Below, piece after piece: positions 1 to 64,000 of a stretch of DNA of 64,000 bases. The notes beneath the pieces were generated by a model. That model was not told the origin of the DNA. It saw only the letters and a list, made by a program, of their open reading frames with translations, and did no database searches. This stretch comes from Gekko japonicus (lineage: Eukaryota). The stretch is taken from assembly GCF_001447785.1 (NCBI RefSeq), contig NW_015161404.1, forward strand, positions 2,470,187 to 2,534,186, read 5' to 3'. The translations under genes and the position numbers were made by a program. Each line of letters starts with the position of its first letter. Positions within the stretch are counted from its first letter, which is position 1.

Positions 1-802
1 CTGTAAATGTAACTTGTAACTTGCTCACTCTGTGGCTGAGAAACCTGGACAGGTGGCTCTTTCACATGCTGCCTGTGGATTTTCTGAGCACTGGTCCCCA
101 ATGTGGCAGCTGCCACATATTGCATAAAACTGGGCAATGCCTGTTGCCTGTTAGTACTTGTTACTGACAGGTGGTTCCAACCTTAAAACAGCTGCTGCCA
201 GAGGAACTGGAGGACAAGTGATATATGAGTCCCCCTGAGCTGTGGGCCAGCCTCATGCCAGGGATGGAAGTAAAGGGCCCATCCTTTCCACACACCTCCA
301 CAGCTTCTGCACTCCCATCCAAGCACCCATGTGGTTGCCAGGAGGAGAGCAAGCTGGCAGAGAAAAGTGAATAAAATGACCATCACCATGGCAGCCACTG
401 GGGAAAAGAGCAAACTGGGGTGGTAATGGTTTTACTCCCATTTCTCTATGGCCAGCTTGGTAATCTTACTGTCTAGCTTCAGTTGCTGTGCCTTATGCTG
501 GGAAGAGAGAGGGGTATTGTATGCATGTTGGTGGGATGGCATATAGGGCATACATGACCATGTGGCTCTTTTGGCTGATGATAATTGCACAGCCCCTATG
601 AAATATGGGTTCAAAGCCACGTTTTAAAATTTTAAATGAAGTATTTGTTTGGAATTGTTTTTCAAACAGTGCATAACAGCTCCTTTAAGAATTCCAACAC
701 ACACTTTTGGAGAAGAATCTGGACCCAGTTTTCTTAGACACTCTTGAGTTCTAGTTCGCATCCCAACCATTCCAACAACATTAATGAGGTTTTCTGACTT
801 AC

Positions 803-987
803 CTTGGATCTGGATGCTGTTTGACTGAAAAGAGGAATTTGTTAATGGCTCATATGGCTTCATGTGGGTTCCCACAATTTGCTGGGTACTGGAAGGCTGC
901 AGTGTCCTTTTCTGATTCAAGGGTGGGGGAGCAGGAATTCTTCTGGGGCTTATATGGTGAGGAGAAAAGGGAGCAGTAGCTGAATAT
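803..987 (-). CDS. GLIS3: GLIS3 coding exon (R-YSATAPFSPHHISPRRIPAPPPLNQKRTLQPSSTQQIVGTHMKPYEPLTNSSFQSNSIQIQ-G)
   Basis: Acceptor aattccccag|A, donor CAAG|gtaagt; 185 nt, phase 2-1; SPHHISPRR and TNSSFQ motifs. Remaining 3' exons lie left of the window. Confidence 0.93.
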
Positions 988-2800
988 CTGGGGAATTAAG
1001 GAAAAAGCCAACATTAGAAGCAGACAACTTTGTTGCCTTAAAGCTAATATCTAAATAATTTTATCCTCCATATATTCTTTTAATGCTATAAAAATGAATT
1101 TTTGCACTTGCTCCTGCCTGATGGATTGAGCTCAAGGATTAGTTCCTGTCTTGGGGAGTGGCAACAAGAGAGATTGTCAGGAAGTGATACAAAAGACTTC
1201 TCCTCAAACTGAACTATACTTCTGTTTAACTTGAGATATAGAAAGTATATTGGATCTTAATGATGACTTACAGGCACCATAATGACATTCAGGTACTTTT
1301 TCTCACAATGCTTTGGGAAAAGCTCACACAAACAAGGCCTGCTGGGATTTGAGTAAGCAATTATACAAACATTTTGGAATCAATCTCAATCCCCAAATAT
1401 TTAGGGCTCCTGCTGTGTATGTCGACATATTAATACAGCTAGAAGTTTAAGTTCTACAATTGCAGGTTTGCAGATCTTTCAGGGGAATAGAAAAAAGGTG
1501 GGATTGCTTTTTACATTTTTGCATTCACATGGAAAAATTATTGATTTGCTGCCAGGGATCAGAAACAATGCACAGGTGGGTGCCTTTTTTGTGTGAAGAA
1601 TTCTGGGATATTATCCTCTGTGTTTTGCAAAATTCACCTGTGAAATCTAATCAATGAAAAATGGCTTTAACTGTCAGCCAACAACACAGGGGAAAAATCC
1701 TTTTGAAAGCTTTACATAAAAGGACAGTTTTAAAGATTTCAAATTGGATTTAACATCTAAGAAAAGCTTCCCAGTGATAATTCAGCATTTTGTATAGCTA
1801 GGCCGGTCTTCTTTTTAGCAGACTGTAGTGGTCTTTATAATGATTTATGAATCGCTTCATGAATTCCTGGCTTACTCAAGTTGGTGACTATAGCATCTAC
1901 TTATACAGCCTGCCCATCTCACAAAAGAGAAACTTGGCCTTGTTTCAATCCAGATTTGTCCCCAAATAAATCACAGAGTGTTACTGGGGGAACAGCAAAT
2001 TAAATTTTGTGTATGCAACAATCGATACCAGCTTGTAACCACCGGGAAACTGCCATCAGAGATTTTGCCCATGGCCTGAAGTCCATGCTTGCAATAAGAA
2101 CCCAGATATTTTTTTTAAAGTCCTGCTTTGTACCTCATTCTGACTTCAAAAGCTAAGCAGACCAGATCATTCAAAGGTTTTATCCAATTCTCTATTGCCA
2201 AGAGCCTTCAAATGAAGTTAGTGATGGGGAATGGGCATGTGTGGCTGCAGTAAGGAATTTAATTAAAGTCCAGGAATACTGCATAAGACAGAAGCATGGT
2301 GCCAAAGTCAGGAAAGAAGATGGGAATGAAATAAGACAATAAAATGTCAGAATAACTTTCAGTTTGGAATGTTTCCAACACTGCTGAACATTGGAAATAA
2401 TTTTGTTTGGATTTGGAGAATTTACTATGTTTCCAAATAAGGGTGTGGCTCAGGTTGGATTGTGATGAATAAATAGGTGACTGCACATTGCTACTACTTA
2501 ATTCCAGGTTCAGCCCTTACTGTCAGCCAGATCTGTGATTAGATATTTTGATGCTTCCAGTTTTATTGCACAGGAGCCCTTGGTGCTGCAAAATTGATTA
2601 GTACTGCACCACTGGATACAGTCTTTTCAACCTTTTCCCCTCACATTTTAGAAATTTCACTCACAAATGTATATGTAAAGCAGCTATTTATCCCACAGAA
2701 GGAAAATATTGGATACCTCGTATTAACTGTGACTTGCTAGTTATGATTCTGCTGACACCAAAGTTCATTTTCCCAGGCATCAGGAAAATCAGTGAGAGGA

Positions 2801-3388
2801 AACAGTTGCCAACTCTGTTGGGAAATTCTTGGATATTTGGGGGTAGATCCTGGGGAGGGTATGGGGAGGGAAGGGACCTCAGCAGATATAATACAATGGA
2901 GTCTACCTTCCAAAGCAGACATTTTCTCCAGGGGAAGTGATCTCTTGAGATCAATTGTAATTATGGAATATCTCTAGGACTCAGGACTATTTTTGGGCAG
3001 GAACGCACAGGAACGGAATTCCGGCTGGCTCCCAAGTTGGCCACACCCAGCAGGAACTCATTAGCATAATAGGCCACACCATAATAGCCCACACCCAGTG
3101 GCAGGAAGTCATTAGGATTGGCTACATTAGGTGTGTGTGGACTAACATGCAAAGGAGTTCCTGGTACAAAAAAAGCCCTGGGTTTTGACAACAAACAAGG
3201 TAAACAGAATAAGAAGCAAAAGGTGGGTGTGGCTGGATGACCACACTTCTGGTAACATGGCGTGTGTGGCCTAATATGCTAATGAGCTGTGCTGTCAGGG
3301 GTGTGGCCTATTATGCTAATGAGTTCCTGCTGGACTTTTTCTACCAAAAAAGCCCTGCTAGGACTTACCTGCAAGATGGCAACCTTAG
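2801..3388. mobile_element. Decayed hAT-type MITE (TAGGGTTGCCA family), host of a nested MITE
   Basis: Degenerate ends cagttgccaac ... gatggcaacctta; body resembles the copy at 60540-60765. Confidence 0.7.
2982..3357 (+). mobile_element. hAT MITE (CAGGGCTTTTT TIR family)
   Basis: TIRs caggactattttt ... aaaaaagccctg; perfect 8-bp TSD CTAGGACT at 2974-2981 and 3358-3365. Confidence 0.9.
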
Positions 3389-4324
3389 ATTAATCAGTTA
3401 ACCCAAATGACCACTATGTTGTTCAAACCCCCCCCCCCATTAGCTCATAGTTTGGGAGCGCCCCATGATCATAAATAAGCATGAATTTTGCTTATTTGAG
3501 TTATGCTGTCATCTGGGTCGATGCATGTATTACCCAGGCAGGGAAGTGGTCATGCAAGTGAAGAAAACTAACAGTAACTTTGTTTAGGATTGCACTGTGG
3601 GACCCTTACGGCAGAATTGTCTATATACTCTGACACATAAATGCAGATCCAGAGAAATGCACATAATAGTTGTTTCCCTTCAAGGATTTATCCTCTTGGG
3701 TTTCCTATTGCTTTACAGAGTACTTTTCTTTCCGCAAGAACATAATCATTTCAAAACTTTGGGCTATGCTCAATTCTTACAGAAGAGAGCAGAGACAGCA
3801 GAAATTCCTATTGTAAGAAAGGAATAGCTTCTCATTCTGTCATAGGCAAGAAGTTAAGCTGGTTCAAAGATCCCTATGAAGAGTTTCTCTCCAGGCCTCA
3901 AAGGAAGGTCTTTCAGTTACAGTGGAAAGCTTCCAGTGCCTGTTTCCTTTGTTTCAACCTCTGCTCTTCTTTGGATTATTCCTCTATACTTGGAAGCCAT
4001 TCTTGTCTGGTTAGAACTTTCTGGCAAGTAAAGTGGAACTAAGATAACTGTTTTGTGTTTCCAAAGCTTCTTAATATCCTCTGGGTTTTTGTCTCTGATT
4101 CTGTTAAAAAGGTTTCATTTTCCCAGCTTCCCAAGAATAGTGATGTTTCCTCAGATAAGAATAGTTCAGTCCCTCCTGAGTCTTCCCTGCAGTGGAATGT
4201 AGTGCCTCTCAAAATCAGGTTGAAAAAAGTTCTGGGAGATAGATATTCAATGGCAGTGCACATTTATTATTGCAGTTGTAGAAGAAAACACAAGAATGTA
4301 ATATGAATAAGGAATCTGTGCAGT

Positions 4325-4835
4325 TAGGGTTGCCAGCTCTGGGTTGGAGAACTCCTAGAAATTTGGAGGGTGGAGCCTGGGAAGGGTGTGCTTGGAGAAG
4401 CTCAGCAGGCTGCCTTCAAAGCAGCCATTTTCTCCAGGGGACCTGATCTCTCTCGTCTGGAGATCAGTTATAATTAGGGGCAGGGCTTTTTTGGTAGAAA
4501 AAGCCCAGCAGGAACTCATTAGCATAATAGGCCACACCCAACAGCAGAAACTCATTAGCATATTAGGCCACACCCCAACAGCGCAGCTCATTAGCATATT
4601 AGGCCACAAACCCCATGCCTTCCCTTGGCTTGCCCGGGCAAGCCCCCCTTGAAGGGAAGGGAAGGGAAGGCAGTTTAAACTGCCTTCCCTTGGGTTGCCC
4701 GGGCGCCCCTTCCCTCTCTAGCCATGCACACAGAGGTTTTGGCTGTAGTGGGCGTGGCCAACTCTGAAGCCAGCCGGAACTCCATTCCTGTGCGTTCCTG
4801 CCCCAAAATAGCCCTGATTAGGGGAGATATCTCTC
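4325..4835. mobile_element. Truncated hAT MITE (TAGGGTTGCCA family), host of a nested MITE
   Basis: Left TIR tagggttgccag; body like 60540-60765; right TIR not found. Confidence 0.7.
4481..4816 (-). mobile_element. hAT MITE (CAGGGCTTTTT TIR family)
   Basis: TIRs cagggcttttt ... aaaatagccctg; perfect 8-bp TSD ATTAGGGG. Confidence 0.9.
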
Positions 4836-5149
4836 AGTTATATACTTGTGAACATTGTTTGCAATATCTTATGGTTTTAAACAAATAAAATGAACAAAAA
4901 TGAACACAATTGAAAGAACATTTAAAACAACATAGGATTAAGAAGGAAGAGAGACTGCAAAGAGAGTGTACAGTGAGAAAACATGAAATAAACTTCACTG
5001 AACTCCATGGGATTTATTTCATTACTCCCCCTCAGCATGGCAAACCAGTGAGAAAAACTGTCCCACACAGACACACATTGTGAAACGAACTGAGAAAGGC
5101 TCACTAATGCTTAAGGGAACAGAGCAAGAAAAAACCTCTGTAGGAATCC

Positions 5150-5355
5150 AGATTTTCTTATTTTAACGCTTTTCTTAACTGAAAAATGTAGTAGCTGCAA
5201 TTTTGAGATATGTATTCGTGGGAAAGCTTCTAGCTACTGTTGAAGTTCCAATATCTGCACAGTTGGCACTGGTGGAAGCTGTGTGATATATATTTTCCTG
5301 TATTTCCATTATGTTTTGTGCTTTCATGCCAATAAAGGTTTTGTGTGTGTGTGAT
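5150..5355 (+). mobile_element. Probable RTE-X-like LINE 3' fragment
   Basis: Ends ccaataaagg plus (tg)n; 3' architecture resembles 61972-62330. Confidence 0.35.
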
Positions 5356-5709
5356 ATGTTTATTGCATACATTACATGGTCTGCTTCCCCTTTGTTACTA
5401 CAAGTGGCCTGTCTCGATATTGGAGGAAATTGACTATGAGACAGAGGAGGCCAGAAGGGTACAAGAGATTACACCTATATATACCAAGGTCCAGTTCAGA
5501 ATGAAGACTCCGGATTTAAAGAGTGTTCAGTGGTTTTTTTTAAAGAATACCTCTGCATACAATCACGCTAAACAATCAAAATACACATACAATCCAGAAC
5601 TAAGAAATAAAGAGGTGATGATAGAGATATTTGAGGAGCAGTTATAGGGGTCATACTACCTGTCCAGATGTCTGTGTAGAAGAAAGCATTAACAGTCAGT
5701 GTTCCATGC

Positions 5710-6245
5710 TGTCATGATCTGGGCTGTGCCACCAGAGGCCTACTAGGCTCAGGGATCCTGGCTAGCAGTAGGTGAGGCTGGGCCTACAACTCCCAGAAGC
5801 CCCTGAGAGGTTTTGGAGCCAAAATTGACCAATAGGAAAAGAGGAGGGCTTGGAATAAAAGATCTGGAGCAGCAGGAAAAGCAGTTCTTCTTCACAGAGG
5901 GCAGAGCCAGAAGGAAGGCTGCTGCAGGGAAGAGACCCTCATCCTGAGGGAAGGGTGAGTAGTCTAAGGCCACTGCAAATAGAGAGCTAGGGACACTACA
6001 TATTTAGATGCCTTAGGGCATTTGATTGCTTTTCTTTTCACCCACTTACTGTTATAATTCTGCACCTTGTTTGTTTGACCTCTCCTAAAATAAACTATTT
6101 TTATTGTTCACTCTGCCTGGTCCTCACATCTATTATTCAGTCAAAGGGAGGTCTAAAGGCCTGGGAAGGTGCTCTGGGCCTTCTCAGAGGAGCCTGGAAC
6201 CAGAGTGGTGGCAGCCTCAGGTGACACCCCACCTGAGCTGTGACA
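5710..6245 (+). mobile_element. Solo LTR (Gypsy/ERV type)
   Basis: TGTCA...TGACA termini, 5-bp TSD CATGC, internal AATAAA. Confidence 0.85.
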
Positions 6246-6646
6246 CATGCTAAGAAAGGAGACCCAAAGAAAGAGGCTTTGGGGGTGTACCCTATAGTAG
6301 GTGCTGTCAGAGTGCACACTGAGGCAGGGCTTACTCTCTACTTTTATAGGAATTCAAGGGGCAGTCTCCTGGACCGTGACGTGATTAAATTAATGATCAT
6401 TGATGGTCTTACCAGTGCAGATTGAATGTGTTTGAGGACTGGTGATGGTCCTACCAAGGTAGGTTGAATGGATTCTCAGACGTAGACAAAGGGAGGAAAT
6501 GTGTCACTAATACTTGTCAGGAAGAATTGTTGATGATTTAATCAATTTGATCAATTTGTCTCGGTATCCCAAGGGAGGGGGCAGGATGAGCAAGTGTTGA
6601 GACAAAAGATTTCCATATAGACATAGGTATCATACAAAGGGGACTT

Positions 6647-7155
6647 TGTCAGGGTATGGTGACAGAGAAGGTTTCACCAGATGACTGCTGAATAGCGTTG
6701 GAAATGCAGATACCTACCTGAAGGAACTCGTGGTCATTCCATATGTATACCTTTGCTGGGTGGAGAGAGATATGGAGATTGCCGTCGAGGGTGCCTTGTG
6801 TAACCTTAGACTGAAACCCTATGCTGAGCTTGGCTAGCTCTTTAGCACAAGTCAAGAGTATTCTCTTTGGCCTGATTTTATGGGTCTCTGGTTCAGGTCA
6901 GAAGTGGGCTACTCCACTGTTAGGGCTACCCCATGAGTAAGGCAGTGCCTCTGAGCAACACCTGATATTTGTGTGTGTTGGTTTAGTCTCATTGGTTGGA
7001 GTCCTTGCTGAGCTAGAAGTATAGATTGCCCTTGTTCTGAAATCAGTTGCTCATGCTCCTATATTTCCTTGTTAATAAATAGATGTTTTGAGCACACCCA
7101 CCTTTAATGTATGAACCCAAGAGCAGGAACCTGAGTGAGTACCCTCACCCTGACA
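6647..7155 (+). mobile_element. Probable solo LTR
   Basis: 9-bp inverted termini tgtcagggt...accctgaca, AATAAA near 7074; no TSD seen. Confidence 0.6.
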
Positions 7156-7399
7156 TACAAGTAAAAGAAGGTGGTCTCCTTAAGGCAAATGGCAGAATGC
7201 AGGCTACCCACCTCCTTACTATCCTTACTGGACAGTTCAGGTGGTGTCAGGCTGCCAGCTATGTAGTCCATCTCTCTTTAATTCAGCACCATAGACAAGC
7301 AAGCCCCCCCCCCGTTAAACCAGGCACATCCAACTCAGTAAATGTGGTGTTCTTAGATGCAGTAGTTAGATTCAAGTCCAGTAGCACCTTAGAGTCCAA

Positions 7400-7441
7400 C
7401 ATATAAGCTTTCAAGAGTCAAAGTTCCCTTCATCAGACATG
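7400..7441 (-). ncRNA. Minimal type I hammerhead ribozyme motif in a Penelope-like repeat fragment
   Basis: Minus strand reads CAUGU-CUGAUGA-A-GGGA..UCUU-GAAA-GC-UU-AUAUG: core boxes intact, stem I 5 bp, weak stem II, palindromic AAGCUU. Confidence 0.6.
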
Positions 7442-7781
7442 AGTATGAATGGAGATTTCTGAGTCTTTTTATCACAGAAGGTGGGATGGGTGTTGTAAAG
7501 AATGCTTGTAAAGGATGCAAAGGTACAATGCATATTGTAATCAGCTACCTTCTGAACATAGATATAGCAGTGGCTATAAACCACAGGGCCTGTTGGGGCA
7601 TGTAGTATTGTAGGACAGGAAACAGGAAATAGAAGGGTAGAGTTTTGGCTTAGGCTATGTTACTGAATGATGCAACAGCTGTTATGCTTGTTTAAAGATT
7701 TACAATAAAGGTTCTTTGGAATCAAAATCATACTCAGTAACTTGATACAACAGCACAGTAGTTCATTATTCAGGTACAGGT

Positions 7782-9085
7782 ATCATAGAATCATAGAGTT
7801 GGAAGGGACCCCAAGGTCATCTAGTCCAACCCCCTTCACAAAGCAGGAAATTCACAAATACCTCACCCCCACACCTCCAGTGACCACTGTTCCACGCCCA
7901 GAAGATGACAAAAACCTCCAGGATCTCCAGCCAAACTCGCCTGGAGAAAAATTGCTTCCTGACCCCAAAGTGGCGATCAGCATTTCCCTGGGTGTGTAAG
8001 AAAGGGACACAAGAACTAAACACTAAGGCAACCCTGCCTGCCCTCCCTCTCATGATCTGGCTAAGTTCACACAATCAGCATTGCTGTGAGATGGCCATCC
8101 AGCTTCTTTTTGAAAACCTCTAAAGAAGGAGCCCACCACCTCCCGAGGAAGCCTGTTCCAATGAGGAACCACTATAACTGTTAGGAAGATCTTCCTAATG
8201 TTTAGTCGAAAACCCTTCTGATTTAATTTCAATCTGTTGGTTCTATCTGATCTTCTGGGGCAACAGAAAACAACTCTGTACCATCCTCTATATGACAGCC
8301 CTTTAAGTACTTGAAGACAGTTATGATATCACCTCTCAGTTGTCTCCCCTCCAGGCTAAACATTCCCAGCTCCTTCAACCTTTCCTCATAGGACTTGGTT
8401 TCCAGACCCCTCACCATCTTCGTTGCCCTCCTCTGGACACGTTCCAGCTTGTCTATATCCGTCTTAAATTGTGGTGCCCAAAACTGAACACAATACTCTA
8501 GGTGAGGTCTAATCAGAGCAAAGTAAAGCGACACCATCACTTCACGTGATCTGGACACTATACTTCTGTTGATACAGCCCAAAATTTCATTTGCCTTTTT
8601 AGCTACTACATCACACTGCTGACTCATGTTCAGTGTATGGTCTACTAAGACCCCTAGATCCTTTTCACACATACTACTGCCAAGACAAGTCTCCCCCAAT
8701 CTATAATTATGCATTTGATTTTTCCTGCCTAAATGCAGAACTTTACATTTACCCCCATTGAAATTCATTAAATTTCTTTTAGCCCAATTTTCCAGCCTGC
8801 CGAGATCATCCTGTATCCTGACTCTGTCTTCTACCATATTTGCTGCCCCTCCCAGTTTAGTATTATCTGCAAATTTAATAAGCAATCCCTCTATTCCTTC
8901 ATCCATATCATTGATAAAGCTGTTGAACAAAACAGGTCCAGGACAAATCCTTGAGGCACTCCACTTGTCACTGCTCTCCAAGAGGATGAGGAACCATTAA
9001 TAAGCACTCTTTGGGTGCGATATGTCAACCAGTTACAGATCCACCTAAGAGTAATAGGATCCAAACCACATTTTACTATCCTTAT
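7782..9085 (-). mobile_element. 5'-truncated CR1 LINE (end of RT domain plus 3' UTR)
   Basis: GVPQG, KFADNTKL and HLEYCVQFWAP motifs with frameshifts; (ATTCTATG)n tail. Confidence 0.95.
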
Positions 9086-9236
9086 AGCTCTCTCTAAGTC
9101 CATGAGAATCAAATTGGTCCATGAAAATCAAATGACCAGGCCTGTCAATCTTTCTCCAGGTGGGAGAAGAACAAATGACTGTCTCAGATGAGAAAATATG
9201 ATGGCTACCATGACCCACATAAATGTCTCTTTGATG

Positions 9237-9644
9237 TAGGGTTACCAGGTCCCCCCAGATCCCCCGGTTTCTGGTGCTTTACCCCAGCACCAGCCAGCTG
9301 GCCAGAGGGGGGCAGTTACTACCCGAAACACAATGTGCCTATGTTAACTGAAAGTGACATAGGCACATCAGTGATGTCAGGACAATGCTCTGGTTTTGGG
9401 GCAAAACTCTATGGTAGTATTTGCTTCAAAACATAGAGTTTTGCCCAAAAACCAGAGCATCACCTCCTGACATCACTGATGTGCCTACGTCATTTCCAGG
9501 TAACGTAGGTACGTCATCCCTGACATTCCCAATGTTCCTACATCACCTGGAGGTGACATAGGCATGGCCTGCTTCTTCCATCCCTTCTTCTGAAGCATCC
9601 CATTAAGTCCCCTGCCAACTTGCCATTTGGACCTGGCAACCCTA
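9237..9644. mobile_element. hAT MITE (TAGGGTTGCCA family)
   Basis: TIRs tagggttaccaggtcc ... ggacctggcaacccta; TSD CTTTGATG/CTTTGAAG; internal palindrome. Confidence 0.85.
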
Positions 9645-9912
9645 CTTTGAAGCCTCCATTTCCCTTCCTATTCCAAATCAGGCCTATACAATAAAACAAA
9701 TCTAGGGCGGATTCTTTTTTTAAAAAAACAAACACCCATTTTTAAAAAATACCCATTTCACTCAGGACATTTAACTCAGGCTTCCAGCCCATGCCAATGC
9801 AGAAGGAGGTAGCTATGTTCTGTTAATAAACGGGGAATGCCTAGAGGATTCAGATGGACATGTGTTGTTCTTAAGATGGCTGCTGGAATTAAAGCAATTA
9901 GGGTCTCTAGAG

Positions 9913-10333
9913 CAGAGATGTCAAACTCATTTGTTATGAGGGCTGGATCTGACATAAAGGTCACTTTGTTCAGTCGGGCCATGTGTGCCATAAAACATAA
10001 TGCCAGGTGCTGGAGATATAAAAAGGATAGCAACTGGAAAGCTCCAAGTTGGTGCATCCTCACTGCAAGGCCCCATGAGCTAGGAGGGGGGTGCAAAGGA
10101 AAACCCATATGGGCGGACTGGAGAGCCAGCGGTGCAGCACTGGGCAGAAGCTCCCATGCTGCTTGATTGCTGCAGATGAGGTTGTTCTGCCATGCTGGAG
10201 CCACATTCGGAGTGGCTCTGCCCACTCCCCTGAGCAGCCTCCTGTTTTTTCCCTTGTACTAGTTGCTCGTGGGTTGCATAAGAGCTCTGGGTGGGCCAGT
10301 TCTGGCCCCCAGGCCTTATGTTTGACACCCCTG
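9913..10333. mobile_element. hAT-Charlie-like MITE
   Basis: TIRs cagagatgtcaaac ... gtttgacacccctg; perfect 8-bp TSD CTCTAGAG. Confidence 0.85.
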
Positions 10334-10796
10334 CTCTAGAGTATGGTTGCCATATCCAGTTCCCCAAATCCAGGGGACCTCATTTGCATTTTATGCAAAT
10401 CAGTCATATTAATAGTTGCTTAATCTGAAAAACAAGTATCAAACACTGGATATGTGAAACAGTAATGACAGAAATGGATTATCTAACCATGTACTGAGTG
10501 CATTCTTCACCACTAAGCAGCAAGCATGTCTCTGCTAGTCTAGCATTAGGTATCAAGGATTCCAGTATGCTTCAGTCTTGGCACCATTTATATACTAAGT
10601 GCACACTGATCTCTGAAAGTAATAGCAACAAAAGTCTTTAAAATACTTTAATGGTGCCAATTGCCACACAAAAATATTCCTTGCACAGGCAGAATTCAAG
10701 AACATGCTGTTCTTCTCATGAATATCTTTTTAAATATTGTACACTCATTCTGAAGCTTTCAATAGGCAAAAAAACATAAACACATGTGTGTGTTAT

Positions 10797-11380
10797 GTGC
10801 CATCTCATGTTGGATCTTCTTCTTTTCCTGCTGCCTTCAACTTTTTCTGGCATTATTGTCTTTTCCAGTAACTCTTGTCTTCTAATCTGACCAAAGAACA
10901 ATAGCCTCAGTTTAATCATTTTAACTTCTAGGGAGAGGTCAGGCTTGATTTCAGCCACTGAGTCGTCTTTTTGGTGGTCCTTGTAGGGTTGCCAAGTCAA
11001 TTTTTCTTACTGGCAGGGGAGCCTTGCCGGGCTCCAGGAGCTGTCCGTCAATGTGTGTGCGCGCGCAAAGCATGCGTGCGCCGCCAGCACGTCACCGGAA
11101 GTGATGCACGACGTCAATCATGTTGAAGGCGTGGCCCCGATCGTTGGAGGGAAAACCACAGAGTTTTTCCTCCGACGATCGGGGCCACGGCCCCAACGTG
11201 ATTGATGTGGTTGCGTCACCTCTGGTGACGCAGCCACGCTGCGCTTCGGGGGGCGGAGTTCCCCCCGGGGCCCAATTCCGCGGCGCCGGGAATCAGGCCT
11301 CCGAAACGGGGGTTTACCCGCTCCCACTTGGCAGCCCTAGGTCCTTGGTATCTGTAAAACTCTCTTCCAACACCACAGGA
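10797..11380 (-). mobile_element. RTE-BovB LINE 3' fragment split by a MITE
   Basis: SLEVKMIKLRLLFFGQIRRQELLEKTIMPEKVEGSRKRRRSNMRW resembles the BovB C-terminus. Confidence 0.8.
10984..11339. mobile_element. Young CpG-rich hAT MITE
   Basis: TIRs tagggttgccaag ... cttggcagcccta; perfect 8-bp TSD GGTCCTTG. Confidence 0.9.
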
Positions 11381-11859
11381 TGCTGCTGATACTTTAAATA
11401 GGACACACAGCACAAGGCAACATCACTTGAACCTCAAACTGGGTGAACTTGGAGCACACAAGTGAGAATTGAAATGACGGGAGGGGAACCATGGGGAATA
11501 CACACTTTGCACAAAAGGGAGGGGACATTTTGCACACAAAAAATTGGATAAATGAACACTACTAAAACATATTGATAACACTTGTGCACGCAGAACTCTT
11601 ACACATCCCCAGCCTCAGAACTACAGACACAAACACTTAAAAGGAACCATTATTTTACTCTCCCAGCTAAGGATTCAAGCACCTCACACAAGTATGCAAG
11701 AGAAATGCCATGCCTCAAAGTAGGACACTTCTACCACCACCACCACAGTGTGGCTACTCAAACATGAGAGGCAACATCAAAGCAGTGGAGGGTGAAGAAT
11801 GTGAAACACAAGATCCTCCAGCTGGTGCCATCATTACACAGTTTTTTAAAAAAATGTTT

Positions 11860-12077
11860 TTCTTAGTTTACACCTTTCTCCCCAGTAGGAACCCAAAGTT
11901 GCTTACATTTCTCTCCTTTCCTCCATTTTATTTTCAAAACAACCCTGTGAGATAGGTTAGGCTGAGAGTGTGTGACTGACCTGAAGTTACCCAGCATGCT
12001 TCCATGGCAGACCAGGGATGTAAAGCCAGGTCTCTCAGGCCCTAGCTCAATACGAATCACACCACCACCACACTGGG
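11860..12077 (-). mobile_element. Squam3-like tRNA SINE
   Basis: Reverse of ccagtgtggtg..gg head; cctatctcacagggttgtt body. Confidence 0.75.
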
Positions 12078-12572
12078 CACGTCATTCACAGAACTGGCTT
12101 CCCTTGGCAATGGGGGGTTTACAGCAGGTCTTGACAAAATTTCTTTTGCTGTGTAAGTTGGCCCCCAAATTAAGCACCAAACTCATTTTTCAGACTGCAG
12201 AGTTTTGTGTTTTAATTACCATATTTTCTAATTATTGCCACCACAGGAAGCTACTACTAAACACTTGACAGTTTCTTGGAATTCTGTTCAAGCTACGATA
12301 AAAATGTTGAGGTATGAGGGTAACTCTGGCTATAATCATAATGAAATCATTGCTGAAAAAATTAGGTTCTGCAATGAAATTTCTAGGTGCCAGGGCTACT
12401 TGGCACCTGGGATTTATCAAGCCCTGGTGTACAGTATTTTGGTGCTTAGCCATTTCAGATGCAAGAAAGAGTTCAGCATAGAAACCACAAGCAAGATAAT
12501 TAATAAGCTTATCAGGAAGTACATTACTGCAACCAACCACCAATCCTGGAATTGGGCTTGGCTTTGAAAAAA

Positions 12573-13262
12573 TGCTGGCAGAGGGTACCTGGAGCACCTA
12601 GCCCAGCACAAAGGAGCAGCCACCACCGAATGGATAGCACTGCTTTCCCTGCCTGGAGCATTCAGCCTAGCATGACACAGGCCAAGCCCTGCCAAGAGTC
12701 AAGTACAGTGGGCTAAACCAGCCAGTCCAGAGGTAGGAGTTACAGAATTCAAGAAGCACCACAGTCAGGTGTTTCAGAAAGCAGGTCATCCAAGTTCAGT
12801 TCAGGGTCAAAGCAGCTAATCAGCAAAGCCAGTGGCTCAGTCTCAAATGTACTTGTTGCCTCCACATCTACCATCTGATCTTGGCTGTTTTTATAGCTAA
12901 GCCCTAATGAGCTGTGCTTACAGTCAGCTTACTTGGCAGTCATCCAGCAACCACTTCCCTGCCTTATCAGTTGACAGCTGGCATTGGCCCAGGAGACACA
13001 CCCTCTTTCCCCTTAACTGCAACTCTGCATGCCACTGACATCTCCAACATTCCAAGGGTGTGGAGGAACCAGGTGAGCTTGGAGTTGCCTCTGGAGGCTT
13101 GTTTGCTGATTCAGACTTGCAGGGTGTTGGATCAGCCACTGCTGTGGACTGTGAGTCATGATCAGCTGGTATCAACCCCTTGTTGATCATCTACTGCCCC
13201 TGGCCCAGCTGCAGCTGGTGCTTCTTATTCTGAGGAGTCCTCACTGCCACTGACTTACAACA
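12573..13262 (-). mobile_element. Possible solo LTR
   Basis: LTR-like composition, reversed TATA (ttttatagc), ends in ..caaca; no TSD confirmed. Confidence 0.3.
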
Positions 13263-13977
13263 TAGCATAAAGCAGCACCAGAGGCTGCTGTTTTGCACTT
13301 AGCAACACTTCCTCCTCCCAGGGCAAACATCTACTGCTTTGCACTTGGGCTGCCTTGGCACCAGTTGACCTGGACAGCCCAGCGTTTTGACTGAATGTTT
13401 GAGAAAAACACTGAAAAAATACCAAACATTACCCAATGGGCCAGTTTGGTGTAGTGTTTAAGTGCATGGACTCTAATCTGGGAGAACCGGGTTCTCTGGA
13501 AGATAAATACCTAGCAATACAGTCATAACATAAACATAGCAGCATATTTTTTTTTGGTCTGCAAAATATACAGAACAGGACATTTATATCCTCTAAATTT
13601 CTATGGCTAAAGCAATATCAATAGATTTATATTTTTGTTTATTAGGCTTATACAAGAAGTATCCTATTTCAGAAAAAGATGTTCACTTGAGTGTTCATCA
13701 TGTGATACAGGGAAACATATGATTTAATAATCTTAGAAGAAATCAGTGAATTGTTACAACAGATATATAAATTGTTGCATTTACTTATATATGTAGGTAA
13801 TGCTCCAAACTAATGAATATACAACAATCCAATTTCATATAGCTGACATCTAACATGTCTGAAATAAGTAGCAATGTAGGTTCATAATTTAATCAGCAAT
13901 GAATAGCTGCTGCCTACAATAACCATTTACTGCAGCCTTTAGAATGCAGTGTTCTCTACCAGTTAGCAAGGGCCATA

Positions 13978-14423
13978 TGAACATAAGAGAAGCCAATGTT
14001 GGATCAGGCCAATGGCCCATCTAGTCCAACACACTGTCACACAGTGGCCAAAAATATCAGGAGGTCCAGCAGTGGGGCCAGGACACTAGAAACCCTCCCA
14101 CTGTTGCCCCCCCCAAGCACCAAGAATACAGTGCATCACCTGCCCCAGCCTGTGAGTTCCTATCTATACCTTGTGGCTAATAGCCACTGATGGACCTCTG
14201 CTCCATATGTTTATCCAGTTCCCTCTTGAAGCTGTCCATGCTTGTAGCCGCCACCACCTCCTGTGGCAGTGAATGCCATGTGTTAATCACTCTTTGGGTG
14301 AAGAAGTACTTCCTTTTGTCTGTTCTAACTCAACCGCTCAGCAATTTCATGGCGTGCCCACAAGTTCTTGTATTGTGAGAAAGGGAGAAAAGTACTTCTT
14401 TCTCGACCTGCTCTATCCCATGC
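13978..14423 (-). mobile_element. CR1 LINE 3' end ((TTCTTATG)n-tail subfamily)
   Basis: Shares the 3' UTR with 37577-37920; ORF2 C-terminal codons. Confidence 0.85.
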
Positions 14424-14830
14424 ATCCTTATATTAATACCGAAGTGGCCCCGTCTGTGCGGATATCTAAATCCGCGCTCCGGGGCCACCTGGGGGGCAGG
14501 GAGATTTTTGGGCACACGTGGGGCGGTCCCCAGGTGTGCACAAAAATACGAAACCTGTAAAAAAATATCGGGGGGATGGTTAAATCCCCCCGAAACTGAC
14601 AGAGCGTCCCCTGCGCATGCGCAGGGAACGCTCTGCAGCGGGCCACGCCGCTGTCGTTTTGGAGCTGCCCGGGCAGGTGGGCGGGCGAGCGGGCGCCGTG
14701 AGGCCCGGCCGGCTGCAAGCCACCGGGCCTCAGACTGGAGCGGGGGTGGGTGAGAGGAGAGCAGCCTCGGTCCGGAGGGGGGGAGGGCAGTGAGGTCCCG
14801 GTTGACAATAAGCTGGGTTGGAGGGGGGGA
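14424..14830 (+). mobile_element. GC-rich element, possibly a Helitron 5' portion
   Basis: Starts tccttatattaatac; unmutated CpGs; hairpin at 14600-14635; no 3' end found. Confidence 0.4.
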
Positions 14831-15061
14831 TATATCTCCATGGAGTGACTCATAGGCTCTGAATGGAGACGGTACAGATAATGGGAATGAGGACTTCCTT
14901 TTGAGACCCTCTTACATGTTGTTGTCCAGGTGGCCTGACCCCTCCCAAGATTCCAACGGTATGCACAGTACTGTATGTAATAACAGCAGCTCTAAAGAAG
15001 TGAACTCTTCTCTCAAGCTAATGTTTAGCATAATTAAAAAAAAATCTCATCATTCTTGGTC

Positions 15062-15603
15062 ACCAGTTTTGTGTAGTGGTTAAGTGCACTCTCCCAGACT
15101 CTAATCTGGGAGAACCGGGTTTGATTCCCCACTCCTCCAGTCGCACCTGCTGGATGACCTTGGGCAAGCCACAGTTCTGGCACAGCTGTCCTTGAAAAAG
15201 AGCAGTTCTTGCCAGAGCTCTCCCAGCCCCACCTACCTCACAGGGTGTCTGCTGTGGGGAGGGGAAGGGAAAGGAGTTTGTAAGCCACTCTGAGACTCTC
15301 TTGGGTAGTGAAGGGCGGGGTGTTTATTTTATTTATTTATTTTATTAGATTTTTAACCTGCCCTTCCCCCAGAATGGGGCTCAGGGTAGTTAACAACATA
15401 AAACACAATAACAGTAATAAAACCATAATCTCAATAAAATCCAATTAAAAACTCAACACACAGTTAGCAAAACTAACACTTTCGGCATAAAAATTGACAG
15501 TGTTGGTGGTAGAGTCCACCAGAATTACATTCGTGGAATGCCTTGTGACCCTACGGGTTATGAATCCAATCTCCTCCTCCTCCTCCTCCTCCTCTTCCTC
15601 TTC
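15062..15603 (+). mobile_element. Squam3 SINE interrupted by a reversed L2-like tail (about 15322-15556)
   Basis: tRNA-like A/B boxes (gtgtagtggttaag; gggtttgattccc); (CTC)n tail. Confidence 0.85.
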
Positions 15604-15792
15604 CTATGAGGGTCTGGTTAGCATCTGCATAAGGAGAAACCTGAGGGTCATTTTGGGAGAGTGACTGCTAAAATCCCAAGCAAGGCATAGGTAAAGAAAA
15701 CCCACTTTGGCTTCTTCAGCACCATGGACAGAGACTCACGAATCACATACTGCCTCTGTTCAGCAGCTCTCTCCTCTTTTTGACTTCATTGT

Positions 15793-16550
15793 AGAATTAC
15801 GGAAGGGGCCACAGTGGCCAACTAGTCCAACCCCCTAAAGTATCCCTGACAAGCAGGCCCATAGCCAGGATTGTCAGGCTTGTGGGGCACTTTTTNNNNN
15901 NNNNNNNNNNNNNNNNNNNNNNNNNNNNNNNNNNNNNNNNNNNNNNNNNNNNNNNNNNNNNNNNNNNNNNNNNNNNNNNNNNNNNNNNNNNNNNNNNNNN
16001 NNNNNNNNNNNNNNNNNNNNNNNNNNNNNNNNNNNNNNNNNNNNNNNNNNNNNNNNNNNNNNNNNNNNNNNNNNNNNNNNNNNNNNNNNNNNNNTCCAAG
16101 CTTCCCCAATGGTTTTGACCCTTTCTACTTTTCCTTTCAGTTTTTTCTTCACATGTCCCCTCATATCAGAGAAGTTACCCCTTTTAAAGTTAAAAGTGGT
16201 TGTGTCGGTCTTTTTGGGCAACTCCCTATTTATACAAATGTTGAACTTAATAACATTATGGTCACTGTTCCCAAGTGGTGCAATCACTTTTACATCTCTC
16301 ACCAGGTCTTGGGCATTAGTTAGGACGAAATCCAGGATCGCCTCTCCCCTGGTAGGTTCTGTGACCATCTGCTCCATAGCATAATCATTAAGAGTATCTA
16401 GAAACTCAATCTCTTTTTCCCGACTAGAACACATATTGACCCAATCAATGTGTGGGTAGTTGAAATCACCTATTATGACAGGTTTTTGTCTAGCCGCTAT
16501 CTTTAATTCATTAATCATTTTATAATCCTCCTCTATCTTTTGATCTGGTT
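15793..16550 (-). mobile_element. CR1 LINE: 3' UTR, assembly gap, endonuclease region
   Basis: IIGDFNYPHIDW...LGNSDHNVI AP-endonuclease motifs; N gap at 15896-16094. Confidence 0.9.
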
Positions 16551-17438
16551 TATGATAAATCCTACAATATTATTATTGTAGCTTAATAATGACAAAGTTA
16601 AACCCATTATATGGCTTACTATCCTCTGGATAAAAAACCGAGAAGGTATTTCAAAGGTGCTGTGGAAAGTAGATTTATTTTTAAAGCATGCCCTACATGT
16701 TTCAAGCCACCTTTTTTATCAAGGTTATTTCTCTATGTTTTACATAAAGAGACCAGTTTTTTTCTTTTATATGTGTTCTTTCCTGTGTGCCCTAGGAAAG
16801 CTGAATGCAGATACAAGAAGAAAGCTTGTCTTTTATGTAAATAATAAAGGACAGTGGCTTGAAACATGTTGGGTGAACTTTACAAATAAATCAATTTTCC
16901 ACAGCTTCTTTGTACTTTCCCAGACACAATCTAGCACAGAGTTACTTAAGGTGACTGACATCAATTACCTTAAGAATGCCTACCTGAGTTTAGATTGTAG
17001 TCTTCATATTTACCTAGCTTTAAGGGCCCAAAGCACTAAAAGTAAAAAAGTGACACATCCCCAGGACATTATTAACCTCAGAGCTTTAGTACTTTATGAA
17101 TATAATTATATGAATGATGAGTGATGATGTCACTTTGAGATGCCATATGCAATATTTGCTATCCCATTTCAAAAGGGAGTACAGACTGACTGAAATTGGG
17201 ATATAGTCTAGGAAAATCCTAAACCAATTATTGTAAAGAGTTGTCACTTATTCCAGATCATCATAGGTTGACTGTAGTTCCATACAACCCAACATTTTTT
17301 TTAAAATCCACTCTCCAAGTACCTATAGACTGTGATGGATTTCTCTTTCTAAAACCACAGCTCAAAATATTCCTTTTTTTTTTTTGAAGGAACACTCCTG
17401 ATGAGGTGAGATATGGGTAGAAACATTCATGGCCTTAC

Positions 17439-17607
17439 CTTTCATCTCCTGAGCCCACTGTTGAAAGAGGCTGTACCTGGGCTGTAGGGTTATGTGGGCT
17501 GCCCTGTACATTGTGGCCTGGTGAAGAGTGGCTCATGGAGTGGGACGGAAGCCCAATACCAGCAGCGGTTCCACTTTGACTTGAATGAGAGCTGGAGAAC
17601 AGTGCAG
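17439..17607 (-). CDS. GLIS3: GLIS3 coding exon (AALFSSSHSSQSGTAAGIGLPSHSMSHSSPGHNVQGSPHNPTAQVQPLSTVGSGDE-R)
   Basis: Acceptor ctcatttcag|CT, donor AG|gtaagg; 169 nt, phase 1-2; SPGHNVQGSPHNP matches GLIS3. Confidence 0.95.
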
Positions 17608-18117
17608 CTGAAATGAGGGTAAAAATACTCATGAAAGGTGCATTTTCAGATCTTTCATATGTCAAGGATACCATTTAGTTTTCAGAAGTAATTTTAGGCA
17701 GAAGCTCTAGCTGTGAAAATTGCAGTAATCAAAAAAGTGGCAACTTTAAAAATAATGAATAAGAAAACTGTGCATTGGGTCTAAACTTCCCATTCTCTGA
17801 GCAGAATGAAGCTTCCACTCACGCAAGAAAATTGAACCTTTTCAGCTGATTCCTCCTTCCCCCTTCTGTTACTCTTACATTCAGAGAATTTGTCTGCTGA
17901 GCTCACTCCATTTGTGCAAGAATGAGGGAGGATGCTTCCTGCCAAGTCTCTCTTCTTGCTGAAGCCTGATACTGCATGACTATTCCGGAGTGTCCCCTGA
18001 AGGAGCAGCTTTTGGGGGGCACAGAGAACTATGTTGGAGGACGGTCTGATAAAAATCACTTCAGTAAATCTGTGACATCCACAGAAGCATTGCATCTGAT
18101 CCTGTGTTGCTGATTTT

Positions 18118-18350
18118 ACTATTATTTACTGCATTTATACCCCATCTTTCTCCCAAGGGAGGATGCAGAGTAGTTTACATTGTTCTCCCCCCCATTCATT
18201 TTATCCTCACAACAACCCTATGAGGTAGGTTAGGCTGAGAGTGGGTTATTGGCCCATGGTCACCCAGTGAGCCTCCATGGCAGAGTGCGAATTCAGACCT
18301 TGGTCTCCCAGATCCTGGTCTGACACTCTAACCACTACACCACACTGGGC
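18118..18350 (-). mobile_element. Squam3-like SINE
   Basis: taaccactacaccacactgg head on the reverse strand. Confidence 0.8.
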
Positions 18351-20561
18351 TTTTCTACATGTGTTACTCTCTCACTTGTGTGCCCCTGTTGTGTCATCTT
18401 TTTTCTGCACATGTTTTGCTCCCTCTAATGGTCGCTTTGATATTTCATCACTATATCACCAGTGTATTCCATTCTGAAAACTTTAAAAGTGCAGGGAAAT
18501 AAACTGGAGGTACAGTGATGAAATAGTGAGGCAACCACTAGAGGGAGCAAAATACATACAGAAATGGAGGGACACTGACTCAGTAAAGGAACGCAAGTGA
18601 CAAAAACAAGACATGCGGAATAGCCCACTGACTCTCTAGACAGAAGAACTGGATTATGTATCCAACAACTGGTGAACTTAACCTAAATCTTAATGGATGG
18701 AATACATGTGAAACAGAGCATATGTGGGACAATTTTCTTTCTTGAAAGACACTGGACTTTTGAGGGCCTGCCAAATAGTTATAAGAGGGTACAAGTAAGG
18801 AAATCTGACCTCATGAAAATTATTCTACATGTGTAATTACAGGAAAATATGACATCTGACAATTTTAATAACATTTTTCACTACAGTATCTTTCTGAATC
18901 ATTAAAAAAAACCCTTATGGCTTTGGGAGATTTGTGCCCATTTCCACATTTTTCTGACATTATTGCACTGGAAGAAAATTTAAGAAGTTTTCTTAAATAA
19001 CAGTTGTCAGTGCTAAGAGGCAACAAGAATCCTCTTTTCCTAGAATTCACGAAGCACCAAATCAGTCTCTTGTGAATATACAATGCATGCACTCAGTAAA
19101 GTAGGTCATTTCCTGCTTCTTCAGTAAGCGTGAGGACTAGAATGTTGTGCAATAATCCCTTTAAAAAGGAAATAAGTAACCTGAAAAAATAAATGCTCAC
19201 TGTTCTTGCTGCCTTACCCAAGATGTTTATGCTGTGATATTTAAAAGAGAATTTTTGTAAGCTGGAACTCAAATTATACGTTTTTTTTAAAATGACAGTA
19301 ACTGTGGTAAATATTTAGGACAAATTAAGCTGTAATTGTTAGTTCCTCATCACAAAGATGCTTACAAACACAAGTACTGTCCATTAGAAACATTGCTACA
19401 TACAAATTTTGTATAGATGAGTTTTCATATTTAAGCATTCCAAAAACATGCAAAAAGAAATGATGTAAAGGTGATGGACAATGATACCTTGCACACAATT
19501 AAGAGATGAGAACCTACATTTTTAAACTGTTCCCAAATTAAAGCTTTTTAAAAAAATCTATTTTTTTTTCCTTTTAGCAGAGCAAGTACTCTGTAATTTA
19601 AAGAAACTTTTTTCCAAATGGGAAATTGCCACCTTTCCTCTCACAAATTACCAGTAATGTTGCAATTTATTTTCATGGGTATATTATTCTTAAATCAGTC
19701 CCCTGTCAATCTTTTCCAGATAAAAAGGCCTCTTCTACCTGATTACAAAATAAGCCAAGTATATAAATGCAGCAGACTTGCTTCACAGCTGTCATACAAC
19801 TCCTCACTCTGGCCCTTTCAGAACAAAGTTTGCTGCTGGTTTTAAGCAAGTGAGTGTGAAATAAACAGGTGAATGTTGAGGGTTTCTGGAATTACTCAGT
19901 TGAATCAGCAGGTAAATCAACTGAGCAGATAAACTGAGTTTTCATTAAGTGATTATAGTCACTCAGGACAATTCTTTTATTGATTTTTTTCTTTAGTTTA
20001 TTTTGGTTCTGGGGTATTCCTGTAAGAGAATAGGTTGCAAACTGTTAAAACAGACTTATAATAATGTGTTCTAAGCTTTTGTTTATTGATCTGTAAGTTT
20101 TTAACATTTCCTTCTCTATCTTGAAAAAGTGCCAACACTGTGGTTTGTGGTAATAAGCATATTTATTTACATCTAGTCAATTAACTAATCAATTCATAGA
20201 TTAAAAAGCTGAAGACTATATAGACTATTCTTTTTTTTAAAAAGTTAACACATTCAGATAATTTATACACTCTTCTCATTTTTTAAAAAAATTATTGTTC
20301 ACACGGTCAAGTAATTTAGCCATCCCTGAGGGTATGTCAAAGAGGATTTCTTTATTTAACGATTCATACATTGCTTCTGTTGAGGGGAAAGTATTTCCAT
20401 GACCAACAGTGCAATCCTAAGCAGAGTTCTACCCTTCAATGGAGTTCAATGGATTTACAAAGGTGTAATGCTGTTCAGGACTGCCCTGTGAAAAACTTAT
20501 ACTACACCACATTCCTATGCACATCTACGCAAGTAAGTTTCATTGTCTTTAGTGGGGCTTA

Positions 20562-20887
20562 AAGGTAAAGGTTTCCCTTGCTCAAAAGCCAGTCAAATCC
20601 GACTCTAGGGTTGTGGTGCTCATCTCCGTTTCCAAGCCGAAGAGCCAGCGCTGTCCAAAGATGTTTCTGTGGTCATGTGGCCAGCATGACTAAACGCCAA
20701 GGTGCACGGAACGCTGTTACCGTCCCACTGAAGTGATACCTATTTATCTACTTGCAATTTCTTGCTTTCGAACTGCTAGGATGACAGGAACTGGAACCAG
20801 AGATGGGAGCTCACTCCTGTCATGCGGCACTCGGGTCTCAAACTGCTGAACTACCGACCTTCCAGCCTGCAGTTCAGCGTCTTAACC
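20562..20887 (-). mobile_element. Sauria SINE (Squam1)
   Basis: Reversed (ACCTTT) tail aaaggtaaagg; diagnostic ggtcatgtggccagcatgac; 13-bp TSD TTAGTGGGGCTTA. Confidence 0.9.
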
Positions 20888-23160
20888 TTAGTGGGGCTTA
20901 CTTCCAAGTAAATGTCCATTGGATTGCAGCATTAATGGCAATTTATGTCGCTTACTTGCTATATTTAAAAAATTACTATTTCCAGCATTGGAAATAGGAA
21001 ATAACCATAACATATACTCAGCCAACAGAACAAAAATGCCTATAGTCCCTCCCTTTATCATAAATCAGACTGTCCTGTACATCAGACACGGCAATCCCAT
21101 TAAAGTCAATGGGACATAAATAAATATGTTTAGGATCTACTGGGGAATACGATTTAAAGTATATTTATATCAAGTGCCATCAATAACGCATGGCTCTTCT
21201 CCGTTTCTTTTTTACATGGTGGTGTAAGAGTTCAGAAAGGAATAACCTACAATCCTTTCAGTCTGGTAAGAGTTAGCCTTATGAATGGCAGGGATCTAAT
21301 GTAATGACCTTCAGTTTTAGCAAGACTCTTAGATTTTAATCCAGACCCCACACTTTATTGCTTTGGGGATTTCTCTGGCTCTTAATCACAAAAGCAATAA
21401 GAGTTTCCAATATGTTCATCTGCCGCACTTAATCAATTGTTCCAGCTGCCAATCACTAGAAATATCTGAAGGCAAAGTTAAATGATATCAACCAGCCAAC
21501 AAAACAGCTGTGACCTCTTGGGAACACGGAAGGGCCGAAGCAGTGAACTTCACCCTTTCCTCAGGCATCTCTGACATGTTGTATATTGTATCACAGCAGG
21601 TCTGCCATTACTGCAATGCATGCTGGCAGAGCAGAGAAATTTTATATTGGTGCTTTTCTCTCTTAGCTGTTAGCTTTGGGAACTGTTGTGAGGGCCATAG
21701 CCCAGACACTCCACATAAATCATAAAAGCTATCTCACTAGAGCAACATGGGAGATATACAGTGAGCCCTCTGTAATTGCATAATAATGTCTTCATGTATC
21801 AGCATCTTCATTATGATGAAAGTGCCCAGGATACATTGTGCATCCTTCATTTGGTACTAGCTATCTAGTCTAATTTCTGATGTCTGTAGGGAAAAAAAAA
21901 GCTAGCAAATTTGTATGTGTATCAATTAATCTTTCATTTGATACTAAGCTGTTCCTTATCATTACTATCTCTGTGATCAGTTCCAAAGGGCTCCTTCACT
22001 TTTAATGGTTTAGTAGAAGAAGTTAACCTAGAGCTAGAAGATGGGGTATCCACAGAAAGAAGGGAGTGGGTTTTCAAGCAAAGCAGAGGCCAAACTCTAA
22101 ACAGCAATGTTGTGGTTATTTCCATACATGCTGTGTGATTACAATTTTTTTTGTAAACAGAACTTCTTGTACTTGGGGAAGTTTCAAGAGTGCCTGAATA
22201 CTATACAGCAACTTGATTTTTTAATCAAAAACTCAAGAGTACCATTGTGTATGTATGTGCCTTCAAGGTGCAATTATCTTATGGCAAGGAGCTTTCAAGG
22301 CAAGTGAGAAGCAAACACAAGTTTGCACAAGTCCCACTACACCACTGAAAAAGTCTATCTATATGGATTTTCAGAATATCTGTATGCCCCCCTCATTTTG
22401 AAAGTTAATAACCAGTAAAAACCAGTAAAAGCTGTAGCAAAAATAGCCTGAGGATTCCTCTGTTCCATAAGCATTCCATTCTAGATTGTTCCTTTTTGTT
22501 AAGAAACAAAAACCTAGAAAATCATGTTGCAGTTCTAGCCACCATAGTTTTTGAGAAGTGTGCAACAAAAATGCTGTGCCACCTGCATCCATGAAGGACA
22601 AGTATCTTAACTACAAGGCTATCCAAACAATAATATTGAAAAACTATTCCATTTAGTTTTGATTTCCTCCCCCCTTGGTGAATTAAATTATATTTCTAAG
22701 GCCTACTCCTTCTTTGTTTCCTTCTTTCTTTTTTATTTGATAGATTCACACATGGTACTTTATGTGCAACCAAGATAAGTAATTGCTGAAAATTATAAGT
22801 GAACTGAGTATTTGTCCTTGAACTGTACTCTGGTTAATTATGGCGAAACAATGCTGCTTGCCTTTTGTGTGCCAAGATAAAAAGCAAATAAGCATGTTCA
22901 GTGATTGATAACTATATAATTGAATACTCAAATGCATTTTAGGTAACCTACAGTGAAATCCTATGCAGAAGTACCCCAGTCTGACTATTGATTTCAATCT
23001 ACTTAGCCTGGAGAAACTCTAGATAGAATTACTTTATGATATGTAATAGTTTGCATTTGTTACCATCTAGTTACTAAAGGTAATGATGTCCTGCCCTTCC
23101 ATCCTAATAAAGATCCTGAGGTGGATTTACAAGGTTTAAAAACAACCTAATCAAGGGTAA

Positions 23161-23907
23161 ATTCAGGTGGGTAACTGTGTTGGTCTGAAGCAGCAGAACC
23201 TTACATTCTACTATTCATTACATTACATTACAATCTACTATTCTAAATAAGAAATAAAATAAAATAAAGAGCAGCTATGGTGCTTATGGGGGATTGGTGA
23301 GCCCTCTGTATTCTAACCAATCCCCCAGAAGGGCCATATGTACTCTATTTTATTTTATTTCTTATTTGGAAAAATAGATTAGAATAGTGGATTGTTATGT
23401 AACATAATGAATAATAGAATGTAATGTATTTTGGAATGGTAGACTGGAAAGTATTTCTCTGCTCTAGGGACAGGAGAGATAACTCTACACACAATCGCCC
23501 CTCTTCAAAGAAGAAGATGTTGTAAGGTCACCTCCATGCTTGAGAGGAGACGGATGGAGTGCAATGATAGGGTCTCAGTTAATTACTCTCAGCAGTCCAC
23601 AATTAAGGATATATCTGCCCATCAATCTCCAATTTCGATATATTTATTTACTTCACTATGTGTTCCCCAGAATTAAACCCAAACAAATGGTAACCATATA
23701 AATAAAGCTTGTTATTCCTTTTTGGTCCTTGAATCTGTTAAACATACTCATTATGCTGTATGCTAATTTACTGCTCACCCTCTACCTATATGCATGGACT
23801 GGTAATTTCCATTTCATTGTATCTTAAATACTGTGCATGCACACAAAAGCTTATACCTTGAATTTAACTTTGTTGGTCTTAAATGTGCCCCTGGACTCAA
23901 ACTGTAG
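23161..23907. mobile_element. Penelope-like insertion with inverted ends and an internal hairpin
   Basis: 10-bp TSD TCAAGGGTAA; Penelope-type terminal sequences in opposite orientations; decayed hammerhead near 23820-23858. Confidence 0.7.
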
Positions 23908-23984
23908 TCAAGGGTAAGTTGTTTTTTAAAGGTACACAATAAAAAAGCGGACAACAATTCCAAGCTGTAAAAAGCAGGCACAGA

Positions 23985-24420
23985 TGCTGCCCCGCACTAG
24001 TGGAATGAGCACCTGGACTGGTGGAGTGAGCTCCCGGACGACATCAGAGCCCTGCGGGTCCTTCTGCAGATCCGCAGGGCCTGTAAAACAGAGCTCTTCC
24101 GCCAGGCTTTCAAGTAGGGTGCTGCCTTGACATCAATGGCCCTGGCTTTAACATTGACATCACCACTAGCCTGGCCGTAACGTCAACATCACCACCAGCC
24201 GGATGATTAACAGCCTGGCAGGAGCCTGGAGGCGGCCACTCAAAGGATGACAGAATGACGCCATCTTGTACTGTGGCCATGTGTTTTATATTGTAATCTT
24301 AATTTAATATTATTTTATTATATATATTGGAATTTTAATGTATGTATTTATAAACTTGCTGTTAGCCGCCCTGAACCCGCTATGGCGGGGAGGTGCGGAA
24401 TATAAATATAAATAAATAAA
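23985..24420 (+). mobile_element. L2-like LINE 3' end
   Basis: W.ELPDDIR...CKTELFRQAF; tgttagccgccctga hairpin and (TAAA)n tail. Confidence 0.8.
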
Positions 24421-25525
24421 AGCACAGTTTGACAGATTTTCAACAGCAGCAATATATTTTCAACCGTAACTGTTTATAACTATTTAGGAGGCACCACCAT
24501 ACTGTTTGGGAGGCATTCCCAGTGCTATCAAGGTGGTAGAGAAACATGGAGAAGGACATTAATGATGATGATCTTCATGCCCATGTTCCCTCTGTATAAT
24601 AGAAGGTGGTTCTTGATACTGTGACCCAAGGCTAACGTCATTTTTGTTTAGACAAATTTACTGGAAACCAATGTAGATGAAGCAAAATAGAAGTAATATC
24701 CTGCCAGCTTTTCACCCCTACCAATGCTTTGCCATCTGTATTTCCAGTCAGCTGCAGTTTCTGAACACCTTTCAAAGTGTAGTAGTATAGTCTGGATATC
24801 ACTAAGAAATTAATAACTATGGTCAGATTCCCTACTATCTAGAAAGGGGTACAACTACAAAATGAAACTGTCTAAAAGAACTCCTGGGCAGGTGTCAATC
24901 CCAGAACAGTCGCAGATCCAGGAACCCTACTCCAACCTGCACGTTCAAAAGCAGTGCAACTCCATTCACAGTAAAGGGGCAATATCTGCCCCAGGTCAGT
25001 CATCTTTGCAGCTAAGAATAACTTCATCTTGTCTGGATTAAATTCTAGTTTAATACATTAAAATTGCTATCACTGGCAAAGAGTGATGAAGTGAATAAAA
25101 CAGAATAAATAAATATTCTGGAATGGAAAATGTTCAGAAGTGTTGTCAACTAAAGGATTTTAAATATGTATAGGCTAATAACAAATTAATCATATTGTCT
25201 TCTAGACTATTTACCCCAATACCAAATATCCATGAAACTTTCCTGTACAAAATAAAGACTTCTGTCATAGTGTCATGGACTGGAAAGAAACAGGGACAAA
25301 ATCCAGTCAAAATGAAGCAATGTGAAGTCCCTTTGCTTTCTATGGGAAAACTGAATTAACTTCCTACCTGTGAAATCAATGGAAAATCAAAGTGCTTAAC
25401 TTTGGCAAGCTTATGCCTATATCCTTCAAGAACTTTCCAGAATAATTCAAGCTTCTTATGCTTTTATTGATCATTAATGATTTAGAGAATGATGTGCTAG
25501 GTCAAGGCGTATCTTCCTCCTATAC

Positions 25526-25667
25526 CTGTATAAATGTCATGCACAGGTCCTGGTGATCGTCTGATGGTGCTATCTGAAGTGTCATGTGGAGATGGGGATG
25601 GCTGGAGAGGATGGATAGTGAGACAGTCATTGAGGATGTCTTGGTCAAGCTCTGTACTCGAGCGCAA
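25526..25667 (-). CDS. GLIS3: GLIS3 coding exon (LRSSTELDQDILNDCLTIHPLQPSPSPHDTSDSTIRRSPGPVHDIYT)
   Basis: Acceptor gtgtttcag|TTG, donor ACAG|gtatag; 142 nt, phase 0-1; LRSSTEL..DCL..RSPGP resembles GLIS3 rather than GLIS1. Confidence 0.95.
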
Positions 25668-26308
25668 CTGAAACACAAGTGCACACACACAAAAAGAAAA
25701 TCATAGTTGTGAGGAAAGAACCAGCATAAATTGATGGCTGAGATCAGCAAATTGCATGAAAGACAGTCTGGTATTTAAGAGAGTACAAAATAAGTATTCT
25801 CAACATAATAATCATAATAGTAGCTTCTATAAAGAATTTTAGCGTGTTCAGAGTACTTCACATACATTGTGCTTTGACCACACTTTAAAGGACAGACTGA
25901 GCTACAATAACCCCTCAAAAATAAATCATAATTTATTGGAAACTGTAGAATATACTAGTGGTGAACTTCCAGTTTTGTCACAGTATGTCTCAAGCATGGT
26001 ACCGGTGTAACTTATCCTTGTAGTGGTGGTGGTGGTGATTGACATGTCTTGTTTAAAACTGTAACTCCTAATGGGGGAAAGTATTTTAAATAAATAATAT
26101 GACTTACACAAACAGAGTTCCTGAACAAGGGCACACGAATTCAGCAAGCTGCAGCACTCCTGGCTTGATAATTTTATCTCCAAACCCGAATAAAGGAATT
26201 GGTACTTGGTGAGAAAATGTTCCCCATGGTATATTTTGAATACCAGCTATATTCTTTTCCATTGATAATGTGCAGCTCCCTCTGTCTGCCAAGAATAGAG
26301 CTGACTAC

Positions 26309-27093
26309 GAGGGCTTCCGGTCTGGCTAAGATGGAGGACTGAAGCGTTTCGCGATCGTGCGAAGCGAGCGACGGCCACTTTCGACAGTTTGGGCAATATA
26401 CAGCCCAACACATCACTCCCCAGCGAGGGGGGGGGACAAGCAGGCAGCAGCGCCCTAGAGGGAGTGTGAGGTTGGCGTAATCCAGCTTCGGAAGAAGCTG
26501 AATTGGGCTTTGACCTCCTCCCACGAAGAAGGCAAGTGCCAAGCAACTCTATAGTGGCCGATCGAGCCGGGATACCGGCATAAATTCTTCGTCAGCAGAC
26601 TTCTTTGAAGAAGGACAACAACTGTGAGTTAAAAGAAACAATGCGAAACCCGTTTTGAACGTGCTAGATAACAAAAACGTGCCGCTTACCTGAACTGAGT
26701 TTGGAGTCAATTTGAATTAAGCGGTTGAGCGGAAAATGAATAGTAAATCCCAGAAATCCGATTCCGGAGAGAAAAAAGTTGATTGAAGCCTTTAAAAACT
26801 GTAAAAACGCTTATTGTTTAACATTCCTGTGGTGAAGATGGAGCCGTGTGCGCAACTGTAAAATCGAAACTCACGAACAATAGCGTGGGAAGAGCAGGCT
26901 GGTGTCACAAAGAAAGAGGTCCGTGTGAAACATCCAGGAAGTTGAATTCCTAGACGGGCATTAGCGAAAGGAAGACAGTGGAACTTTTAAAGGTGCCGGA
27001 CCGGAAACTGGGAATGGGGTAGACAATTGATAGAATGAAATGTTTTACATGTTGTATTCCTGAGAAAATAAAAAATTTGTTTACCAAAAAAAA
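26309..27093 (+). mobile_element. ORF-less L1-type non-autonomous retroelement (or retrocopy)
   Basis: Perfect 18-bp TSD AAGAATAGAGCTGACTAC; 5' gagggcttccgg..aagatgg; AATAAA and poly(A); CpG-rich. Confidence 0.8.
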
Positions 27094-27173
27094 AAGAATA
27101 GAGCTGACTACATGAAGGCACTAGGAAGCATGTAGAATGAATAAGAATGAGTGAAATCATGACCTAGGAAATC

Positions 27174-27568
27174 CAGGGCTATTTTTGGGCAGGAACGCAC
27201 AGGAACGGAGTTCCGGCTGGCTCCCAAGTTGGCCACGCCCAGCAGGAACTCATTAGCATAATGGGCCACACCCAACAGCAGAAACTCATTAGGATTGGCT
27301 ACATATGGGGTGTGTGGCCTAACATGCAAAAGAGTTCCTGCTACAAAAAAGCCCTGGGTTTTGACAACAAACAAGGTAAACAGAATAACAAGCAAAAGGT
27401 GGGTGTGGCTGGATAACCACACTTCTGGTAACATGGGGGTGCAGCCTAATGTGCTAATGAGCTGTGCTGTCAGGGGTGTGGCCCAATATGCTAATGAGTT
27501 CCTGCTGTTGGGTGTGGCCTATTATGCTAATGAGTTCCTGCTGGGCTTTTTCGACAAAAAGAGCCCTG
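27174..27568 (+). mobile_element. hAT MITE (CAGGGCTTTTT family), close relative of 2982-3357
   Basis: Same TIRs and body; imperfect TSD ggaaat(a)c. Confidence 0.88.
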
Positions 27569-27905
27569 GGAAATACTCTGTGCTGACTTTCCCTATGAAA
27601 CATTTTGGAATATTGACTACAATTGTCATAGAGTCCATGTGAGGATTATGAAGAGCCCAGATCTTGTTACGGCTAGCTCAGATAAGACTAGAAATATCAA
27701 AGTTTTTATTAGAACTAACCAATATATCACAAAGTTGTAAACAAGCTTTAGAGTGCTCCAGAACTCTTTGACAAACCACTGGTTTCCATTTGAAAGGTTT
27801 GAAAGTGAATAAAGGATGTATTGCAGGTTTAAGTGCCTTAGGTGATATTGAGGTTAGGATTAGGTAATGCTGGATGCAAGACGGGAATGGTCCTGCTCTG
27901 ACCTG

Positions 27906-27990
27906 GTATTTTTGGCCACTGTGTGACAGAGTGTTGGACTAGATGGGCCATTGGCTTGATCCAGCATTGGCCTCTCTTATGTTCTTATGA
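27906..27990 (+). mobile_element. CR1 extreme 3' end
   Basis: gttggactagatgggcc...cttatgttcttatg. Confidence 0.75.
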
Positions 27991-28239
27991 CCTACAGGCC
28001 CTGTTCTACCCTGCCCTCCAAGGTTTTCCCAACACTGGGAGGGGCTTTTTTCTCTCTCTCTCTGTTCGACTGCTGCCGCCACCTGACCTTTATAGGAATT
28101 GCCCACTGGGAGGGTCAGGACTCCCAGCTTACCTTCCAAGTTCTGAGGACTTGCCTCTGTGTCTCCTGCTACCCAGTGCCTGGTTACCATGGGGACAGCT
28201 TACTGCCTCATGAACCACTGGGGGTTAGCCACTTGCCAA

Positions 28240-28378
28240 CTGATTGCCCTCTGAAGAAGTGTGCATGTTCACAAAACCTTATACCCAGAATTAAACCTTT
28301 GTTGGTCTTAAAGGTGTCACTGGACTCAAACTTTGTTCTGTTGCTTCAGTCCAACATGGCTCTGTCCACCTGAATCAG
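28240..28378 (+). mobile_element. Penelope-like terminal repeat with decayed hammerhead
   Basis: ctgaagaagtgtgcatgttcacaaaacc, then ttggtcttaaaggtgtcactggactc. Confidence 0.65.
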
Positions 28379-29671
28379 GTTTCAAGACTGCCATTCTCCC
28401 TTTGAAAATATAATGTGATCAGTCAGAGCCATAGATACTATAATTTAGAAGGACTGGGGCTTCATGGGGCTGGGGCTCCTTTGGATCTCATGCTACAGTG
28501 CTATCTTTTTCACAGTCCGTTCCATACTAATAGCAGTGCAATCCTATGCAGAGTCTCTGCCCATTGGATTGCATAGGCTTGCATGGTGAACTTTCTATGT
28601 CTTCAGAAAGAAGACTGCAAAACAATACTATTAATTACTATTAGATCAACTTTTGTAAGGGAAGTTTAGAGTTTATTGAATGCTTAATTTGTTGCACAAA
28701 TCTAAAGGAATTCTTAAAAGATTTACCATGATTTCGTGAGATCTTCAGTTATTTAGCTCTTACTTAAAACCAGCTTTAGGACTCAGATGTTTCTCATGCT
28801 ATAACCATGAACTCTGCTCTCCATTACTCAACAGTGCTGACTGCTATTATGCGTGCATATTCCTGAGGTCAAAGACCGCGACGTTATCCTTACCCATATT
28901 CTTAGTGTAAGTCTTGCCACGGGTGATAATTGCTGTGGAACATTGTTCATAAAAAAGAGTAACCTTTCCAAGAAAGATTCAAGGTTAAAGTTACCCTATA
29001 TTTATACCTTTTCAATCCTTTTCAACTTAGCTTGGTGGCAATTCTTCCATGCTTCTTATTCAAAGTGTGAAGATGTTCTAGTTCCTTTATAGGCATCACA
29101 AGTATGTGTAATTGGGTTCAGAGTAAGGGGTGAGGGGATAATAAGGAATGAACTAAACAAAAGTGTGGTTTGGAAGTTCACACTTTATAGAAGACTAGGC
29201 CTCTGAAATGCTCACAGGAATATGCATGAAATAAGCTTGCATACCGTCTAACATTTTGCAGATGAAAATAGGGAAAATATGCTTCAGTTTTCATGATAAA
29301 GATTACTGCCCAAGCCTCTAACTTGTTACACATTGCTGAAGGCCACACTCCATCTGCTATATGCTCTGTTAATTTATGCTACAATTACCCGTCTTCCAGT
29401 GACTTAAAAACTAGGAAACTGTTCATTATAAAAACACAATTGTCCTACGCTAATGGCAACTTAATGCTTGAGCATATGCATTTTACATAAATGTGCTGAT
29501 GAATGACAACTTTATGTTAGCATACATTTTGTTAGTCTTTAAGGTGCCACTGCACTTCTGTTCTATTTTTATGGAGAATTAGGAATCACAGAGGGTGTTA
29601 CTTTAACTTTACATATAGTATAGAGTTTATTACACACATTCAAATGGTAGTTTAAAAAAGCATGACTGACT

Positions 29672-29673
<2 letters not shown>

Positions 29674-29713
<40 letters not shown>
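29674..29713. repeat. (CT)n microsatellite
   Basis: Direct observation. Confidence 0.95.
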
Positions 29714-29717
<4 letters not shown>

Positions 29718-29901
29718 AAAGCTGATGCATGACTGGGATAGTGCAAGTGGGAAAAGCAGCTTGTGAAAGGAGGGGGGGATGTACTGGCTAGGAAAGGGTT
29801 AAGTGCTTTCTGCCTTTCATTAAACATTTGCATGTAACACAGGCCCGAAGCTAACAACTTTTTGCTCAGGGGGCCCATATTTTTCTTAGGGGGGCCACTA
29901 C

Positions 29902-30106
29902 CAATGTTCCCTCTAAGCTGTGGAGTTTTCTGAGCAAAACTTCTACTTTGTGAGCTACTGCCATTAAAGCTGTGAGTGAGCGATTTGGCTACAGCATAAA
30001 TTAGTTTGCTCTGGAGCCCTCCTTCCTGAGCCAAGGCCAAAAGATGTGAGCTAGAGGCTAAAAACTGTGCGCTAGCTCACACTAACTCAGCTTAGAGGGA
30101 ACACTG
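29902..30106. mobile_element. MITE with 19-bp TIR CAGTGTTCCCTCTAAGCTG (hAT-like)
   Basis: caatgttccctctaagctg ... cagcttagagggaacactg. Confidence 0.8.
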
Positions 30107-30287
30107 TCTGTGAGGTAGGTGGGGCTGAGAGGGCTCTTTCCAGAACTGCCCTTTCAAGAACAGCTCTGAAAAAAGTTGTAACTGACCCAAGGTCACCCAG
30201 CAGGTGCAAGTGAAGGAGAGGGGAATCAAACTCGGTTCTCCCAGATTAGAGTCTGTGCACTTAACCACTACCCCAAACTGGCTCTCA
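30107..30287 (-). mobile_element. Squam3 SINE, 5' portion
   Basis: Same body as 53835-54127. Confidence 0.85.
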
Positions 30288-31917
30288 GAGACAGAGATGG
30301 CCAGGTAGACAGACAGATGGACAGGCAGAGACAGATGCCCTTCCCACCACGGCATGGCAAGCCGTCGAGGACACGCTTCCCTAGCGAGCCAGCAGAGGAG
30401 GAGGGGGGGATGCTGCGGGGAAAGGGCAATAGCAGCTGAGCTGTTGCACCGCCGGTCCACAAAGAAAGCAGGGAGGGGAGGCTCCAGCCAGTCCTGGAGG
30501 GGTTATGATCCCCGTGCCACAAACGCAATGCTGCCCGGCTCATAGCCCGAACCCGCACTGGCGGCGGCTCAGAAAGCCCTCAGTTGCTGTGAGCCCCGCT
30601 GCTGCCACTGCTGGCACATCTGGGAGGCATCCAGGTGGGGAGAGAAGTGTCTCTTTCGCCACTCCTCCTCCCTCCATTCCTGGAATGCAGCGGCCAACTT
30701 TCTGAGAGACGCCGGTGCCTTCCCACCAGTTGCCACCCCTCCCTGGGGGATGCTGCCCTGCCTCCCCGGGAGCACCATGCCCTGCAAAGGAGGGGGGGCA
30801 GTTTCCTGGGAATCGGACGGGGGGGGACTACAACAACCTTTCTCTCTCTCCCTTTCTCTCTCCCTCCCTCCCCCCATCAATCCTGAGCAGCCAAACCGGT
30901 CAGCTCCAAAACCCGGCGCCTCCCCCCCCCAATCCCTCCTTTCCTGTCCATCTCCTCTCTCTCTCTCTCTCCCTCCCCAGGGCCGAAGGAAGGCGCTCAG
31001 TCCGCCACGACCACCGCGCCCCAAGGCGACCGGCTCCCACTGCCACCTCCTTCTCCAGCATCCCACAGGCGCTACGCCGCCCGCCCGGGTGATCCTTCCC
31101 CTCCACCCCACCCGCCACTTTCTTAAGCCAGGGCACTGCCGGGCCTCTCCCCTCTAAGGAAGGGGGAGAGGGGTTTGGTCCTGTGGGAACGTCAGGGCTT
31201 TGCTTTCACTTTCCCACAGGGCTGTTTATCCGACCGCTCCTGCAAGACTGGAGTGGCGCTCTCATTCTAAACATTCATTCTAAACATTCCTCCTCTCCCT
31301 TCCGGATCGCCGCCGCTCTAAACAACTTCACAGTTTAACCCAACAGAGGGAGGGAGGGAGGGGGAGCTTTAACCCACCCCGCCCGTGCCGCTGTCCCCAG
31401 CCACGAGGGCGCACTTGAAAATAAGGTCTGCAATACACACACAACATCGCGGGATAGTTTTGCCATTGAGCGGGCAATTGCACGTCTGCAAACTGCCGCC
31501 CCGACCTCTGGCATCCCGCAGGCGCTACGCCAGCCACCCAGGCGATCCTCCCCTTCACCCCACCCGCTGCTTTCTTAAGCCAGGGCACTGCCAGGCCTCT
31601 CCAAGGCTAGGAGGCTGGCCAGGTGGCGGGGAGCAGCAGCAGCGGTGGGTCTCCTTGGGAGGAGGAGAAGGCAAAGTTGCCAGAAGGCTCGGCCTCCTCC
31701 TCCTCATCCTCCGTGGCCAGGCAGGGGGCAGTGGGATGCTGGAGAAGGAGGCGGTGGTGGCAACCACAACCGGTGGCAGCGCTGACCTTGGAGGGTGGTG
31801 GCATCGAGGGGCGGGGGGAGGAGTGGGGAGCAGAGGAGGGGGAGGGGTTCCGCAAAACTCACGGGGGGTGGGCCCCAAGGGCCCCATGCAGGCTACGGGC
31901 CTGATGTAACATTTAGT
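30288..31917 (+). mobile_element. GC-rich non-autonomous element, probably Helitron-like
   Basis: (GACA)-like microsatellite near the start; internal direct and inverted repeats; degenerate 3' hairpin gccccatgcaggctacgggc followed by ttagt. Confidence 0.5.
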
Positions 31918-33160
31918 TAGATCCTGAGGCTCAGCAATATGAGTTCTCACAGAATGCCCCACTGACTTTTTAGCACCACTCTGCTTTGGGCCCTTGAAGA
32001 TGTCAAGCCACTTGGTGGCTATCCTAGGTTTCTCCCCGGTAGTGCACCACTCTCCTGAGCTCACAGAACTCCAGGAGGGGTCCCTTGCTTCTCTCTGGGT
32101 AATTACACTGCCACTAGCTGGTTTATTAGAGTATTTCCCACTAAGAGGGCCGGCACTCTGTCTGCATTGCTATTTATAGGATATGCCTAGTGCTTGTCTT
32201 TCTTTTGCTCTGACTAGCCTTCTCAGGGATGGCTTACTGCACTTGCACACTCCCATGGATCTAACAGTCTACTGACCAACTGCCTCCGTTCCCCTGGTAC
32301 CCTTTTAGTAAAGTGTTTAAGTGGAGCTCATCATGGTTATGGAATACAAACTTTCAACATTCAAAGTAATAAGAAATTTATTAAAAATAAAATGACTGTG
32401 AGACAGGATTTTTTCACAGATATGTTCTTCGCTGATAATCAAGATATGTTAACTTATTTAACAATACATATCATTTTGACAAAACTACACCCAAAAAAAT
32501 AACACAATGTGCATGCACATGATCGACACAGCAATGGATTGAGCGAGGTTACATACAAACATTCATCTATCTGTTGACTGACTGTTGTTATTCTAGGGTA
32601 GGCTGTTTACTCTTTAAGTTACAGCTTTCTATCAGTCATCCATTACTTTGAGTCAGTGTCCAGGCTGCCGGACCATTTGTTACTGCCACATGGCAATGGC
32701 AGCCATCCAGATAGATTCAAGATGGACCTAGCAAAATGAACCTGCAAAAATGGACCTTGTTCCCCTTGTCTCTGGGGAATTTAACTCCTTTATCTGCCTA
32801 CCTCCTGGTGGGTCAGTCCTTCTTTTCCTGTCTTTCCCAGGAAGAGATACAATCTAGCATTTGGCCTCCCCAGTCTCTGTCCCCACCTAGGTGTCACATT
32901 CCTGCCAGGGTGTGAGATGACTAGAACCATCTGCATAACCAAGCTTTAACTACTGAGTCCTTAGAATAGCCATCAATGGGATGGGGTTACTAGAGAGCAA
33001 TTAACCACTTTCCTGCTTCTTGTCATTGTACCATCAGAGAAACGTCTTAAAATGAGTGTGGGGATTTTGTAGCCCCAAACTCTCCATAGTCTAATATAGC
33101 CCAAAGTGGAGTGCATTTCTCCACAAAAGTAACTAAATTCTACCTATGCTCAAACTTGTT
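31905..33160 (-). mobile_element. Possible LTR/ERV remnant
   Basis: Begins tgtaaca; LTR-like composition; termini and TSD not confirmed. Confidence 0.3.
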
Positions 33161-34670
33161 TACATTTTGCAAAGCCATCTAGTCCTAAACTAGATTTTAA
33201 AGTAGTAACACTGTCTTTAGCCCAACATGCTCATATAAATATTCTGCGCTTTTAGTTATAATTCACTTTTATCCTACAAATATTTACAGACCTGCTGTGA
33301 TCAAAATCCTGCTAGATTGCACCTATTCTTTAGAAAAGAGGTATGAATGCCCACTGTAATAAGCTACCCTACTGAAGGATAAATTCATTTTGACCAACAA
33401 GCTTTGGATGCACACAGCCATTTCCAAGGTACTTGGAATGAATTCAAAGATGTAATGCAAACAAATTATCTACTTCTTGGTTTCTCCGAAATCTTTCATG
33501 TGAAATATAAGTTCCAAATAATATGTTTAATGTGAGACTCTTCAGTCACCCTGCTGATAATGCCTGCCAGTGCAAATGGAAATTTGAATTGTTCACAGGA
33601 GCAAAGGTTGGCTTGTCTAAGTATGTTAGAAACAATACACAATAGCAATTTATAATCTTTTCTTGACAGTTCTACTAACGTTTATAAAGGTCCAGAACAA
33701 GAGATGGAAATTCAACTCCCCTAATTTTCTCATTTCAGATATGATCAGATAAATCACCCAAGATTTAGCAAATCAAGTGGAAGTAATTAGGGGGGGATAA
33801 GGCCTTTAAATTCCTCAGTTTTAAGCCGCATTATATTTGAATGCAAGAACAGGTATTAATTTGGTTTGATGCTTGACACACTTCCCAAGACAAGGGATAA
33901 CAATCAAAAGACCTTTTCTTTTGCATTTCTCTTATCATTGTTGTTTATCAGATTCAGGTGCGCTTCATAGAGACTCTGGTAGTCTTATTGTTCAGTGGAA
34001 ATCAGATGCCACTAAACTGTAGTTCTGAATACACTTGACCAGTAGCTTGATATTTGTTCACTCATGCAGATAAGTTTATCAAAACATATTAGATGGAATA
34101 ATACCCGAGTCAATGCCTGGACTCATATTTCCTAGTATTGTAGCATTTAAGAATCCAACTGATGACTGGAATTTTCCCTCTATTGATATTTATAAAGTTA
34201 TACAAACATATATGAACCAATGACATAGCTTGGCGTGACAACCAAAGGAGATTTGGAATTATGGTAATCTCTCCAGATCAAGTCACACTGAGTCATAACA
34301 CTCATGCTAGATATAGATAACGAAGGAAAACACAAAAATATCCTTAATTACTAGGGTTGCCAACAGGCTTGGAGGAAAAAAAAGTCTTGGCCCTCTAACA
34401 GAGCCTTTATGTGAGGAAATGGGCAGCTGAAGCTTTTTATGGCATGGAGGTGAACAACATGACTTGGTAAATAAAACCTGGCTGCACTTGCCCATAACGG
34501 GTGTTCATTGGGTGTTCTTCTGTGCAGGCACAAAAGAGAACTGCACATGCATGGGTCAGCCACAGATGTTTTAAATGCTCCTGACAGCACAAGGCACTCT
34601 CCCATGCTTTGCTGTGGTAACCCACCAAAAAAGCCTATAAAAGGAGGGAAAGGAGTCTCCCTCCTTCAGG

Positions 34671-35078
34671 TGTCAGCTATGCTGCCATGGGGCTTTGGGA
34701 GTTCATTCTGTCTCTGGTTAATTGCTATTGCATTCCTATCTCTGCTGTTCTGCCTGTGCCGCAATGCTTATCTCTACAGATGTGCAGGAGGATGTTGTGT
34801 TGGAGGTTGTATTGTCTGGAAGTCTCCTATGTACTGTGAGAGACTACTGCTTCCCAGCGTTCGCCACCTAACGGTTTCCTAGCTGGTCCCGCGCACGGGA
34901 GGGTAGCTAATTGGCCCATGCCATGGGGGGGGGTGCATACGAATGCCCTATATCCTATTATGCTCAATGGGTTACCACCATTCTTAACAGTGCCTGTGTT
35001 ACTGCATCTATAGCTTTGCAATAAAAGTATAACCGTTCCTGAATGTGTGTACTTCGTTGTAAGCTGTGGGTTCTGACA
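34671..35078 (+). mobile_element. Solo LTR inserted in the DIRS terminal region
   Basis: TGTCAG...CTGACA; perfect 5-bp TSD TCAGG; AATAAA near 35020. Confidence 0.88.
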
Positions 35079-35507
35079 TCAGGTCATTGAGATTGTTGTT
35101 GGAGAAGGTACAACTGGGAATCACCATAAGTGCTTACAACAGAGACAAAGAGAGGGATGTGTGCCCACACAAAATACTTGAAGAACAGTACAGGTAAGTG
35201 CAAACATGTTTTCATTGTTGTATCTTCTGTACAGTTCCACATGCGAGATTGCCAAGGAGATAGGAGTGATGGTTTTAATGAAACAAACTATTCAGGACAG
35301 CTCTGCCCACAGCAGAATCGCCTCTGGCATCTATGTTGGTCTCATTGTGTTTCACAAACATTGACAGCGTGGACCACATGGCTGCCTTACAAATGTCCTG
35401 GAGGGGAACTCCTCATCTGAAGACAAAAAGGCCTGAGATCTAGTGGAAGGAGCCATGATCGGAAAGGGCAGGAGATGCTGGCCTCTTTGTAATGTTCATG
35501 AATGAGA

Positions 35508-35857
35508 CAGTATAAATAGATCGCATAACTCTTCTATACCAACCTACTCCAAATTTGTACGCATCTGGATTCCAGAATTAGAAAATATGGTGGCACAAGG
35601 TTTTCTCCCTTCAAACCAAATATATCAAAAATGAATGTATCTATACTGCGGTTCATTGTATAATATACTGTGGGTCATTACAGCTCATGACTACTCATTA
35701 TAGATCAGTTAAATGCAGAATAAATTGCTCTCTTATATAGTTTCCTGTTTAACTTGTTTTTCAATGTCTGTTGTATATGGTTTTTACACTGTTTTAATAT
35801 TTACATTGCATTTTAATCTGTAATGCCTAAACAATATGCAATAAAAGTGATTAAAAA
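35508..35857 (+). mobile_element. L1-like 3' fragment inserted in the DIRS YR
   Basis: 10-bp TSD ATGAATGAGA; KFVRIWIP-like ORF2 end; AATAAA and A-tail. Confidence 0.75.
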
Positions 35858-35981
35858 ATGAATGAGAAATATAATCCAACATGAAATTGTTTGAGAGGAA
35901 ACTTTAGAACCATTCTTGGGTCCCTTAGAGGCTCCAAAAGGTTCTTGTCTGGCATGTGCTGTGCAATAAAAAATGGGGCAT

Positions 35982-36281
35982 CAAACACATCTCCCATTAA
36001 CTATAGAAACAAAATAATAGTAGTATGGTACCCTATAATAAGCTATATGGTAGAAAAAGACATCATTCCTAATAATCCCCTATACCATGATATGATGTAT
36101 TTTTAATTTGATAAAGAGGGAACAACTCTAGGATGTATAAGTACTTTGATTTAACAAAATACTGAATGTGACAGATTTATAGTAGATTATAACAAATATG
36201 TGATATGAAATGGTATAATGATGATAAAAGGTTATGTGTGGTTGAACTGTTGAAAAGTTGTAATGTTTAAAGGGTTAATTT
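35982..36281 (+). mobile_element. Second L1-like 3' fragment inserted in the DIRS YR
   Basis: 15-bp TSD TAAAAAATGGGGCAT; VWYPII-like ORF2 end; AT-rich 3' UTR. Confidence 0.75.
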
Positions 36282-37576
36282 TAAAAAATGGGGCATGCTT
36301 TGCATCCAGAGAATAATACCTTTTCTTTATTATCATTTGGCAAGGGAACAAAGATGGGAAGTACTGTGTTAAGGTGGAAGGAGGAGACTGCCTTTGCAAG
36401 AAAGGGGAGATTGGGACAAAGTACAACCTTTTCATTATGAAACTTGAGGAAAGGAGGGTCCAAACTGAGTGCCTGAATCTCATTCACTCTCCTGGTAGAA
36501 GTGATAGCTACCAAGAAGGCAGTCTTAGGTGAAAGGAGTTGCAGAGAGCAGTTACCTTTGGCTGAAAGAGTTTAGACATAAGCTTTGAGAGGACTAGAGA
36601 AAGAGCGGGGAGAATGGTGGTGGTGGTGGAATAAAAGTTAGCCAATACTTTGAGGAAGGGTTTAGATTTGGATTGTGTGAAGATCAACTTTCTAGGTACA
36701 GAAAGAACAACTAGGGGGTCAATCCCTGATACAGCAGATCAGTGAAGTGACCTTTTCCATTTAGATAGTTAAGACCTCCTGGCGGAGTATTTTTTAGCCT
36801 CCAAGAGGATCTTTAGTGCTGATTGGGAAAACGTCAAGTTAGAGGTTGGATAAAGCAGACTGTGGAAGTGATGGTACAATACCTCTATGGACCATACCAG
36901 ATCTGGGGCAGGGGGAGAGAATATATGTTCTGTTTCCTGCTGTGTGAACTAGAATGGAGAAACAGTTCTGCCTCGGCCAGTATGGGGTGATGAGGATGGC
37001 AGACATCCCTTCATGCAGCATTTTCATGAGGGTATAAGTGAATAAAGGAAGGGGGGGAAGACATAACATACATTGTTCTGCCAAGAGATTTGAAAAGCAT
37101 TCTTGAGAGAAGACATGTCCCTCTTTGCCCTTGAACAAAAAGTTTTGCATTTCATGTTGAGGGAAGTGACAAATTGGCCAAAGAGGGAGTTCCCCATGTC
37201 AAGAACATGGAGATGAGAAATCCATTGGTGACAGACCATTCATGACTGTCCTGGAACAAATGGTTCAGAGCATCCACTAGGCCATTATCCCTTTCTGCTA
37301 TATGAATGGCCTGGATACCCATTCCTAGATGAGAAAGGCCTCCTGTGCCACCTCACCTGTTTGAATAATGCTGTAGTGTTGTCCATATATACCTGGATAT
37401 TTTCCCCCTGAACAAGGGGTAGACAAGCTGTCAGAGAAAATCCACTCTGAGTTTGAAGACATTATATGTGAATTGCTCTCATGAAGAAACCACAGCCCAT
37501 TCACCTGACTGTCCAAACACGGAGCCCCCCAGACAGTGAGATTTCAGTGACTAGAGGCACATAAATGGGGGTAGGT

Positions 37577-39219
37577 AACATAAGAACATAAGAACATAAG
37601 AGACGCCAATGTTGGATCAGGCCAAAGGCCCATCCAGTCCAACACTCTGTGTCACACAGTGGCCAGAAATACCAGTGCCATCAGGAGGTCCAGCAGTGGG
37701 GCCAGGACATTAGAAGCCCTCCCCCTGTTGACCCCCCCCCAAGCACCAAGACAGAGCATCACTTGCCCCAGAGCCCCTAGCTATACCTTGTGGCTAATAG
37801 CCACTGATGGACCTCTGCTCCATATGCTTATCTAATTCCCTTTTGAAGCCGTCCATGCTTGTAGCACCCACCACTTCCTGTGGCAGTGAATTCCATGTGT
37901 TAATCACTCTTTGGGTGAAGAAAAAGCTATAATATCCTTTTTAAGGTGTGGTGCCCAGAACTGCACACAGTATTCCAAATGAGGTCTCACCATTGATTTA
38001 TATAGGGGCATTATTATATTGGCTGATCTGTTTTCAATACCCTTCCTAATAATCCCCAGCATAGCATTGGCCTTCTTTATTGCAGTCACACACTGTCTCG
38101 ACATTTTCAGTGAGTTATCCACTACAACTCCAAGATCTCTCTCTTGCTCAGTCTCTGCCAGTTCAGACCCCATCAATGTGTATTTATATTTAGGATTTTT
38201 GGCTCCAATGTGCATCACCTTGCACTTGGCCACATTGAACCCCATTTGCCATGTTGACGCCCACTCGCCCATCCTTGACAGATCCCCTTGGAGTGCCTCA
38301 CAATCCTCACTGGTTTTCACCACCCTGAACAACTTTGTATCATCCGCAAATTTAGCCACTTCACTGCTTACTCCCATCTCCAAATCATTAATGAACAAGT
38401 TAAAAAGCAGTGGACCAAGTACTGATCCCTGCGGTACCCCACTGCTTACCACCCTCCACTGAGAAAATTGCCCACCTACACTCACTCTCTGTTTTCTATG
38501 AACTAGCCAGTTTTTGATCCATAAAAGGACTTGTCCTTCTATCCCATGATTTTTGAGCTTACTTAGGAGCCTTTGATGAGGAACTTTATCAAAAGCTTTC
38601 TGGAAGTCAAGGTAAATAATATCTATTGGATCCCCCTTGTCCACATGTTTGTTCACCCCCTCAAAGAACACTAATAGGTTAGTGAGACAAGATCTTCCCT
38701 TACAGAAACCGTGCTGAGTCTGCCTCAATAGGTTTTGTTCATCTATGTGCCTACTAATTCTTTCCTTAATAATGGTTTCCACCAATTTACCCGGTATCGA
38801 CGTCAGACTGACTGGCCTGTAATTTCCCGGATCTCCTCTGGAACCCTTTTTAAAGATGGGAGTGACATTAGCTACCTTCCAATCCTCAGGAATGGAGGCA
38901 GATTTTAAGGAAAGATTACATATCTTTGTCAGGAGATCCACAAGTTCACATTTGAGTTCTTTCAGAACTCTCGGATGTATGCCATCTGGGCCTGGTGATT
39001 TTTCAGTTTTTAAGTTGTCTATCAGTTTTAGGACCTCCTCTCTCTCTGACTCAGGTCTTTCAACACCCCTCCTGAAATCAGTGGTTCTGGAGTGGGCAAG
39101 CACTTCTCATCTTCCACAGTGAAGACGGAGGCAAAAAATGCATTTAGCTTCTCAGCCATTTCCCTATCATCCTTCAATACTCCTTTTACCCCTTGGTCGT
39201 CCAAGGGCCCCACTGCCTC
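37577..39219 (-). mobile_element. Young 5'-truncated CR1 LINE inserted between the DIRS RT and RNase H regions
   Basis: 399-aa open RT frame (KSPGPDG, YLDFQKAFDKV, GVPQGS, FADDTKL); (TTCTTATG)3 tail. Confidence 0.97.
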
Positions 39220-40854
39220 TTAAGAGGTTCTTAACAAGGAGATTCACCCTGTGGGACTACCATGTTAAAGTCTGAAAAATGTTTGTGAGGATTGTACTGG
39301 AAAAAGAACTATCCAGGTCATCAGTGGCATAAACCTAACAGCCTTTCTTGCTGTTTGGAAATAGCTTATTAAAATTCTGACAATCCTGTCCTTGGGAGGG
39401 TAAGCTAACTGAGGACAGTGCCCGCAAAAGTTATGCTTAGTGGGAGAGAGAACGGCCTTCTCTAAGTTCACCTGAAGGCTTAAATCTTGAAGGCTGTTCA
39501 GAATTAAGGAGCTGTGGGCCAACAGGATATCCCTGGATAGAGCTTTAATTAACCCATCATCTGGGTAAGGGAAGAGTTTGCACCGCTTCTCCCTGATTCG
39601 TGCAACCAACACTGCCACAAACTTTGTAAATACCCTTGAGCCTGAGGAGAGACCAAACAGGAGGACAGTGTACTGGAACATCTGGTGTCCACACAGGAAG
39701 AAATTTTCAGAAATCTTTCTTTAGTGAGATATGAAAGTAAGCATCTCAAAACTTTATGACTGTGAACAAAACATTTAATAGCAGGAAGATATCTCTGAGA
39801 GATTTCATGCAAAACTTTTTTGTAACTACAAGCTTATTTAAGAAACATAGCACCAGAATGGTCTCTGTGTTAGGGCTCCTTTTACTAAGAAGGAATTGAC
39901 CTCCTGGAGGAGTAAAACAGGTGGACTCTACAACATAATCATGAAGCACAAAAGACAAAACCCATTTGACTAATAACCTCCCAGTTGTGAGTAAAGTAGG
40001 CCAGGTAGTCACCAAATGGATGGTGAGATGGACAGTCAAAATCCCTGCTTGTTCAACCCTTTAGGATCTTTGGGAGAACAACAGCCTTCCCTAGGCTTAG
40101 AGTAATATATTTTTTGACATGGTTGAGGTTTGGGGACTGAATGTGCATCTTGGGATGGTGGGTGAGGCTGTTGTGTAGTATATCTGAGGTACCTGTACCT
40201 GCCTGGGAAAACTCTGCTTTAAAGGATTGAGGTCAGTTGGAGACCTGGTTGCCATGCGATCCTCTTTAATCTTTTTAAGGGCAGAATCTGTGGTTGAGCT
40301 AAAAAGGTCAGTCCCCTCAGAAGGTAAATCATCTATCCCAGCTGTATTATAAAGATCTAGGGCTGTAGATTTCAACCAGGCATGCCTTCTCAAGGTTATC
40401 ACAGGGCTGTTGACTTGGAAGAGCAATCAGACACATAACAGGCTGTCTAAATTTGTTGCGTAGACACCCTGAGGGGCTCTGTCTACAGTAATTTATTCCC
40501 ACATCTTTTCTCTTCTGGGCTCAGGTCAAGACAAGGACCAAGATTTTTTTCACAGGAAGAGCTGGCACCTTCCCATTATGATTTTATAACTGCTCACATG
40601 GAAAGCCAAGGCAGAGAAGACATAAACCTTACACCCTAAGGTATCAGGTTTCCTGCTCTCCCTATCGAGCAGGGCACAGTGAGGAGGCCCTCCTNNNNNN
40701 NNNNNNNNNNNNNNNNNNNNNNNNNNNNNNNNNNNNNNAGCAGGATGAGTGAAAGGGAAAGTAGAACCCTCCTAACCCTCCTGTTTGGTTTTGTACATGT
40801 TTTCCAACTTTTTTGCACTTTGTACAGATGATTGTTTGGATCACATTTCTTTTG

Positions 40855-43800
40855 CACGTCCTGTATGCCTCGGAGCGCCATCTCCCAGTAGCCTGGATGA
40901 GTGCTGGCCATAGGCCCAAGCTGGCGGCTGTGGTTGCTGTCCCAATACAGAAGGAATGGGGCCCAAACTCCCAGGGAGGAAGGCCAAATAAGACCCCTGC
41001 AAACTGATAACTCAGAGGAGAGCTGTTCCTGTGAACAATGAGGGGACCCGTTATGTGGGGCTGCACCACTAGAAATGCTTTTGTAGCCTGCACCAGGCAT
41101 GGGCCTCCCCCCACCCAAGGACCCAGTCTCAGGTGAATCTCCCACACCTGCTGGTTGGTCTTAAACCTCCTGATGATTAAGGAAACCCCCTCAGCACCAA
41201 TTTAGATGTCCTGGACCCCCAAGGGGTGATGGGCTGTGTCTGTTCTAGAATTCGCCATTAGCTCCCCCACCCTCAGTGCGCCAGAAAAGGCCAAGGTAAA
41301 AGCCACTTCAAACCAAGTGGCCTCATAAGGAGACCAGCACAGGCTTGGGAGTTTATACACTAGCTGCGCCAGAGTATCGAACATCAAGGGCCTGCATGGG
41401 TTGAGTGCTCTAGCAGAGAGCCTCCTCCACTCTTCTACTACCCTGTGAGTTGGGAAGCCATTGCATGGGTCAGTGAAGCCATGAGCTTTTCTAAAGAATG
41501 AAATGGCAGCGATGTGGCCCTGTATGGACTTGGGGGCAAAGCCTTGTTCCTGTAAGTGGGCTATGTACCGAAGAACCCACTCTGCCATCACCAGGAGGTA
41601 TCTGGACCCCCTGTGCCTGCAGAGAAAGCCAAGAAGAGTATGAGTAAAAGGTTGAAGGGGGAACTGAGTGGCATATTCTCTGCATTATGATGTATTCCCA
41701 AGTTCCCAGAGCGCCTCAGGAAATGGGTCCGGATAGAGGTTGGCATCCAGTGCCAGGCTGCAAAAACCTCTTCTCTTGCAGGCAAGAAAAGGCATCTACA
41801 ATGCTGTTACTGATGCCTGCAACATGGTAAGCTGAAAATATTATGTCAGTGGACAAACACACATGAACAAGCCTGAGTACCAGGGCCATAACCCGCTCTG
41901 ATTGTGAGGTTGCTTATTCACCACCCTCACCACTGCTTGGTTATCACACCAGAATCTGACCCTCCTGTTACGAAACTGTTCCCCCCAGAGAACTGCTGCC
42001 ACTGGGATGGGGAACAATTCCATGAAGGTAAGGTCCCACTGTATACCCCACCCTGCCCAGATGGCTGGCCACCTCTGGGCGCACCAGTGGCTGTTGTAAT
42101 ACACATTGAACCTGGTGCCACCCACCACGTCAGAGTGTATTTTCATGCTGTTAGTCAAATCAAGTGGTTGCTACCAAATGGTCACCCCATTATACTCAGA
42201 CTCAGAGATCCTCCTTCATGCCCTTGATTATTCTTATGTGGTGGTGGCAAGCGGAGGCACCCACTGTGGCCCATGTCAGGTGCACACAGAAAGCCCTCCC
42301 TGGTATCACCACTCAACAGATGAAGTTAAGGTGTCCCAGAAGTGATTGTAGCTCCCTCAATGTACATTTAGGGCAAGCAAGCACCAGGGTGATAACGGCC
42401 TGCAGTGCCAGCAGCTTGTCTTCTGGCAGACGGGATGCCCCTTCCAATGAATCTAATTGAATGCCCAAATAGGTTAACTGTGTAGAAGGGCACTCAGTCT
42501 TATCATGAACCAGCAGGACTCTCAGTTCCCCAGGGCCTGGAACACCTCCAAATGCTCCATGCAAACTGTACTATCCACTGAACCCACAAAAAGAAAATTA
42601 TCTAGATAATGGGTGATGTGCAGAGTGTTAGCCCAGGCCTTCACTACCCATTTTAGGAAGGTGCAAAATGCCTCAAAGGCTGCACTAAGCACTCCGTTTC
42701 CACAAGCCCTCACCAACCCAACCATGTGATCAAAAAATCCATATTTAACTGAGCAAAGTTCAGGGGGAGTGGCATCGTTAACTGAGGATCCCTTAGGATA
42801 TGACAAATGATGGACGAGTCTGAACTCGCCTAGAACCTTCTTGGGCACAACCCCTAGATGGGAGATCCGGAGGTTGGGCAATGGAGGGGCGTTGAAGGGG
42901 CCTGCAATTCAACCTGCAGTGCACTCCTTCATGATTTTTGTGGCTGCAACCTTGGGCTTCTCCCTAGTGGATTTGAGGTTACTGACATCAGTTGCAGTTC
43001 GCAGACTGGTAAAAGGAATAGGGAACCCAGAGGTAAAGCCATTTTTAAGATAAAAGGCGGCAGCCCTCCATGGGTCCAGGAGGGGGCAAAGGGCCTGCTG
43101 ACAGAGGTGATAGCCAAGGATGAGTAGTTGGGCTGCTGTTCATTCCCTGGCTGAGCTGCCAGAGGAAGAAGTGCTGGTAGACACTCCCCCCTCTATGAGC
43201 GGCACATTAGAGGAAAGCCTACTGCTCTGAAATGGCTGCTGAGCATTGGCTGAGTGCGAACAGGACACCCTGGGGTGACACCCTAAGCAGAGCTCACAAC
43301 TGTGGTCACATTTACAGTGGGCCTCTGGCAATGCCCCTGATTAAACTCTCAGCATAACCTGCGTGCCGGGTCCCATCAAGCGGCCCATGGCTGCTTTGGA
43401 CAAGTTAGATTTCTCTTTTATTTTGGGTCCCACCACCAACCATATCTTATCATGCAACAAGTTTCACTGGGTCTTCTAACTGTGAGATGTCCACTTGTGG
43501 AAGGCCTCATCATATTCCAATGCAGCTGCCTCCTCAGCCAGTGCCCTGGCCTCTACATTGCCCAAGTGGTTATTTAAGTGCTACCCGCTGTCAGAATAAG
43601 CCACCATCATGACTCCCAGCCAGCCAATTGTGAAAGGTATGTTCAGCCTCCCTTTTTTGCTACCCATTCTGTCTTTTTTTGCAGCCTTTCCTGTCCGGCC
43701 CTCATCCCTGTCAGGCTTCAGCAAGGTGAAGACACTGACATAAAAGCCATCTAGTATTCATTCCCTAATCTTTCTGGAGAGGTGGATGCCAGGTGCGTCC

Positions 43801-44330
43801 TCATCATCTGCAAAGGTGGATGCAATCAAAGAGGGATCAGAGGCATCGAGGCCATTCCATACCACTCCAGGCCCCCCAGTAGCTTATGCTGTTTCAAGCC
43901 TGTGTTGGATACCCAAGCTGGCAGTCCAGGTACTTGTGCTGCCGCTCTCCAGCAATCTGCTGTAGGGCATCTGCATTCCCTGTCTGTAGAGGAGTCACCT
44001 GTTGGTCCATCACAATCGGAATCCCCCCATCAGCATGCCGCCACATCAGTCCTCCTGCTCCCCCGCCCACATGGCCAAGTGAGCTGGCCAGAGCAGTGTG
44101 ATGTGTTTTCCCCCTGGTGGTCCCTCCCCTCCCCCTCTCCTGGGCCCATCATAGACCCATGTGGGAGGAGACAGCCAGGTTTTCCTGCTGTTGCTATTGC
44201 CTGGCCCCCAAGCTGCCCATGCAGCTCGTCCCACCTTGCAGGACGCTGTCATCCCTGCTGGCTCTCCCCATCCGCATGGGACTGCAAACAGGTGAGTCAG
44301 AGGGCCCACCTTTTACTAAGACCAAGCAAA
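40855..44330 (-). mobile_element. Decayed Ngaro-type tyrosine-recombinase retrotransposon
   Basis: YR LAFSGALRVGEL and HSFCIGTATTAA..GRWRSEAY; RNase H ELFPI..LWG..FWCDNQAVV; RT LGVVPKK..FRLVHHLSYP and HYLDNFL; Cys/His gag knuckle at 43140-43331. Confidence 0.88.
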
Positions 44331-47300
44331 ATAACTCAACACAGTGTGCAGTCTTCAGAATGGTGTTTGGATTTTGCTATGGACCAACCTTTGTCTTACA
44401 TCTAATGCATGCATTCAGCTACAGGAAGAAAATATATACATGCACCTTTAGATCCAACATAGGTGTGAATGCCTGATGGATCTAAAGGGAGCAATCAGAC
44501 AGCAACATCTGGGAAGTGTCCCGCAGTCGTCAGCAACCCGCGCTGCTCTGCCATGGAAGCGGAGTTAAAAGACACTGGGGAAAATCCAGTAGTAAATGGA
44601 TTCCTGTGGGCCACAGACAGACTTTCCCTTGTTTGATTGCTCAAGCACACTCTCATGCCATCAGAATGGTCTGATCAGGCCATACTGACTCTGTGCCACT
44701 GTTCCCCCCCTTCACAGTATGCGCATTATTGCATACTCCATAGGGGGTCCTTAGTGCGGAGGTGTGAATCCTCGTTTATGCACAAGGGAAACAAATAGCA
44801 AAAAAAGAGAGACTCACCTGCAGTTGCTTCTGATCACACAATGATGGGCTAAGCCCGCAGCTTCAAAGGGCTGTGTGATCTCACAACTGCATGTCAAATT
44901 CCTCCAAAGGAAACAGCCTCACTACCCCTCTGCTTCAACTGGCGCATGTGACCGCAGCCATAGGATTTAGCTAGGACATCTGGTATGCTCCTTGGGATGC
45001 AAGCACAAGGTTTGATAGATCTTTCTCTGTATGAGATCAATCTCCCATTGCTGTGCCACAGACAGCTATGAGGTGTTAAATAAATACTGGAACTGGCCCT
45101 GCATCCTAGCACCAAGGGTCCATTTTAATGCAGAGATAATGATTCTATGCACTCCATGAACAGGACCCAAGGACTGGGTGGTTCTCTAAATACAACACCA
45201 CAATGCATCAATAGTCTTCTTAACAACTACAATAGTATGTTAATGACTAAGGTTTGCAGAAAGAGATAAATTATTTAGAATTCAGTGGTGGTCCTCTGTC
45301 CCAATTAAGTCTTGCACTAGGTGAACATGAAATACAATTCAACAGTATCTAAATTGCAACAATTGGAAGCAATGATGGTAAAATGGGAGAGGAATAAAAG
45401 TCAATCTCCTAATGACTTTCAAAGTTAGTTTTGTTGTTTTTCATTGACCACACGCAAAAGAATTGGTCAATTGTAGTTTCACAACAAAATAGCGTGATTG
45501 AATTCCTTAAACACTACTGCCCATCACTAATCTGTTGGTGCCAACATCCCTTTTAAGAAAAATTGCTGTTCTCCACGGAGTTTGATTTATATTTCATTTT
45601 GAGAACAGGAAGTAAGGGGATTAAAGTTGAGGATTAAAACACTTACTCTTTACAGCATTTTTTTTAGTGAAGAATGGCTTCTTAGTTGCCATGGGCACTG
45701 CTCAGTGACCCTTAGTTTCCAAATGCAATTCCTTTTGCATTAATGGAATATTTCATTTGGACTCTATAGAAAGCAAATTAGATATTTCTAAAAGTCAAGC
45801 TTGCTAAATGTAAGAAAATAGATTATCATTTTCTATTCCACTTGATTATCTTCCTTGCAACTTTTACACTGAACTGTGAAATATAATTTTGAAAAATAGC
45901 AACTGGATGAGATTGAGACTAAAATGCAAACTCTGAAATAGTAAGGAGTAGTACTGTAAAGAACTGAAAACACTCTGTGTAATCCTCTGACATATTGTTT
46001 GAAATGAACATGAAATGTAATGATTTTTTTCTGGCCTTTTCTGCTCCACTTTTGATTGTGAGAAATAAAAAAAGAGCAAGAGGTGATTTTATTACTGAAT
46101 TTGTAAACATTTGTCAATATTATTTTTACAAAGTACTCTTAAAACAGTCATTGCCAATTAATGAAAATAATCCCAAAATTGTTTCCTCAGAGGAAAAAAA
46201 TAAGTCTCTCTGGCCATTAAGCTTTCCTATAAATTCCAGTGAATTGTAGTAACATTCAAAAAACTTTTTGTTCAAAGCCTGTAGAAGCCAACATGTATTT
46301 TTATTTTTACCGAGCTGACGACCACTTAGAAATGGCATTGTTGCCACCAAAGCATATTGACAGTCAAGTTGATACATGAAACATTCCAATGACTTCCATA
46401 TAATTTGCAAAAGGGTATCATCAGACTACTGATTCCAAGAGACTACATTTCAGTATATTTTGAAAAGATAGCAGGAATATTTTAGTTTACATTTGATAGC
46501 AGGAATATTTTAGTTTACATTTTTCAGGTATATTTTATTTTTGTTTCAGCTTTCTTTTCCACTCTTTTTGATCTCCACAAATTAAGAACAATTTGTTGAA
46601 ATTTCTTTCAACATATGCTTTTGAAAATCCTTTTCCAAGTTGTTTACCAGGAAGCAGTGGATGCTGTGATTTGAGAACATACACCCTAAGCTTTCTTAGG
46701 TGCATGCAACTACTTGTACCATTCCTTGGAGCCTGGTGAAAACCTTTTGCTAATTTTAAGAACCTTTTTACATCATCATTGCTACTCCAGCCAATATTAA
46801 TTTAATAGATGGATCCAAAAGATGTTGTTGTCTCTATAATACTCCAAAACACTGTTTCTTCAAGTAGCACAAACAAATATTGGGTTTTATGATAGTTTAA
46901 GCAAACACTTTCTATCAATGGACAGTTCCTTTCTTATTCAATGTTATTTCCTATTTACATTTGTTAATGGTAAAAAAGTTTCAAAAATCTTTTAGAAGCA
47001 ATGGCTTTGGAAACTCTTCATTTCCCCTTCCCTGCAGTGTCAGTTTTATGGCTCATTGATTGTAATTCTTTCCTTTCTTATGCTGAACAGTTAGATTTTT
47101 GGAGACAATGGACTTTTAACCAACTTTGATGAAAGACTGATATTTATCAATAGGCCAAACTTGTGGTGGCGTAAAGATTTTTCTGTCTGCTGAGTTTTAA
47201 ATTTCATCTTTCAAAAACTTTTCTAGAAAACCTGCATGTTTGTGAAATGGAGAAAGACAGGATGTTTTGTGGCATCCCTTGAGGCAGTAAACTTATTTTG

Positions 47301-48454
47301 GCCAGATGCCACCGGCTTAAAATATTTATTGCAATCAATTTTTCCAGAGTTGAGGTTGTATATTTTCCTCATAGTGGTGAAACTAAAAATAGACTAGGGA
47401 TGTGGAACAAAGATTCAGCATTTACCAAGCACAATTATTATGTAACACCATTCTATTAGGCACACAGCACTAGAAATTTAAAAATAGCTAATGTTTGTAG
47501 CAACCCTTCTTAATCATAGTTGACACTTGACATTAACAACATGTGTGCTCTTTTGATCTTAAATTGGACAGCTCCCTAATCCCAGATAGTATATTCTCAG
47601 TGTTCCACAGAAAAATTGGCAGCTTCTCTTCTAATACTGAAAGCAATAATCTCAGTTTACAAAATAGGTAATTGTTCTGTTTTCTTTCCATAAACAAAAT
47701 TCTAAAGCTATAGCTTTTTCATTTGACTGGTATTTGAGACATCTACAACCAACAAATCACAAATAAAAATTTGGTATCTAACTGTTAAAGATATTATATA
47801 TGAAGGAATCAAAATGTGATCTAATGAAAATTGCAGTTAAACATATAACAACTAAAAGAAACGTTTCCAAGCAAAAAAAGGAGAGAGACTGATATAACGT
47901 ATTAGATTGGCTATCAAAAAGTATTAGAAGATTACAATTCTGTGCATACAAATTTACACTGGGACTTAACTCTGAGTAAATATGCATAGGATTGGACTTC
48001 AGGTAGTAGTTTTGCTATGGAGCATCAGGCTAGGGTGCATTAAAAACCCACTCCAGGACTATATAAGTATTGTAAAGCCTTCATAATACTTTGCCAAAAG
48101 TAATGTTTACTTTTTTTATTAAATATTGATATAATTAGGATATCGGTTGCTATGTTGGTCTCAAAGTCTGAGAGGTGCTGAACAGGTAACCCAATGATAT
48201 TATTTATTGGAATTATTTTTTAAGTATTGCAAGATTTTTCTTTTAAAAACTAGCAACTAGAACTAAAGGTTTAAGTGCAAATGGAAATGTTAACCCCAAT
48301 GTGATCTGAGGATAAGCCATTTACAGGGGCCTGCGGATAGGCAGGTCACACAGAAATCCAACCTCTTTGGACCTTCCACCCATGCGAAGAACAAGAAATG
48401 TAGAACTTTCTTCTCTAGTTTACATCCAAACCTCCATCAGCCCCAGGATATGTT

Positions 48455-48830
48455 AAGAACATAAGAAGAGCCTTGTTGGATCAGACCAGTGGTCCATTTA
48501 GTCCATCACACTGTTTCACACAGTGACCAGCCAATTGCCAAATAAACAGGCATAGAGACCGACACCTTTCCCTAGGTTTCAGGGGTTTATTGTCTCTGGA
48601 TATCAAAGTTCTTTTTAGTCACCATGGCAAGTAGTAGTTGATGAATCTGTTCTCTATGAATCTGTTTAATCCCCTTTTAAATCCATGGATGCTCATTGCC
48701 ATCAATATGTTCTCTGGCAGTGAATTCATTAATTTAATTACCCATTTTGGAAAGCAGTACTTCCTCTTGTCCATCCAATAACTATTGCCTATCAACTTCA
48801 TTGCCTTCGAGTTTTAGTATGTTTGGAAGG
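48455..48830 (-). mobile_element. Old CR1 3' end
   Basis: aagaacataagaagagcc tail; MKLIG..DKRKY..NSLP. Confidence 0.8.
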
Positions 48831-49717
48831 CACTGGATACAAAAACCTTGCTGAAGCTAAACAGGTTGAAGGCTGTTCAATGCCCCAAGACTTCATGGAA
48901 CCCTATGTATGCCAACTTGAGTTCCATAATAAAAGAAAAGCAGATTATAAATGTATTAAATAACTATAATGCCCTATCAAAAGGTTGTACAAAAAAATCT
49001 AGGGTGTTGGGGTTTTTTTTGCTTCTGTAAAAATGGTGTTGAACATAACATTTTATGTAGAATATGTATGATCAGAGTAGGAGATACATTCTTCCTTATT
49101 GCCTGATCACCAGTGAAATAAAATGACAATTTATGTTACATATCATACAAGCAAACCCATTTGCTCCATATCTATGAATCACCACCAAATTCATGGCCGA
49201 TCTAGATGTGACAGGCATCCCCTGAAAGACGGGGGTAAAGGCCAGAATCCCTCTTCCCATCCTACAGTGGACCCAACCAGAACTGGACCCCTATGGCAAA
49301 GTTTAAAGGAATTCCCCAGGGCCCTCACTCTACTCTAATGAAGGAAAGGGTTATAGACTGGCCAAACATTCATGCAATATTCTCATTTAAGTATGCTGAT
49401 TTATGTGCAGGATCCTATAGTGAATGTTTGAAGATCCTAACCTGAGCCAATGCTGGCCCTTTGACTTATGCCTTGCTTGCACTAGATATAAACAGGAGGG
49501 TAAACAGAGAAACAGACATTTACCCAGCTATGGAAGTAGCTTCTTGTGGACACTTGGCAAAGTTTAACCTTGAGCATCTTCAAAACATGATCTAAAACTT
49601 TTTAACCCACTTGGGCAGTATTTAATGGCCAAGAAGAATTATAGGATCATTTCATCATTTTAAAAAACAACTGTCGCATAAGGTGACTATGAACTACATA
49701 AAAACACAAGTACATTC

Positions 49718-50060
49718 AGGCTGCTGCCACACGGGACGGCTGAAACGCGGCTAATCAGAGCCGCACCGAACTTGAGACGCCGCGGCGGGATCCCACGGAT
49801 CCCCTCAGCCATGGTGCATCGCTTCCCGGCACGATCAGATGCTGGGGAGCAAGAGTCCGATGGGAGGGGGAGGCTGCCGAACTGTGCATGCTCGAGCATG
49901 CGCAGTATGGCTGGGGGCCGAGATGCGGCGGTGCAAGGACGCGCCGGCTGATCCCACAGCCCGCCTTGAGCCGCTTCAAGGGATACAACCACCTAGGTAG
50001 GTGGTGCTTTTTTGCTGCACGGTATCGGCGTTTGGGATGGAACAGGGACAGGCAGGCAAC
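49718..50060. mobile_element. Truncated GC-rich MITE related to 55630-56075
   Basis: Shares gcggcgggatc, cccggcacgatcagatgc and gatcccacagcc blocks; only one end present. Confidence 0.55.
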
Positions 50061-50061
50061 G

Positions 50062-50987
50062 ATTCAATGAACTAGATGAAGGGGTAGAAGGACTACTCAT
50101 TAAATTTGCTGATGATACCAAATTGGGAGGAGTAGCAGACACCCAAGAAGATAGAGTTAAAATTCAACAAGACTTGAATACTCTGGTGAAGTGGACAGTT
50201 GCAAACAGGATACAATTCAACAAAGATAAATGCACAGTATTACATCTGGGCCACAATAATGTCAAGCACAAATACTAGATGGGGGATACGTTTCTGGGCA
50301 GTAGTGTATGCAAAAGAGATCTTGGGGTAAGAGTGGACTGTAAAATAAATATGAGCAGTCAGTGTGATGCGGTGGCAAAAAGGGCAAATTCAGTCTTAGG
50401 TTGAATTAAAAGGGCCATAGCATTGAAATCGCAGGAAGTCATAGCCCCTCTGTATACTGCCTTGGTCAGGCCGCACCTTGAGTACTGTGCAGTTCTGGAG
50501 GCCTCACTTCAAAAAGGATGTGGACAAAATCGAGAGGGTGCAGAAGAGAGCGACGAGGATGATCAAGGGTCTGGAGACTGAGCCCTACGAGGAAAGGCTA
50601 AGGGCCTTGGGAATGTTTAGTTTGGAGATGAGGAGATTGAGGGGGGACATGATTGCTCTCTTTAAATATTTGAAAGGGTGTCATTTGGAGGAAGGCAAGG
50701 AGCTGTTCCAGTTGGCAGCAGAGGATAGGACCCAAAGCAACAAGTTTAAATTACATGCAGAAATGTATCGGCTGGATATTAGAAAAACCTTTTTCACAGT
50801 CAGAGTGGTTCAAAAGTGGAATCAGCTGCCTAAAGAGGTGGTTAGCTGACAGCTTTCACTGACAGCTTTCAAGAAGAGGCTGGATGAATATTTGTCAGAG
50901 ATGCTTTAGGCTGGTCCTGCATTGGGCAGGGGGTTGGACTAGATGGTCTGTGTGGCCCCTTCCAACTCTATGATTCTGTGATTCTAT
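50062..50987 (+). mobile_element. 5'-truncated CR1 LINE
   Basis: IKFADDTKLGG..., in-frame stops; ttctatgattctgtgattcta tail. Confidence 0.95.
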
Positions 50988-52623
50988 AAGCAAGGAAACA
51001 GGAATGAATCCTGATTTTCAAAGGACTTGTGGAACTGCACGTCCAGAAAGCAAAAGAAGAGATGAGAAGGTTGTCAGGCCACAGACAACAACTCCCAGGA
51101 ATAATTAGAACCAGTGACTGGTTCACTGTCATCACGCTGCTACTCTGATGTCACTTCTGGCGAAAGCTGTAGAGTTTTTGGAAAAACCATAGAGTTTTTC
51201 AAATCCTAAAGTGTCCGTGATGCTGACATGTCCCCCCATTTCCTCCTGACAGCCCTTCAGGCACCAGGAGACAACAAAGAGAGTTGCTGCTATAGCAGAA
51301 GACCCGGCAACTCTGAGAACACTCATGTTCTAGTTATAGGTGGCGCTGCTAATAATGCAAACAGGTGCAAGTACTTTTGCAGTGCTTGGAAAGGTCTATG
51401 CTGTTACATGTATCCACATGGAATCCTTAATCATTGCCTTCAAAGGATAATGGTTTCATTTTGGTACATCTCCACTGATACAGTACATGTTTATAGTACA
51501 AGCAGTAAACCTGTAGACTCAGTATGTCGAGTTTATCCTAAATTACTATCAAAGCCTTGACTGAATTCTCAGAAGGAAAAGCAAAATGCTCTAATGATTT
51601 ATCAGCATAAGTAGGAATACAGGTTCATAGTATATTCCTTGCCATGCATATTTTGCTCCTAAAACATGCGGTGTGTGTATGGTATGAAGAGAACAAGTTA
51701 TATCTTAAGACACCAAAATACTGTCATTTAACATGCAGGCAAGAGGTTTAAAAAGAGGATTACAGACCGTCAAGCAGGATATATTAAACAAATCCATGAC
51801 TAACAGGGTGTAACAGCAAAGGGTCTCATTCTATTCAGTTGAATGGTTCCCTAGGGCTGGAGCTATTACTTCACTGTGGCTTTATCACCTTGGAATTTTT
51901 ATGGTTATTTCTGATGAATTCACATTTTTGTAAAGGCTTTTTGACATCAAGCCAATTTTCATTTTTAATTAAATCCTAAACAATCTTAATTCTGACTTTA
52001 AAGGTTTATTGTTTCTTACATTTTATTTTTAAGCCAGGAAATGTTTCAAATACCAAAGCATGAAATGAGCAAGACATATAAAGTTCTCAAAAGTCTTGTA
52101 AGTACAGTATGGCATATAAATGTTATACATTACAACCTCAGAGCATATTTCTAAAGAATCTTTTGATTGATACTACCATTCTTTATCATGTAGCAAAAAT
52201 ATTTCCAATTCTAGTTGATAGATATAAAAATAAATCGATAATGAAGCAGAATGTGTAAACTGTGTATAAGTAAGATATAAAAGTGATATTTTCATTTTGT
52301 TTCTTTGAGATGTGGAGGGATGGAGGCTACAGAACAGTACAGCAGCCCACATGCAAAGCAAAGTACACAGACCAGAATTCCATATATTAAAGCAGTAATT
52401 AATTATTATTTAAAAATTATGCCATGTTGTTTTATGTACTCAGAGAGGAACCTGCAAGTGTGGGATTTTTCACAGTCATTTGGGTGCAAATCTGTTCAAA
52501 CTGACAGTGCATTTGACTGCTGTGAAATACAGAACACACCTATTGTATACCTTTGTATTTGAAGACCATATAATTTTTTCAGCTATATATTTCTTTTGCA
52601 TAATGGAGACCAAGGAATATTAC

Positions 52624-52734
52624 CTTTTTCCTAGCCTGTTGATCTTTGCAGGAATGGGCCTTTACATGCTTCCTTAAAGAACTCGGATCTGTGTATCGTT
52701 TGGTGCATCCAGGAATCTGGCAAGCATAAGGTTT
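52624..52734 (-). CDS. GLIS3: GLIS3 coding exon, zinc finger 5 plus basic tail ([37 protein letters not shown])
   Basis: Acceptor ttcttgtag|AAA, donor AAG|gtaata; 111 nt, phase 0-0; GLI/GLIS ZF5 motif [12 protein letters not shown]. Confidence 0.97.
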
Positions 52735-53834
52735 CTACAAGAACAGAAGGAAAGTTATTATATCAGAGTTTTGTTCTTTTTTAAAAAAAATGGTGCTTCC
52801 CTCTAAATAGTACTAATACAGTGAGCAATGGCACAAGCGAAATGGCTATGTATTTCTTGCATAGCTAGGAAACAGAAGATAAAGCAGTCTGACAAGAAAA
52901 AGAAAGTGAATGATCTGACTTCTACAAACACGTTTTGTATTCCATAGTCTGTATTTTACATGTGACAGTTACAAAACCAGTTGCTTGCTCATCAGCCTCT
53001 GCTGGCAATGGTCTTGGTTGCTTTGATGTCAAGGAACATTTAGACTGTGGGAGTAAGATCAGTGAGAAGGTACTGACCATCAGTGAAGCTTTTACACAGG
53101 AAGCAAAAGTTCTGTTTGGCTAGATGGGAGAGGACCTCAACAGGGGAACATGTGATGGTGCAAAAGAAAAGGGACAGGCAGGAGGGACTGATTTTCATAT
53201 ATGGATCACATATTTGCCATCTCTGCTTGTACTTACAATTATGTAACCCCCACAGAAACCTTTGGAATAGTCAGAAATTACATTTCTCTAGTGGGTCAGG
53301 TAAAGAAGCTGTAGTAAAGTCCCAGACATAGAGATATAGAGGAAACCTGCTTCAGAGAGAATGAAGGGGAAAGGTTAGTCTGTGATATAGCAGGCTAGAA
53401 ATAAAAGCAGAAAGCAAATCTCAAATCTTCAAAAGTATCGGTATATGAGGAGTTTAAAGGTAATGCATATTTATTACCAAGTTCTGACTCTCCATGCAAT
53501 CATTGCAGGTGCACACTGTTAGCAATCAGTTTCTTACACAGAATATGTGGGTGGGTTGGTAAATGCTATGGTCCCCTTCCGTTTCTTTACACTACTGAAA
53601 ACTCTGCAGAGTGCCTTCTATACTGTCTGAGGGTTGCTCCATCAATCAAACTTTTTTCAGGGCAACAACTGCTGTGTTTGAAATAACTGTATGTCATGGC
53701 ATATAAGAGTGCAATGCGAGTGTTCCCACTCTGGATCAGGCACTCCTCTGCTTAGAGGGGGACTGGCCTACTGAGATGCATGGTAGCAGAGCAAGAAGAT
53801 ACGTGGTGGGGAAGGAGCAGGGCTACACTGGCTT

Positions 53835-54127
53835 AGAAGAAGAAGAAGAAGAAGAGATTGGATTTATACCCCACCCTTCACTACCCAAGGGAGTCTCAGA
53901 GCGGCTTACAAACTCCTTTCCCTTCCCCTCCCCACAACAGACACCCTGTGAGGTAGGTGGGGCTCAGAGAACCCTTGACAGAAACTGCTCTTTTTCAAGA
54001 ACAGCTGTGCCAGAGTTATGGCTGGTCCAAGGTCATCCAGCCAGGTGCAAGTGGAGGAGTGGAGAATCAAACCCGGTTCTCCCAGATTAGAGTCCACGCA
54101 CTTAACCACTACACCAAACTGGCTCTC
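53835..54127 (-). mobile_element. Full-length Squam3 SINE
   Basis: gagagccagtttggtgtagtggttaag head and (TTC)n tail. Confidence 0.9.
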
Positions 54128-54368
54128 TGCTGTGTTCATATAGATGTATGACCTAAATCTATAATAACCTTTGCTGTATCAAAGGCTGAATTTCAGAACA
54201 CACTTAATTTAAAAAAGCTATTGTCCAAAAGCCAGTTCCCCAGTTTTCTATTTCTGACATCTTTTTAATTTTTGAAAATGGTCTGTTTGAAAAGCAAATG
54301 ACAAAATAAGGAACAACACCAAAAAAGAGCATTAACAGAAAATCTGAAATCAGGCTTTTTTTTCTTAC

Positions 54369-54530
54369 CGTATCCAGGTGCGTCCTCTGGTGCTTGGCTC
54401 GATCACTGGAATTGCTGAATGCTTTTTGACAGCCTGGTTGCTGGCAAAGGTAAGGCTTTTCTCCAGTGTGGCTCCTTAAGTGAATCTTGAGATTTTCTAG
54501 TCTAGAAAAGGCCTTCTTGCAGCCTTCAAA
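54369..54530 (-). CDS. GLIS3: GLIS3 coding exon, C2H2 zinc fingers 3-4 ([54 protein letters not shown])
   Basis: Hand translation; acceptor ttgtttcacag|TTT and donor ACG|gtaaga; 162 nt, phase 0-0; near-identical to the remembered vertebrate GLIS3 finger region. Confidence 0.97.
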
Positions 54531-54631
54531 CTGTGAAACAAAACAACATTTCTAAGATAGAAGTAAGAGAACAAAACACTTGCTGGTTTTATACACTTGT
54601 TGCCTATGAATTCAGGTAAGCTGTCTAATTT

Positions 54632-54805
54632 GGGTAGCTGTGTTGGTCTGGAGCAATAGAACAAAGTTTGAGTCCAGTGGCACCTTTAAAACCAACAAAA
54701 GCTTAATTTTAGGTATATAGCATCTGATATCTGTCAAAGTGTGTATGCACCTGAAAGCTTATACCCAGAATTAAACTTTGTTGGTCTTAAAGGTGCCACT
54801 GGACT
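54632..54805. mobile_element. Penelope-like inverted-repeat insertion
   Basis: Arms near 54671-54720 and 54757-54805; TSD-like TGTCTAATTT/TGCCTAATTT; decayed hammerhead. Confidence 0.7.
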
Positions 54806-55371
54806 TGCCTAATTTAAAGTAAGACTATCTTTCTGTATGGGATGTAGAATGGTATAGTATAGCCTGGTCTTGTCAATGAAACGGACCAGCCCTCAGTGTC
54901 CACAAGGAGACACTGTAGGAAATCCGCTAAGAAAAAGAATTAAGGAATTATAAACCCATTTCAATGTTATTCTAAATAAACACAAGCTCTAGTCTCAGAT
55001 CCTCAAAGTCTTTGCCTTATGACCCCCTACAGGGCTTGCAGTAAAAAATCTGGGCCAGATGGTGCACATTATTTAATACAGTGAATCTGTTCTGAAAGCA
55101 GTTACTGACAACTTTCAGTAACAATGGCAGACACTTAGATCCAGTTGTTATTCTAGTCTCCTGTCTCCATCCCCTCACAATCAGTGCTCAATCTTATATT
55201 CAATATTTTAATTTTATTTTTTATTCTTATTATTTCTGATCTTGTATTGAAATAAACTTTTAGCTTGATTCTAGTGCCTCACTGTTTAGTTCAGTTCCAT
55301 GAGCATGACAAGAGAATGACCCAGTAGATTTGTAACATATAATATGCAGTCCAACAGGAAAAGTCAGTTCT

Positions 55372-55556
55372 GCTGAGCAGGGCCATCCAGGTTGGTGGGC
55401 CTGAGAGAGCTCTGAGGGAACTGCTCTTGAGAGAACAGCTCAGAAAGAATTTGTGACTGACCCAAGGTCGCACCAGCAGCTGCATGTGGAGTGGTGGGGA
55501 ATCAAACCCAGTTCTCCCAGATTAGAGTCCACGCTCTTAACCACTACACCAAACTA
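55372..55556 (-). mobile_element. Squam3 SINE fragment
   Basis: gttctcccagattagagtcc...accactacaccaaact. Confidence 0.85.
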
Positions 55557-55629
55557 CCGCTCTAGAATGACCCAGTAGGAAGTCTCACTTGCAAAGTAAC
55601 CACAGAGAGGTGCAAATTAGCTTGTCACT

Positions 55630-56075
55630 GGCCCCGGTCACACTGGGGGAAAAGGTGTGGCTGAAGTGTGGCTTTTTTGAGTCGCATCAAAAAAGACGTG
55701 CAGCGGCGGGATCAGACAGATCCCCCGAGCCTCCGCGCAGTTGCTCCCCGGCATGATCAGATGCCAGGGGTGGGAAGCCACAGATTGGTGAGCGAGGCAG
55801 CCCACTGCGCATGTGCACACATGTGCAGTTTGGCCAGGGAGCTCACATGCTGCCGGAGACAGGTGCGCCGGCGATCCCACAGCCGCCCCTGCTGCGGATT
55901 TCCAGGTAAGTAGTAGTGTTTTGTAGGGGTTTTTTTTGATCCGCATCTTTGGCCAGAAGAGATGCATCGGGGACGGGTGCGTGCCGCTTCCCAGATGTTG
56001 CGGTGTGATCGTGCCCGCTTGCTGCGCCCCAGTCCATCGCTCTCGCAGATCAAAGCCTCCCATGTGACCGGGGCC
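55630..56075. mobile_element. MITE with perfect 13-bp TIR GGCCCCGGTCACA (PIF/Harbinger-like)
   Basis: TIRs at 55630-55642 and 56063-56075; flanks act/tct; CpG-rich with a central palindrome. Confidence 0.75.
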
Positions 56076-57875
56076 TCTATTCTCCTTAGAACTTCAAGTG
56101 GCATGTGAGAGGGTATCTTTTAAACAAAGATGGAGCTTTTTTACCCTCCCCCCATCTACCTTTCCAGCTCCAGTGCTTTTAGCATTTCCCCCTAGCTTTG
56201 TTCCAATATTAAAGATCAGATGGGCTGGATAAAATGCATAAAGTGATCTGATTTTGCATGGAAACAAACTGTAGTTTACATGAATGGAAGGAATAGGCTG
56301 TCTTTTCTACCTATCAGGCTAAGTACTAATGGACAAAGGAGTTGTATCAGGGACAAAGTGCAACCACTTTGTGATTTTTAATGAAATTACAGACATCGAG
56401 AGATCTGGATCTGTCCCATATATAGAAATGGTTTCATCCTCATTACTGATCTCTCATAATCGTATCCAAGTTGGCTGGCACTGTCTTCTTATTACTGAGA
56501 GATGGGTAAGCTGTGGCCTCTATTCATTTGTTCCCTCCTGTTTATAGTGCTAGGATGGTGGGGCAAGAGCATTTGCTTTTTAAAACGAGGACAAGGCATT
56601 CAGTTCTCAATAGCAGAATGATGTTTCACAGGATGAAGTTCTTCTAAACTATATATAATATGCATGATTGTCTTTGCTAATGGGATTTCAGTCTTAATTA
56701 ATTTATTCCTACAACAGCTAATGGGATTTCAATCTTAATTAATTTATTCCTACAACAGCTAAAATGAGACAAAGCAACAAGTAACCAAGTTGGTTTTGGT
56801 CACCTCTTCAAATGGAAATGTTCATAACTTCTGAGGTATTGAGTATGGTTTTGAAAGGGGATGTAACACCTTTACTACAATTAGTCACTTTAATTCATGC
56901 CAAACTTTTGGCATTTTAAAACCTTATAACACTCCTAGAAGCAAAGCTGATTCATCCAGATTTTCTGGAAGTATTAAAATGTTGTGGATTTAATGAAAAA
57001 GAAAAGAAAAGAACTCTGCAGTGTTTTTCTAAGTGGTAATAAAGGAACCCTAGTTACTTTGTTTCTGTTTGTAGCATAACATGCAAACTGAAACCATTAA
57101 CTAACTAATAAAAGACAATTTCTTGGCTCATGGTTCTTCTTGGTTTTGAACTAGTGTTCTTCTTAATAAAAATCCAAAAGAATGCCAATATATTTACATT
57201 TAGAATGATTCTTCCTTGTAAAGAGTGTGTACAGCAGTCTAAATGCGAGGTTTAGAAATACAAAGGCATTATAAACAAGCAAAACGTGTATTATTGTGTT
57301 AATTTCATGCACAAAGGGGTTTATATTATATATGCTTCATCTCACTGAGGGACAAACTACATGTTATGCTCAGGCTTGGGTAATTGTTTTTTTATTCCAA
57401 TGATTTCTGTTTATGAAAGGAGTAGCATTTTGAATATTAAATTAGCCCCTCCCCCAGTTTTTTCCTCCAAGGGAGAAAAGATGTGAAGTGTTCACACAGA
57501 AAGCAACTGATCAAATTTGATTCAGACACACCTTGTTTTTTACCTTAGCAGGGGAACCAATCTGAATGAAATCTGATTTGATTTTCAGATGGAAATTGAC
57601 TGGGCCAAATCTGGCTGTTTTTCTGGTGCCACCACAATAGCAATAGTTGCACTCGACTTTCAGTTTCTCTTTCACTATATATATATACACACACACATAC
57701 ATTTTGTGAGGGCAGTGACTCCACAGACATGTTCTCATCAGATAGCCTATCCAACCAGAACATTCACTCTATGTTAACAGTACACATCATCATCCACACT
57801 TGGTGTGTTTTTGCCAAACATTTCCCCCATTCATATTGCTGGCTCACTGGCTTGGGGAAAGCTCTCATTCTGTAT

Positions 57876-58529
57876 TAGAGTTGCCAGCTCCCAGGTCCAG
57901 GTGGGGTTCCCCCGCTTTTGGGGGCTCCAATCTGCCCCTGGTCATCTGGCTGGTGGGGAAGCCCCACCCCAAATCCCACCCCCAAGAGTGACCACTCCCT
58001 CATCCCTCTCCGTCCCCTCCTACCCAATTTAAAGGGCTTCAGCTGATTGGCAGGGACCACATGGCCCGCCGATCAGCTGGAGGGCCCTTTAAATTGGGCA
58101 GGAGTGAAGGGGGAGGGGTGGTCATGGGCCACTCATGTGGCTCACAAAAAGACCCTTTAAAAGGTCTTTTGTGAGTGGGGTGGGAGCTGCGGCACTGGGA
58201 GAAATCAGTCCTGCATGCAGCTGAGCATGCAGCCCATGACTGCCCCTCTCCCTCCCTCCTGCTAGATTTAAAGGGCCCTCCAGCTGGTCGGCAGGCCACA
58301 TGGTTCCTGTCGATCAGCTGAAGCCCTTTAAATTGGGCAGGAAAGGAGGGAGGGGGTGGCCAGGTGGGTGGTCGGGCTTTGGGGCGGGGCTTGGAAAATT
58401 CCTGGTCATCCCTGGAAAGCTCCCCAAATACTNNNNNNNNNNNNNNNNNNNNNNNNNNNTCCTGCTCATCCCTGGAATGCTCCCCAAATCCCCCCCCCGC
58501 CAGAGTAATGAAGGGACCTGGCAACCCTA
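57876..58529. mobile_element. hAT MITE (TAGGGTTGCCA family) with internal repeats
   Basis: TIRs; TSD TTCTGTAT/TTCTGTAC; N gap at 58433-58459. Confidence 0.85.
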
Positions 58530-58921
58530 TTCTGTACCCAGTGTTGTTCTTTGCCTGAACTGCTGCTGCTATCAGACATTAGCTTGCTTGAAGGAACAAC
58601 AGGCATGGACAGAAGAACAGGTTCCCACATTGACCAGTTCCCTACTAAGTATGGCATATTTTAAGAGAAGTAACAGTTTATCTTGTGTCAGCTGTAAAAC
58701 AGAAAGGAGAAGCCAAAGAGCTATTGACCAATCTGTGCTCCATTTTCACAATAGACAGCCCCACTTCGTTTTGCAGATGAGGTGCTGAGGCTTCTACCCT
58801 GTCTTCACAAAAGAAACACACATATATCAGAAAAGGTAAGAGAAGGATCAGATCTCTAGGTGTCAGAGACCCTGTCATTTCAAGACAGCCCTGGTGGCAC
58901 AAGATTATGCACAAATCCTGC

Positions 58922-59107
58922 TATTGCCAGCTTCAAGTTTGGGGGGTGGAGGATGGGGAGGGCAGGGTTTGGTGAGAAGAAGGACCAGCTCCATAGAATC
59001 CACCTTCCAAAGTGGCCATTTTATCCTGGTGAACTGATCTCTGATGCCTGGAGATCAATTGTAATCCAAGGAGATCTCCAGCCACCCCCTGTAGGGTGAC
59101 AACCCTA
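58922..59107. mobile_element. Decayed hAT MITE
   Basis: Similar to 60540-60765; ends gtgacaacccta. Confidence 0.7.
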
Positions 59108-60179
59108 AAAGTCCATCTATTAATGTATGAACATCTGAGTGAAGGGTGGTAAAGCCTGTAGGCCACTGCAACATATCTCACTGTACTCTACTGTTTAAGG
59201 CATTTAATTCTTCCCAAGCAAGCCCACAAGCTGCTCAGTGGCTACTGGGAGAAGAAAATTAGGCCTGGGAGGAAAGAGACATGCTGAAATGAATAAACCT
59301 AGCACAGGGCACCCCTTGCCAGTTCTATTAAAAATAGTCCCCAAAATATGCCTACATCAGGGTCCTATCAGTGAGAAAGGGCAGAGGAAAAAAACTAACC
59401 ATGCATCATTGTATGCCTGTTCTGCCGGGGGAAATTTTAATGGCCTGCAAAATGAGGATTCTCCTCTCCCGTCAGTAGAATTTTGGTGCTCATTAAGGGG
59501 AGATCATGCTACCTGCAATTCTTCTGATACATATGGTCACCATACTGTGTGAATAAGGCAACACACATATTTGTCTTCTTCAGCAAACACAATTAGAAAT
59601 CCAGTTTTTTAATGAGCATGCATGCATCCACATATGACAAAGCAGGAAAATATGCAAGTTGCTTTATTTACACAAAATGGCAACTGTGCATATTGCAAGG
59701 AACATGGGTACCATGATCTCTGCTTAGCACCTGGGTTGAGTACCAAAATTGTAACAACTAAAAATAGATTATGTCTGACATTTGACAGAGAGCATCCTTT
59801 GGGTAAAGGCAACAATCCCTCTGTTTCATCCCTATTAAAAAGGAGAAACATTAGACCAAGAAGTGTGTTACGTCTTTCATTGCCTCTGGAAGAGGTATGA
59901 TTTCTTCTGTCAACCTGGAATTGGGAAGCAAGAAGACTCCTTGGGTTACAATCCTTGAGTCTGTCATTTCAATTGATTGGGCAACAAACCAGTTACAGGT
60001 GAGAATGTGTTTTCCATTGAAACCAATGTAAACATAATCATATTATAACAACAATGCCAAACATATGACATAACAATATTAAAGAATCCAAACAAAACAA
60101 ACAACCCTGCCAAGCACATAAAATATAGAACATAAAGCAGAACTCACAATAAGAACACGGGAGAACATGAAAAGGGTCC

Positions 60180-61190
60180 AGCTATACCAAACCAGTATCC
60201 CTTCCTCCACAGTGGTTAGCAAGTGCTAAATAAGGCCCACAAGAGAAGGCCACAGACACCAAAACACCTCTTAACCTGCTTCACTTGTTGAGTCCCAGAA
60301 ACCAGTATTCAGAGGTATAATATTATCCACCGTGTGAAGAAGCATCTCCTTTTCTCTCTCCTGAATCCACTACTATCAGCTTCATTGAATGCCCTCAATT
60401 GTCATATTTGGGATGAAGGAGACACAGTTCTTTCTCCAGTTCCTCTAAAATATACTTTATTTTATAAACATTAGTCACCTTTCTCTAAAGTGGGAAGTCC
60501 TGAACTCCTTAACCTTTACTTGTAAGGAACGTGTTCCAAGAGAGTTGCCAGCTTCAGGTTGAGTAATACGTGGAGATTTTTTTTGGGGGGGTGGAGCCTG
60601 AGGAGGGTGGGGTTTGGGGGAGGGGAAGGACTTAAATGGGGTATAACTCCATAGCGTCCACCCTCCAAAGTGGCCGTTGTCTCCAGGTGAACTGATCACT
60701 GATGCCTGGCGATCAGTTGTAATCCCAGGAGATCTCCAGCTACCACCTGGAGGGTGGCAACCCTATGTTCCAACTAGTTGAATATTTTCATTGTGCCCTT
60801 CTGCAACTTTTTTCTAGCTCTGTGATATCCTTTTGGAAATGGGGCAGCCAGAACTGCACACAGTATTTGAAACGTGGCCACACCAGGTCTATACAAGGGC
60901 ATTATAATACTAGCTATTACAGTATCATTCCCTTCCCTAAAAATGCCTGGTAGACAATTTGGCCTTTTCACTGCTGCTACATGCACACTGGACCAACATT
61001 TTCATTGAGCTACCCACCGCAACTCCAAGATCTCCTTCCTTGTCAGTCACTGCTAGTTTAGACTCCATCAGAGTGTATATAAAAATCAGGATTTTTTACA
61101 CTGGTGTGCATCATTTTATACTTATTTACTCTGAACCTGATTTGCCTCACTTTTGTACATTGACCCTGCTTAGAGAGCTTCTTGGAGCCA
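60180..61190 (-). mobile_element. Old CR1 3' region interrupted by a MITE
   Basis: IIMPLY..., ccagaactgcacacagtatt CR1 motifs. Confidence 0.75.
60540..60765. mobile_element. hAT MITE
   Basis: gagagttgcca ... tggcaacccta; perfect 8-bp TSD TGTTCCAA. Confidence 0.9.
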
Positions 61191-61200
61191 GTTCTCCGAC

Positions 61201-61370
61201 AAACCAAACAAGCCGTAAATGGTACAGAATCCGGCAAACCAAACAAGCCGTAAGTGGTACAGAATCCAGCAAACCAAACAAGCCGTAAGTGGTACAGAAT
61301 GCAAGGGTACAGTGGTACAGAATCAGGCAAACCAAACAAGCCGTAAGTGGTACAGAATGCAAGGGTATGG
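61201..61370. repeat. Minisatellite, ~35-bp unit AAACCAAACAAGCCGTAAGTGGTACAGAATCCRGC, about 4 copies
   Basis: Units start at 61201, 61236, 61271 and 61329. Confidence 0.9.
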
Positions 61371-61971
61371 CAAATTCCAAAAACAAAAAATTGCATAATA
61401 CCTTTTACCTGGACCAAAAAACATATCATAAAACCATGTGCTTGTTTTCATGTTCTCTAAAACTCTTTATCAGGCTGGTTGTTCACTACAAACCTCCCCC
61501 CCCCAAATTTTCAAAATGCACCAAGTTGCTGAGGAAAAGAGACCAAAAAAATAACCTTTACACTCTCCCTTTGTGAATATGAAATGTAGCCATTAGTCAA
61601 ATCTCTATCACTAAATAAGACACATGGGCCCCTTGCAAGGCAGAGAGGAAAAGAAAAAAATGTATGATATCAAGAAACTTGGACATTAAATTGTTGCACA
61701 AGGTAAAGATTAATAGAGTCAAACTAGGTAATACTACTGATGGAGAGGAAGCACCCCCATAAGCCTTTCTGAAGCATCCTTCTGGTAAATGGCTAAATTT
61801 GGAATTTCCTGAAATAGATAAAGGTTGCAAATAGAACTTTGTTTGTCTTGGCCCACAAACAAATTTCAAAATCCTTCTTTAGAACTAATCAGACTATCAC
61901 ACACTGGAACCATCCTCAGATTAGAGGATGGAGAAATTTGCACTGGCTGCCAAAAACACAAGGCTGAACAT

Positions 61972-62330
61972 GTTAATCAGGATATCTAGATATTATCTGG
62001 CACTTCTTTATTGATTGTAAGAAGCAAGAACTCGCTAGAGATAAATGGATCACAGTATATATTCAGAAGTGGGGATGTGTCTCAAAACAAGAAGCAGTTA
62101 CAAAGCTTCTGGCTGATACTGACCCAAGCATAACTCTTGCTGCGGCAAAATTTTATCAGTGGTTTTTAATTACTTTTATCCGTAATGGTATATTTTATTC
62201 CTTGTTCTTTGTATTTCTGGTTGCTTGGTTATTGTCTATATTTTTAATTGTATTATTTTGTATCATATAGACTATTGAACTTGTTTGCTTATGACCTATT
62301 GGTCTGTGAGCATGAAGTATAGAATAAAGG
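61972..62330 (+). mobile_element. RTE-X-like LINE 3' fragment
   Basis: 18-bp TSD AAACACAAGGCTGAACAT; HFFIDC...LLADTDPSITLAAAKF; ends aataaagg. Confidence 0.7.
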
Positions 62331-62354
62331 AAACACAAGGCTGAACATATTAAC

Positions 62355-62515
62355 TGTAAAGTTTGAGTCTAATGGCACTTTTAAGACCTACAAAGTTTCA
62401 TTCAAGGAATAAGCGTTCGTATGCATGCATACTTCTTCAGATACTTCAGTCTGCATCTGACTTAAACTTTTTTGTCTGCTGCTTCAGACCAACATGGCTA
62501 CCCGCCAGAATCTAT
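62355..62515. mobile_element. Penelope-like inverted fragment with hammerhead relic
   Basis: Minus strand CTGAAGAAGTATGCATGCATACGAAC at 62415-62440. Confidence 0.65.
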
Positions 62516-62944
62516 GTTGACAAAGTATTAGTCTATACAAGGCATGAGGTCTCAAAATAAAATTGAGAGGAAGAACTCATATGAAAAGGGGGTTTTTTCA
62601 TTGCCTACCCTTGTTATTATTTCATACTATACAGTGAACTTTGAGTCCACATAAATGATTGAGTCTAGGAAAAGGGGGAAAAAATCTGCTCTGTTTTCAG
62701 AAACTTTCAATTAAGTATTGGAGCTGGTCCTTGGCTCAGACCTCAGTGATGAATAAATACTTAGCTTTGATGCAGAATCTTTTATCGCTGTGTAAAATAG
62801 TGATCTCCTTCACAGGGTTTTGAGTTTGAATGAAAAAAGAACTGTCAAGAACTTTATATATAAAGTTATTTTATTCTACAGCATAGTTATATTTTAAATC
62901 CAATACAGAACATTTTATAAAATAAGAATGTTCACAGTCGTATT

Positions 62945-63297
62945 TGATTCTTCCACCAGGCTTTCGATTAGGAGCTGCCACTAACGAATGTGTCCTAGAA
63001 CATCTTCTGGCCTGGGACCCTGTTGGATGCTATTTTTACCATTGGGCTGATTAGGAACACCGCCGTCATCTGACCCTGTTGGATGCTGTCTTTATCATTG
63101 GGTTGATTTGGAATACCGCCATCATTAGCTTGTCTTTTTTATCTGTAAATTGATGTTGTTTAATTTTGTATTGTATTTTTAACTCTTTTGACTCTGTATT
63201 ATTCTGTGATATTTTAATCCTGTTAGCCACCTTGAGCCAGCGTGTCCGGCAAGGCAGGATACAAATAGAAACAATAAAATAAATAGATAAATAAATA
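62945..63297 (+). mobile_element. L2-like LINE 3' end with an internal ~56-bp duplication
   Basis: tgttagccaccttgag hairpin, (TAAA)n tail, two gaccctgttggatgct units. Confidence 0.75.
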
Positions 63298-64000
63298 CTT
63301 GTTTATTCAAGTCAGGATTATACTTAACAGGATAAAAAACCCATGTTTTTTAACAATCCGTTATGATCCCAAGTATATTGGTAAGTAAGGCCATACTAGA
63401 ATGCCATGGCCTCTATTTTGCCAACCTGTTTGTAGCCTGTAAATACAACCTGACTTTTGGTGTTTTCTTTTCTTTCTTTTTTTAAGAAGGGTGTGAGGGG
63501 CTGCTTCCACTGGTAAGCACTTTCTTTTACATTTAATCTCTTTTTTTAAGAACAGTGCAAAATGACTGAGTGACAGAACCTTCTCTGTGTTTCACCTTCA
63601 GATTTCATTCAACAGCCAGAACTCACTGGCTATATGCCTTTAACAGCAGGCTGAACCAGAGAGCACAGTGTTGCCTGCTCTCAGTCTTTGCTGGTCTCAT
63701 GACAAAGCCATTTCGTTAATGAGATTCAGCTATTAAATGATAACTGAAGGCAAAACAACGTGAGGAAAGTTCATCCTGCCATCATCCTGCCATGCTACAA
63801 GGTGGGGGGGAAGCAAATATGGGAACCTAGCACGAGATGTTTGGCAAAGATTATGAAATAGCTGAACAGGGAGGATATTTTTGTGAAACCTTTCATACCC
63901 TCCATACCTCCCCCTCCAAGACTGTTTTGTACGGAAAAGGTTTGACTTGGAAATTTTTGGCAGAGTCCTACTTGTAAGTAAGTGCTATTGAAATTAATAT

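Follow-up and report, generated by a model that had tools for sequence, protein, structure and literature searches.

The insertion and its host locus

At 26291-27111 of the 64,000-nucleotide stretch of Gekko japonicus DNA analysed here (the window) lies a short L1-derived insertion. It sits antisense in a 27-kb intron upstream of the exon at 25526-25667 of a zinc-finger gene of GLI/GLIS type. C2H2 zinc-finger exons of GLI type, at 52624-52734 and 54369-54530, are on the minus strand like that exon, and we take the host gene to be GLIS3. The features of the locus are the following:

25526-25667, minus strand: spliced exon of the zinc-finger gene, the nearest host exon, whose acceptor and the L1 copy are about 640 bp apart
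26291-26308, plus strand: 5' copy of the target-site duplication, 18 bp (100% repeat; a single copy at the empty site in run X1)
26309-27006, plus strand: CpG-rich piece of L1 5' UTR, its first 697 bases of roughly 1025 (identity to other L1 loci)
27006-27007, plus strand: join from L1 base 696/697 to base 5759/5760, with a 1-nt overlap; single in the assembly
27007-27085, plus strand: end of the L1 3' UTR (~79 bases), with AATAAA at 27067-27072 (full-length copies)
27086-27093, plus strand: short A tail of 8 A, the run continuing into the duplication
27094-27111, plus strand: 3' copy of the target-site duplication (repeat; empty site in X1)

Most of what the original prediction had described here from the letters held up. 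A perfect direct repeat of 18 nt (100%) at 26291-26308 and 27094-27111 encloses the predicted 785 bp, and a single 18-mer stands at the empty allele; the insertion is antisense to the host gene at the predicted distance of about 640 bp from an acceptor; and it ends, as proposed, in AATAAA followed by 8 A before the second duplication. The many CpGs noted inside a CpG-depleted intron amount to 40 in the insert, an observed/expected ratio of 0.98 against 0.29 in the 2.3 kb upstream and 0.23 in the whole window. A sense open reading frame of 60 aa or more had been denied, and the plus strand of the insert indeed holds no ATG-started frame of at least 30 aa; the minus strand holds one of 35 aa. 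The motif AAGATGG lies at 26328-26334 and CCGGAA at 27001-27006, which we take to be YY1-like and ETS-like, respectively. Predicted folding of the copy (z -3.6, 20 shuffles) is a property of the CpG-rich 5' UTR, and a 12-nt inverted repeat is unpaired in the best fold.

The putative sense promoter of the copy would direct transcription away from the exon at 25526-25667. A donor-like site CAG/GTAAGC at 26690 of the host (minus) strand falls inside the L1 5' UTR and thus in every antisense copy, and an acceptor-like site was seen by eye at 27060 in the antisense of the A-rich tail region (13/20 pyrimidines, below the cut of the script). Provided that the short form exists, a candidate cryptic exon of 370 nt could lie between these two sites.

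Sixty bp after the L1 copy, a non-coding element of ~400 bp at 27172-27570 carries terminal inverted repeats and internal repeats of 36-37 bp, and looks like a miniature DNA transposon. It is present in very high copy, with a depth of up to ~27,000 in the DNA reads of run X22 against ~750 on the L1 5' UTR, and there is apparently another copy near 4355-4717. Fragments at 8229-8996, 15874-16569, 37904-39106 and 50445-50849 are presumably akin to CR1-type reverse transcriptase/endonuclease, and 39265-42908 is presumably a DIRS-type-like element.

The parent L1 family

A search of the source genome with the window element gave 2428 candidates, and the best 40 were scored. All of these but the window copy itself match its first ~700 bases only, at 99-100%; the first 697 bases are 99.3-99.7% identical to 29 other loci. 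The anatomy of the parent, read from 16 longer genomic stretches, is that of a 5.85-kb element with an ORF1 of 283 aa and an ORF2 of 1263 aa (the latter length in 11/16 stretches); in full-length copies the start of ORF1 is near base 1025, and 14/16 stretches have the final ~88 bases of the window insert at the 3' end of this L1. Bases are numbered throughout on a natural full-length copy (L038:180-6030). On this ruler the window copy consists of bases 1-697 and of 5759/5760 to the end, about 5060 bases being missing. Bases 698-5759, which are lost, hold the end of the 5' UTR, ORF1, ORF2 and the polypurine tract, and the right edge of the copy is the 3' edge of that G-rich tract, which is itself absent. 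The full-length copies thus bear out the anatomy originally proposed, an L1 5' UTR joined to an L1 3' end with both frames lost, and L1 5' UTR explains the whole of the 5' part. An ordinary retrocopy of a host transcript was rejected because both halves are L1.

The parental ORF2 has endonuclease and reverse transcriptase domains, and its best match among solved relatives is human LINE-1 ORF2p (E 4e-169); ORF1 matches human ORF1p weakly (E 0.019) and gave no Pfam match. The family is present in the three RNA runs X21, X23 and X24, and read depth in X22 suggests, roughly, some 900 copies of the 5' UTR. The window copy encodes nothing, and it depended on proteins translated from a full-length L1 RNA. 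When haplotypes were compared with a two-template chimera in mind, the 5' part of the window copy was nearest to seven copies whose 3' A run counts 4-5 A, against 6 in the window copy; a one-base slip explains this mismatch.

Along another full-length element (L032:196-6030), X22 depth is ~700 on the 5' UTR, ~250-550 on ORF2 and ~530-620 at the 3' end. The parent family seems either to have few 5'-truncated copies or to have a 5' UTR common to other subfamilies, with GC bias a possible contributor to these depths; loose ends of X22 reads at 954 and 991 of the same element touch on a shared 5' UTR. In the RNA, well-agreeing loose ends at L032:3131 and 4902 (77, 22 and 94 reads at 3131 in X21, X23 and X24) suggest that recombinant or related L1 subfamilies are expressed, and a joint from 1273 to 4878 occurs in 3 reads of X24.

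An empty allele and a recent insertion

A 261-bp contig of run X1 fuses 26137-26290 directly to 27094-27199 with one copy of the 18-mer between them. X1 differs from the window at 26222 and is therefore not the assembled haplotype. This empty site in another individual establishes that the 18-bp repeat is a true target-site duplication and that the insertion is polymorphic. The insertion in the window is thus real.

It is also young, as had been predicted: in addition to the empty allele in X1, only 2 differences in 695 positions separate the copy from its nearest full-length relatives. The proposed origin by L1-type target-primed reverse transcription agrees with the duplication, the A tail, the cleavage site and a parent whose ORF2 belongs to the L1 clade. 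The target was cleaved at CC/AAGAAT, an endonuclease-type pyrimidine/purine site that resembles other sites of the parent family. The length of the duplication falls within the 12-24 bp span of 31/33 clean full-length copies, and full-length copies have short A tails similar to the 8 A found here.

The internal join is single-copy

The original prediction had gone further and proposed a spreading, non-autonomous 'mini-L1' family, to be recognised by many ~785-bp copies that share the internal junction. One such copy was found. The 20-mer before the join has 302 exact matches, of which 295 continue as intact L1 and one is the window copy; two others break into other sequence (L049 and L050) and four are incompletely read. 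A probe on the right side has three matches, namely the window copy, an intact copy with a point variant and a third locus, L159, so that the join is single-copy from either edge (1/302 on the left, 1/3 on the right). The join itself has a single exact match in the assembly; a further copy was met neither among the best 40 of the 2428 candidates nor through exact probes on either side alone.

Exact probes miss diverged or unassembled copies, and members of a family with a fixed join could escape in this way; the 5' promoter region, the poly(A) signal and the A tail are kept, and would in principle permit transcription and movement in trans. A young family would not be diverged, however, and tens of copies should have yielded several reads, whereas the X22 reads have no joint at these places. 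We consider a spreading ORF-less mini-L1 family highly improbable. The data match instead a one-off deletion form of an L1, the case that the original prediction had set against its own proposal. The window copy appears to be a single internally deleted L1 copy of a known type, or perhaps just an assembly error.

Splicing and later deletion

The left edge of the join lies on GAA/GTGAGT (the shared A counted to the left), and the whole element has only 2 such GTRAGT hexamers. The chance that one break falls on such a donor is about 0.004, and L049 and L050 also break at 697/698, as might be expected of a SpIRE-like retrocopy that was spliced from this donor to a cryptic site in the 3' UTR and inserted with the proteins of another L1. 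At the 3' end of the removed piece, however, stands GA or GG instead of AG, and pyrimidines make up 22% of the preceding 40 bases. With 34 gap-free left edges sampled, the chance of finding one on such a donor becomes 0.13; GT..AG is seen in none of the 28 joins listed, and L049 and L050 do not land on an L1 acceptor. RNA from X21, X23 and X24 was searched on a full-length copy (3-12% of each run, a threshold of 3 reads, and a depth of about 355, 15 and 236, respectively, in the bin of the donor), and no joint at the 697/698 donor was among those listed. Canonical splicing was rejected, as AG and a pyrimidine tract are absent and no RNA joint was listed, and we regard a SpIRE-like origin as quite improbable.

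The overlap at the join is only 1 nt, accompanied by an offset GGAA match of 4 nt that lies within 2 bases of both edges. End joining at this match could have removed 5 kb from a full-length L1 after insertion, and would have left both ends and the duplication intact, as they are found. The match is offset by one base, though, and one as close would arise with a chance of 0.10. The copy is very young and polymorphic, and its 2 differences from the nearest relatives leave little time for such an event. A right edge in common with L159 further points to a stop set by the sequence, and deletion after insertion appears improbable.

Probable assembly errors at young L1s

The 5'-end probe of the family has 419 matches. 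Of the first 100 we examined 96, the window copy and three copies already examined being left out; with the window copy added back, the sample comprises 97 copies. Thirty-three of these are clean full-length elements, 12 contain N gaps, 35 have gap-free joins and 17 consist of the 5' part only, which leaves 64/97 that are not clean full-length copies in this assembly. Among the 35 gap-free joins, 22 share an edge with the N gaps: a left edge at 986/987 in 5, a right edge at 1059-1061 in 9, and a left edge at 1034 followed by a 278-bp piece in 8. The total lengths of these 22 copies cluster at 4772-5978 bp (median 5360). In some of the 5'-only copies the duplication follows directly, without an A tail, which is an impossible product of target-primed reverse transcription. 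Both the edge-sharing joins and these tail-less copies are best read as gap-filling errors, so that a full-length L1 can appear in this assembly as a mini-element without gaps. The 278-bp piece, which is not L1, comes after base 1034 in 12/97 copies and is identical in the 5 printed; followed by N or by a variable restart, it is a recurrent gap-filling chimera.

Copies with the 278-bp piece: L062, L065, L073, L075, L077, L093, L095, L101, L103, L108, L128, L144

The break of L049 and L050 at the left edge of the window copy has a chance of about 0.02. L049 resumes at 1060, and L050 has no L1 3' end and 50 repeated flank bases, found by exact scan (locus L153). Both breaks look like assembly errors, and since these copies belong to the suspect classes, they count against the window join. 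The 15 bases after the L049 break were considered as a subfamily feature and rejected, 4 of their 5 matches being unrelated.

The same reasoning extends to the window copy itself. Its site may hold a true full-length L1 of ~5.85 kb, perhaps heterozygous, of which the assembly wrote both ends together without N. The scarcity of clean copies, the fixed edges and clustered lengths of the 22 suspect joins, the 278-bp chimera and the tail-less 5'-only copies all speak for such a collapse. Overlaps of 0-2 nt at the joins fit plain concatenation, the window site is polymorphic, and L049 and L050 halt at the same left edge. A G-rich tract can stall sequencing and gap filling too. The window edges (696/697 and 5759/5760), however, lie off the recurrent stall points at 986, 1034 with its 278-bp piece and 1060, and the suspect joins are far longer than 785 bp, both of which support a real join. 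Moreover, N follows base 697 in at most 4/302 copies, the right edge recurs exactly at L159, and a join of the same style is confirmed in the raw reads of another animal (see below). Collapse is the chief rival of the reading that we prefer, and we hold it to be less likely than not.

Other internally deleted copies in raw reads

The raw DNA reads of X22 contain two non-GT-AG joins, from 105 to 2493 (4 reads) and from 142 to 2934 (3 reads). The first corresponds to one assembled copy (L154/L160) with a 19-bp duplication and, as in the window copy, a 1-nt overlap:

L160:491-3955 (G000:C13453), minus strand: internally deleted L1 supported by X22 reads, bases 3-106 plus 2493 to the end

A search of the assembly for the second gave 2 matches, neither of which is this join: one is unrelated and the other is an older copy that breaks from 142 to 3007. 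At the X22 coverage of about 0.8-fold, 3 reads are expected from a single homozygous locus in only 2% of cases; two read-supported joins at this depth therefore suggest many more such loci, on a very rough estimate about 100. In line with this estimate, 13/97 examined copies, including that in the window, have joins on no recurrent edge. One-off 5'+3' copies are common in this L1 family, each with its own join, and one of them is confirmed in raw reads.

A proposed template jump at a G-rich tract

The right edge of the window copy is shared with a 5'+3' copy at an unrelated locus:

L159:1224-1600 (G000:C16327): copy of ~370 bp with right edge 5759 and a 17-bp duplication

L159 has a left piece of bases 3-280 and its own duplication, and about 0.03 copies sharing edge 5759 are expected by chance; its 3' part includes a 23-base stretch unlike the L1 family, and no reads support it. 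Edge 5759 comes directly after a GGA-type G tract at 5745-5758. The G4Hunter window around the edge has the joint highest score in the element, and a quadruplex that spans the edge is predicted by ViennaRNA. Quadruplex motifs have been described in L1 3' UTRs and suggested to be able to block reverse transcription (PMC4407331, in the part accessible to us), and template jumping or switching by such reverse transcriptases is covered in the available text of PMC2912911 and PMC11702581.

The reading of the window copy that we judge best, at about an even chance of being right, is a template jump during insertion. With the target nick as its primer, the reverse transcriptase would have started on the A tail and read about 80 bases further, up to a stall at the G-rich tract of the L1 3' UTR. 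A jump, either within that L1 RNA or to a second one, would then have taken it to base ~697 of the 5' UTR, from where copying would have proceeded to the L1 5' end. Three points in this account are inferences: the presence of the join in the DNA, its origin at insertion and the causal role of the G-rich tract. Against a template jump stand, besides the probable assembly errors and the 1-nt overlap described above, two observations. None of the three matches to the right edge is a simple 5'-truncated copy starting at 5759, which counts against a strong stall site; and no read or contig was seen across 27006/27007, there being no carrier among the runs, as X1 has the empty allele and X2, X22 and X21 have zero depth on the left flank.

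A broader version of this reading is that the family routinely makes ORF-less 5'+3' copies by jumps of the reverse transcriptase at G-rich tracts, with a 3' edge at 5759 and left edges clustering near the G run at 116-135, and that the window copy is a founder caught before its spread. We consider this version unlikely.

Discussion

The parent family resembles LINE-1 in its 5' UTR, ORF1, ORF2, polypurine tract, A tail and duplications of 12-24 bp. Unlike an autonomous L1, the window copy is without bases 698-5759. Several known systems share part of this design. Human L1 SpIREs, as far as the accessible text of PMC5860796 describes them, are likewise shortened inside, end in an A tail between duplications, have a left edge on a GT donor in the 5' UTR and are often intronic and antisense, as the window copy is. 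Their introns end in AG and the same join recurs, whereas the join in the window is without AG and single-copy; and the SpIREs described in those parts of PMC5860796 are deleted within the 5' UTR or from 5' UTR to ORF1, whereas the window join reaches the 3' UTR.

The middle-deleted 5'+3' design is also that of RIME, NARTc, and the derivatives of Vingi, RTE (Bov-A) and R2 elements, which, in the portion of PMC5786205 available, are multi-copy families, whereas the window copy is a single L1 derivative. The same portion reports ORF-less bipartite LINE families only for the RTE, Ingi, Vingi and R2 clades. HAL1, also treated there (PMC5786205, in part), is likewise a non-autonomous L1 derivative without ORF2; unlike the window copy, which has no ORF, it keeps ORF1 and forms families. 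Comparable too are the template-switched or internally deleted L1 insertions of PMC11702581, bioRxiv 2024.08.27.596794 and PMC2912911, which in the sections accessible are likewise one-off products of target-primed reverse transcription with duplications. These sections describe short deletions tied to 5' inversions (the only kind, and always at inversions, in that of bioRxiv 2024.08.27.596794) or a switch between different RNAs, and none of the three describes a same-strand skip of 5 kb that leads from the 3' UTR into the 5' UTR. In print, as represented by open papers (without supplements, Repbase or Dfam), we found no ORF-less bipartite L1 family. A true family of this kind would be new, and the window gives one copy.

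Two messages follow for work on this genome and on this family. The first is a warning: the assembly writes many young L1s as gap-free 5'+3' 'mini-elements' with perfect duplications, and short non-autonomous elements drawn from it therefore need a copy count and read support. The second is that real 5'+3' copies occur in a very active L1 family. If such copies arise at G-rich stall sites, the family would make it possible to study how bipartite non-autonomous LINEs originate, and why L1 has apparently produced no ORF-less bipartite families. Should the window copy indeed be a founder, its promoter, poly(A) signal and tail would be the raw material of a bipartite L1, in a system that is still live.
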